A stretch of 63,988 nt of DNA, the filler included, from Stramenopiles sp. TOSAG23-2 (Eukaryota): NCBI GenBank assembly GCA_900128395.1. It is 13 parts of 13 records of this genome, joined end to end, with 100 filler letters (N's around TTAATTAATTAA, not from the genome) between each part and the next. Parts side by side here need not be neighbours in the genome. Positions count along the whole stretch, not along the records: positions 47,970 to 53,851 come from LT650569.1; 12 more parts are not named here. One strand, 5' to 3'. The translations under genes were made by a program, and so were the position numbers. The notes under the pieces were generated by a model, which had not been told where the DNA came from, did no database searches, and worked only from the letters and a program-made list of their open reading frames with translations. Shown piece after piece: positions 1-63,988 of the stretch (its first letter is position 1; every line of letters starts with the position of its first letter).

Positions 1-694
1 GTACTCTACGCCTCATATTCATCATACCAGCCATTTTTAATTTAATAATTTTCTTCTTCTTCTTTTTGTATTATTATTGATATTATTATTATTATTACTA
101 GTGGGGTATGTGTTATTGTGTTTAATCTATGTTATGTGTCTATTCGATAGATCTATATGGTCTATTATTCGATAATAGATCGATTATTTATTATTCTATT
201 GCACTATTCAACTCTCTTTGTCACCGGTGTTTAATGCTATTTATATTGTAAATATTATACTGAAGAATAGCATTGAACAAAATGTGATTGTTGCTAATAT
301 TTTTGTTGTGGTGCTGTGCGTGAAAAAAAAAAATTTAAATTAAGATTTAGACTATGTTAATGTAAAGTGCTCCCAATATGTCCCCAAATAAATAGCAAGC
401 CCAAGGTTGTGCGGCAAAGTAGGGGACATATTGGGTATAATATAAAAAAAGAAACACAACTACAGATCTAGCTAGCAAGGACAGAAGAAAGAAAAAAAGA
501 ATACAACGGGAATCACAAGTCACAAGTCGTTGTAATAAATTACTTACAATACGTATGCACATAGAAGAAAAAGAAATACATGTATGTCGTCTAATGTACA
601 TAAATATTCAATATATACAATCAAAATAGATATATAATATAGATATAGATAGATAATACTTGTATATACACACAGGCAACTGTATAATATTGGT

Positions 695-2692
695 ATGGAG
701 AAAGATGATGATGTTGCCACCGACAAAGTCTCCATCGCAACTGGTATTATTACTAATGTAAAAGACATTGAACTGACAAATATTTCAGAAAATGATAATA
801 TAACAGATGCAAAAGTACCAGATGTAGATTCAACTTCGTCACTACCAAAAAAAAAGAAAAAACAGCAAAAAAAAGGTATTAGGCAGCAGCCCAAACAGGT
901 AAAAATTACTTTTTGTACCCACGTCGGCTGGGATGGTGCATTAGTATTGTTTTTATCTTTATGTATTGCAGGTTCATTTCTATATATAACATTTTTATAT
1001 ACAAAATCTTTTCAAGCATTTCATCGAGATGGTGTTGTTTTCTTTTTTATGTTTGCAATCTTTTATATGCTATTAAGTATTATATATGCTTTTACTTGGA
1101 AAAACTTAGCAAAGCGATATAATAACGAAAAGAAAATTTTTAGTAGAAGTAGAAAAACTCTATTTTCTAAACTTGTAGAATTTCGAAATAAATTTAATAT
1201 TAATGGTAGATTTTTTCTATGGAAATTTTATCTTATAGAATTTATAGAAAGTATTAATCAAATTATCAATTTAATTACGATTTATTTATGTACTCTGGAA
1301 ACAGGGATTACCATCGCAATTTGTCTTGTTTTTGCAACGGATGCATGCTTCCGTGCATATCAGTTAAATTTGCCACATTCACCGGAACGTCGGGATCGTC
1401 AAATTAAAATCGATATTGCAATAGATTTTTTTTGTGCAGGATTTCCATTATCTTTTATGTGGTTTCAGCATGAAATTCCAATTTCAATTTTTGAATTAAT
1501 GCAACTTATCCTTTGGCCTTCTATGTGTTTATTAAGCAAGTTACGTTCAATTTTTCAAGAAATTATTCGTAGTAGGACGTATAAACTAAAAATGATTGAA
1601 GAAGAGAGGTTTGCCAATAGTATAAATAGAATGAAACCAGAGTCAAATAGTGAACGCGTTATTATTATGCAGAAAAATCAAATGCGTAAAGAAGTTACGA
1701 CTGTGTTTTGTATTTATAATGTTTTGTATGGAATGTTTTTTTTCGTAGTTGCCATTGTACATTTGGCATCAGAATCTCCTAGTAGTTGTGATGCTGAAAT
1801 TTGGGGCAAAGGATGTCAAGTGAAAATACCTTTTTGTAAGAGTTTATTGACTCCTACATGTAATTGTGTATATTTAAAGATAGAAAATGATCCAACATTG
1901 GTTGCATTGCCAGAGGATATGACATCTGAGATGGCTGAGTTACGAAAAATTTTCATTCATAATTGTAATTTGACTGCGTTGCCTTCGAAGATGGAAGATT
2001 TGACGGAAATGGTTCATTTTCAAGTATCATACAATTATTTAAAAGAATTTAATGTAAATGTAACGAGATGGACGAAACTGAATACACTGTATTTTATGTC
2101 TAATAACATATCCAAATATAATGAAAAGGCCATATGGACTCACAGTACGCTAGCAGGACTAGGGCTTTCTGGCAATCAAATACAAATACCTAGTAAAGGT
2201 ATTTATTTGCCATCATTAACATATTTAGACATACGCGATAATAACGCTACTGTTAGTGAGCAGTTCAATGATAAATCGATGCCCAACATTATTGACATGT
2301 ATTTGAATGGAAATAATCTGGAGACAGTTGCGGGTATAATATTACTACGAAATACAATTGCGTACTTGGGTATTGCTCGTTGTAATTTGCATACACTTCC
2401 AGCAGATTTATCTAAATTTAAAAGTTTATCATACTTCGATGCAAGGGATAACTATCTGACATCTCTAGATAGTGGTTTGAAAATGTTGCTGGAAGCCAAT
2501 AACGTAGAATCATATTTTTCGGGCAATGATAAATTATGTAGTACCGATACGAGTTTGGATTGTGAACCACTTTGCTCAAAAACGTGTTGGAGTAGAAAAG
2601 TATCGGGTAATGGCCGTTGTGATTTAAATTGCAATTCAAAAGAGTGTGATTACGACGATGGGGATTGTATTGATGCAAAAGCATATTCATAA
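695..2692 (+). CDS. Multi-pass membrane protein with C-terminal leucine-rich repeats and a terminal LNR/Notch-like Cys module
   Basis: 665-aa ORF with about 6-7 hydrophobic segments, LRR consensus (LTYLDIRDNN, LSYFDARDNYL) and the C-terminal motif CSKTCWSRKVSGNGRCDLNCNSKECDYDDGDC. Confidence 0.85.
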   Translation: MEKDDDVATDKVSIATGIITNVKDIELTNISENDNITDAKVPDVDSTSSLPKKKKKQQKKGIRQQPKQVKITFCTHVGWDGALVLFLSLCIAGSFLYITFLYTKSFQAFHRDGVVFFFMFAIFYMLLSIIYAFTWKNLAKRYNNEKKIFSRSRKTLFSKLVEFRNKFNINGRFFLWKFYLIEFIESINQIINLITIYLCTLETGITIAICLVFATDACFRAYQLNLPHSPERRDRQIKIDIAIDFFCAGFPLSFMWFQHEIPISIFELMQLILWPSMCLLSKLRSIFQEIIRSRTYKLKMIEEERFANSINRMKPESNSERVIIMQKNQMRKEVTTVFCIYNVLYGMFFFVVAIVHLASESPSSCDAEIWGKGCQVKIPFCKSLLTPTCNCVYLKIENDPTLVALPEDMTSEMAELRKIFIHNCNLTALPSKMEDLTEMVHFQVSYNYLKEFNVNVTRWTKLNTLYFMSNNISKYNEKAIWTHSTLAGLGLSGNQIQIPSKGIYLPSLTYLDIRDNNATVSEQFNDKSMPNIIDMYLNGNNLETVAGIILLRNTIAYLGIARCNLHTLPADLSKFKSLSYFDARDNYLTSLDSGLKMLLEANNVESYFSGNDKLCSTDTSLDCEPLCSKTCWSRKVSGNGRCDLNCNSKECDYDDGDCIDAKAYS

Positions 2693-3107
2693 GATAATGG
2701 GGGCATATTTTTGAACAAAAAAATAAATATGATATATGCATACGTTTCGTACAAAAATGATATCATATGTAAAAGGTGTTTATAATATGAAGCTCTAATG
2801 CACATGTCTGCACTCTAATACTCTACGAAGTACAAGCACTGAGTAGTAGGTTTCTATCCTAACATACGCGTTCGTTGAACGTGCTGGACATCGTAATTAT
2901 AATTTAACGAAAGCTTCGTAATTATCATATCATATCATACATTATCATCATATCATAAAAAATTATCATAATAAAAAATATTTTATATAAAAATTTATGA
3001 CGTATAAAAAATAATATTATAATATTTTTTTAATTTTTTTTAATACTGGTATTGTTTAACAATTGACACATCCATCCGATATAATATTTCGTACGTACTT
3101 CGTATTT

Positions 3108-4913
3108 TTAACAAATGCCTCGATGACTTTGCAACAACCTTCTTCTTCTTCTAAATGGTAAAGGATGATCTCCATCACCTATCTTGCTTCCAAATGGATA
3201 TTTATATTCGAAATTTGATTTTGCTGCATAATATGCACAAGTTGTTAATGCGCAATGACCCAAACCAAATTTTTTGTCCCTTTGTCTATAAGCTGTAATA
3301 CCACCTGGTCCTCCTAGTTTTGTGCAGTCTTTTTCTGGATTAGTTCCTTTATGCGCCTTCTCCACTACTTCTTTCGGTGAACCAAGCTCGCCATTACAAA
3401 ATTCTTCCACGCAACCTAATCGCCGTGCGTCTTTTATATCGGTAGGTGGTTTCTTTTTTATTGTTTTGGAACACCAATCATCCGGTTGTTTCTCACCAAA
3501 GTAAGTGAAGACAGTATCCGTCGGCTTATAAATTTTCTCTTTTTTTATAAACCCATTTGTTTTTGTGTTCGTCCAACACCCCCACTTGCACGCGGCTGTT
3601 GCATCCCAGTAACCACTACTTTCCCCATCCCAGTAATCACTACTTTCCTCATCCTTATTGCTGTCTTTAGGAAATGTATGGCTAAAACCTTGACAGTTAC
3701 TTGATTTATCGCAAATTGCCATAACGTCCTTTAATTTCCTAGGAACCGAATTATCATTAATGAACTTTTGGCAGTCAGGTGTATTTTTGCAATATTTATA
3801 CGAGGTCAAAAAGCTAGTATATTCATGTTTCTTTCCTTTACCAACATAAAGTTTACTTGCAATACCAGGTGAGCCAAAACCAGCCGTATGACTTCGAATG
3901 TATCCTCTCTTATCTATCTTTCTGCTTGGAGATTTATATTTATTTTTCTGGAAATAATAATTGTCTAATACCCATATATTCATACCTTTAACTAATTGTC
4001 GTGGCTCCGGTTCCTCTTCCTCCTCCTCCTCCGGCTCGAGTATTTTAGTCTGTATTGTTGTCGTTAGATTTACCTGTAACGTTTCCCATATTACGCGCGC
4101 TTCTACTTCTGTTGGTATTTCTGGTTCATGTTTACAACCATTAAAAATATTTTTTTTTCTTTTTTTGTCTATTTCTTTCCATTTATGTCTTTTGCATACT
4201 TTCTCATCTTTTTTAATAGCATCTTCATTTTTATCACTTATTTCTGTATCAGTCTTGCACTCTAAAAGAGAGACATTAAACCTTTTCTTACACCGACAAT
4301 TATCTTCTTCTACTAACGAAATTGTTAAGTATGTCTTCTCAAAACCAGAGAGGGGAAAACCTTTTTCCTTACTGAATTGAGCTTCACGTTTGCAGTCAAA
4401 AAGATATGTTGCGTTTATCTTCGAATTCATAGCCATAAGGCACAAATTCATAAACCATGTTTCCTTTCCCCACTTTTCACATGCTCTTTTGTTGTATTCT
4501 TCTTGATTGCAATCGCAATTTTCATCTTTGCATTTTTCGTCGTAGTCATCTCTCCGCTTGTGTTCTTTTGTGTGATTACATTTCAGTTCAGGCTTACGAC
4601 ATTGTCCTTCATCTGGTATAGGGTATTCAGGTGCTTCGTCTTTTGATAGACAATAGTCTTGTCTGCATTTAGGTACCTTCTCTTTCTTCTTTGCTACATC
4701 GCAATATTTATTTTTGCATTGCATCAGTTTCATCATTGGTGGTGGTTCTGTCGTAGATTCCCCTCCTTCTCCTTTCCCTGCTATTTTTTTTTGAGCTCTT
4801 TGAGTTAACATTTGACGAATCTCTTTACGAGTTATTTTATGATGGACACTTTCTGCATTCTTTCCTACGAAAACCAATGTACATATTATTAACAACAATA
4901 AATAAGTCTTCAT
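3108..4913 (-). CDS. Secreted Cys/Lys-rich protein of unknown function
   Basis: 601-aa ORF. Signal peptide-like N-terminus MKTYLLLLIICTLVFVG, many Cys, ends RRRRRLLQSHRGIC. Confidence 0.75.
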   Translation of the reverse strand: MKTYLLLLIICTLVFVGKNAESVHHKITRKEIRQMLTQRAQKKIAGKGEGGESTTEPPPMMKLMQCKNKYCDVAKKKEKVPKCRQDYCLSKDEAPEYPIPDEGQCRKPELKCNHTKEHKRRDDYDEKCKDENCDCNQEEYNKRACEKWGKETWFMNLCLMAMNSKINATYLFDCKREAQFSKEKGFPLSGFEKTYLTISLVEEDNCRCKKRFNVSLLECKTDTEISDKNEDAIKKDEKVCKRHKWKEIDKKRKKNIFNGCKHEPEIPTEVEARVIWETLQVNLTTTIQTKILEPEEEEEEEPEPRQLVKGMNIWVLDNYYFQKNKYKSPSRKIDKRGYIRSHTAGFGSPGIASKLYVGKGKKHEYTSFLTSYKYCKNTPDCQKFINDNSVPRKLKDVMAICDKSSNCQGFSHTFPKDSNKDEESSDYWDGESSGYWDATAACKWGCWTNTKTNGFIKKEKIYKPTDTVFTYFGEKQPDDWCSKTIKKKPPTDIKDARRLGCVEEFCNGELGSPKEVVEKAHKGTNPEKDCTKLGGPGGITAYRQRDKKFGLGHCALTTCAYYAAKSNFEYKYPFGSKIGDGDHPLPFRRRRRLLQSHRGIC

Positions 4914-5130
4914 GATTTTTTTCTTAATACAACTCCTACGTTATTGTATTTCATACATAAATAGTTCGTTGTTTATTTGTTTCTTTATGTTTATTATACT
5001 AACTTTTATATCTATTAAATTTTCTTTTTTCTGTATGCATCATATTACAATACTACAAACTACAAGTAATGTTTGTTGTTGCGATGGCCAGCGGCCAGCC
5101 TTAATCTAGGTCCTAGACTTTTCAGCCTCC

Positions 5131-5131
5131 T

Positions 5132-5162
<31 letters not shown>

Positions 5163-5163
5163 C

Positions 5164-5196
<33 letters not shown>
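5131..5196 (-). repeat. Long poly(T) tract, i.e. poly(A) on the minus strand
   Basis: About 60 T interrupted by cccc. Confidence 0.9.
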
Positions 5197-5912
5197 CACA
5201 CCTCACGTTTTAATCCTCTTTTCCAGCCGGTTGTGAACAGCAACTGCAACACAAGCTAACCATACGCATATAATAGTAGCACAGGAGATTACGAAGCCTT
5301 AAAGATCACAGGTAGCAAAATTTCAGAAATCGAAAAAAACACACGCATTAACTGCCATTTGTTTGTATGGTAAGAAGTATATAATCGATGCTATCAACAC
5401 ATTGTAATTTAAAAAACGTCTTAACACTGATAACAATGGAAAAACAATGCCACGTTCAAAAATTAGCTCATTTTTTTGATGACTTCCTCCAGATTTTTTT
5501 TATTATTTAATAATAATAATAAAGAAGTATCGTACGATGTGTGGTATAAGTGTGGATCTCTTTCGACACTCCTCAAATCAAGAGCGAAAAATGATACCTG
5601 AGATGTATTGGTGAATATGTTATTGTTGTAACAGATATTGATAATCACATCAATTTTAATGATGATCTTGATACTGATCAATCCTTGCCAGAAGAGAACA
5701 AAAAACAGGAAAGGCAAAAGCAAAACAGGCAAAAGACCACCACACAAAACAAGAAGAGCCACAAAAGGAAGGGACAGAGAGAGAAACAAAACAGGGAGAA
5801 GAAGAGGAAAGAAACAAGAACCAGAAGAAAGGAGAAGCAGAACAAGCAAACGGCAAACAACGAAACGGAGAACGAGGGAAAAAAAAAAAAGACACTGGAG
5901 AAGAAGGACAAA

Positions 5913-6012
5913 NNNNNNNNNNNNNNNNNNNNNNNNNNNNNNNNNNNNNNNNNNNNTTAATTAATTAANNNNNNNNNNNNNNNNNNNNNNNNNNNNNNNN
6001 NNNNNNNNNNNN
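5913..6012. other. Artificial contig linker N44-TTAATTAATTAA-N44. Identical linkers at 11913-12012, 17912-18011, 23909-24008, 29903-30002, 35895-35994, 41883-41982, 47870-47969, 53852-53951, 59830-59929, 61217-61316, 62603-62702
   Basis: Twelve identical 100-nt spacers with a six-frame stop core. Contig lengths fall monotonically (5900, 5899, 5897 ... 5878, then 1287, 1286, 1286). Confidence 0.99.
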
Positions 6013-6270
6013 TATGGCTATAACAGCCGCCCCCGCGGCACTTATCGATGTCCCGTAAAGGGATATAGAATATACTAAAAAAATAAAAAAAAAGAATATA
6101 AATATGCACCATATGGCAGCAATAATATAAATAATATAGCCAGTTCCATTAATCTAGAATTAAGGTTATTATACATAAATTCTTATACATTAACATATAA
6201 ATATCATTGTTTACGATGCGTAGCAGGGGGATAGCAAAAGAATTATATGAGGAGATTAAAACCATACATT

Positions 6271-6544
6271 GGCACATTGCATACTATTATTCTAATTCGG
6301 TTATGATGCTTGAACATTTTTTTTTTTTACGAGATGCGTATTTTCGGATATTATTAGATTAAATAATTTAATTTTTCAAGTTATTTGTCGGTTTCGTCAT
6401 TTAAATAGTAATATTATTAGTTTTTGATCAAGGTAATTTTCACTCAAAATTTTACTAAAATCAGTGATGTCATTTTTGGAATTTAGATGTCGATATTTTT
6501 TCGATCTGAAAAAAAAATGTTCAAGCATATATTAATATAGTGCC
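6271..6544. mobile_element. MITE-like element, degenerate copy
   Basis: Inverted repeats atgcttgaacattttttttt (from 6306) and aaaaaaaaatgttcaagcat (to 6528). The body is the reverse complement of 57511-57760. Confidence 0.75.
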
Positions 6545-7105
6545 ATTATAGTCGGCTTAGGTATGTAGAGATCCCAGAGATCTTGCTGTGTCTATGTTTT
6601 AGTGCCGCTGGCTACCACAACTGGTGGTATTCTAATTGCATTTGTACGTGTGCTTTAGCTTTTCAGCTTTCCCAAGGCAATTTTTTAGCTGGGAGATAGT
6701 ACAAGAAAACCATCCAAGATCCAAGTTGAACACCAAAAAAAAAAAATAATTTTTGTTGATTGAAGAAGAAGAATGAAAAGAAGAAGCAGAAGGGCCGAAA
6801 AAGATTCTTTTTAGCTCTATAAATTTGATGAAGAGAACCTTTCCCCCAACATATATGTTTACTACCACATTTTATATTTCAAACCCAGAAAATTGTAAAA
6901 GAGACACGTTTCAAAATATATAACCTGGATATTACATAAAATAGTAAGATCTTGTTTTATTGATTAGGAATAATTTATATCTACATATATAAGTTTTGCA
7001 TATTTTTTTTTTACATATATATAAATTTGTGATTATTATTTATTTGAATAATTTTAAAATTCTTCCATTTTTTTAAACATTATATTATCACCACAAAAAG
7101 GCATC

Positions 7106-10090
7106 ATGTTTTTAAGATCAACAACGTTAAATATGGTTAAAAAACTACCAAAATCATCGTTTCTACCAGACAGTACTTTGCAATTACGTGCGTTGTCTTC
7201 CGTTGCAGATGAAGTTTTTACTATGCATGATCAATTTGAAAGACGTCATATTGGACCATCTCCTGAAGATCAAATAGAAATGTTAGACTTCTGTGGCTTA
7301 AAATCCTTTGATGATTTAGTTGACAAAACAGTACCTTCTCAAATTAGGCATGATTTCAAACTAAATTTAATGCCAACTATGAGTGAATCCGAAGCAACCG
7401 AAACATTGCGAACGATGGCTAAAAAGAACACTGAAATCAAATCGTTAATAGGAATGGGATATTATGGAAATTTTACACCAAATGTTATACGCAGAAATTT
7501 AATTGAAGACCCACAATGGTATACAAGTTATACACCATATCAACCTGAAATTAGTCAAGGCCGTTTAGAAATGTTATTGAATTACCAAACGATGGTAACC
7601 GATATGACTGGTTTGGAATTTTCAAATGCCTCGCTGTTAGATGAAGGGACATCAGCTGCGGAGGCAATGCAATTGGCGCATTCTGTACATCGTAGTAAAC
7701 GTGGTAAATATTTTGTAAGCGAAGGCGTACATCCACATACTATTGATTTAATTGAAACACGTGCAACATTATTAGGAATAGATGTTGTTGTTGGCAAGCC
7801 TGAAGATATCACTGATTTTAAATCTTTTTCTGGTGTAATGGTGCAATATCCTGATACGTTTGGTTGTGTGAATGATTATGAAGATTTCGCAGCTGCTGCA
7901 AAACAAGAAAAATGCGTTGTTGTTGCTGCATCTGATTTATTATCCTTAGCTATTTTAAAGCCACCTGGTGATTGGGGTGCAGATGTATGTGTTGGTTCTG
8001 CACAACGTTTAGGCGTACCAATGTTTTACGGTGGTCCACATGCTGGATTTTTTGCATGCCATGAAAAATACAATCGTAAAATGCCTGGTAGAATTATTGG
8101 TGTATCGATCGATTCAAGAGGAGAAGCTGCATATCGTTTAGCCATGCAAACGCGTGAACAGCATATTAGACGCGATAAGGCTACATCAAACATATGTACT
8201 GCCCAAGCTTTGCTTGCAAACACTGCAGCGAGTTATTGCGTATATCATGGTCCAGAAGGTCTTAAAAAAATTGCTGCCCGTGTAAAAGGAATGACTGGGC
8301 TTTTAAGAGCTGCATTAGAGAGCAATGGATTTAACATTAAAGGTGATGCTCATTTTGATACGTTAACAATTGAATGCAATGCCAATGATGTTATCTTAGC
8401 ATGTGAAAAGAATGGATACAACTTGCGTAAGATTGATGACAATCATGTTGCAATATCATTAGATGAAACATGTACGAAAAAGGATGTGCAAGGTGTATTG
8501 AATGGTTTTGGTTGCGCAAATGATGACGCTGCATTGGAGGAAGCAGGTGCAAATAGTACAGGTAGTTATTTCACTGGGGAATTTGAACGTACTAGCCCAT
8601 ACCTGGAACATCCAATTTTCAATATGCATCATTCTGAGACTGACATGATGCGTTACCTTTGCACATTGTCAAATAAGGACGTATCGTTAACCAACTCGAT
8701 GATAGCATTAGGATCCTGCACGATGAAATTAAACTCTGCATTGGAAATGGAACCTGTTTCATGGCCAGAATTTGCAAATATACATCCGTTTGCACCATCT
8801 CATCAAGTTACAGGTTATAAGGAAATGATCGATACCTTAAATGGCGCATTGGCGGAAATTACACAATTTGCTGCTGTATCTACCCAGCCCAATTCCGGCG
8901 CAGCTGGGGAATATGCGGGTTTATTCTGTATCCGTAAATACCATGAAGGCAACGGTGAAGCTCATCGTAACATATGCTTGATTCCATTATCAGCTCATGG
9001 TACAAATCCAGCAAGTGCCGTCATGGCAGGTATGAAAGTCGTTACTGTGAAAAGTGATGAATTAGGAAATGTTGATATAGATGATTTAAAAGCAAAAGCA
9101 GAGAAACACAAAGATAATCTAGGTGCCTTAATGGTAACGTATCCATCAACATATGGTGTGTTTGAGGAAGGTATTGTTGAAATTATTGATACCATTCATA
9201 GTCGCGGTGGACAAGTATACATGGATGGGGCAAATATGAATGCTCAAGTAGGATTATGTAGTCCTGGTAAAATTGGCGCAGACGTATGTCATTTGAATTT
9301 ACATAAAACATTTTGTATTCCACATGGTGGTGGTGGTCCAGGAGTTGGATCCATTGGTGTTGCAAAACATTTAGCTCCTTACCTACCAGGCCACAGCATT
9401 TGCCCCGTCTCTGGAGAAGGTGACAATGTTGTAGAAAAAAATCATTCTGCTATTGCAAGTGCTCAATTTGGTAGTGCTGGTATTCTTCCAATATCATGGA
9501 TGTATATTCATATGTTAGGAACAGATGGTTTGGAACATGCTACAAAAATGGCTATTTTAAATGCAAATTACATGGCAAAACGTTTAGAAGACCATTATAA
9601 AATTTTATATCGTGGCAAGAACGGCCAATGTGCTCATGAGTTTATTATTGATTTGAGACCAATTAAAGAAATTAGTGAATTAGCAGAAGCAGATGTTGCA
9701 AAGCGTTTGATGGACTTTGGTTTCCATTCCCCAACCATGTCATGGCCAGTACCGGGTACAATTATGGTAGAACCAACTGAAAGTGAAAGCAAAGATGAAT
9801 TAGATCGATTTTGCGATGCTATGTTAGTAATCAGACAAGAAATTGACGATGTTCTTGATGGCAAAGTGCGTGCCGAGGATAGTCCATTGAAAAATGCGCC
9901 TCATACCGCTGATGTTGTCACAGCAACTAATTGGGACAAACTTTATTCAAGAGAAGTTGCTAGCTATCCTTTACCATGGGTTAAATCGAATAAAATATGG
10001 CCAACTGTAGGAAGAATTGACGATACATACGGTGATAGAAATTTAATTTGTACGTGCCCACCACTAACTGAGTATGAAGAGGCATTTTAA
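7106..10090 (+). CDS. GLDC: Glycine dehydrogenase (decarboxylating), glycine cleavage P protein, mitochondrial
   Basis: 994 aa. Motifs FERRHIGP, YTPYQPEISQGRLE, REQHIRRDKATSNICTAQALLAN, PLP-lysine motif HLNLHKTFCIPHGGGGPG, GDRNLICTCPP. Basic Ser-rich N-terminal presequence. Confidence 0.98.
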   Translation: MFLRSTTLNMVKKLPKSSFLPDSTLQLRALSSVADEVFTMHDQFERRHIGPSPEDQIEMLDFCGLKSFDDLVDKTVPSQIRHDFKLNLMPTMSESEATETLRTMAKKNTEIKSLIGMGYYGNFTPNVIRRNLIEDPQWYTSYTPYQPEISQGRLEMLLNYQTMVTDMTGLEFSNASLLDEGTSAAEAMQLAHSVHRSKRGKYFVSEGVHPHTIDLIETRATLLGIDVVVGKPEDITDFKSFSGVMVQYPDTFGCVNDYEDFAAAAKQEKCVVVAASDLLSLAILKPPGDWGADVCVGSAQRLGVPMFYGGPHAGFFACHEKYNRKMPGRIIGVSIDSRGEAAYRLAMQTREQHIRRDKATSNICTAQALLANTAASYCVYHGPEGLKKIAARVKGMTGLLRAALESNGFNIKGDAHFDTLTIECNANDVILACEKNGYNLRKIDDNHVAISLDETCTKKDVQGVLNGFGCANDDAALEEAGANSTGSYFTGEFERTSPYLEHPIFNMHHSETDMMRYLCTLSNKDVSLTNSMIALGSCTMKLNSALEMEPVSWPEFANIHPFAPSHQVTGYKEMIDTLNGALAEITQFAAVSTQPNSGAAGEYAGLFCIRKYHEGNGEAHRNICLIPLSAHGTNPASAVMAGMKVVTVKSDELGNVDIDDLKAKAEKHKDNLGALMVTYPSTYGVFEEGIVEIIDTIHSRGGQVYMDGANMNAQVGLCSPGKIGADVCHLNLHKTFCIPHGGGGPGVGSIGVAKHLAPYLPGHSICPVSGEGDNVVEKNHSAIASAQFGSAGILPISWMYIHMLGTDGLEHATKMAILNANYMAKRLEDHYKILYRGKNGQCAHEFIIDLRPIKEISELAEADVAKRLMDFGFHSPTMSWPVPGTIMVEPTESESKDELDRFCDAMLVIRQEIDDVLDGKVRAEDSPLKNAPHTADVVTATNWDKLYSREVASYPLPWVKSNKIWPTVGRIDDTYGDRNLICTCPPLTEYEEAF

Positions 10091-10731
10091 TTTTTTCATT
10101 GAGTGATAGAAAGAGAGAAAATAAGGAAATTAAAACCACAAGAAAATCAAAAAAGAAAAAAAAAATCCGACGAAGAAGAAAGGAAAATATGTAATTTTAC
10201 ATATGTGTACATATTTATATATATATATAATAATTGAAAAATATCACTTTATCATACATATATTAATCAGGAAAGATATTAATGCTTCAATGTGTCTGGT
10301 ATACATCATACCCGGCCGAAAAATGAAAAAAAAAGGGAGAGAGAAATTAAAAATTTGTGTGTGCGTTCTGTGTGAGTATGAGTATTTTGTACGTAATATT
10401 TAGACTCTTAAATATTATTAAAAGTGAATGTGGTATATAAAAATTTTCTCTTATACTGAATGTGGTATATATTATAATTATATAATATCTCTGTAATATT
10501 TATATTTTAAAAACGGACTTGTGTACGAATCCGATTACACTCTCGTTTTTTTTTTACTTCGTACGTTGTTCACTACGAATACGGCACTTCTCAGATGACC
10601 ACAAAATATCAAAATACCAATATATACATGTGTATAGTGTGATAATATATATATTTAATGTTTCCTATCCACACTATAATAATTTACATAAATTTATCGC
10701 TTGCCTCATTAATATATCATAAATCAATACC

Positions 10732-11691
10732 TTATACATCAGTTTCGGGTGATGGTGGGGGTGGTATTTTTTCATGTAATGATGAAACTAAAGCTTTCAA
10801 TGTATCATGGCCACCAAGACCTTCTATTATCTCATATATCTCCGTTTTCAAAGTAACAACTTTATCATATGTATATTTCATACTACCTATTTTATATAAG
10901 TATTCGACCGCATGTTTTTTTACATCAACATCCTCTGTTCTTTGTTTTAAGATATTTAATAAACGATTATCATGTGTTTTAGATTGGATGCCATGTATGA
11001 TCGGGAATGAAAATTTTCCTTCTGTCAAATCTTCACAAAAACTTTTATGATCATGATAATCTTTACTAACTAAATTCATATAATCATCTCTTATTTGAAA
11101 GTATATAGCCAGTTTATTCAATAGTGGATTAAAATCAAGTTTACAACCATTATTAAATGCTTTCATTAGCCCAACAGCAAGTCGGAAGAGACCACCAGTT
11201 TTATCTTTTACCATTTTAATATATTGCTCCTCGGTTGGGCAGGTCAACGTATCACGCCATAATATATCTTGTCCTTGCCCACGGTGTAAATTTAACAACT
11301 CATCAATAAATACATCTAACGCTTCTAAATTTCCTAAATTGCGACATTTTTCTAAAGCCAATATATATACATAATTTGCTGTATTCAATGTATGTGGTAT
11401 CCCATAAATACTATGAGCGACTGGTATTCCACGCCTTAGCTTTGAGTTATCTTCGATATCATCTACTAACAATGATGCTGTATGTAAATTTCGTACAACT
11501 TCCCCAATTTCTTTCGCTTTGTCTTGTGGTATATTTAACCATACATTAAAAGCCTTTATTAAAAGACCTCTAACATTTTTACCAGGAACTTCCATAATAT
11601 ATCTCCATGGCTCTAATAACGATTCATCTATATCATGTGATTGTGACGGTCGTTTCATTGGTATACCAGGAGGTGTTGTAGATGAGAACAT
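10732..11691 (-). CDS. GGPS1: Geranylgeranyl diphosphate synthase (animal/fungal type trans-prenyltransferase)
   Basis: PGKNVR, LHTASLLVDDIEDNSKLRRG (FARM), KTGGLFRLA, FQIRDDYMNL (SARM), EDLTEGKFSFPIIH. Confidence 0.95.
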   Translation of the reverse strand: MFSSTTPPGIPMKRPSQSHDIDESLLEPWRYIMEVPGKNVRGLLIKAFNVWLNIPQDKAKEIGEVVRNLHTASLLVDDIEDNSKLRRGIPVAHSIYGIPHTLNTANYVYILALEKCRNLGNLEALDVFIDELLNLHRGQGQDILWRDTLTCPTEEQYIKMVKDKTGGLFRLAVGLMKAFNNGCKLDFNPLLNKLAIYFQIRDDYMNLVSKDYHDHKSFCEDLTEGKFSFPIIHGIQSKTHDNRLLNILKQRTEDVDVKKHAVEYLYKIGSMKYTYDKVVTLKTEIYEIIEGLGGHDTLKALVSSLHEKIPPPPSPETDV

Positions 11692-12013
11692 TGTTATCTA
11701 CTTGTTGATTTCTGTGATAATAATATTATATATTATTATTGTCTTTTCTTGTTTCCATTTTCTATTTTAAAAAATGTTGAATAATCTTTTTACTTACTTT
11801 TGTATACTTACACTTTATTCATATATGTAAGGATTAATAAGAAAGATTAAAATGCGTGAGTCATCCTCTAAAATGTGTATTCTTGGCGACACGTCGAATT
11901 AAGGTAAAATTANNNNNNNNNNNNNNNNNNNNNNNNNNNNNNNNNNNNNNNNNNNNTTAATTAATTAANNNNNNNNNNNNNNNNNNNNNNNNNNNNNNNN
12001 NNNNNNNNNNNNC

Positions 12014-15000
12014 ACTAAATGCGTTTGCGATGCTGAATGGGCTGGATTGCAATGCGAATTGAAAGGTTGTCCAGGAAATTGTAATAACAATGGTGAATGC
12101 GACCACAATCTAGGCCAATGCAAATGCAATGCCGGCTTCCGTGGCAAAACTTGTGCAACGGCGGTGAAATGTATCAACAATTGTACCAATCACGGTTCAT
12201 GTGTTTATGACATTGAGAATGTGAATGGAATGCCAAAATTTGATGGTGTCTGTAAATGCCATGCGGGTTTTAGCGGGGCAGATTGTAGCGAGATGCAATG
12301 TCCATTAGGATTGCCAAACCAGTTTGCTAAATCAGAGGAAGAATGTAGTGGAGATATTCATGGTGACTGTAACTCTAAAACGGGGGTCTGCTCATGCAAA
12401 CCTGGTTTTGGTGGTTTTGCGTGCGAATTTAGCTGCCCTTCTGGTACCCCATCACATAGTGGTAGGATTACTGATGATCAAGGAAAAGGTACCCCAACAG
12501 AAGGTGCTTTGTGGAATAATGGAAGCAGACCAACCATTGGATTGGGCCATGGTGCATGTAGTGGCCATGGTCTTTGCGTAACAAGTGCAGATGGAAAAGC
12601 GCGTTGCCAATGCGAGGAAGGTTTGTCAGGACCTGCATGTGATCAAGAGCAGCAATGTGAAAAAGGATGCAGTGGCCATGGGCGTTGTTTCCGGGGAGAA
12701 TGTGTATGTGAAATTGGTTACCGCGGATCGTTATGCGAAGAGAAAATTACTTGCCCAGTATCTGTCAAAGGAGATTTATGCAGCGGGCATGGCAAATGCC
12801 AATTTGGCAAATGTTTCTGTGATGTTGGATACAGACAAGAAGATTGCAACGAACGCATTTTATGCAGGGACGATTGTAATGGACATGGTATTTGCCACGA
12901 CACCAAATGTTTTTGCGCCGTTGGTTACAAAGGTAGTGCATGTGAGATACAGCAAGCATGCCCAAACAAATGCAGTGGCCACGGGCGTTGTTTTTTGGAC
13001 GAATGCAAATGTGAAAAAGGTTACACAGGATCCGACTGTGGTAAGGAAGATAAGCAACTACTGGTAGAGATTAAAGCTGATGGAAAATGTATGGGCGACT
13101 GCAGTGGACAAGGTGAATGTAGATTGGGAAAATGTTTCTGTCTCCCATCGTTCAAAGGTGAAGATTGTTCGGTGCCTGTAGACTACGAATGCCCTGGAGG
13201 CGCGGCAAAGGCAAAATGCAGCGGTAAAGGCGTGTGCAAATACAACAAATGTTTCTGCATGCCAGGATACACAGGCGAAGATTGTGCCGCAGAAGCTAAA
13301 TGCCCTAAAGATTGCTCTGGCAATGGTATCTGCAAAAATGGCCGTTGTTACTGCCGCCCTCCATTCCGTGGATTTGATTGCAACCAAACTGATGCATGCC
13401 CAAATGGATGTTCAGAGAGAGGTATATGTATGAAAGGAAAATGCATGTGCATAGAAGGTTTCGGAGGTAAAGATTGTAGCGAAGTGACTGGCAATAGTGA
13501 ATTATGCCCTGATGAATGCAGTGGACATGGTTCATGTGCACTTGGAAAATGTTTTTGTGACCCTGGATGGGGTGGGAAAGGATGTAATTTCAAGAAAAGA
13601 ATTACGTGCCCTGAGAATTGTAACCAGCAAGGTTTATGTCACAACGACGGGAAATGCTACTGTAACCCTGGACTTGGCGGCCGAGATTGCTCGACGCCAA
13701 TGCCATGCCCAGAGGGATGCACGCTTCATGGTATCTGCAAGTACGGCCGCTGCTTTTGTCAACCTGGATATTCTGGTTTGAACTGCTCTGTTCCAATTAA
13801 CGCAGAAGCAAGAGCGGATGCCGCGATTGCTAAATCAAAATATAAGCTTGCAAAGGTATGCCCAAATCAATGTTCTCATAACGGATTTTGCTTGGAAGGG
13901 AAATGCTTATGTCAGCCTGGATACGATGGTGTCGATTGTTCACGTGTAATAATCGGTAATGACGATTGCCCAAATGATTGTGGTGGGAAAGAATCGCCAA
14001 GAGGTTTATGCTGGTTAGGTAAATGCTTTTGTTTCCCTGGATTTTCTGGTGCCGACTGCATGGAAAGTGTGAAATTGCCATGCTCCGGGGGATGCTCTGA
14101 ACGTGGTCAATGCCACTTTGGAAAATGTTTTTGCGACGTTGGTTATATTGGCGAAGCTTGTGAAACGGAAGTGAAAAGCTGCCCAGACAGTTGTATGGGA
14201 CGAGGCCAATGTACACGTGGACGATGCGTATGCGAAATTGGGTACCGTGGTCATAACTGCAATACCACTGTTGGTGGTGAATATAAATGCTTGAACAATT
14301 GTGCAGGTAATGGTGCATGTATCATGGGCACCTGTCAATGTAACCCAGGCTTTATGGGGCAAGACTGTAGCATTGCTGTTCAAGACTTGCATAAGATGGG
14401 TGTGAAGAAAAATGCAATAGTTAGCGACCAAGATGCCGTTTTGTCAACTGTACATAACCCGGATCATATACAACAGACAGATGTGACATTAGCAGACCCT
14501 GACTATTTAGGGACTCCTAAGGATATGATAGTAACTACCGGTAACAACACAAAAGATAAAGAACACTTCCCAGTAGCGCCACAAAAGATAGATGGCAAAG
14601 CAGAACCTGTTATTGCTCCTACCAATAAGAAGAAAGCGGGTCATAACAATAAGAATGTAGGTTCGAGGCAACAGGCCATGCGTATGATGTTTGTGGAAGA
14701 AAACGAGGATGTTTTAAATAGCAAATGTAATGGCAACGGTATCGAAAAAGCCAATAAATGTTATTGTTATCCTGGATTTTCAGGCGAATTTTGCGACGAT
14801 AAATTAGAATGCCCTGGCCAATGTAGTAATAAAGGTATATGTAGTAGAGGTCAATGCTTTTGTAATCCAGGATTTACATCTTCGGATTGTTCCATAGCAA
14901 CTGCTGTTAATAGTACAAATAAGCATAAAAATAGTAATAGTAATGAAGACCAAAAGAGTTGCCCAAATGATTGTAATTTTAAGGGTCTATGTAAAGGTGG

Positions 15001-15286
15001 TGTATGCTGGTGCAAAGATGGTTTCACTGGTCCTTCTTGTGAAACGCAAGTAGATTTATCCATTGAAGCGTCTGCAATGAATGCGCAAACTGAAAGAAGT
15101 AAAATACTTGCTTCCGCAGCGTCTTTACCAATGAACATTGTATGTATCATTGGCTTTGGATCATTTGTAATTGGCTTAGTTGGGGCTATGGTATGGAGAA
15201 AGAAAGTAGAAGCACGCAATAGGGATAATATGAAAACTAGTGTATCAAATTCTTACATGAAAGTGCCATTATTTCAGCAACAGTAA
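12014..15286 (+). CDS. Tenascin/teneurin-like EGF-repeat single-pass membrane protein, 5'-truncated by contig end
   Basis: Frame is open from the contig edge (TKCVCDAEWAGLQC). More than 20 CPxxCSGHGxCxxGxCxCxxGxxGxxC repeats, then a TM helix (IVCIIGFGSFVIGLVGAMVW) and a short tail. Confidence 0.92.
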   Translation, partial: TKCVCDAEWAGLQCELKGCPGNCNNNGECDHNLGQCKCNAGFRGKTCATAVKCINNCTNHGSCVYDIENVNGMPKFDGVCKCHAGFSGADCSEMQCPLGLPNQFAKSEEECSGDIHGDCNSKTGVCSCKPGFGGFACEFSCPSGTPSHSGRITDDQGKGTPTEGALWNNGSRPTIGLGHGACSGHGLCVTSADGKARCQCEEGLSGPACDQEQQCEKGCSGHGRCFRGECVCEIGYRGSLCEEKITCPVSVKGDLCSGHGKCQFGKCFCDVGYRQEDCNERILCRDDCNGHGICHDTKCFCAVGYKGSACEIQQACPNKCSGHGRCFLDECKCEKGYTGSDCGKEDKQLLVEIKADGKCMGDCSGQGECRLGKCFCLPSFKGEDCSVPVDYECPGGAAKAKCSGKGVCKYNKCFCMPGYTGEDCAAEAKCPKDCSGNGICKNGRCYCRPPFRGFDCNQTDACPNGCSERGICMKGKCMCIEGFGGKDCSEVTGNSELCPDECSGHGSCALGKCFCDPGWGGKGCNFKKRITCPENCNQQGLCHNDGKCYCNPGLGGRDCSTPMPCPEGCTLHGICKYGRCFCQPGYSGLNCSVPINAEARADAAIAKSKYKLAKVCPNQCSHNGFCLEGKCLCQPGYDGVDCSRVIIGNDDCPNDCGGKESPRGLCWLGKCFCFPGFSGADCMESVKLPCSGGCSERGQCHFGKCFCDVGYIGEACETEVKSCPDSCMGRGQCTRGRCVCEIGYRGHNCNTTVGGEYKCLNNCAGNGACIMGTCQCNPGFMGQDCSIAVQDLHKMGVKKNAIVSDQDAVLSTVHNPDHIQQTDVTLADPDYLGTPKDMIVTTGNNTKDKEHFPVAPQKIDGKAEPVIAPTNKKKAGHNNKNVGSRQQAMRMMFVEENEDVLNSKCNGNGIEKANKCYCYPGFSGEFCDDKLECPGQCSNKGICSRGQCFCNPGFTSSDCSIATAVNSTNKHKNSNSNEDQKSCPNDCNFKGLCKGGVCWCKDGFTGPSCETQVDLSIEASAMNAQTERSKILASAASLPMNIVCIIGFGSFVIGLVGAMVWRKKVEARNRDNMKTSVSNSYMKVPLFQQQ

Positions 15287-15534
15287 TTTTATGATATGAT
15301 ATTATATGAACTTCAATATTTTTAAAAATAAATTCATTGAGAGTATGATAGTGTATAAACATAAAAAAGCTGTAAAATGAAAAATTATAATATTTTATAT
15401 AAATACATATTCGTATATAACTACCCTTATTGTCGTCTGTTGTGTTATTATATAGTATGAATTTCCCTGTAATATTTACGTATACTCTTTAGTACGCACA
15501 ACATGTGCCATACTCCCCGAATCATACATGATAT

Positions 15535-17874
15535 TTATTGTGCATTGTTGATTTTCAGTAGAGCTTCTTGAATTTCATTTTGCATTGCTTTTAATTTATC
15601 ATTTAAGCGCTTTTCGGAATTATATAGAGATGCATCGAATCTCTTTGCTAACTGTTCTATCGTTGCATTATTGACATGTACTTTATTTCCCAAGTTGTTA
15701 TTATTAGAAGCTATGGAGTCCTTCACTTCATCGTGTTTCTCATTTTCGTTCACTTCAAAAATTGTTTCGGTCGCATTTGATATGTCTACCAAACTGCTCC
15801 TTTGGCGGTGAAATTTACTTTTAGGTTTGTCGTTTTTCTTGTCTGAGGATACAGAGAAGAAATCAAAAAATTCATCTAATGAAACTTTGCCATCGTTATT
15901 TGTATCAAAACGCGCTATAATATTTTGTATTACATCTGGACTAGCTTGAAAACCTAAATTAATCAACGCTTCATTTAATTGTAAAAAAGTTAAGTTTCCA
16001 TCCCCTGCCGTATCATATTTCTCAAATTGTCCACGTACCGATAACTTGTGCTCAGTCGCATCTCGTTGCAACATAGTTTGGATTTGATCACTCAATAATT
16101 CTACCTCTCGAGCGTGTTTCAAGAACTTCCGCCGAAATGCCAACCATATACTGGCCCTTCTTACTTTTCTCTTTTCAAGCGGAAAGTTTTCCAATAACTT
16201 CATAAAAATATTACGGGGTAAAAGAATTAGCTCACAGTATGTCAAGGCAATGGCAGGCGATAAACGTCGTAGCTCTTTATTTGCTAGTACCATATCTAGG
16301 CCCCATATCATACCGCTACATTTAACCATCATATCTTTAATGGCAACGCCTCGTACAACTACATGAAACGTGGTTCCATCGATAGTTTCCATCGGTGGAT
16401 AAATAGCTGCCCTTAACAAGAGTGCGACAGAGGTTATAAATGCTTCGCTTGCATTTCGCAACCAAGACACTTTCTCTAACCACGGCCCTGTCAACACTTT
16501 AGCGACATGTCCTTTCAAAGACGGTGATAAATGGTTCATAATAGCTTGGTAGCTTTCCATTCTGTCCAAAGCTTGTCGCCGCCCATAATACTCACGCAAT
16601 TGCAATTTTAACTGTGTATCAAATCCCTTTTCAACTACAAACTGATCCAATAGTTCCATCATTTGATGGTGCTCTAATTGCGTTTTTTGAGAAAAGTGAA
16701 TAATGGTTGTAATCATACTTATCAAGTATGCCCATAATATAGAACCGATAAGCATCGCAATAGTAGCAAGATATCTCTCAGAATATGTTGTCGGATTGCC
16801 GGCATCTCCATACCCAATTGTTGTTACTGTTTGTACAGCCCAATATAGACAGACAGGGTACATGCCTCTAAAGGAGGGCGGCCATTCATGCCCAGTTACA
16901 TAGCCACCTTGGACGTACCACGTTTCGGAGAGTGTCTCAGTATGTGCATTTACAGTGACAACCATCATCCACATGCATGCCATAAAATGTATAACAAATA
17001 GAATGGTTGACACTAGCCAAAAAATCATTTGGTACGAATGTCGTAGCTCTAAGTAGAGCTTAATTTTTTCAATAATTCTACCATGTGCTATCACTTTAAC
17101 CAATTTCACTAGACGTAATAAACGAAGGAGTTTCAGCCATCTTAGTATCGTTAAATTACTATTCACAGAACTACTGTCCGAATAAACGATAAACACGTCA
17201 TATGGTATAAATGAAACAAAATCAATCACAAACCATGATGTCACGTAATTCCAAAATATTTTATAATGGCTTCTTTCCCACGTAGTACACCATGTGGAAT
17301 CATGTTGCCTCGAGGGATACATCAAAACAAAATGTGCGAGGATGTCAAAAAAGAGAAAAATATCAATCACCCGATTTATTATAAATAAAGGGTGTTTCCT
17401 ATATTCATAATTAGCCTCCAAAAATGCACATTCCACGGGAACTGAGAATGCCAAAAAAATTAAAATTATTAATAGTCCTAGATCCCAATATTGCATCGTT
17501 TTTGAGTTTGGATGCAACAAATATTTCGAAGTAGGCAGCATTCGCTTGAATTTTTCACCAACTCTGGATTCCGTCAAGTGCTTTTGATTTTTAAAAGAAA
17601 CTATTTTTACAAATTCAGCTTCGGAAATTTTGTCATCAGAATCTATATCCAACACATTAACAACGGAGCGTATTTCCTTTTCATTACACGCAATTCCCAT
17701 TGAAGCTACAGCCTCCGGTAATTCTGTACCATTTATGTATCCTACATTTTTAGAGTCATACTCGCGAAATCGGCGCGCGGCTTCTAATTCCTCGTTTCCT
17801 ATTTCTATTTCATTACATAATTCGTTGATTTTTATACATATACCGCCAAACATTTCTATTGCGGCTTTGCTCAT
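15535..17874 (-). CDS. Voltage-gated K+ channel of the CNBD/EAG type with EF-hand pairs at both ends
   Basis: S4 LRWLKLLRLLRLVKLVK, filter TTIGYGD, C-linker/CNBD-like region. EF loops DSKNVGYINGTE, DIDSDDKISEAE, DTAGDGNLTFLQ, DTNNDGKVSLDE. Confidence 0.9.
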   Translation of the reverse strand: MSKAAIEMFGGICIKINELCNEIEIGNEELEAARRFREYDSKNVGYINGTELPEAVASMGIACNEKEIRSVVNVLDIDSDDKISEAEFVKIVSFKNQKHLTESRVGEKFKRMLPTSKYLLHPNSKTMQYWDLGLLIILIFLAFSVPVECAFLEANYEYRKHPLFIINRVIDIFLFFDILAHFVLMYPSRQHDSTWCTTWERSHYKIFWNYVTSWFVIDFVSFIPYDVFIVYSDSSSVNSNLTILRWLKLLRLLRLVKLVKVIAHGRIIEKIKLYLELRHSYQMIFWLVSTILFVIHFMACMWMMVVTVNAHTETLSETWYVQGGYVTGHEWPPSFRGMYPVCLYWAVQTVTTIGYGDAGNPTTYSERYLATIAMLIGSILWAYLISMITTIIHFSQKTQLEHHQMMELLDQFVVEKGFDTQLKLQLREYYGRRQALDRMESYQAIMNHLSPSLKGHVAKVLTGPWLEKVSWLRNASEAFITSVALLLRAAIYPPMETIDGTTFHVVVRGVAIKDMMVKCSGMIWGLDMVLANKELRRLSPAIALTYCELILLPRNIFMKLLENFPLEKRKVRRASIWLAFRRKFLKHAREVELLSDQIQTMLQRDATEHKLSVRGQFEKYDTAGDGNLTFLQLNEALINLGFQASPDVIQNIIARFDTNNDGKVSLDEFFDFFSVSSDKKNDKPKSKFHRQRSSLVDISNATETIFEVNENEKHDEVKDSIASNNNNLGNKVHVNNATIEQLAKRFDASLYNSEKRLNDKLKAMQNEIQEALLKINNAQ

Positions 17875-18012
17875 AGTTCTTGATAACCGCCGTATGGATC
17901 TTGCTTATATANNNNNNNNNNNNNNNNNNNNNNNNNNNNNNNNNNNNNNNNNNNNTTAATTAATTAANNNNNNNNNNNNNNNNNNNNNNNNNNNNNNNNN
18001 NNNNNNNNNNNA

Positions 18013-20634
18013 ACACCAAAAACAAATGAAAATGAAGGTAATATTGAAAAAGACGAGGCACCAAATTTACTTGCTGATTTATTATCAGAAGCTGTTTTAG
18101 AAACAGAGTCCGGGACTACCACTGAAACAATTGAAAAAATAGGTGTGGAAACCACTACGACTTCCTCGAAGAATGTGGTGGGAAATACTGAGACCATTGT
18201 CAAAAAGAATATACCAAAAACGTTACCACCTCTATCAATTGATTTGGTCAATTCAACCGAAGATAACGATAAGAAGAAGAACGACAATAATAATAATAAC
18301 AATAATAACAATAACATAGCTGATAAGACGTCCGAACCCAATGAAAATATTGACGAAAACGCTAAACCAGTTGTTTCAGCAGTTGCAATAGTAAAAGGTT
18401 CATTATTAAGTGGTAGTTCTGATTCCTCCGAGTCTTCATCGGAGGAAAGTGATGTAGATGAAATAACGGTAGAATTAAATAATAATAATAACGACAAGGT
18501 TGGAGCTGATAATGGGAATGAAATAGAAGAAGGTCTTGAAATTGACGTGGAGCTTGCGAAAGAAATTGCTTTATCGCGTGCTAAAATTGTAGCGAAACAT
18601 AAGAAAGAAAAAGAAAAGTTATCAGCTGAAAACGAGAATGATGATCTGAAGAAAAACATAACAATAACACCTCCTGCTGCAGCGACAACTGCATTAGATG
18701 GAATATCTATATCTTTTTCAATTGATCCTCCAAATAATAATAATAGTAAAAAAACGGAAGAGGAAGAGGAGGAGGAAAAAAGAAAAAAACAACAAGAAGA
18801 GGTAGATGATTTTTTTGGTATTAAATACCAACCTACTGTACGTCGACAACAAGGTACTGATTTTGAGAATCAAACACATTGGGAACGCGAATATGAAAAA
18901 GAAATGCAAGGGGAATCGATCTTTTCAAATAGCCCGGAAAAAGACGATACAAATAATAATGATGGTGATAATGATGATGAATTTGATTTTGATTCTGAAT
19001 CTGATGAAGAGGAAGGTACTACCACCAATAATATTGTTGTGAAAAAAACTATACCTACAATTTCCACCGAAACTGAAGAAGCGCGTAAATTAAGAATGAA
19101 AAAAGAAGAAGAAGCATTAATTAAATCTATGAAAGAAGAAATGGAAGCAGTACAAAAAAAAAGAGAAGAAAAAGAAAGAAAAAGACGTGAAGAAGCAATA
19201 GGGATAGTTAGCGATAACAATAATGAAACAACTGATATTAAAGCTTCATTATTAAAAGCACAGCGTGAAATTACTGAAAAATATTCAAATACGGAAAAGG
19301 ATAAGGAAGCTAATAATGATAATAAAAATGAGACAAATGATAAAGTTATTAAAAAGAAAATGCCAGAAATACGTTTGTCAATAACAGAGCAAAGTGGACC
19401 ATTAGAAGTATTCAATGAGGACGAGGAAGAAGAAGAGGAGGAAGAAGATATGAATGATTCTTTTGAACATGGCAAAATTGAAATTGGTAAAGCAATAACT
19501 ATTAAAGCACCAACACCAGATAAAGTAAAGGAAGTGAAACCAGAGGATAATACTGTCAAAAAGCATAGTCATGCAAAAAGTGTTAAAGAACAAGTATTAA
19601 ATGAATTTGAGGAAGATGAAGATGATGATGACGACGATGGTACAGAGGATAAAAAAGATCCAGAAACGTCATTAAATGATGACAGGGCAATACAAGCTGC
19701 TGAATTTGATGCATTGGTTTCGATGGAAAAACCTGTTGTTGGTGGAGCACAAACTACTGGTGAACGTTTAAAAGCACTTGGTAAAGGTAAAGCAATTACA
19801 TATAAACAAGGATTGAAGGAAATATTAGCAGCCAGCGAAGAATTGGAAAAGAATCGAGCTAATATTGTTACTCAAACAAAACCAACCTATTTTAAAAAAC
19901 GTAGCGGATTGATGGGAATGTTTGGATCTAAGAAGCCAAAGAAGTTGAATACTAATTTATTTGATGAACGTGATAAAATATTTTTAATGGCACAATTAAA
20001 ATTTAACCCTGATAACGATACCCACGTAAAAATAATACAAGGTGTTTATCGGCGTATAACTGGATCGAATCGTGACATACCATTACAAGCGCGTATGTGG
20101 ATGGATATTGGTTTTCAAACACCAAACCCTCAAACTGATATTCGCGGCACTGGCGTCTTTGGTTTATTACAAATGTTAGGTTTTGTAAATTCCCATTTTG
20201 ATTTAGTATATAAAATACATAAATTGTCATTGACGGAAACAAATTCATTTCCATTGATGGCAACTGCGTTTAATATAAGTGGTACATGTTTAAATGCATT
20301 GAGGCAAGGTGCATTGAATAAAGTAGCAAATGATAATAAAAGCATATTTGAAACCGTGCAAGATTTTTATGAAAGTACATTTTTTGCATTTTATCACGAA
20401 TTCCAAAAGAAAACATATGCTGATAAAATTGATAGTATACGTAACTTTCAGCCAATTTTTCAAGAAGCGATGCTTAATTCAACACGTAAACCATTAGAGG
20501 CAATGGATACTTTAGCAAAATATTTAATTGGTCAACAAAAACAAAAGAAGGAACAAGAGTTGCAATTTACAAATATGAAAGCAGAAGTTAAAAAGGCAAA
20601 TGATAAGAAGCAAAGTGAATTTGGTGGAGTATGA
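18013..20634 (+). CDS. ELMO/CED-12 domain (ELMOD-like Arf/Arl GAP) protein with long acidic low-complexity N-terminus, 5'-truncated
   Basis: Frame open from the contig edge. GAP signature WMDIGFQTPNPQTDIRGTGVFGLLQM, plus FPLMATAFNIS. Confidence 0.88.
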   Translation, partial: TPKTNENEGNIEKDEAPNLLADLLSEAVLETESGTTTETIEKIGVETTTTSSKNVVGNTETIVKKNIPKTLPPLSIDLVNSTEDNDKKKNDNNNNNNNNNNIADKTSEPNENIDENAKPVVSAVAIVKGSLLSGSSDSSESSSEESDVDEITVELNNNNNDKVGADNGNEIEEGLEIDVELAKEIALSRAKIVAKHKKEKEKLSAENENDDLKKNITITPPAAATTALDGISISFSIDPPNNNNSKKTEEEEEEEKRKKQQEEVDDFFGIKYQPTVRRQQGTDFENQTHWEREYEKEMQGESIFSNSPEKDDTNNNDGDNDDEFDFDSESDEEEGTTTNNIVVKKTIPTISTETEEARKLRMKKEEEALIKSMKEEMEAVQKKREEKERKRREEAIGIVSDNNNETTDIKASLLKAQREITEKYSNTEKDKEANNDNKNETNDKVIKKKMPEIRLSITEQSGPLEVFNEDEEEEEEEEDMNDSFEHGKIEIGKAITIKAPTPDKVKEVKPEDNTVKKHSHAKSVKEQVLNEFEEDEDDDDDDGTEDKKDPETSLNDDRAIQAAEFDALVSMEKPVVGGAQTTGERLKALGKGKAITYKQGLKEILAASEELEKNRANIVTQTKPTYFKKRSGLMGMFGSKKPKKLNTNLFDERDKIFLMAQLKFNPDNDTHVKIIQGVYRRITGSNRDIPLQARMWMDIGFQTPNPQTDIRGTGVFGLLQMLGFVNSHFDLVYKIHKLSLTETNSFPLMATAFNISGTCLNALRQGALNKVANDNKSIFETVQDFYESTFFAFYHEFQKKTYADKIDSIRNFQPIFQEAMLNSTRKPLEAMDTLAKYLIGQQKQKKEQELQFTNMKAEVKKANDKKQSEFGGV

Positions 20635-21076
20635 AAAGGATTAATGATGTCTGTGTCGGTGTGTTTGATACGAATGTATATTAATATTATATATGTGTAT
20701 GTACGTATATTTTTTTTATTGAATTTTTATATATATATCATATATTTATTAATACATATCATCATAGCATTATTTTTTTGATTAGTGCATTATCGATTTT
20801 AATTTTTTACTTTTTATTATTTTTTCGCATCACTTCCATTTCATCTCGATGTGCCCCAATGATATTCCCATACTAATGCGGACACCACGATCTTTGCCAG
20901 TGACTTCATTAGAGAATAGCAGGTAAATACCACCACAACTTAGATATATACGAAACGTGCAGACATATTTACATAAACATAAACAAACACATGTGCAGAC
21001 GAGATAAAAGAAGAGTGTACAGACGATAAATACTTTCTAGTTTTACGATCTCAAATAAATTTACTGTTATAATAGT

Positions 21077-21325
21077 CGTCTCTAGTTATTATTTAATATT
21101 TGTGAAAGTTTATAAATAATATAGATATATAATTGATTCTTTCACTTTTCGCATATTTGTATCAATAAAGAAAGTATAACATGCATGATTTGATTCTATT
21201 AGATGCATCTGCTCTTAATTTTTGAGCACAATGGATACATACAAACTGACCCCTCTTAAGTGTTGCCCAGTTTGGATTTTTAGTACCGCAATCAGCACAA
21301 TTGGTTTTGCGAAAAAGTTGGCACG
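21077..21325 (-). pseudogene. Duplicated 5'-less copy of the ArfGAP-like sequence
   Basis: Near-identical to about 21480-21725 but lacks the start region. Confidence 0.75.
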
Positions 21326-21564
21326 AATGTATATTAATATTATATATATGTGTACGTATATTTTTTTTATTAAATTTTTATATATCATATTATTAATACA
21401 TATCATATCATAGCATTATTTTGATTATCGATTTTAATTTTTTACTTTTTATTATTTTTTCGCATCACTTCCGTATCAACGTCTCTAGTTATTATTTAAT
21501 ATTTGTGAAAGTTTATAAATAATATAGATATATAATTGATTCTTTCACTTTTCGCATATTTGTA

Positions 21565-21810
21565 TCAATAAAGAAAGTATAACATGCATGATTTGATTCT
21601 ATTAGATGCATCTGCTCTTAATTTTTGAGCACAATGGATACATACAAACTGACCCCTCTTAAGTGTTGCCCAGTTTGGATTTTTAGTACCGCAATCAGCA
21701 CAATTGGTTTTGCGAAAAAGTTGGCGCAATTCTTTGTGAAATCCTTTATCTAATTTCTCAATTTCTGTTTTATCATATTTATTTCCTAATTTTGATGTAG
21801 TTGTTGACAT
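21565..21810 (-). CDS. Small ArfGAP zinc-finger-like protein; 3' end uncertain and lies in a duplicated region
   Basis: CADC-x16-CIHC-x4-R with the arginine finger retained, and PNWAT. Confidence 0.7.
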   Translation of the reverse strand: MSTTTSKLGNKYDKTEIEKLDKGFHKELRQLFRKTNCADCGTKNPNWATLKRGQFVCIHCAQKLRADASNRIKSCMLYFLY

Positions 21811-22400
21811 ATTCTGTTTTGCTTGTTGTAATTTGTTTTGTTATTTTGTTGTTATGGTTGAATAATTATTTTATTTTCGTTCTTTCTTGTTTTAGATGTT
21901 TGTTTTACAATTCTTTATTTTTGTTTCTGTTCTTCTGTGTACTTTCATGTACTTTCATATATGCACATATGTTGAATTTTGTATTTTTTTTACCTCTTTT
22001 AACCCTGCGGCTAAAATTTGTACTTGTTAGTATATAAGTACTTTGCAAATTTCCATAAAATCTTGAATAAAGTCGTCCCACAATCTAAATCCCCAATCTT
22101 ATTACGCCACGTCTTACTTGTATTTTAACACCACACAGTATTAGTATTCATGAAAAAGGACAGTCACTCATCTACTATATGATGTATGATGTGCCAATAT
22201 TATGCACAAAACACACCAACACTTTAACTTATGTGATATATCTAACCCACATCATATATTAATATATATATATAATACGTAACTATCGCGAAAAAAAGAA
22301 ATTGTTAAAACGAAAGAAATCGATATTATAATATTAAAAAAAAGATTCATATATCTATCTATAAACGTTTAACAAATTAGCTCTATATTATTACAAAAAC

Positions 22401-23829
22401 ATGCCAAAATTGACAAGTGCAAAATCATTAAAAAATAATGGATACATGCGTTTAAAAAAAAGATTACAGGATAAAAATGAAAATGCAAAATCTAATGATG
22501 AGAAAGAGAGAGATTCAACCAAAGCAGCGAAACGAAAAGCTCCAACGACAAAATCTAAAAATAGCAAATTGAGTAAATTGATTACACGATGTGCATCTGG
22601 TGGAGTGATGTTTATGCTATTCTCTTATATCATATATCAAGGACATCTTGCTGTTGCTGGTACAATGATTATGTTGCAAATTTTAACTTTTAGGGAATTA
22701 GTTAATTTAAGATATAAAAAAACAAAAGAGAAACATATGCCATATTTTCGTAGTTTACAATGGTTATGGTTTTCAGTAGCAATGTTCTTTGCGCATGGCT
22801 CATCCTGGTTGAAAGCACCAATGGGAGTTGATAAGCATATATTTTCAAATTATATTGAACAATATTTATTATCAAATACAAGTATTCAAAATCATATGGC
22901 CTTTTTTGAATTATTTTCCTTTGGATTATTTTCCGTAGCATTTATGCTTTCCGTACTTTCATTGAGAAAAGATTTATATGATTATCAAATCACACAATTT
23001 ACATGGACGTTAATGTGCCTTGTAATTTTAGTATTGCAAATGAAAACATTAGTATATAATATTTACAATGGGTTATTTTGGTTTGTGTTTCCATTTTTAA
23101 CAGTAGTTGCAAATGATGTAGGTGCATATTTTGCTGGAATTACTTTAGGAGGAAAAATATTCACATATAAAGTTGCTAATCCAAATATTTATCGCCCAAT
23201 TACATTTTTAAAATTAAGCCCAAAGAAAACATGGTTCGTAAATTCTATTTCCCTAAACCTAAAGTAGTTATCCTGTCTAACACATCTGTCATTCATACGC
23301 TACGCTCCACAGGGAAGGTTTTATTGGTGCGATGTTTTTTACAATTGCATTTGGATATTACGGTTCCCAATATTTGGGACAAATGAAACATTTAGGTTGT
23401 ACCTACCAGGAATCTAGACATGGTATTAACGACGTGTGTATGAATGACCAATTATTTCAAGATGAAATTAAATATCATGGTGTTGCAATGGCAGTTTTTG
23501 CAAGTATTGTAGCCCCGTTTGGAGGGTTTTGGGCAAGTGCAATAAAGCGTGCTTGTAATATAAAAGATTTCGATCATTTGATTCCAGGCCATGGTGGATT
23601 TATGGATCGTATTGATTGCCAATTAATTATGGTTTCATTTGTATATTTATATTATGCAACTTTCATCGCGAGACCATCATTTTTAACTGATGATAATCAT
23701 TCTCTTGATGCTATTTATGATTTAGCATTGGGAAATCTATCACCAACTGAACAATGTTTGTTAGCACAAAAATTAAATAGTGGTAGTAATATATCAGCTT
23801 TTCCTGATTTTGCATTGTCCATGTTTTAA
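22401..23829 (+). CDS. CDS1: Phosphatidate cytidylyltransferase (CDP-DAG synthase). Exons 22401-23233 and 23313-23829, with a 79-nt GT-AG intron at 23234-23312
   Basis: Splicing restores the conserved LSPKKTWEGFIG. Also NDVGAYFAG and APFGGFWASAIKRACNIKDFDHLIPGHGGFMDRIDCQ. Branch-like ctaac inside the intron. Confidence 0.93.
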
Positions 23830-24008
23830 TATTATTATTATTATTATTATTACTATTATTTGTTGGTGTAGATATTTTTAATCTTGATATCGATGGAGAT
23901 TGTACTTTNNNNNNNNNNNNNNNNNNNNNNNNNNNNNNNNNNNNNNNNNNNNTTAATTAATTAANNNNNNNNNNNNNNNNNNNNNNNNNNNNNNNNNNNN
24001 NNNNNNNN

Positions 24009-24614
24009 AAATCATTAGATATTTATATAAATAAATTAGGTAAAGATCATACTGATGTTGCAGATTCATATAATAATATAGCAGTAGTTTATAAATCACA
24101 AAATAAATATGATGAAGCATTAGAATATTATAATACATCTATATATATTCGTATAAATAAATTAGGTAAAGATCATACTGATGTTGCAGATTCATATAAT
24201 AATATAGCAGTAGTTTATAAATCACAAAATAAATATGATGAAGCATTAGAATATTATAATAAATCATTAGATATTCGTATAAATAAATTAGGTAAAGATC
24301 ATACTGATGTTGCACAATCATATAATAATATAGCAATAGTTTATGAATCACAAAATAAATATGATGAAGCATTAGAATACATGAATAAATCATTAGATAT
24401 TCGTATAAATAAATTAGGTAAAGATCATACTAATGTTGCAGAATCATATTATAACATTGGTAACTTATATTTCAATCAATCCAAATACAAAGAAGCATTA
24501 GAATGTTACAACAAGTCTTACAAGATATATAAAGATAAACTAGGTGATGATCATCAAGACACAAAAGATGCATTAGAGGGTATGCAAGATTGTAAAGATG
24601 AATTAGGAATGTAA
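24009..24614 (+). CDS. TPR-repeat protein (42-aa kinesin-light-chain/NPHP3-type repeats), 3' part only
   Basis: Open frame from the contig edge with near-identical 126-nt repeats, e.g. SLDIRINKLGKDHTDVAQSYNNIAIVYESQNKYDEALEY. Confidence 0.88.
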   Translation, partial: KSLDIYINKLGKDHTDVADSYNNIAVVYKSQNKYDEALEYYNTSIYIRINKLGKDHTDVADSYNNIAVVYKSQNKYDEALEYYNKSLDIRINKLGKDHTDVAQSYNNIAIVYESQNKYDEALEYMNKSLDIRINKLGKDHTNVAESYYNIGNLYFNQSKYKEALECYNKSYKIYKDKLGDDHQDTKDALEGMQDCKDELGM

Positions 24615-25050
24615 AAAGTAGTTCGTCCTTTTCCCGCTGTGTGTGTAAATTAAAATCCTAGTCTGGATAGAAATAAAATAGGTAAATATTCCTCTATTTA
24701 GTATACACCAAGTACATTTTCACCTCCGTACACATTTTTCGCGAAATATAAATATCCTAAACATGTACAGTATATATATATAAAAGAACATGTATGACAC
24801 AAATGATACATCATTTACACGTAGAGAAGAACTGCAAACATAGTATATAAACACCCAATTCCATCTTTCAACACAACCAATATAAGATTCTCGTAATATA
24901 TCCACCCCTTCCAATCAATATATATATATATATTAATTAAGTATTCATTGTTTTTAGTGTTTACATATTATATATATATTTATGAGTAAATAAAATCTTT
25001 TTAAATTTTAAGTAAGAGAATTTTTTATATATAATATTAATTAAAACAAT

Positions 25051-25914
25051 ATGGCATCGTTCTCATTATCCAATTCAAAACGTGATTTATGGGAAAAACA
25101 TCATAAACAAAAAGAACATATGAAAGATGTGGCATATTTAAGTAAAGCAAATATATGGAAATCTAGTTTACATGAAAAAGCATACACATCACATAATAAA
25201 AAGATTAAAAAATCCGTTCCAAATGGGTTTACACAAACTGGATTAGATTCTCGATGGACCACGCCGCGTAAGAAATATCAAAGTCCAGAAAAACGTCATG
25301 TACATGCATCCAAACATGTATCTCCTGCAAAAAAAAGTCCAAAAGAAAAAGGTATTAATAATAAAAAAAAATCACCAAAAGCGATGAACGATAATGAAAA
25401 ATTAAAAAGAATCAAAAAGAAAAATAGTACCTTTGGTTCGACACCACGTGCTCCAAATCATAGTCCAGGAGTTATCCTTGGTGATGGAACTGTTTTAGTT
25501 AGTAAACCATATAATGGCTTTGATGGTGGAAAAGCTGGTCAAGTTACTCGTGATATTAATTGGAAAGTTGCATTGTTAGCACCAAATACATATAATGTCA
25601 AAGATCCACGATCATCATGGATCAAACCAACGTTTAACAAAAATATACAGAAACAAATGAAAGTGTATAAAAAGAAACCACATGTCAAATTGCCACGTCG
25701 AAGATTAGCGAATAAAAAAGAAGTTGAAAGGAGATTTGATGCACTTGGAATACCAGTGGATAAATTACATCATGATCCTCAATATGATGATAATGATACT
25801 AATGACAATGACGATGAACAATCGTTAGAATATAATAATGCTATTATTGAAGATGATGGGACTGAAGAGGCAATATTGATGGCGGCTACTGAAAAATCAT
25901 TGACAATTACATAA
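25051..25914 (+). CDS. Basic hypothetical protein
   Basis: 287-aa ORF with host-like codon usage. APNTYNV is weakly SHIPPO-repeat-like. Confidence 0.65.
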   Translation: MASFSLSNSKRDLWEKHHKQKEHMKDVAYLSKANIWKSSLHEKAYTSHNKKIKKSVPNGFTQTGLDSRWTTPRKKYQSPEKRHVHASKHVSPAKKSPKEKGINNKKKSPKAMNDNEKLKRIKKKNSTFGSTPRAPNHSPGVILGDGTVLVSKPYNGFDGGKAGQVTRDINWKVALLAPNTYNVKDPRSSWIKPTFNKNIQKQMKVYKKKPHVKLPRRRLANKKEVERRFDALGIPVDKLHHDPQYDDNDTNDNDDEQSLEYNNAIIEDDGTEEAILMAATEKSLTIT

Positions 25915-26222
25915 AAGTTACGACGTCGTAAAAAAAAGCCAGCCAGCGACGGAGAGAGTATTTTTGGGTGGTGCGTGCGCGTGTGTTAAAATTGAAAAAG
26001 TTGAGTGTGCATGTGTTCCATAAAATATAAAATATTCGGGTATTTTTTTTGGTGACACCGCGGTGTGTTGAGAGCACAACAATACTTCTCTAATTATATG
26101 ATATTTTTACATGATGCACGTAATTCTAATAAAAAAAAAAGACGAGTCGTACGAATATATATTGTACACACCAAAAATTTTGTGTACCCTTTTACCACAC
26201 ACTCTCCAAATCTTAATTTAAT

Positions 26223-29200
26223 TTACTGAATAACTTTCTTTTTACGTCCTCTACGTAAACTATTTTTTGATTTTATAACAAATTTATTATTTCTCGTTCC
26301 TGTTGTCATCATCCGATTGGTTCTCGATATGCTACTAGTAGTTTTACTGCTACTACCATGACCAACTCCACGTCTTGCACGAACACTAGCAACAACATCT
26401 TTTGCACGATTAATACTTTCACCTGCATCTTTAAATATAGCATGTATATTGCCCTCATGTGGTAAATTTGGCTTTTCAACTGGTTTTGGCGAAGCTCTCG
26501 TCCTATGTTTTGGTGTTCCGCCAGCTCCGCCATTAACAGCAGATGCCTTATTTGCTGGATTTCTCTGTGGCGTTTTTCTTTGTATTTGTTTTTGTGGTGT
26601 TGGGCTATGTTGTTTTCCAACTGTATTCTTTGTGGAAGATCTCTTTGGTGAATTTGCAGTACCATTACGAGTATTTTTTCTATTGCTGCGTGCAGCATTA
26701 TTATTATTTTTATTATTATTATTACGTTTTCTATCTGATGCTTTAAATGCAACTGCGGCTGGTTTTGGCAATGTTACACTGGACGGAGTAGCGGGAGGTG
26801 GAGGAATTGGACCAGGTGAACGGCGAGAATATGTTTTTGGAGGTGGTGAAGATACCATGTTTTTCTTCATAGCGCTACCTTTTTCAGACATTGGGCTACG
26901 TCGTTGCTGTCGTTGTAGTTGTTGTGGATTACTAAACGTAAGCTGAACTTTTTTAATTTGTTCCAGTAATAAATCTCGTTGACGTACTACTTTTTCATAT
27001 TCCATTTCAAAATTTTCTATTTCTTTTTCCCTTGCTCCTAACCGTGTGATTAACATCTTACTCTCTTTCTCAGATGCTGCAACAGTTTGCTTCAAATTAA
27101 TTATCATATCATCACGTTCTTTCAATTTACGTTTTAAAGTTGTAATTTGTTTGGCAAATCGATCTGCTGTTCCTTCCACTTGGATTTTATCTGCTTTATC
27201 TCTTGCACTGGTATTCGCAACTTTTTTCTTCAATTGAGCAATTTGTCTCTTTGCATTTAAACGTTCTTTTTTAAATCTTCCTTCTAAACGTTCTTGATCA
27301 GCTACTAATTTACGCATTTCATTGCTTTGTTTTTGCACAGCAGATTCCATAACATCCTTATACAATTCATATTCTTTCAATTCGTTTATTTTCTCTTTTA
27401 ATTTCTTTTTTAATGTTTGCACACGTTTGCCATGTGTTGATTTTGTATTTTGACCTTCTTCATTAATATTGCGTAAAATTTCATTTTCTTCTTGTAAAAA
27501 AACAATATCAGCACGTGCTTTTTTCAATGCTGCAATGGAACCTTTAACCCATTTACGTGAGCTGCCACCAAGTTTTTCCTCTACAATGTCTAGAATCTCA
27601 TCTAAACTAGCCGGTGATAAATCCTCATCACCAACGTAATCTAATGGTGAGGTGCGCCCACCATCTTCCACATCCTCATGCAATGGTGATTCAGCTAATG
27701 ATTCTAGCGTAAAGTTATCTTTTTGTCTATTCGCTACGATTGCAGATGCTGTCTTCTTTTTACCAGTTGAATTTGTCAATGGAATTGATGATGGGGAAAT
27801 ATCCCTATACAATCCACTATTATTATTATTATCGTTGTTGATATTGCTATTGTTATTCCTGTTGCCATTATTGTTTGGCGTAGTGTAATATGATGATGTT
27901 TTTTTGGCACTACTATTACGATTATTACGCCTACGACTTGAACTTTTAGTATTACTATTAGTTCTAAATGGTGATGATTTTTTTGCTGAGGGATTAAACA
28001 TATTATTCGTTTTGGAACGTGTTCGATTGTTTCTACTTGATCGAGGTGATGATGTCATTTTTGAGCTGCTATTGTAATTATTATTGATCGTTTCTCTAAC
28101 ATCTGATCCTAAATTCAATGTCTCCAATGTTTCCTCCGCATCATCAATATCACCAGTGATACAAGGAATAAATGTTAAATCTGTTCTACGAGTCAATCCA
28201 TCTCGCAATAAAAGCATTGTATTTGAACGAAAATGATTTTTTGCTATTCTTGATTTCAATGATTTTGCTCGTAACGTTTCAAGTGTCTGTTGTAAGTCAT
28301 TTACCCATGTTGATTTATGCCCTTCCGCAGTTTTCATCGACCCTAGTGTTGCTATTGTTAATAGACCACCAACTGTACCTACAGATATGTTAAAGACGGA
28401 ATGTACACTTTTCCTACGTCGTTTTAATCGTTCGCGTACGGAGTTGACAACTTTCCTAACATCACCAGCACAAGTAACTTCGACTTCTAACAAATCAGAG
28501 ACTTCAATAAATTTTCCATTGCCTTCATGTAAAATTAATTCTTCTTTGTTTGCATATGCCTTCTTTTTAGCAGGTGTATTCATTGCTGATGCAGCAGCTA
28601 GTAAATCTACAATTTTATGACCACGAATTTCATACCATGAAATTCGTATTGGATAATACGATGATACATCCTCTGAATCGATATCCGTACGTTGTAATAC
28701 TTTTGCTTTACGAGAGAAAAAATTTGCTGATGCCATGTGTACAAATCCAACAGGATTTGCTTTATTAAAATCCCCTTCAGCCATTTTATCGCTACCACGT
28801 TTTGCATTGCCACATAAAACAATGGTTGATCTCCCGCCTTGCCATACAACATCCAATGAGGGTGCAATACTACTATCAAAAAATTCAGCATTTGTTGTAG
28901 TACGGTCAGATATATCATCAAATTCAAACGAAGTAACTTCTTTCATACCTTCTGTTGGGCAATATATTTTTCTTTTATCATGACTGACGGTAACAATACC
29001 AGCATCATCATCTGAACGGACGAAGGAACCATTGACAGGATAAATTCTTACAGGGCATATAAATGTGGATTTTCCTTTAATAAGAAAATCAGATAATGGT
29101 GATGGATCATAATTTCCCTCTGAGCTTTCTCCAGCATTATATGTACTGCTACTAACTGGTTGAGCATTTCTCATTTTACTTGTAGGGGATAAAATGCGTT

Positions 29201-29312
29201 TTACTATATGTGGATCATTTGTATGCGGTGCTGGATGCACCCATGATGTTGAACCACGCCTCGTATACTTTTTAACAGAAGTTGCAAATATTTTATCAGC
29301 TGATTCTGCCAT
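26223..29312 (-). CDS. Divergent kinesin-like protein (degenerate motor domain, coiled coil, basic tail)
   Basis: VRIYP, FEFDDI, ISWYEIRGHKIVDLL, LLLRDGL, EETLETLNLG occur in kinesin order. Nucleotide-binding motifs are degenerate. Confidence 0.8.
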   Translation of the reverse strand: MAESADKIFATSVKKYTRRGSTSWVHPAPHTNDPHIVKRILSPTSKMRNAQPVSSSTYNAGESSEGNYDPSPLSDFLIKGKSTFICPVRIYPVNGSFVRSDDDAGIVTVSHDKRKIYCPTEGMKEVTSFEFDDISDRTTTNAEFFDSSIAPSLDVVWQGGRSTIVLCGNAKRGSDKMAEGDFNKANPVGFVHMASANFFSRKAKVLQRTDIDSEDVSSYYPIRISWYEIRGHKIVDLLAAASAMNTPAKKKAYANKEELILHEGNGKFIEVSDLLEVEVTCAGDVRKVVNSVRERLKRRRKSVHSVFNISVGTVGGLLTIATLGSMKTAEGHKSTWVNDLQQTLETLRAKSLKSRIAKNHFRSNTMLLLRDGLTRRTDLTFIPCITGDIDDAEETLETLNLGSDVRETINNNYNSSSKMTSSPRSSRNNRTRSKTNNMFNPSAKKSSPFRTNSNTKSSSRRRNNRNSSAKKTSSYYTTPNNNGNRNNNSNINNDNNNNSGLYRDISPSSIPLTNSTGKKKTASAIVANRQKDNFTLESLAESPLHEDVEDGGRTSPLDYVGDEDLSPASLDEILDIVEEKLGGSSRKWVKGSIAALKKARADIVFLQEENEILRNINEEGQNTKSTHGKRVQTLKKKLKEKINELKEYELYKDVMESAVQKQSNEMRKLVADQERLEGRFKKERLNAKRQIAQLKKKVANTSARDKADKIQVEGTADRFAKQITTLKRKLKERDDMIINLKQTVAASEKESKMLITRLGAREKEIENFEMEYEKVVRQRDLLLEQIKKVQLTFSNPQQLQRQQRRSPMSEKGSAMKKNMVSSPPPKTYSRRSPGPIPPPPATPSSVTLPKPAAVAFKASDRKRNNNNKNNNNAARSNRKNTRNGTANSPKRSSTKNTVGKQHSPTPQKQIQRKTPQRNPANKASAVNGGAGGTPKHRTRASPKPVEKPNLPHEGNIHAIFKDAGESINRAKDVVASVRARRGVGHGSSSKTTSSISRTNRMMTTGTRNNKFVIKSKNSLRRGRKKKVIQ

Positions 29313-30119
29313 TATAATTTGTTTTTATATATGTATACGTATATATATATATAGACTGATATATATCTTTATATTCAATACGTACAAATATTGTAACTTT
29401 TCTTTATTTCGTATATATTCTAATTTCTCCTGTAACTTTATATTGGTATAATATATATATATATATTAAATCACAGAAAACAACTTACTGATATTGTAAT
29501 CTTGATGGGGATAAACTATTATATTAAACAACAACGAACCAAGAAAGATATATGTAGAAAAACAAAAACAAAAATGAAGATATAGATTTGTAAACACATA
29601 CACAAACGTCTACATCTTTCTATTTCATTTTCAAACTACATTTTTAATTTATTATTTTTAAAATTTAAAAAAATTATTTTTCATAAAAAAAACAAGAATA
29701 ACTTAGTAGTATTTACCTGCTATTAGAATTATATACTATTACACTACGCGCGTATAGGAGGAGGATCAAAAACGACGAGAAAAGTGAGACAATTTTTGAG
29801 TGCTTTTTTGACGAATGTTTCCTTAAATTCAAACCGTGTCAAAACTGACTATTCACTATGGGGGAAATATTCATCATTTTTTCTATATTTTCGGATATTT
29901 GCNNNNNNNNNNNNNNNNNNNNNNNNNNNNNNNNNNNNNNNNNNNNTTAATTAATTAANNNNNNNNNNNNNNNNNNNNNNNNNNNNNNNNNNNNNNNNNN
30001 NNTATATACTTCTTCTACTTCTCCGTATACAAAATCATATTCGTAAATAAACATACACATAGGTATATATATATATATATATTATATATATTAATATTCA
30101 TGTATGAAAAGAAAATATA

Positions 30120-31157
30120 TTAACGTAAACTTTCTGGTATTCTTAATATTTCATCATGCGATTGTTGAAACCATTTATCATGTATGGAATTGAAATTATT
30201 GTCATTTAATATCGTATCAATATCTTTATATAAACTTGCTGGGGTATGAAAATTAAATATATTTGGATCAATTTGTTTACGATATACATCTGATAATGAT
30301 GGTCGGCGTTGTCTTTTATTTTTCGTATTATTAATATTGTTTTCGTTTTCATTTTTATTATCTTCATTCGAATGTTTGCTATTGCTATTGTTATCATCCT
30401 TTTCTTTTAATAATCGTGTTATTTCTAAATTTGCTTGTTCACGTTCTTCTGGATTTAAATCGTAATAACGTTTTCCTGATTTTCTTTCCCACATTTTAAC
30501 ATCTGACATACGATGTTTCAATGGTTCATAGGTGCTTCTTTTACCAGATTTTCGCCTAATCTTTCTATTATGAGCTGCTAATAAATCAATTTCTTCTTTT
30601 GACATTGATGTTTTTTGCATTCCACCATTTTTTTTACTAATATTACGTTTTTGCATATTATTAGTATTAACATTCTTTTTATTTTGATCAGATTTACGCC
30701 TTGTTTTAGATTTTAAGGATACATTTGTTGTAACACTAATACCACCATCATTTCTACTCGTTGCAGTAGATGATAATGCACCATGTGTTTTGATTTTACT
30801 TTTATTTATATTATAATTACTAGCGGATGATGCAAATTTTCTTTTTTTTTTTGTCGTATTATTAGAACGATTATTCTTACTATTTTTCATCATCATGTTG
30901 TTGTTTCTAGTATTACTAGTACTAGTATTACTATTATGATTATCATACTTTTCAACAATGCCGTTTCGTTCCTTTATAAATTTACTAATTTCCGCATTTG
31001 CTAACTCTCTTTCGCTAGGACCAAGACTATACCATTTCTTCCCTGCTTTCTTTTCCCATGCTCTTACATCTTTCATACTATGTTTCATTGGTACATATTT
31101 TGGTGCTTTACGTTGTTTTTGCCTGACTCTACGATTATGTTCTGCTAATAACTCCAT
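30120..31157 (-). CDS. Basic protein with a duplicated ~60-aa domain
   Basis: Two copies of LLAxHNR..Y.P.KH.M.DV+.WE+K.GK+.Y.L.P.ERE.AN.EI. Confidence 0.75.
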   Translation of the reverse strand: MELLAEHNRRVRQKQRKAPKYVPMKHSMKDVRAWEKKAGKKWYSLGPSERELANAEISKFIKERNGIVEKYDNHNSNTSTSNTRNNNMMMKNSKNNRSNNTTKKKRKFASSASNYNINKSKIKTHGALSSTATSRNDGGISVTTNVSLKSKTRRKSDQNKKNVNTNNMQKRNISKKNGGMQKTSMSKEEIDLLAAHNRKIRRKSGKRSTYEPLKHRMSDVKMWERKSGKRYYDLNPEEREQANLEITRLLKEKDDNNSNSKHSNEDNKNENENNINNTKNKRQRRPSLSDVYRKQIDPNIFNFHTPASLYKDIDTILNDNNFNSIHDKWFQQSHDEILRIPESLR

Positions 31158-31756
31158 CGTTTAGTCGTATGTAATAATTATTATATATCTATATATATAT
31201 ATGATAACTTCTTTTTTGTTGAAAATTATTTGTATTTTTTCATATATATATATATATATATCGATCGTTTTATTTACTTATATATATCTAGATTATAAAT
31301 AGTTTATTTCTCTTCTTTTTATACTCTCAAATACAAATACATATTACATTTTACTCACACATTTAATACATGTATTTTAATTTCTTTTTTGTGCTTTTCT
31401 TCTTTCCATAACGTCTTCTTCTAATTTGTGCTTTTCTTCTCTTCCACCACAACAACACATCAGTCCTTCTTGGGAGCGATATATGTACTAGTTGGTATTC
31501 TAGGATGCTTCTATGGTCCTATGACAAGATGCTGTGGTGCTGTGTGGTGCTGTGTTGGTGCTAATTGCTAGCAACCCCCTCCCTCAAATAGAATGCACCC
31601 CAGAGTATAGCACCACAGAGCTCTTCTTTTTATTTTTCGTGTCTTTATGTCTGTCTTACGCTTTATTATATACACGTAGATAATGATAGATGTGCACTGT
31701 ATGTATAGATATGCAATCCAATAATATACAAATAATTGTAACAGATCATTATTAAT

Positions 31757-32443
31757 ATGTCCACACGTACTCCTCCCCGTAGTACATCCACGTACCAAGC
31801 ATTGTTTGATGGGAAAACATTGAATGGATGGAAATACCAACCTGGTTTATGGTCCGTTAATGTTGATGAGAATATAATTATTGCAAAATCAACTAATCCT
31901 GTTTTGGAAAGTACATATTGTTTAACAAATAAAGATGATTTTACAGATTTTAGATTATTAATTACGGTAAAGCTAGTCGAAAGTGAAATGCATAGTGGAA
32001 TCAGCTTTTGGGGGTACGTACCACCAGAACAACATAATAATAAATATGGATATGCTGGTCATTTGGTTATGTTTCCATCTTTTTGGGGAGTGTTTGATTT
32101 ATTGCCATCACCTAAAAAAACTGGGGCACATGTTGGAAGAAATTTAATTTATATTGATCCTGGAAAAATTGCACGAAAAACTGGAAAACAACATGATTGG
32201 AACGAATTAGAAATTTTAGCAAAAGGAAATCATTTACGTGTAGCGTGTAATGGCGTCATGATTGTTGATTGGAAAGATCCAGAGCCGGAGCGTATTCGCC
32301 CTGCACCAATTGGACTTCAATTGCATTCAAATAATGTACCACAAGAAGTTCATTTCAAAAATATTTATATTGAAGAATTTCCATCGCTTGATGAATTAAT
32401 CACTGTTAATAATAATAATAGAAGAAATACTAGTAAGTTGTGA
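31757..32443 (+). CDS. DUF1080 / 3-keto-disaccharide hydrolase-like protein with PTS1 (SKL)
   Basis: LFDGKTLNGW, HSGISF, DWNELEILAKGNHLRVACNG, PIGLQLH, VHFKNIYI. Ends in SKL. Confidence 0.88.
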   Translation: MSTRTPPRSTSTYQALFDGKTLNGWKYQPGLWSVNVDENIIIAKSTNPVLESTYCLTNKDDFTDFRLLITVKLVESEMHSGISFWGYVPPEQHNNKYGYAGHLVMFPSFWGVFDLLPSPKKTGAHVGRNLIYIDPGKIARKTGKQHDWNELEILAKGNHLRVACNGVMIVDWKDPEPERIRPAPIGLQLHSNNVPQEVHFKNIYIEEFPSLDELITVNNNNRRNTSKL

Positions 32444-32673
32444 GTGCGAGATTATAAAAAGAGAGGCGTGTGTGTTTTTTGGGGGATAAATAAAAGGGGC
32501 TGCTGTGTGTAATTACTCGTACACATAAAAAATTGTTCCTAAAATTTGTACACATTTTTATTGGTTCTTTTTTTAGTTTTTCTTCGTGTCTCTCACACAC
32601 ACACACACACGCAGTTAAATAAGAAACGACACGCGGTGCGTGTAAAAATAAAAATAGTGTAAAAAACAAATTT

Positions 32674-33564
32674 TTAAATTCGATCAAACCATTTCTTCCA
32701 TTCTTTCTTATTCTCTACATCATATGCCTTTTGAAATGCATTTTGTACAAATGGAAATAATTTTTTTCCAATTTTTCTATGTCCTTTTTTATTTAAATGA
32801 TGTGAATCCATTAAAAAAACATTAGAGTCATCATCCGCGTTATTTCCAGTAATTTTTAACGGTGGACACCAAACAGTATTTTCACCGGATGCTGGCGATT
32901 GAATCCATTTTTCTAATGTTTTATTTGTTTCAATGACCATTCTAGTTTTCCCTCTGAAACGATGGAGTGGAGTTAATGTTATACCTAAATAAATAATTGC
33001 TGTTTCTGGTGAAATTTTACGATGGATTTCATTTACAAAAGTTTGAACATTTTTTAATATTTCATCTGGTGTTTTATTGGCTGTTAAGTCATTTGTCCCA
33101 CAATAATAGACTATCACTTTAGGTTTATATTCAATAACCAATTCATCGATTGCATTATTGACATCCCATGTTCTACTTCCACCAAAAGCTGCATTTACAA
33201 CATGTTTACCATAAAAATCTCCAAAATCTTTTTTCATTTGAGTCCAATATGTAAAAGTTGACGAGCCAATGAAAAAAATTGGATATTTACTAATTTCTTG
33301 AGTAGCTAACATATCAGCTTTTTCCAATGCTTGCTCTCTTTCACGTTTATCTCGCCTATCTGCTGAACCCAGTTTAATTAATGGTTCTAATAAAACATAT
33401 TGTACGTATAACATCATACGTCTACCAAATAATTTAAAAATCCACGGTTCATATTCTTTACGTAACATTTGTAAATAAATATATAAAAAAATGACAATGG
33501 ATAATATATATATAATTGCTCCATATCCGACATATTGTACTATTTGTAATATTGCAATTTCCAT
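32674..33564 (-). CDS. SGNH/GDSL hydrolase with N-terminal membrane anchor
   Basis: Blocks FIGSST, NAAFGGS, YCGTND and DSHH (DxxH). Confidence 0.88.
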   Translation of the reverse strand: MEIAILQIVQYVGYGAIIYILSIVIFLYIYLQMLRKEYEPWIFKLFGRRMMLYVQYVLLEPLIKLGSADRRDKREREQALEKADMLATQEISKYPIFFIGSSTFTYWTQMKKDFGDFYGKHVVNAAFGGSRTWDVNNAIDELVIEYKPKVIVYYCGTNDLTANKTPDEILKNVQTFVNEIHRKISPETAIIYLGITLTPLHRFRGKTRMVIETNKTLEKWIQSPASGENTVWCPPLKITGNNADDDSNVFLMDSHHLNKKGHRKIGKKLFPFVQNAFQKAYDVENKKEWKKWFDRI

Positions 33565-33943
33565 GTTGTTGATGCTATTCTTCTTATTATTATAATTATT
33601 TGTGTTTTGCGTATTGGTTGTGCGTTCTTCTTACCTTTTCGGTATATTCTTCTCCATTCTTATATACATATACTATACATTGTACAATTGTATCCTTTTC
33701 TATTGTATTATAAAATAGAGAGTTTTTTATATAATATTATAATAAAAGAAGTTGAATTTTGAATTTACCATTTACATTTACATTGTTGTGCCACTTATTT
33801 ATCTAGGTCCTCCTATTAGACTTTTCATTATTATATACCAGTCGTCTGGCATTCCAGCATTCCAGGCTACTCTGGAAACCAGAGATTTTCCTTGCCAGGC
33901 ATTCCTCTTATTACAGGAGAAAAGCGCGGACGGGAAAGGATTA

Positions 33944-34084
33944 ACTTAGAAATTAATAGTAATACGTGTTATTTTTACTGGTGCTATGTGTATGCTATTT
34001 TTTAAAATAAAAGTAGACTAAATTAAACTTAGAAATTAATAGTAATATGTGTTAATTTTTACTGGTGCTATGTCAATGCTATTT
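33944..34084. repeat. Direct duplication of a ~60-bp segment
   Basis: acttagaaattaatagtaata.gtgtta.ttttactggtgctatgt occurs twice. Confidence 0.85.
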
Positions 34085-34134
34085 AATACGATTTCCGTGA
34101 AATAAATAATTCTAGAATAATGAAATACAAAATT

Positions 34135-35385
34135 ATTTACATGTAAAAAACGACTTAAAATGACTCATTATTGGGTCTTATATACATATTTTACACTCCA
34201 TATCATATAAATATATATATAACGTCCTGTCTATCATCTAACAATATATTATTACTATACATTTGCAATATATTACGTCGTGAAACATATATATACATCC
34301 ATAAATCGATATATTGCCGATTTGGAATTGTATTACTAAGATAGTGCCTTTGTATAGTGATTGTAAATTTAGGTGTATTTGTAAGAAAAACATGTCGTAA
34401 CATACACATATCGATAAAAATATGTAGAAATGCCCATAAGTCTCCCCTTAAAAGCTTATATACATCCTATATACCATTAAAAACATAAACTACCTTCTTT
34501 ATAAAACAGGTTCAAATGGTACATATTTACATGTAAAAAACGACTTAAAATGACGCATTCTTGGGTCTTATATACATATTTTACACTCCATATCATATAT
34601 ATATGTATAAATATATATAAAACGACCTGTCTATCATCTAACAATATATTATTACTATACATTTGCAATATACTACGTCGTGAAACATATATATACATCC
34701 ATAAATCGATATATTGCCGATTTGGACATGTATTACTAAGATAGTGCCTTTGTATAGTGATTGTAAATTTAGGTGTATTTGTAAGAAAAACATGTCGTAA
34801 CATACACATATCGATAAAAATATGTAGAAATGCCCATAAGTCTCCCCTTAAAAGCTTATATACATCCTATATACCATTAAAAACATAAACTACCTTCTTT
34901 ATAAAACAGGTTCAAATGGTACATATTTACATGTAAAAAACGACTTAAAATGACGCATTCTTGGGTCTTATATACATATTTTACACTCCATATCATATAT
35001 ATACGGTATAAATATATATATAACGACCTGTCTATCATCTAACAATATATTATTACTATACATTTGCAATATATTACGTCATGAAACATGTATATACATC
35101 CATAAATTGATATATTGCCGATTTGGACATGTATACCTAAACTACACTAAAATACTACCCTTATATGCATCAATTTTACAACAAAAAAAACGAAAAATAG
35201 CTATATAAAATGATATGAAAAAAATAATAAAAGCGTGAAACATGTATATACATCCATAAATTGATATATTGCCGATTTGGACATGTATACCTAAACTACA
35301 CTAAAATACTACCCTTATATGCATCAATTTTACAACAAAAAAAACGAAAAATAGCTATACAAAATTACATGAAAAAAATAATACA
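34135..35385. repeat. Compound tandem repeat: ~2.5 units of 390-400 bp, then 2 units of ~155 bp
   Basis: atgtaaaaaacgacttaaaatgac at 34141, 34531 and 34931. gaaacatgtatatacatccataaattga at ~35083 and ~35237. Confidence 0.9.
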
Positions 35386-45974: not shown

Positions 45975-47501
45975 TTACATCAAATTTAAATTTTGCATAT
46001 CAGTCATATTCAATACACCTTTTTTAGCAATTGATGCTTTTGCCATTGGTTTTCCCATCATTTCATACATGGTTCTTCTCTGGCCTTTTAATTTTAACAT
46101 TTTCATGATAGTAGCACTATTTTTCGCACTGTTCATTTCACAGTAACAATGAAAAAAAGCAGCAAATTGATTGGCAAATCCTTCCATACTACTCCCTGGA
46201 TCGTATTTACTATTATTATTCAATAATAACATTAATTCCCCAAGTTTTGGTACTGATTGTTTCCAGAATTTGTCTGTAATTGCGGAACCAAGTTCATTGT
46301 TTGGCATCAACATTGAGAAGAAACGAAAATGATCACGTGCAATATTATTCAATGTTCCACGAAAACAGTTTGGAACTTTTTTCGAGATAGAACGCTTAAC
46401 TGCAACTATTACTGCATCAATACATGTATTCCACGCATTTTCTGTATTGATGAGAAATTGATTACATCGATATGCATTAACCGTGTTGAATTTACCTGTA
46501 TTTCCCTTTGTCCGGCCATTCAATAATGTGTTGTAAATCCATTGGGCTGGTGATGTCATCCATTTTTGATTGAATTTTTTAGTAGCATTGTTTGAAACTT
46601 CAAATGATTGAATCCAATTTCGTAGCGCTGGTAATAACCCAACCGCAACAGCTGCATCCCATTCAACATCTGTTTGAAAATAATCTTCAATAGCTGAAGT
46701 TCGATAATGAGAATCATTTTCATCTGGATGAGAATTGTAATATTCCATTTTATCAATGATTACCTTCATTTCTTTTTGTAATTTCTCATCTGTCGCACCT
46801 TTTGTAAGTGTTCGCTCTACTTTTTTGTCTGCCTTATCTGCTTTCTTTAATGTCTTTTTCTTTTCTTTTTGTACTTTTTTAATTTTTTTCCTCTCTTTTT
46901 GTAATTGTTTACAAATTTTTTTATGACCACCTTCTTTCCAATCGATAATTTGACATTCTCTTTTGCAATAAAAAGCCGCGTTACAACCTGCACAGCGAAG
47001 TTTGCAATATCTAGCTTGACACGTTCCACATAGTTTCAAACTTTTTTCCAATTGTTCTCTTGTTCTATATGTCATAGGATCAAATGTTTTAAAAATGTTT
47101 GTGGTTAAACTATCATTTTCTTCGTGGACAAGCCCAATATTTAATAATGTACTAGCAATAGCCGATTTCGCATCTACCTTTGTTTCAAAAGTACCTACGT
47201 AAACTGCAGTTTTCATAGAATCATCAACCTTCCCATTTTTTACATCTGGTATAAATAATGTTGCATTCCAATGCTTGGCATCAGGTCCAGATACAATTTC
47301 TACTGGTTGTTTTATTGACGTTGAACCATACCATTCTTCATCACATTCATTACTTTTATTTGTTATTATTTTTTGTGTTATTTGAACACCTAAAAAATTG
47401 TTGTCTTGTAAAAATTTTAAACCTTTGACATTCTTGATTAATTGATCGTATTTCACGTCATTTAATATTTCTTGCGCATCCTCTGCACGTAATGATGCCA
47501 T
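45975..47501 (-). CDS. MYND zinc-finger protein
   Basis: CGTC...RCAGCNAAFYCKRECQIIDWKEGGHKKIC. Confidence 0.88.
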   Translation of the reverse strand: MASLRAEDAQEILNDVKYDQLIKNVKGLKFLQDNNFLGVQITQKIITNKSNECDEEWYGSTSIKQPVEIVSGPDAKHWNATLFIPDVKNGKVDDSMKTAVYVGTFETKVDAKSAIASTLLNIGLVHEENDSLTTNIFKTFDPMTYRTREQLEKSLKLCGTCQARYCKLRCAGCNAAFYCKRECQIIDWKEGGHKKICKQLQKERKKIKKVQKEKKKTLKKADKADKKVERTLTKGATDEKLQKEMKVIIDKMEYYNSHPDENDSHYRTSAIEDYFQTDVEWDAAVAVGLLPALRNWIQSFEVSNNATKKFNQKWMTSPAQWIYNTLLNGRTKGNTGKFNTVNAYRCNQFLINTENAWNTCIDAVIVAVKRSISKKVPNCFRGTLNNIARDHFRFFSMLMPNNELGSAITDKFWKQSVPKLGELMLLLNNNSKYDPGSSMEGFANQFAAFFHCYCEMNSAKNSATIMKMLKLKGQRRTMYEMMGKPMAKASIAKKGVLNMTDMQNLNLM

Positions 47502-48233
47502 TTTCTGTTGCTTCTGTACGTAAGTATGTATATATATACTATGTTTTTACATTATAGTATCTCTTTTTGTGTTTTGGGTAATTTTATTTTCATTCGAATT
47601 TAAATTCATAATTGCACGAACAATAACTACGTAGTACTAATATTGTACAGTATACAATAACTATACTTGTATTATACCTGTACTAAACTGGTGGAAATTT
47701 TATACGAGCTCGTATAGAAGACGACTTTTTTTGTATTTGGCACCTCCTTTTTTTTATTTCTTGGTTGTTTCGCGTTTTATTATTGGTCTTTAGCATCAAG
47801 ATAACATTGAGTGTAAAAATTCCCTTGTCTATCAAATACATCAAACACTACAAATCTGCTATACTTGTANNNNNNNNNNNNNNNNNNNNNNNNNNNNNNN
47901 NNNNNNNNNNNNNTTAATTAATTAANNNNNNNNNNNNNNNNNNNNNNNNNNNNNNNNNNNNNNNNNNNNATAAGATTTCGTTCCCCTTGATTTCGGTCCA
48001 ATTGGTTCCGATTTAGAATCTACCGCTAAGGTAAAGGCAAGCGTTAGCTGGTTAGTTTAAGTTGTTTGTTATACTAAAATAATTAATTTATTGGTGATGG
48101 AATGAATAATATATTAGAAACAGATGGCATATGCATATATATATATATATAGAAAATAATAGACTAGATATATTATTACGATCAACAACTTATTATTATC
48201 GCCTACAAAGACCATTTATTATCAATATATCTC

Positions 48234-49082
48234 ATGAATTATACATTATATCCGTGGTTAGAAAATTTTAAAAATCCATCAAATATACAATTTTTACAAC
48301 ATGCAAAGGAAGAATTATATGACAAAGGTGTGACAACGATACCAAATTTTGTAACAAAAGAGGCATTGGAAAATATGAGAAAAGAAAGTGTTAAAAAAGG
48401 CAAGGTAGCATATGAAACGAATGATTTACATAATGTATATTTACTATCACCAGATATGGATTTAAATACTTATCCGGATAAAAATCATTTACGTAATCGA
48501 CTTTATAAAACCCACGTAGCAAGTATTGCGTATGATGAATTGAATCCTGAAAATGCATTAGCAAAACTTTACAATTCAGAAACACTATTAAAATTAGTTG
48601 CATTTGTTACAGGTCAAAAAAAATGTTATCATTCAATTGATCCATTAGGACGTTGCAGTGTAAATGTTTTTAAACATACATGGCAACATGCATGGCATTT
48701 CGATGAATCTGAATATAGTACCACATTAATGATACAAAAACCGAAAGACGGTGGTATTTTCCAATATAGCGAGAAAATAAGAGATAATAGTGATGAGTTA
48801 GTTGTAGACTTAGTTGAAAATATTATGGATGATCATTTACAACCGGAAGAACGATTAGTACAACGGCATGATTTAATATTTGAGGAAGGTACATTATCCA
48901 TATTTTCTGGCAGGCGTTCCTTGCATCGTGTAACAGATTGTATTGGAGATCTTGATCGATTAGTTGCAGTTTTTACATTTAGTCAAGAAAAGAATTATAA
49001 AAATAGTATTGAAGTTAGAAAATTATTTTGGGGACGCTCTGGTGAGGAAGATGTATCGTCAAGTGTCAGCAGTAAATTGTAA
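48234..49082 (+). CDS. Fe(II)/2-oxoglutarate oxygenase, BesD/HalD-related with HxD hydroxylase-type motif, with PTS1
   Basis: HAWHFDESEYSTTLMIQKPKDGGIFQY, GTLSIFSGRRSLHRVT, RLVAVFTF. Ends in SKL. Confidence 0.85.
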   Translation: MNYTLYPWLENFKNPSNIQFLQHAKEELYDKGVTTIPNFVTKEALENMRKESVKKGKVAYETNDLHNVYLLSPDMDLNTYPDKNHLRNRLYKTHVASIAYDELNPENALAKLYNSETLLKLVAFVTGQKKCYHSIDPLGRCSVNVFKHTWQHAWHFDESEYSTTLMIQKPKDGGIFQYSEKIRDNSDELVVDLVENIMDDHLQPEERLVQRHDLIFEEGTLSIFSGRRSLHRVTDCIGDLDRLVAVFTFSQEKNYKNSIEVRKLFWGRSGEEDVSSSVSSKL

Positions 49083-49312
49083 AAAATATGTGTTTGTGTA
49101 TGTCATACTACAGCTAAAAATACAAAATATAATATATTATACGATCGTATGTGTACACACACTAAAATCAAGAAGAAGCTGTACCGCAAATATTTATTTT
49201 TTATTACGCTCTTCTCACTTTGATGCATTCACCAACAAAGTACGAACATCGTACGACATACGAAGTCGTATATATTATTATACACAATATCATCTTCCGC
49301 CGCGCCCTTGTT

Positions 49313-50236
49313 TCACAATTTAGATGAGGAAGAAACATTTTTTCTTTGCTGCGGTAATAAGTTATCATCATTATCTTTTTTTTCTTTCTCATCATAAATG
49401 ATTGGAAACCAATCAAAACGTAATTGTTGACCATCAATCATATTGTGACCAGGAAATGGTGGTGATGTTCGACCAGGTCTTGTTATATATACAACATCAT
49501 CGCCAACAAAACGTAAAGACAATGCTCTGCGACGTTTATTAGTTAAATTACCATTTGCACCATGTGCAGTTTTAAAATGAAATAATAAAACATCTCCTGG
49601 ATCCATACTCCAAGATAAAATATTATGTTTTTTATTATTATTATTTTCATCGAAAATGAAGTCATTTGAAGGTACTGGTTCATATTCTTCATCATTATTT
49701 ATATTTACATTATTATAATTATTTGAATCATCATAAAAATCACTATCGTCCGCCCAACTGACAGGACGTATCATTTTATCCCATAAATGTGAACCTGCAA
49801 TGAATTTTAATGATGTTTTTTTATCAACAGGATCTAAGGGGATCCACAAACTGACAGTCTGAAAGCCTTCAAGAAAGTAATATGGCATATCAGCATGCCA
49901 AGGTGTCAATTTCATGGTATATGGTTCTTTTATTAAAACGTGATCATGAAAAAATTGAGATGTTTTACTTTGCATTGCCAATGCAGCAAGCTTACCAACT
50001 TTGGAATGATATATTATTTCTTTAAATTCATCAATTCGTTGCCAATTGCAATAATCATCAAAAAATCGTCCTTCTCCTTTTTTCACTGCATTTTCACTAG
50101 CATATTGACTAGGAAATTGTAAATTTTTCTCCACACCTTTCCCTATTAATTCCAATTCTGTTTTGGTCAAGACATTTTTTACCAATACACAACCATTTTG
50201 TTGGTATGCTTCGATTTGTGACGATGTGATTAACAT
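49313..50236 (-). CDS. Phytanoyl-CoA dioxygenase (PhyH) family Fe(II)/2OG oxygenase with PTS1
   Basis: QIEAYQQNG, FFHDHVLIKEP, TPWHAD, VSLWIPLD, FIAGSHLW, PGDVLLFHFKTAHGA, RRRALSLRF. Ends in SKL. Confidence 0.92.
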   Translation of the reverse strand: MLITSSQIEAYQQNGCVLVKNVLTKTELELIGKGVEKNLQFPSQYASENAVKKGEGRFFDDYCNWQRIDEFKEIIYHSKVGKLAALAMQSKTSQFFHDHVLIKEPYTMKLTPWHADMPYYFLEGFQTVSLWIPLDPVDKKTSLKFIAGSHLWDKMIRPVSWADDSDFYDDSNNYNNVNINNDEEYEPVPSNDFIFDENNNNKKHNILSWSMDPGDVLLFHFKTAHGANGNLTNKRRRALSLRFVGDDVVYITRPGRTSPPFPGHNMIDGQQLRFDWFPIIYDEKEKKDNDDNLLPQQRKNVSSSSKL

Positions 50237-50787
50237 TGTATATGTATATATATATATGTATTATATAAATCTTGTTGTTGTTTGGCCTCTCTCTCTTTTG
50301 AATATATAATTATATTATTTATATATAAATAAGAAAAGAAGAACCAGAACTTGCTTCTTCTTCTTCTTCTTAGCAAAAAATTCACATCATATTTTGGTTT
50401 ATAATAGGTTGTTTTTAAGGAGCGCACCGAACCGAGCGACGGGCCAGCTGGGCCAGCCAAGCTCTGGCAAGGCAGGACGGCCTCCATGACATAAACCGAA
50501 TTCTATGCTAATGCCTTGTAAATGAGAAGGATGCGACAATAATTCATCGAACACACAAGGTAATTAAATAAAATATGATTAACAATACAAGTAAAATGTG
50601 AACAAGCTAATGTGTACAAACAACATTTAGTACAAACTACAAGTAATTATACTTCTCTCTCTCCCGCTCTCTCTGAATATAGATAGATAGATAGATAGAT
50701 ACGTATAGATATACATATTAAAGCAACGAACAGAAACAAGTACATATAGAAACTCGTTATAGTGATAAGTATAGCTATACGTAATAA

Positions 50788-51303
50788 ATGAATAATATTA
50801 TAAAATATTATAATTACAATAATAAAAAATGTATGATCATTTTTAATATTATCATCATCATATTTTATTGTTGCAATGTTTTAGTATTACCAATATCATC
50901 GACAAATAATAATGAAGAAGAAGAAAATATTAGTATTAAACAAACAACGAATAATAATATAAATGCAATTGTATTAGCGGAGCATACATCATGTAGACGA
51001 CAAAGGTATTATGTAGCAGAAAATGTAAATGATTGTCGAGTACTGTTAGATAAAGCATTGGAACAAAATAAAATTGAAAGTAATGTATTTAATAATCAAC
51101 CAATTGATACATTATCTGCTACTGATTATCCAATAGGTTGTATTGTTGATTACCAAAAGAAGAAAATCTTTTTTAATAAGCGCTCATCTTCTCGCGCAGC
51201 ATGTTCAAGTAGGAAAACATGTTTATGTTGGCGCGATGAACCAACATGTGCATTGAATATTACATACGTTAATAATAAGCTACTTGTGCTTGTAGAGTAT
51301 TAG
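50788..51303 (+). CDS. Small secreted or membrane Cys-containing protein, possibly truncated
   Basis: Hydrophobic N-terminal segment and a Cys module (YPIGC...FFN...CSSRKTCLC). Confidence 0.55.
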   Translation: MNNIIKYYNYNNKKCMIIFNIIIIIFYCCNVLVLPISSTNNNEEEENISIKQTTNNNINAIVLAEHTSCRRQRYYVAENVNDCRVLLDKALEQNKIESNVFNNQPIDTLSATDYPIGCIVDYQKKKIFFNKRSSSRAACSSRKTCLCWRDEPTCALNITYVNNKLLVLVEY

Positions 51304-51369
51304 TTTGCAGAGGTGCATTAGAGCTTTACTATAGTAGGATAACATATTATTCTTGCGATTGAGTATTGA

Positions 51370-51422
51370 GCATATTACTTTAACACGAGAAACATAAAAA
51401 TATTATAACTTAGATTTTAACC
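51370..51422. repeat. Dispersed ~50-bp repeat shared with 35995-36046
   Basis: gcatattactt(t)aacacgagaa...attataacttagattttaacc is found on two different contigs. Confidence 0.8.
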
Positions 51423-51719
51423 ATACTTATATTATATGATATATAATATACGTATATATCTATCTCACAAGATGTGTCGATAATTTCCGTAACAGAAATT
51501 ACCGATGAGGTAAATAGATGTTATCAACCTACGAAGTATCATTGATGAAAAATATGAAGAGGGTCGGGAAATAAATTGTGCATATATACGAGTATAATAT
51601 AATACGAAGTATATATATGTATTTCAACAAATAATACAAACACACCCTTTCCTTGTGTAAGCACGATTAGGAGACAAAAATACACACACCATCTTTTTTC
51701 ATGTTTATATGTCTCTTCT

Positions 51720-53432
51720 TCACTTCACATGCAATCCTTGACTCACCGCAAATGCACCAAATTTCAATTCTACCATTAATTCTGCATCAATTAATTCAAT
51801 TTCATGTAATATACTATCACCTAATTTTGATTTTTGTTTTGATGGACCCAATCGTTCCCATTCTTCACGCAATTCTTCTAATTTGATTTGATCAAAATGT
51901 TTTTTTCGTAATGTTACAATAATTTTCTCTTCCATCTCTTTTGCATTCATTAATGCATCATAAACACCTTCCGCTTGTTCTTTTTTTTTCGTTTCATGCT
52001 TTGATATTAAACTACTTTTTTCAAATGCTTTTGCTATATATTCATCTAATGCATTACAAAATAAACGCCGGGCATTTCTTTCTTTTAATAAATTATCATC
52101 AGCGCATTTTAAATGCATATACTTTAAAATTGCTTTTGTCATTTCAATATGACCTTTCATGATACATGCTCCGATTGGACTTATCATCTCGCAAGTTTCT
52201 TTATACAACTCAACACCATTTCTATTTCCTGTTGTCCAATTCAATGATTTCATAATTGGTTCAATGCAATCAATTGAATTGAAAAATGCAATAGCAACTA
52301 ATGGTGTTAAATGCATAGCCATTTCTGATCGTGTCTCGATATTTACACTTGTATCATTAAATGATATTAATTTTCGCACAACTTCTGGGTGATTAAAACG
52401 ACATGCTTCAACCAATGCAATACGACCACCTGTTCTAGATTCCATATTAACCTTTGCTTTACGTGCTATTAAAACACTTATCATTTCAACATGACCATGT
52501 CTGGCTGCTAATGTTAATGGTAAATGTCCAAAAATATTATTACGATTTGGATCTGACCCACGTTCTAATAATATACGAGCAACTTCGCATTGCCCATTGA
52601 TACAACATTGATTTAATGCCGTATAACCTTTCTGTGTTTCATAATCAATTTTAGCCCCTTTCTTTAATAACATTCGTACAATATCACTATGACCAAAAAA
52701 TGCTGCTTGTGTCAATGCCGTATGACCGGTTGGTGTTTCAAAATCTATTTTTGCATTTCTATCTATACATACCATTGCAGTACCTAATGCACCCCTTTCA
52801 CATGCATGTGTCAATAATGTATTTCCATCAACGCCAACCATATCGATTTTCGCACCATGATCTAACATCAAAAAAATTGATTGATGTTCAGCTTGTAGAC
52901 CAGCTTCTAACATTGCTTCACTGGTCGGCTGTGCTTTTGTATTTTCCAACATCCAACGAATAAAATCACTACTATCTGGTACTCTTACTGCTTGTATTAA
53001 TGGAGTTTCATGGAATATATTTTTATAATTCACATCAGCGCCATGGCGAATAAGATATGATGCAATTTCAATTGATCCTATTTTACATGCTTCCCCTAAA
53101 GCAGTCAAACCACCTGATGTTTCATAATCTACTTGTACGCCTAATATAATTAATTTTTTTATACAATTTAAATTATTATATTGCGCAGCACGAATTAAAG
53201 CAGTTATGCCACCAGGAATAGCAACTTCTGTACTTAAAAATTCTAAATCTTTCTTTGGATCTTTTGATGGAATACGTTGCACTTCACCTGTATGGTCATG
53301 TGTATGTATATAACCAATGGAACGCGTCGTTGCGATATAGATAGCTTCATCTATACGATTTTCTTTCACGGCTGCACTAACTTCAGTTAATAATATAGTT
53401 TCCTCTGATTTATATATACCTAAATGACTCAT
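51720..53432 (-). CDS. Ankyrin-repeat protein
   Basis: About 9 ANK repeats, e.g. GHTALTQAAFFGHSDIVRMLLKKGAKID. Confidence 0.93.
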   Translation of the reverse strand: MSHLGIYKSEETILLTEVSAAVKENRIDEAIYIATTRSIGYIHTHDHTGEVQRIPSKDPKKDLEFLSTEVAIPGGITALIRAAQYNNLNCIKKLIILGVQVDYETSGGLTALGEACKIGSIEIASYLIRHGADVNYKNIFHETPLIQAVRVPDSSDFIRWMLENTKAQPTSEAMLEAGLQAEHQSIFLMLDHGAKIDMVGVDGNTLLTHACERGALGTAMVCIDRNAKIDFETPTGHTALTQAAFFGHSDIVRMLLKKGAKIDYETQKGYTALNQCCINGQCEVARILLERGSDPNRNNIFGHLPLTLAARHGHVEMISVLIARKAKVNMESRTGGRIALVEACRFNHPEVVRKLISFNDTSVNIETRSEMAMHLTPLVAIAFFNSIDCIEPIMKSLNWTTGNRNGVELYKETCEMISPIGACIMKGHIEMTKAILKYMHLKCADDNLLKERNARRLFCNALDEYIAKAFEKSSLISKHETKKKEQAEGVYDALMNAKEMEEKIIVTLRKKHFDQIKLEELREEWERLGPSKQKSKLGDSILHEIELIDAELMVELKFGAFAVSQGLHVK

Positions 53433-54196
53433 GTTGTGTATATTTCTATTTTATATATATATATATATATTTGAACCGAAAACTAATAAAAAAAGGGAAA
53501 AGGAGAATATTTTTATATCTATAACGATCAAGCGATTACTAATGATACGAAAGATAATGGGGAAGAACGATGTATGTACATATAGATGATCATTTTCTGG
53601 AAAACTTTTACAAATATACCTCCACAGGTACATGTAAGTTGTTTTTTCGTGGTCCTTTCATAAGTCCTAAAATAAGTTGCATTCCAGGTATTGTAAAAAT
53701 AACGTCTAGTTTTAGTATTCCTCCCTTTATTACCAGGTAATACCAGGGCACCAGGTATATAATACAGGTATTCCTGGTGGTATTCTGGTACAGTATTATC
53801 CTCTAGGCGTGATTCGTAATCCACATAATTATGTGGTTTTATAGCATAGACNNNNNNNNNNNNNNNNNNNNNNNNNNNNNNNNNNNNNNNNNNNNTTAAT
53901 TAATTAANNNNNNNNNNNNNNNNNNNNNNNNNNNNNNNNNNNNNNNNNNNNCAAAGATTCAAGGGTTTATGTTTGATGAACTTTGTATTCCGCAAAATAC
54001 ATTTTGTTAAAAAAAGAAGAGAGGGACATTAAAATAAATACGTATACCGAGTCGTAAAAAATTTTACGGACGTTCTCGTAAAAAATATAATACGAACCGT
54101 ATTTATTATTTTAATATTTTATTTTTAAAAATTACTTCAATACACACACATTATATACATATATCATATATAACCCGAAAAACCTCGTCTCTCGTG

Positions 54197-57100
54197 TTAC
54201 ATAAACGATACTTTATTGATTCCTGAACTTTTTAACATTTCAACCATTTGATCTCTCTGATCCGCTGATGCGCTACCAAAATGAGCAATAAGTTGCTCAT
54301 CTAAACTCTCACCTGTATCAAAGTTTTTATCCTCGGGTAACTGTCGATAGATTGTCGGGCCGGGTATGTTAGCAGCACCTTCCATTTGAACAAACCTCTC
54401 ATATGCTAAATATCTACCTGACTCATGGAATAACTCCCAACCTTTGTTAAATGTGATTGGTTTTTTAGGCCTCATCTTCTTTTTCAAATCTTTCGAACAA
54501 GTTTTTCTTAATAATTCTGGATATAATTGTTGTCCCTTGTATTTACTACCAGTTGTTGCAATCAATCGCCTTTTGTCATCTGAATTGCCCATTATTTTTT
54601 CAAACCCTTCCAATGTTAAAATTCGAGGCACAAGACGAATCAAATGTTGTTCTTGATCTCCCATCTTGACCATCCCAACAATCGTTTCTGCACACATAAT
54701 ATGTACCCTTTTGTGACTCGTTTTTACTCGTTCACCTGTACCAACACAAGCATCAATCATAGCCGGCCAATCAAAATATCGACCTCTATTTTCTAAATTG
54801 TGACGTCCATAAAATTCTTCCATTTGAAACTTACATTGATCTGTATAAATGACTTCAGCAATTAATATAAGCTTTTTTGGACAATGGATATGTACTGGGA
54901 CAAGGGTTGACGATCCAACTTGTTCTACTATAACCAAGCCAATTTGATTTGGAGGAAACATTTGTCCTTGGACGGTTGAACCTTCATGTTTCCTATAATT
55001 CATTCGAAACGATGGAAGGACAATTGTCTCCGATTGCATAATCATGTTGGGATGGATTTGGAGAAAACACGGCTTTGATGAATTAATCATTGCAGGCATC
55101 TCTTGAGAAATAGGCCATGGTACATTGCAATTCTTATGCGCACTTCGAATTGCTTGTAATTGCAGTGGCGTTAAACGTGCCCATGATGGGTGGTATATCT
55201 TACCATCATCTTTAGTATTTGTTTTCGTTTCTTTCTTTTTAGTTGAAGAACTTTTTTTTCCCTTCATTTTTGATTTATGTACTTTCTTGTGAACTTTCCA
55301 ATCCTTTTTTTGGCACGAAGCATCACAGTAATACACCTCTTTGCAAGGACACATCATCAATTTTTTCTCCGTGTTTTTGCAATATGCACAGAAAAAATGA
55401 GATGACGTTGATTTACAATTACTATCATTAGATGTTTTATCAATATTGCCATCAGTTGTTTCATTGTTACTAGTAAAAGCTTTATTATTAATATTGCTTG
55501 CTTTTAAACCAGGATTTTTTTCCAACTTTTTCTTTACTTTCTTGTCATCCATTTGCTTACGTAACCAGTCCATACTTGTTGGATCACAATACCAAAATTT
55601 GCCAAAGTTGAAGCAATAACTTATAGCATTTTGTCGATGTCCTGTCATATATGTTTTGCCATTCATTGTAAATGTTGTATTTACAGTAGGTGTACCACTT
55701 CGCATATTGCCCGCATCAATCATGTCTTCACCTAACAATATCGGAGCAACATATCGATTAAATTGCATTGCATTAATCAAAGCTTTGTTAGCTAATTTGC
55801 TGTCTGGGCCACGATTTTGAAATGTAATGAACGCTTCATTCCATAACCATGGCTCATTCGGATCCCCTTGATGTTTTGAAATAAGTTGCGCTGCTTTACT
55901 CCACTTTCCTGTTTCAAGAAGCAAATCCAATAAAAATACTCTAAGAACTTGGTCAGGCACCTGATCGTTTTCCCACAGTCCGTAGAGCTCTTCAGCAATT
56001 TTTATTGCCTCATAAACATTTTCTTCTATTTCAGATTCCCACAATGCATTTGCTAATCCAAATCGATGGTTATAAGGGACTTGATCTCCCCGTTGAAATG
56101 ACAATTTCCAATCAGTTGTTCTTTTCTTTTCCACATTTTCTATCCAATTCCGATGGAATATAATAGCTTGAGCAGGAGTGTAACAATCTCTTGGACGAGC
56201 AGCATAATGTCTGATTCCACCCGGTTGGCTACATGATTTGATATGAGGTGTCTCAAGATGACCAGATGGGTAGCTACATTGCATTTGAATATTTTTAGAT
56301 GGCTTCTTTTTCCCTAATTTAACTGGTATGTTATATGATTGGACAAGTGGTTGAAAATCCAATGCTAGAAAATACGGCTTAGGTGGTATGGGCGATTTAA
56401 AAAGATCCTTGTAAAAGCGTGAGCAAGCCAATAATGAAGCTGTTAGCATACGTAATTCCTCTCGAGAAACTCGTTGGTTTGGTACCGTTGAATGGCCGCA
56501 TAGAAATGGAAAACCGCTGCAAGCTTTTCCTGGTTTCGCCATTGGCGCTTTAATCCGTTTTGCTAATTTCATATCTTTGTCCAATAAATATTTCAATTGA
56601 GATTCTTCCCCTTCTAAATCATAGAATAAACAAGATACAGCATATACACCTCGCGTACATGTTACGTGTGAAGGATTCATCATAGCACATTCAGGTGCTG
56701 CATATGGCCCGTGTTTATTTTGAACATTAACAGCATTCCAAGTTTTATAAAATCCACAGCCTGGGTTACCACCATCACCACCAAGTACTTTGACAATGAA
56801 ATCGTCCCCTTGAATTAATTTCAAATTTTTCTTTTTCACACTAATAAATTTACCTTCTTTAAATAATCTTACGCGAAAACGTTCTGATGATGAGGATGAT
56901 ACATTTGGCAAAATTTCACCTTTTCGTCCATTCAATTCTTTCGCACCTTGCAATCCTTGAATTTCAACTGTATCGTACACTTTCACGTCACGATTTGGAT
57001 CAAAGTTTTGTATCGATTCTGGAAAGGTGCAACCAAATTGACGCTTCACCGTTTGTTTTAATTGTCGCCATGTTTTACTTTCTAAAAAATCTTTACAGGC

Positions 57101-57199
57101 ATAAAAAAAAGCGTATTTTTCATCCAAAGTCGCTCCTTCCACGTTGGATACTCCAACCATCGTATTATATATTTCATCATTATTCGTCCATGTCGACAT
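54197..57199 (-). CDS. 1000-aa multidomain protein with an ST7/TPR-like helical region and a MYND finger
   Basis: VEIQGLQGAKELNGRKGEI (SH3-like module), WLWNEAFITFQNRGPDSKLANKALINAMQFNRYVAPILLG, CAYC..MCPCKEVYYCDASCQKKDWKVHKKVH. Confidence 0.82.
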   Translation of the reverse strand: MSTWTNNDEIYNTMVGVSNVEGATLDEKYAFFYACKDFLESKTWRQLKQTVKRQFGCTFPESIQNFDPNRDVKVYDTVEIQGLQGAKELNGRKGEILPNVSSSSSERFRVRLFKEGKFISVKKKNLKLIQGDDFIVKVLGGDGGNPGCGFYKTWNAVNVQNKHGPYAAPECAMMNPSHVTCTRGVYAVSCLFYDLEGEESQLKYLLDKDMKLAKRIKAPMAKPGKACSGFPFLCGHSTVPNQRVSREELRMLTASLLACSRFYKDLFKSPIPPKPYFLALDFQPLVQSYNIPVKLGKKKPSKNIQMQCSYPSGHLETPHIKSCSQPGGIRHYAARPRDCYTPAQAIIFHRNWIENVEKKRTTDWKLSFQRGDQVPYNHRFGLANALWESEIEENVYEAIKIAEELYGLWENDQVPDQVLRVFLLDLLLETGKWSKAAQLISKHQGDPNEPWLWNEAFITFQNRGPDSKLANKALINAMQFNRYVAPILLGEDMIDAGNMRSGTPTVNTTFTMNGKTYMTGHRQNAISYCFNFGKFWYCDPTSMDWLRKQMDDKKVKKKLEKNPGLKASNINNKAFTSNNETTDGNIDKTSNDSNCKSTSSHFFCAYCKNTEKKLMMCPCKEVYYCDASCQKKDWKVHKKVHKSKMKGKKSSSTKKKETKTNTKDDGKIYHPSWARLTPLQLQAIRSAHKNCNVPWPISQEMPAMINSSKPCFLQIHPNMIMQSETIVLPSFRMNYRKHEGSTVQGQMFPPNQIGLVIVEQVGSSTLVPVHIHCPKKLILIAEVIYTDQCKFQMEEFYGRHNLENRGRYFDWPAMIDACVGTGERVKTSHKRVHIMCAETIVGMVKMGDQEQHLIRLVPRILTLEGFEKIMGNSDDKRRLIATTGSKYKGQQLYPELLRKTCSKDLKKKMRPKKPITFNKGWELFHESGRYLAYERFVQMEGAANIPGPTIYRQLPEDKNFDTGESLDEQLIAHFGSASADQRDQMVEMLKSSGINKVSFM

Positions 57200-57465
57200 G
57201 ATGTATTGCTTCTAATTCTTGTTATATATTACTTTTCTTATTATAATATTATAAATATATGTATATGTGTTACTAGTCGTCTATGTATACCTTTATATCA
57301 TATATGCAACATATATATGTGATTTAATATAACTAAGAAGAATATTATATCTTTTTGTTATTGCTGGATGGTTATGTTGTGGTGTAGAAGACGATTTCCG
57401 ATGCACCAGGTTTTACCAGGTACCAGGTTACTCAGGAAACCCCGCTATGCTATTCGCATACAAAC

Positions 57466-57503
57466 ATATACAGTATGGCAGCGACAGCTGCCATACTGTA
57501 TAT
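57466..57503. repeat. Perfect hairpin with a 17-bp stem and 4-nt loop
   Basis: atatacagtatggcagc-gaca-gctgccatactgtatat. Confidence 0.9.
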
Positions 57504-57510
57504 ACTCAGG

Positions 57511-57760
57511 AAATGAATGGCACTATGCTTGATTGTTTTTTTTTTCAGATCGAAAAAATATCGACATCTAAATTCCAAAAATGTCATCACTGATTTTAGT
57601 AAAATTTTGAGTGAAAAATATCTTTTCAAAACTATATATATTACTATTTAAATGACGAAAACGACAAATAACTTGAAAAATTAAATTATTTAATCTGATA
57701 ATATCCGAAAATACACATCTTGTAAAAAAAAAAAACAATCAAGCATAGTGCCATTCGTTT
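57511..57760. mobile_element. MITE-like non-autonomous DNA transposon
   Basis: 35-bp inverted ends with one mismatch (aaatgaatggcactatgcttgattgtttttttttt / aaaaaaaaaacaatcaagcatagtgccattcgttt). No ORF. A second copy lies at 6271-6544. Confidence 0.82.
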
Positions 57761-57859
57761 ATCAGGTAGTACCAGGTAGCTCTACCTTAAACTGAACTCT
57801 GCGTTTGCCAGAATAACTCTACCTGTTGTACTTGAATGGGTATTTAGATTACAGAATTG

Positions 57860-58117
57860 CCTTGCCTATTATTTTATACAAAAAAATTGGTGAAAAAAAT
57901 ATATATTATTATTTGATTTGTGCATTTATAAATGAAATAAACTCTCTCTCATTCATACGATACAGTATACTTCGTATCTTTTACGTAGACCTTGCCTATT
58001 ATTTTATACAAAAAAATTGGTGAAAAAAATATATATTATTATTTGATTTGTGCATTTATAAATGAAATAAACTCTCTCTCATTCATACGATACAGTATAC
58101 TTCGTATCTTTTACGTA
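57860..58117. repeat. Tandem duplication of ~130 bp
   Basis: ccttgcctattattttatacaaaaaaattgg...cttcgtatcttttacgta occurs twice. Confidence 0.92.
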
Positions 58118-58155
58118 ATATTAAAATATATATATATATATACAATAATACACCT

Positions 58156-59775
58156 CTACTTGGTAAATAATAATTTCAATGTTGGTATCAAATTACTACC
58201 AGTTGTACTACCTAAATCACCAATAAACAACCAAAAACTACATGCAGTTAAATTATGTTCTTTTTTCAATTCACTATCAATATATTTACATGTATAATTA
58301 TATATTGAACCATTTGCTAAGAAGACACACATAGCAGCAATTGGAGATATAATTGCAAAATTATTCATACCCGCAAACGAATTAATCGAGGCGCCTAATG
58401 CGGAGAAAATTAAAAAGTAAACAACTGGTCTGTTTTTTTTATCAGTATATGCTAAATTACGTCCAATCGTTGCGCCAATAAAGGTGAAACTATTGTATAC
58501 AGCAAAAAATGCATCTGTATCAACTACAAGTCCTTTCCACAATGGTACACCACTTGGATTGTCATAAATATATAACATTAAACCTGGTGAAAATAATGAT
58601 ACACAACACATATTAATAGCTAAGACAATGGAATGAGATTTAATTTTTGGCAACCATTGCCTCCATTCACGTATATTTTGTAAAAAGGCACCAAAACTAT
58701 CACTATTATTCTCAACGTGATGATATGGTATAACAAATGCAAAGATAAATATACCGATGAATAAACCAAAAATGGTAAATGCATAAATATATTCAGGCAC
58801 GATACCTACTGCCATGACAATAAATCCACCAATTGTAATCGTACTGACACCAATTGGTATCCCCATCGTAGCCCATAATTTCGTTTGGTGTCCTAATGGT
58901 GCAATTGCTGATAACAAATTTGCTTCAAACGAGCCAATTGCAACACCGCCTAACATGTACGCAACGTAAACCCATATTAAATTTGTACTATCCCATAAGA
59001 ATACCGGTCCTAATAAAACGCTCATTGCTGTCATCATAGATACCATTGCTATAATGACACGCCATCTTGGTGTTACACAAAAAAATACAAAATTATGTGC
59101 GAAACGAAAGATTAAGTTTCCTAAATAAAGAAAGCTTACAGCGGCACCGAAAGCCCTACTTGCCTCGCTGCCATCATCTGCTATGCCATATTGTGCTTTC
59201 ACTTTATGTTGCAAACTGAATAAACATGCATATCCCATAAAAACAGGTATGACAACTAATATAATCCAACGAACTGGTGGAACTTCATCATCAACTACTT
59301 TGATTAACTCTTTTGTTTTTTCGTTTTGTTCCTGTTCTAGATCATCCATATACTCGTTAGTACTATCACCACTTTCAAGATCAACATCGTTTAAAAATAA
59401 TTTTTTCGTAGGATCCAACAATGGTTTCTTTAAAAGATGTTCAACATCTTTTACGTCTGTTGGGCTATTGCCACGTTCCCTTGGATTCTTAGCTGCAGTT
59501 ACTGGCGTTAAAGAAGTTGCAATTGCTTGTTGTAACTCCGAGTCAGATGAATTACCTGACTCACTTGGTGTGGTCGATAACGACGTTGGAACTTGGAAAT
59601 AGACGTTATTACTGTTGTCATTTCTACTCGTATAGTTGTTGCCGTTAAACGGGGATGATAATGATGATGACGTGGTGGATCCGTATGAAGATGGTGATTT
59701 CGTAGAGGTAACAATTGGACTACTTGGTTTCATAACCGGTGTTTCTGGTGTTTTTGGTGGCATCTTTCTTGGCAT
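58156..59775 (-). CDS. CLN3/battenin-like multi-pass transporter
   Basis: Ser-rich N-terminal tail followed by about 11 TM helices. LGGVAIGSFEANLL resembles the CLN3 family. Confidence 0.7.
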   Translation of the reverse strand: MPRKMPPKTPETPVMKPSSPIVTSTKSPSSYGSTTSSSLSSPFNGNNYTSRNDNSNNVYFQVPTSLSTTPSESGNSSDSELQQAIATSLTPVTAAKNPRERGNSPTDVKDVEHLLKKPLLDPTKKLFLNDVDLESGDSTNEYMDDLEQEQNEKTKELIKVVDDEVPPVRWIILVVIPVFMGYACLFSLQHKVKAQYGIADDGSEASRAFGAAVSFLYLGNLIFRFAHNFVFFCVTPRWRVIIAMVSMMTAMSVLLGPVFLWDSTNLIWVYVAYMLGGVAIGSFEANLLSAIAPLGHQTKLWATMGIPIGVSTITIGGFIVMAVGIVPEYIYAFTIFGLFIGIFIFAFVIPYHHVENNSDSFGAFLQNIREWRQWLPKIKSHSIVLAINMCCVSLFSPGLMLYIYDNPSGVPLWKGLVVDTDAFFAVYNSFTFIGATIGRNLAYTDKKNRPVVYFLIFSALGASINSFAGMNNFAIISPIAAMCVFLANGSIYNYTCKYIDSELKKEHNLTACSFWLFIGDLGSTTGSNLIPTLKLLFTK

Positions 59776-60345
59776 GTTTTGTTGTTATAATACTGAGAAT
59801 ATTTTGTATTGTCGAATAAAATCTTTTTTNNNNNNNNNNNNNNNNNNNNNNNNNNNNNNNNNNNNNNNNNNNNTTAATTAATTAANNNNNNNNNNNNNNN
59901 NNNNNNNNNNNNNNNNNNNNNNNNNNNNNATGTACGTACCAAGTATATCTATTTAAATATACGAACCATCGTACGACGTATAAAAAATACTTTTTTAAAA
60001 TAATAAAGTACACTCGGTACATTTTTTTTCTCTCTCTCTAAATTATGCATTGCAAGATTTCTCTCTATTAATATCTCGGTTGCATAATTCGATGGTGCGC
60101 CTTTCCATGAAATAAATAGATAGAATAGAATGGAATAGAATAGACCAAAAAATATCAGATCAGTGTTTTTTCCAAAAAAAGAAGATTATAATTGTAATTT
60201 TATGTCATTTTGGTAATATAAGGGCTTCACCCATGAGATATAAATATAGAATTATACTAGAATTATATATTATAGATAAATATACAAGCAAAAGAGTGAA
60301 TAGTATCATTTAGTAGATGTATGTATATATATTATATAAACAAAG

Positions 60346-60996
60346 ATGAAAATAGTAAACCATATATTAGTATTAGTAGTAGTAGTTGCGACTATATGCA
60401 ATGCAAATGGCGCGCCTGCACCAGTATGTTGGAAAGATTCATATGGACGTGGTGTAGGTAAACCAATTAGTTCATGTGATGCATCAAAAGGCTTAGTGAA
60501 ATCAGGTGCGCTTTGTTATCCATATTGCAGAAATGATACTCAACCAACGTATTATGGTGTTGGGCCAGTATGTTGGCAACATTGTAAGCCAGGTTATGTG
60601 GATGAAGGTGCATTATGTAGAAAAGATAAAAGTATCATTACATATGCAAAACATAGTTATGGTCGTGGTGCAGGATATCCATTGACGTGCCGTGCAGATC
60701 AACAAGAAGATGCTGCATTATGTTATCCATATTGTAAGAAAGGCTATTATGGTGTGGGGCCAGTTTGTTGGATTAGTTGTGAAAATCCAGATCCAAGTGA
60801 TGGTGGTGCAATATGTTGTAGCAATTCAACTATGTGTTCACAAAAAATTCGAGATTTAGCAGGTGGGTTACCATTAGCAGTAGCAGCTGCATTATTAAGT
60901 GGTGGAAATGCAACTAAAATTGAGGAAGCTGTAATTCAAGCATTGAATTCTATTTTAGGTTTTGTAATGCCATTATGTTCAACTTTGGGCTTGTAG
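60346..60996 (+). CDS. Secreted Cys-rich repeat protein with two SYGRG..C..LCYP.C..Y.GVGPVCW units
   Basis: Signal peptide-like N-terminus and an internal duplication. Confidence 0.85.
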   Translation: MKIVNHILVLVVVVATICNANGAPAPVCWKDSYGRGVGKPISSCDASKGLVKSGALCYPYCRNDTQPTYYGVGPVCWQHCKPGYVDEGALCRKDKSIITYAKHSYGRGAGYPLTCRADQQEDAALCYPYCKKGYYGVGPVCWISCENPDPSDGGAICCSNSTMCSQKIRDLAGGLPLAVAAALLSGGNATKIEEAVIQALNSILGFVMPLCSTLGL

Positions 60997-61356
60997 AATG
61001 GTAGGAAATACGAAATAAAAAAGAGAAGATTAGCCGAAAAGTGTATTATTGAGTGGTTATATATGTGGTTTTTAATATATATAGATATACAACGAACATA
61101 TATAACAAGTTTCTGTACAAATATATGGAGGAAGATGTTAATCCTCCTTCTTTTTTGCCCCCTCACTTCTTTTTATTTCGTATTACACGTTGTTTACTTT
61201 TATTATTCTGTATCCGNNNNNNNNNNNNNNNNNNNNNNNNNNNNNNNNNNNNNNNNNNNNTTAATTAATTAANNNNNNNNNNNNNNNNNNNNNNNNNNNN
61301 NNNNNNNNNNNNNNNNAACGCGAAAAAAGTGAAAAAAACAACAAAATCTGAAATTT

Positions 61357-61744
61357 TTATGAAAATCTGCAATGTGCAACTTTTGACAGATATGGAAATA
61401 TTTTTTTTCTGTCAGCCCAAAATTTTTTATAATTTTTTAATACTTTTTTTTCTACACTATTAATTTCCAGCCAATAAAATTTTAGCTCTTTTTCCATCTC
61501 TTTCTTGATGGCTTCAGGATTACAAGTATTTGCACTTGCATTCAATGCTCCTTCTGTAGTTGCAGCTACATCCATCCCCCCATCCAGATTGTGACTGATC
61601 CTCAACATCCCCATCGACGACGCAATTAGATACACCAATTGCATTTGATGATTTCAATTTGTTCCAAGATGATGTTAGGCGTTTGTCATTTTTCAATAAG
61701 ACGAAGTTGGCAAGATGTCTAGGCGTAAAAGTCTTCATTAACAA
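61357..61744 (-). pseudogene. Possible degenerate hAT transposase C-terminal (dimerisation) remnant
   Basis: EKELKFYW...KKFWADRKKIFPYLSKVA resembles the hAT E...Y...L.WW......FP.L...A pattern. Confidence 0.45.
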
Positions 61745-62235
61745 AAGTTTCTACAACCACATCACAAACAGCAGATAAAAGACAGGCTGGTAAACGTAAA
61801 CGCTCCTTTGCAAGTTCCAATTTTGATAGAAAACCGGGGGATTATAAAGGTGATGAGCAATTAAATGCTAACCAACTGGTTAATAAGTTGTTAGAAGCTA
61901 TTGATCATATAAAATATGAGACAAATAAAGCTGTTCGATCTGAGTTGTTAAAAAACCAACCAAGTGAAAAAGATATGGAATTGTTAAAAACAACAATACT
62001 TGAAGAAATTAATAAAAAGCTTACAACCGATGTTAGACAAGCATCTGATTTAAAGGTATTGGGTACTTCAGAAGGACCAAAAACACGCTACCAAGTGAAA
62101 TATGATGGTACATATTGCCGGTGTATCGATATTTTAAATAACAAGGAAAATAATGAAACCGTTGTTATATGGGGAGGGCGGAGATTGGCCCTACAACATT
62201 GCATCAGTTGGAGAGATGGCGTATTAATCTATTAA
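61729..62235 (+). other. Open reading frame fragment without a clear start, unknown product
   Basis: Stop-free from 61729 to 62235 and contains an NLS-like KRKR. Confidence 0.35.
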
Positions 62236-63192
62236 TCAATGCATCCACACTCTTTTTAGTGTTCTATTAGGGCATGATGACGCAAAACATCCTATTATAC
62301 TTCATATTCTAATAAGTACAAACATCATCATTTCAACGAAAAACGAATTAAGTTCCAGCTGCCGCACAGACGGCAAGGACCCCTGCCTTCGAGATAAAAA
62401 TTAAGTGTTCTCAGGAAGTTATTTTGCCTATATAAAATTGTATTCTTTAAGCTAAGTACAGATTTGGTTGGTTTGTGTCGATTCAGTTTTTCTCTTTGGT
62501 CGATTGGTGGCGATGTTGTATAGTTACAATGAGGGTTCAGGATAACGGTGCTGTGTATATACTATTGACAACAATGGTATGTCTATTCTAATCAAGTCCG
62601 TGNNNNNNNNNNNNNNNNNNNNNNNNNNNNNNNNNNNNNNNNNNNNTTAATTAATTAANNNNNNNNNNNNNNNNNNNNNNNNNNNNNNNNNNNNNNNNNN
62701 NNTTAAAATTACTAACTAAATATAATTAATAATAACGTAAATAATATGTATTAATTAAGGTACTTGAAAGAATAATAATAATGAAATAAATTAACATAAT
62801 ATAATGGAAAATGATACATAGATATAATACTATCTTTAGGAACTAGATAATTACTCTAAGAATACATATGTAAAATAGAAACAAGAGATATTGCGGCGTT
62901 AGCCGCTATATATGGATAACATATAGTTTACTATTTTAATTTACTATTTATATACTCAGCTTTTTCGTACTATTTTCCTTAGAATACGATTAGTATTGGA
63001 AATTAGTAGAGCTTCTATGTGACCATGTTATGGATTATTATCCAACAGTGGCCGACCTTTGCTTAAAATTATTATTTAAGCTAACTACATATATTATTTA
63101 TAATAATAAAAAATATTGTAATAATCCTAAGACCATACATATATACATATGATCTTTCCTTTCTTAGTTATCCTAAAGCTGTTTATATACAG

Positions 63193-63670
63193 ATGAATAT
63201 GTTTTCGTTCCAGGATACTCCTGGTGGATCAGTAAATCCATGGGATTTCTGGATAGAAAATTGCAATATGAATGAAAGATTTTTGTGGCTCAACAAACAA
63301 GATGTTGAGCCGCTTTGACTCCAGGTACAAGATGTGCCTGGATACCCAGACGTACGAGATGAAGATGAAGCGCAGACAATTGTATCTTGGTGCTGGGAAG
63401 TTGCACGGTCCAGGTGGCACTACATCTGGCAAGACCGAAATTTTAACCAGCCGGACCGCGAAGAAATAATCTTTACAGCGGAAGACATTAACAAGAAGTT
63501 GTTAGAGTTATCGTTTGAAAGAAAAGCAGAAATAGATGCGCTAATAGCGGATAAAGATGCGCTATCGGTGGTAAATTATTAAACTTATAAAAACTTATAA
63601 ATACTATCATGATTTCTATATATTTATATTTTCAGATTCCCAAAATTTAGAACAATCATCTTTTATCTAG
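63193..63670 (+). pseudogene. Coding-like segment with an in-frame TGA (63316-63318) and a probable short intron (~63572-63635)
   Basis: MNMFSFQD...DVEPL*LQVQDVPGYPD...DALSV reads in one frame. A gtaaat...ttttcag intron candidate leads to DSQNLEQSSFI*. Confidence 0.4.
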
Positions 63671-63988
63671 AATGGACACAGCATCAGTGAACGATGCGAT
63701 ATTTTGACCTCCATGCTATTCCCATGCTAAAGTAATCATTCACTGAAAAAAATAGCCTGGGCCGGAAACCGCCGGAAGGCACCTAAGTCTACGGAATCTT
63801 ATAGGTTGGACTATACTAGTAAGTGAAATAGTGAAATTACTGAAAAATGGAAAAATCTAAATCACAAATCGCTTCATGAATTGTATTATAATATGAAATA
63901 TCGGAGTCAAAATAGTAGTGAAAAAAACTATGATATCCCAAAACATTCTTACGAATAGGTTCTTACTATAAAACAACAATTGATAACT

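Follow-up and report, generated by a model that had tools for sequence, protein, structure and literature searches.

The genome of an uncultured marine stramenopile carries two genuine nuclear genes, here called gene A and gene B, which encode Fe(II)/2-oxoglutarate (2OG) oxygenases of the HalD-like and PhyH families, respectively, are convergent with their stop codons 230 bp apart, and both end in the tripeptide SKL. As a reading whose chances of being right we judge about even, we propose that the two products are peroxisome-imported hydroxylases of separate origin, acting in the same pathway on an amino-acid-like nitrogen compound. Both enzyme families are known; the pairing of these subfamilies and its substrate are undescribed. 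If the enzymes do cooperate, they would tie an uncharacterised bacterial operon to a pathway of a eukaryotic organelle, point to a missing turnover route for a dissolved organic nitrogen compound, and represent a case in which a eukaryote gave bacterial genes of different origins one address and brought them together.

The convergent gene pair and the encoded enzymes

The window, i.e. the whole stretch of 63,988 nucleotides that was analysed, is from Stramenopiles sp. TOSAG23-2 (GCA_900128395.1), and its positions 47,970-53,851, which include the pair, correspond to LT650569.1. The pair comprises the following features:

48234..49082, + strand: gene A, HalD/BesD-fold Fe(II)/2OG oxygenase, 282 aa (ORF, Pfam PF23169, AF2 model, Foldseek)
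49071..49079, + strand: S-K-L codons at the C-terminus of gene A, candidate PTS1 (sequence; stop TAA at 49080-49082)
49083..49312, no strand: AT-rich spacer of 230 bp between both stop codons, i.e. both 3' ends (codons read directly)
49313..50236, - strand: gene B, PhyH-family (MysH-like) Fe(II)/2OG oxygenase, 307 aa (ORF, Pfam PF05721, invariant columns)
49316..49393, - strand: C-terminal extension of gene B, about residues 282-307, absent in bacterial homologues (S-K-L codons at 49316-49324)
49622..49735, - strand: Asn/Asp-rich insertion of gene B, about residues 168-205, position approximate (alignment)

The proteins end in ...SSSVSSKL (gene A) and ...VSSSSKL (gene B). Since their N-termini align with the starts of their homologues, both ORFs are considered complete and uninterrupted. 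A separate 2256-bp metagenome contig (L081) holds the same convergent pair with 98-99% protein identity, and the junction is therefore not an assembly artefact. The original prediction of a tail-to-tail pair of SKL-ending oxygenases 230 bp apart was thus confirmed, both by reading the ORFs and by the identical gene order in L081, and its assignment of the two proteins to the HalD-like and PhyH families was right, with PF23169 and PF05721 both above their cut-offs. Three RNA libraries, each from a different study and two being oligo-dT libraries, contain contigs that match both genes colinearly with at least 95% identity; these are assembled contigs, from which strand and level are not readable and in which DNA carry-over is possible. 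The 230-bp spacer is covered or bridged by none of the aligned RNA or DNA contigs, which is neutral as to linkage. Flanking ORFs contain the eukaryotic domains ELMO, MYND, ankyrin, teneurin-type EGF and LNR, and every named best match of the GcvP encoded in the window is from a stramenopile (57-62% identity). The source organism appears in many marine metagenome runs.

The gene A product matched the Pfam HalD family (PF23169) with an E-value of 5.3e-11 and 42.8 bits (cut-off 26) over profile positions 8-218 of 228. A single-sequence search of the PDB gave no match, and BesD, HalB and HalD were reached only by profile search (HalB, E 9.4e-9; HalD, 8.9e-7; BesD, 1.4e-6) and by fold search with the AF2 model (pLDDT 93.2; residues 276-282, a flexible tail, below 50). 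The top Foldseek matches were HalD (7u6h), HalB (7u6j) and the hydroxylase 7jsd (TM 0.69-0.74 target-normalised, 12-17% identity), and the best set consisted of HalD, HalB, the BesD hydroxylase homologue, BesD and HalA (E 3e-14 to 3e-12). A WHFD motif at residue 154 provides the triad H155-x-D157...H231, and H155, D157, H231 and R242 are invariant in an alignment of 33 sequences. In the halogenases the carboxylate that binds the metal is replaced by Gly or Ala; gene A has H155-F-D157, a pattern found in 33/33 relatives, and in the profile alignment its family reads H-F-D where HalB, HalD and BesD read H-W-G. As an Asp replaces the halogenase Gly, gene A is expected to encode a hydroxylase-type enzyme and not a radical halogenase, so that the interpretation of H-x-D in the original prediction holds. 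HalB Arg83, reported to bind carboxylate (PMC10041140), is matched to gene A R89 in a part of the profile alignment that contains gaps; by eye, R89 is kept in most of the 33 alignment rows, and this correspondence is the sole lead toward a possible free basic amino acid substrate for gene A.

The gene B product matched PhyH (PF05721) with an E-value of 9.7e-31 and 108.1 bits (cut-off 22). It contains a WHAD motif at residue 113 within the pattern H114-x-D116...H225, and H114, D116, H225, R236 and R237 are invariant in an alignment of 19 sequences. Its AF2 model has a pLDDT of 85.2, with values below 50 for residues 173-181 and 291-307. The Asn/Asp-rich insertion occurs at the same place in other eukaryote-like homologues and is absent from bacteria. 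The nearest solved relative is MysH (9c9n), with an E-value of 3.5e-34 by sequence and a TM score of 0.70 (query-normalised) or 0.81 (target-normalised) by fold, at 27% identity; the closest large family is made up of marine bacterial proteins of ∼256-274 aa (54-58% identity). The assignment of gene B as a MysH orthologue, i.e. a palythine synthase, was rejected in view of this 27% identity and the absence of mys-type neighbours, no mys genes being found in the window, nor around those six of the 14 bacterial loci of the gene B clade whose neighbours were Pfam-scanned. Likewise rejected was phytanoyl-CoA 2-hydroxylase proper, as 2a1x matched with an E-value of 0.0014 across 48 residues. No meaningful NCBIfam family was obtained for gene A, gene B or the bacterial partner proteins described below.

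C-terminal tails and probable peroxisomal targeting

Both proteins comply with the PTS1 pattern [SAC][KRH][LM]. Among the 332 ATG-initiated six-frame ORFs of at least 30 aa in the window, SKL ends are confined to three, all belonging to the 40 ORFs of at least 100 aa, and the SKL endings are for this reason not attributed to chance. The third such ORF is unrelated and sits 16 kb off the pair. SKL or AKL was found in the HalD-like proteins P0001, P0002, P0003, P0004 and P0009, and five of the 120 HalD-like matches listed end in [SAC][KRH][LM], all five being among the closest relatives (58-99% identity). In the HalD-like tree, SKL or AKL is present in 4/5 rows of the subclade of the window protein, compared with 0/16 of the remaining rows of the eukaryotic clade. 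The seven eukaryote-like PhyH rows divide into four with SKL or SRL, two with SNL or SKV and one without a tag, the extensions of the relatives of gene B ending in SNL, SKV, SKL, SRL and SRL. None of the ∼256-274-aa bacterial-type PhyH proteins among the matches listed carries a tag, and bacterial PhyH homologues stop within a few residues (up to ∼8) of the DWFP motif. The tails of gene A and gene B are both modelled as disordered (pLDDT < 50).

Conservation of the SKL tails, which the original prediction named as a point to check, was apparent in both families, with 4/5 subclade rows for the HalD-like protein and four canonical plus two near-canonical endings in seven rows for PhyH, bacterial homologues being without them. 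As tails of the SKL type are found again in the closest eukaryotic relatives but not in bacterial homologues or in more distant eukaryotic ones, peroxisomal import is likely, both proteins most probably entering the peroxisome matrix by way of Pex5. In the stramenopile Phaeodactylum, GFP-SKL is reported to reach peroxisomes, and the proteins listed there as peroxisomal include malate synthase (AKL) and glycolate oxidase (SRL) (PMC3178647); a term search found neither 'dioxygenase' nor 'phytanoyl' in the main text of that article.

Bacterial counterparts, gene histories and alternative explanations

In 54 of the 160 loci retrieved with the HalD-like protein, a HalD-like and a PhyH gene are immediate neighbours on the same strand. 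Downstream of the HalD-like gene, on the same strand and at most 300 bp away, a PhyH gene is found in 30/80 bacterial genome loci and 24/80 metagenome loci; at 36/80 bacterial genome loci of the HalD-like gene no PhyH of any kind was present. Divergent members of both families are found paired as well (G001:C54, G108:C3), and the carriers of the pair include Arenicellales, Granulosicoccaceae, Poriferihabitaceae, Hyphomicrobiales and other marine groups. The adjacency of the two families in bacteria, on which the original prediction could be checked, was in this way borne out and supports a functional link between them. Since these families pair recurrently in marine bacteria, gene A and gene B most likely share one pathway. 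Marine Gamma- and Alphaproteobacteria, sponge-associated groups included, commonly carry the bacterial pair.

Of the 47 non-redundant loci, five have malate synthase G after the pair, in the same orientation, and 14 have SBP_bac_5 transporters nearby. Homologues of the recurrent neighbours of the bacterial pair were not detected within the window, and among the titles listed by a literature search none concerned a HalD-like/PhyH pair. Homarine catabolism, considered on account of the NicX-like third bacterial gene, was rejected, as the published hom operon is described as flavin-based and is unrelated (PMC13236597). Co-occurrence in genomes was likewise set aside as support: cross-tabulation gave a HalD-like superfamily gene in 9/14 alphaproteobacterial genomes with a PhyH of the gene B clade versus 51/401 overall, a figure that was discounted because the HalD-like copies concerned are 22-36% identical to gene A and lie far from the PhyH gene, and because the genomes are related.

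Both trees, obtained by short searches with SH-aLRT as sole support measure, bore out the bacterial ancestry of the two proteins that had been proposed. Gene A falls within a eukaryotic clade (100 SH-aLRT), and in the bacterial group closest to this clade (support 92) a PhyH neighbour is absent. The tagged HalD-like subclade branches from among eukaryotic members that have no tag; judged by this topology, the tag is a later addition within an old eukaryotic HalD-like clade. Gene B falls inside a bacterial clade (98 SH-aLRT) distinct from the HalD-adjacent PhyH clade (100), the AU test, for a group named once the tree had been seen, rejects joining gene B with the latter clade (p = 4.9e-6), and a HalD-like gene was found within 10 kb at 0/14 bacterial loci of gene B's own PhyH clade. 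By these comparisons of sequences and loci, gene B and the operon-linked PhyH genes are not orthologous. It is thus very improbable that a bacterial HalD-like/PhyH operon was transferred whole, one gene being inverted later and both being given PTS1 tails, even if the family pair is operon-like in many bacteria and the gene A tail after FWGR resembles the tails of some gammaproteobacterial homologues; neither the trees nor the AU test nor the 14 loci gave the two genes the same pair-bearing bacterial sister. The suggestions in the original prediction of co-transfer from bacteria and of a recent bacterial origin of the HalD-like gene were accordingly unsupported, the former by the AU result and the 0/14 loci and the latter by the eukaryotic clade with its untagged members. 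Bacterial contamination or a chimeric assembly is extremely improbable: homologues of both proteins are mainly bacterial, but the G+C content of gene A and gene B (31%) is like that of neighbouring genes (32-33%), gene B has the Asn-rich insertion and both proteins have PTS1 tails, L081 is an independent contig with the same pair, both genes occur in oligo-dT RNA libraries, and the clusters to which two close PhyH relatives belong include EukProt entries as well as split gene calls that point to introns.

A rather unlikely, though by no means negligible, explanation is that the two genes are chance neighbours, both enzymes being peroxisomal and working in separate pathways so that their adjacency has no functional meaning. 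Downstream of the HalD-like gene of L082, which is 60% identical to gene A and ends in SKL, an EF-hand-like ORF is located, and no PhyH is present in the 1.1 kb of readable downstream flank; besides the near-identical L081, no eukaryote-like locus was found with both genes together. The pair is hence adjacent in the window and in L081 and not adjacent in L082, as far as the 1.1-kb flank of this one relative reaches, and the conserved linkage looked for as a sign of a metabolic cluster was not seen in this sole closer relative with a readable flank. Chance would also agree with the bacterial clade of gene B never being seen beside a HalD-like gene, and with the unrelated SKL-ending ORF 16 kb away, by which PTS1 genes are not rare in the region. 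Against it, genes of these two families adjoin each other in 54 of the 160 retrieved loci, also with divergent members, and it would be a striking coincidence for precisely these families to be adjacent with matching tags. Improbable, too, is a cytosolic location of the enzymes, with SKL endings that are no targeting signals. The case for it is that SNL and SKV, the endings of two close PhyH relatives, are weaker signals, and that the HalD-like relative P0005 and the PhyH relative P0131 have no tag; however, the tails are extensions absent in bacteria and kept across relatives differing by 25-45% in sequence, they are modelled as exposed, and SKL is reported to suffice for import in a stramenopile (PMC3178647). 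According to the cluster tables, a 77%-identical HalD-like fragment sits on a 131.8-kb contig, and PhyH relatives sit on contigs of 125 kb and 31.8 kb.

Proposed pathway and comparison with known systems

In the reading that we prefer, of an imported hydroxylase pair with a shared pathway, gene A and gene B encode hydroxylase-type Fe(II)/2OG oxygenases of bacterial ancestry, each of which has gained a flexible PTS1 tail and would be carried by Pex5 into the peroxisome matrix. There both enzymes would take part in one pathway oxidising a small amino-acid-like nitrogen compound, plausibly with the HalD-like enzyme catalysing a C-H hydroxylation and the PhyH enzyme then hydroxylating next to the nitrogen, with cleavage of the C-N bond. 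The genes have separate histories, and their side-by-side position and matching targeting would have arisen within this eukaryotic lineage. Established by the analysis are the two genes with their folds, catalytic residues and tails, the pairing in bacteria and the separate phylogenies; import, a shared pathway and the chemistry are inferred. The reaction proposed for MysH is a hydroxylation at the alpha-carbon of an N-linked glycine, with release of glyoxylate (PMC10666671); this chemistry may serve as a model for gene B by analogy, as a lead only. Our best guess for the substrate is an amino-acid-like nitrogen compound, possibly yielding glyoxylate. A more detailed version, which we regard as quite unlikely to hold in full, would have a heterotrophic marine stramenopile rebuild a bacterial operon module from two separately acquired genes and move it into the peroxisome, where the HalD-like enzyme would hydroxylate some amino-acid-like metabolite abundant in the sea, for example an N-substituted amino acid, an opine or one of the mycosporine type, and the MysH-like enzyme would then hydroxylate the carbon adjoining the nitrogen and so free glyoxylate for peroxisomal malate synthase. 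If true, bacteria and protists of the ocean would have a catabolic route that is both new and widespread, and a eukaryote would provide an example of operon-like clustering reached by convergence, together with retargeting to an organelle.

Human PHYH is a peroxisomal 2OG oxygenase with an N-terminal PTS2 and an acyl-CoA substrate. It (2a1x) and PHYHD1 belong to the same PhyH family as gene B and are very distant from it (TM 0.57-0.61). PHYHD1 is reported to demethylate free 2'-O-methyl nucleosides (PMC12709175). MysH, the palythine-forming oxygenase of cyanobacterial mycosporine-like amino acid clusters, has H-x-D...H...R in common with gene B, but at ∼27% identity, whereas gene B is far closer (54-58%) to the marine bacterial proteins of ∼256-274 aa. 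With the halogenases BesD, HalB and HalD and the BesD-homologue lysine hydroxylase (6nie, 7u6j, 7u6h, 7jsd), gene A shares the fold, PF23169, the L-H-R context of the distal His and an Arg aligned to HalB Arg83; it differs in being only 12-17% identical, in having an Asp instead of the halogenase Gly, like the hydroxylase 7jsd, in its eukaryotic host and in its PTS1 tail. The PTS1 matrix proteins described for Phaeodactylum end in SKL, SRL or AKL (PMC3178647); both proteins of the present pair end in SKL. The bacterial pair, often joined by an SBP_bac_5 ABC transporter, a ∼370-aa NicX/M29-like protein, a sulfatase or malate synthase G, encodes proteins 34-43% (HalD-like) and 33-38% (PhyH, full-length matches) identical to those of the window; its genes are co-directional and without tails, while those of the window are convergent and tailed, and its PhyH partner belongs to another clade than gene B.

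A convergent pair of SKL-ending genes

Reading of the ORFs confirmed the original observation of two tail-to-tail, SKL-ending genes, 230 bp apart between stop codons. The same two genes recurred in the same convergent order, with 98–99% identity, on a separate 2256-bp metagenome contig (L081).

48234–49082 (+): gene A, complete ORF, 282 aa, C-terminus SSSVSSKL; PF23169 HalD, 42.8 bits against a Pfam cut-off of 26
49313–50236 (−): gene B, complete ORF, 307 aa, C-terminus VSSSSKL; PF05721 PhyH, 108 bits against a Pfam cut-off of 22

In alignments both proteins have the same start as their homologues, so nothing points to a lost exon, and the G+C content of the two genes (31%) resembles that of the neighbouring genes. 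RNA contigs colinear with both genes at at least 95% identity were found in three libraries from three studies (X15 and X17, both oligo-dT, and X16 as the third).

Assembled RNA contigs covering genes A and B
X15: 48175–48672, 48792–49045, 49273–50030
X17: 48524–48834, 49434–49804
X16: 48207–48415, 48685–49064

These contigs, which as assemblies reveal neither strand nor level, show that both genes are present in RNA libraries without an intron.

The ORFs around the pair encode ELMO, MYND, ankyrin, teneurin-type EGF, LNR, EF-hand ion channel and GcvP domains; the named best matches of GcvP were all stramenopiles (57–62% identity), with unnamed relatives at 75–78%. Our reading is that the DNA comes from an uncultured marine stramenopile with an AT-rich and intron-poor genome. 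Elsewhere in the window, a 629-aa ORF (42037–43926, +) fuses AhpC/TSA_2 with DUF6875 (E 4.4e-56), and a 260-aa ORF (44359–45141, −) on a eukaryotic contig has a match to SLATT_1 (PF18181), an effector domain with two transmembrane segments known from bacterial conflict systems.

Among the eukaryote-like loci, L081 alone shares the linkage. L082 carries an SKL-ending HalD-like gene (60% identical) with an EF-hand-like ORF beside it, and no PhyH gene was found in its 1.1-kb downstream flank, nor in the more distant eukaryote-like loci L083–L095; adjacency is therefore documented in the window's own species alone. Identity ladders for the HalD-like and PhyH proteins (∼99/98, 74/76 and 60/57–59%), to which that of GcvP is close (100/78/75%), would fit, without proving, descent of both genes together through the same related species.

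Active sites and C-terminal tails

The AlphaFold model of gene A (pLDDT 93.2; residues 276–282 disordered) gave HalD, HalB, a BesD-homologue hydroxylase, BesD and HalA as best solved matches in a fold search (best chains: TM 0.61–0.66 query-normalised, 0.67–0.74 target-normalised; 12–17% identity). H155, D157, H231 and R242 are invariant across 33 relatives, and profile alignment placed H-F-D where the halogenases have H-W-G, which marks gene A as hydroxylase-type, as had been argued from its motif. R89 aligns with HalB Arg83, described in PMC10041140 as binding a carboxylate, a weak hint that the substrate of gene A may carry one.

For gene B the nearest solved relative was MysH (E 3.5e-34; 27% identity; TM 0.70 when normalised to the query, 0.81 when normalised to the target). 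All 19 aligned sequences keep H114, D116, H225, R236 and R237, and the model (pLDDT 85.2) drops to low confidence in two places alone, an Asn-rich insertion (residues 173–181) and the tail (residues 291–307). An insertion at one site is common to all seven eukaryote-like PhyH rows and absent from bacteria (PhyH alignment, columns ∼227–265), which argues for a single eukaryotic acquisition, despite a quick tree that places these rows in three places.

Five of the 120 HalD-like matches listed (P0001, P0002, P0003, P0004 and P0009) end in [SAC][KRH][LM], all of them among the closest relatives. SKL or AKL closes four of the five rows of the subclade formed by the window protein with P0002, P0005, P0003 and P0004 (99 SH-aLRT), and none of the 16 remaining rows of the eukaryotic HalD-like clade, which include Triparma, two diatoms and MMETSP transcripts. 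Bacterial PhyH homologues end within ∼8 residues of the DWFP motif; extensions in the eukaryote-like rows end in SKL (window, P0125), SRL (P0126, P0132), SNL (P0122) or SKV (P0123), but P0131 has no tag. That unnamed metagenome proteins are eukaryotic is itself inferred. EukProt entries occur in the P0122 and P0123 clusters, as do split gene calls that suggest introns. Many more distant eukaryote-like HalD-like representatives carry Arg/Ser-rich N-terminal extensions and no PTS1; those of P0399, P0410, P0419, P0429, P0442 and P0453 resemble mitochondrial presequences. The family may occupy different compartments in different lineages.

SKL closes 3 of 332 ATG-initiated six-frame ORFs of at least 30 aa in the window, and all three are long ORFs, so that 3 of the 40 of at least 100 aa bear a canonical PTS1. 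The third SKL-ending ORF (31757–32443, +; 228 aa, ...RRNTSKL) matches the 3-keto-disaccharide hydrolase family (PF06439, E 6.4e-27). In Phaeodactylum, according to PMC3178647, SKL suffices to bring a protein into peroxisomes; malate synthase ends in AKL there and glycolate oxidase in SRL. Import of both window proteins into the peroxisome is predicted, and we consider it likely.

Bacterial partners and separate histories

Among 80 bacterial genome loci fetched via the HalD-like alignment, with ORFs called by a custom script, 30 had a same-strand PhyH gene at most 300 bp downstream, nine a more distant copy elsewhere in the locus, five a flank below 400 bp and 36 no PhyH. Adjacent pairs also occurred in 24 of 80 metagenome loci (54/160 overall), and divergent members of both families were paired in two alphaproteobacterial genomes. 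These 56 loci left 47 once near-duplicates were removed.

Neighbours in the 47 paired bacterial loci
SBP_bac_5 binding protein: 14
∼370-aa protein: 11, all same strand, median position directly after PhyH
ABC ATPase: 10
Sulfatase: 9
EamA transporter: 7
TPP enzyme: 6
Rieske oxygenase: 5
Malate synthase G: 5, all same strand, downstream

MTTB, an FMN/FAD oxidoreductase and a fusion of 3-hydroxyacyl-CoA dehydrogenase with a thioesterase also turn up in individual loci, and we read these neighbourhoods as catabolism of a small polar nitrogen compound. The ∼370-aa protein (e.g. L004:11618–12727, +) had no Pfam or NCBIfam match; NicX/Peptidase_M29-like clusters lie nearby in the protein Atlas (score 0.97). 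At L054:10823–11610 (Poriferihabitaceae) matches to the PhyH beside the HalD-like gene are split over two frames, which suggests a frameshift or sequencing error. No title on the bacterial pair was found in the literature collection searched, which is incomplete, so one may exist.

Transfer of both genes as one operon, a form of the co-transfer suggested originally, was not borne out by the trees (short search, SH-aLRT support only). The window PhyH falls inside a clade of ∼256–274-aa marine bacterial proteins (98), separate from the clade of HalD-adjacent PhyH genes (100), and joining it with the latter, a group named after the tree was seen, cost 107.6 log-likelihood units (AU p 4.9e-6). No HalD-like gene lay within 10 kb in 14 alphaproteobacterial loci of the window's PhyH clade, whose neighbours vary. 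At L200:9016–9690 (−) and L205:10474–11106 (+), in two of these genomes, a DMSP-lyase-type cupin (PF16867) stands directly beside the closest bacterial relatives of the window PhyH, which may connect them with the metabolism of sulfonium compounds or osmolytes. In a tree that also holds divergent alphaproteobacterial paralogues, the eukaryotic HalD-like rows form one clade (100), sister (92) to a Dongiaceae/Rhodospirillaceae group lacking a PhyH neighbour, and the tagged subclade is nested inside the eukaryotic clade. The two trees therefore indicate different sources and ages, and genes A and B very probably had separate origins.

In the account with most support, two hydroxylase-type oxygenases of bacterial derivation would have been redirected to the peroxisome in this lineage, and their genes now lie side by side. 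Since the two families so regularly occur together in bacteria, one pathway is a probable reading, with the chances that genes A and B serve it jointly standing about even. Glyoxylate-releasing chemistry is unlikely, the whole basis for that estimate being the analogy with MysH, the malate synthase genes next to bacterial pairs and the fact that glyoxylate is metabolised in peroxisomes; for MysH itself, PMC10666671 proposes alpha-carbon hydroxylation of an N-linked glycine, leading to glyoxylate release.
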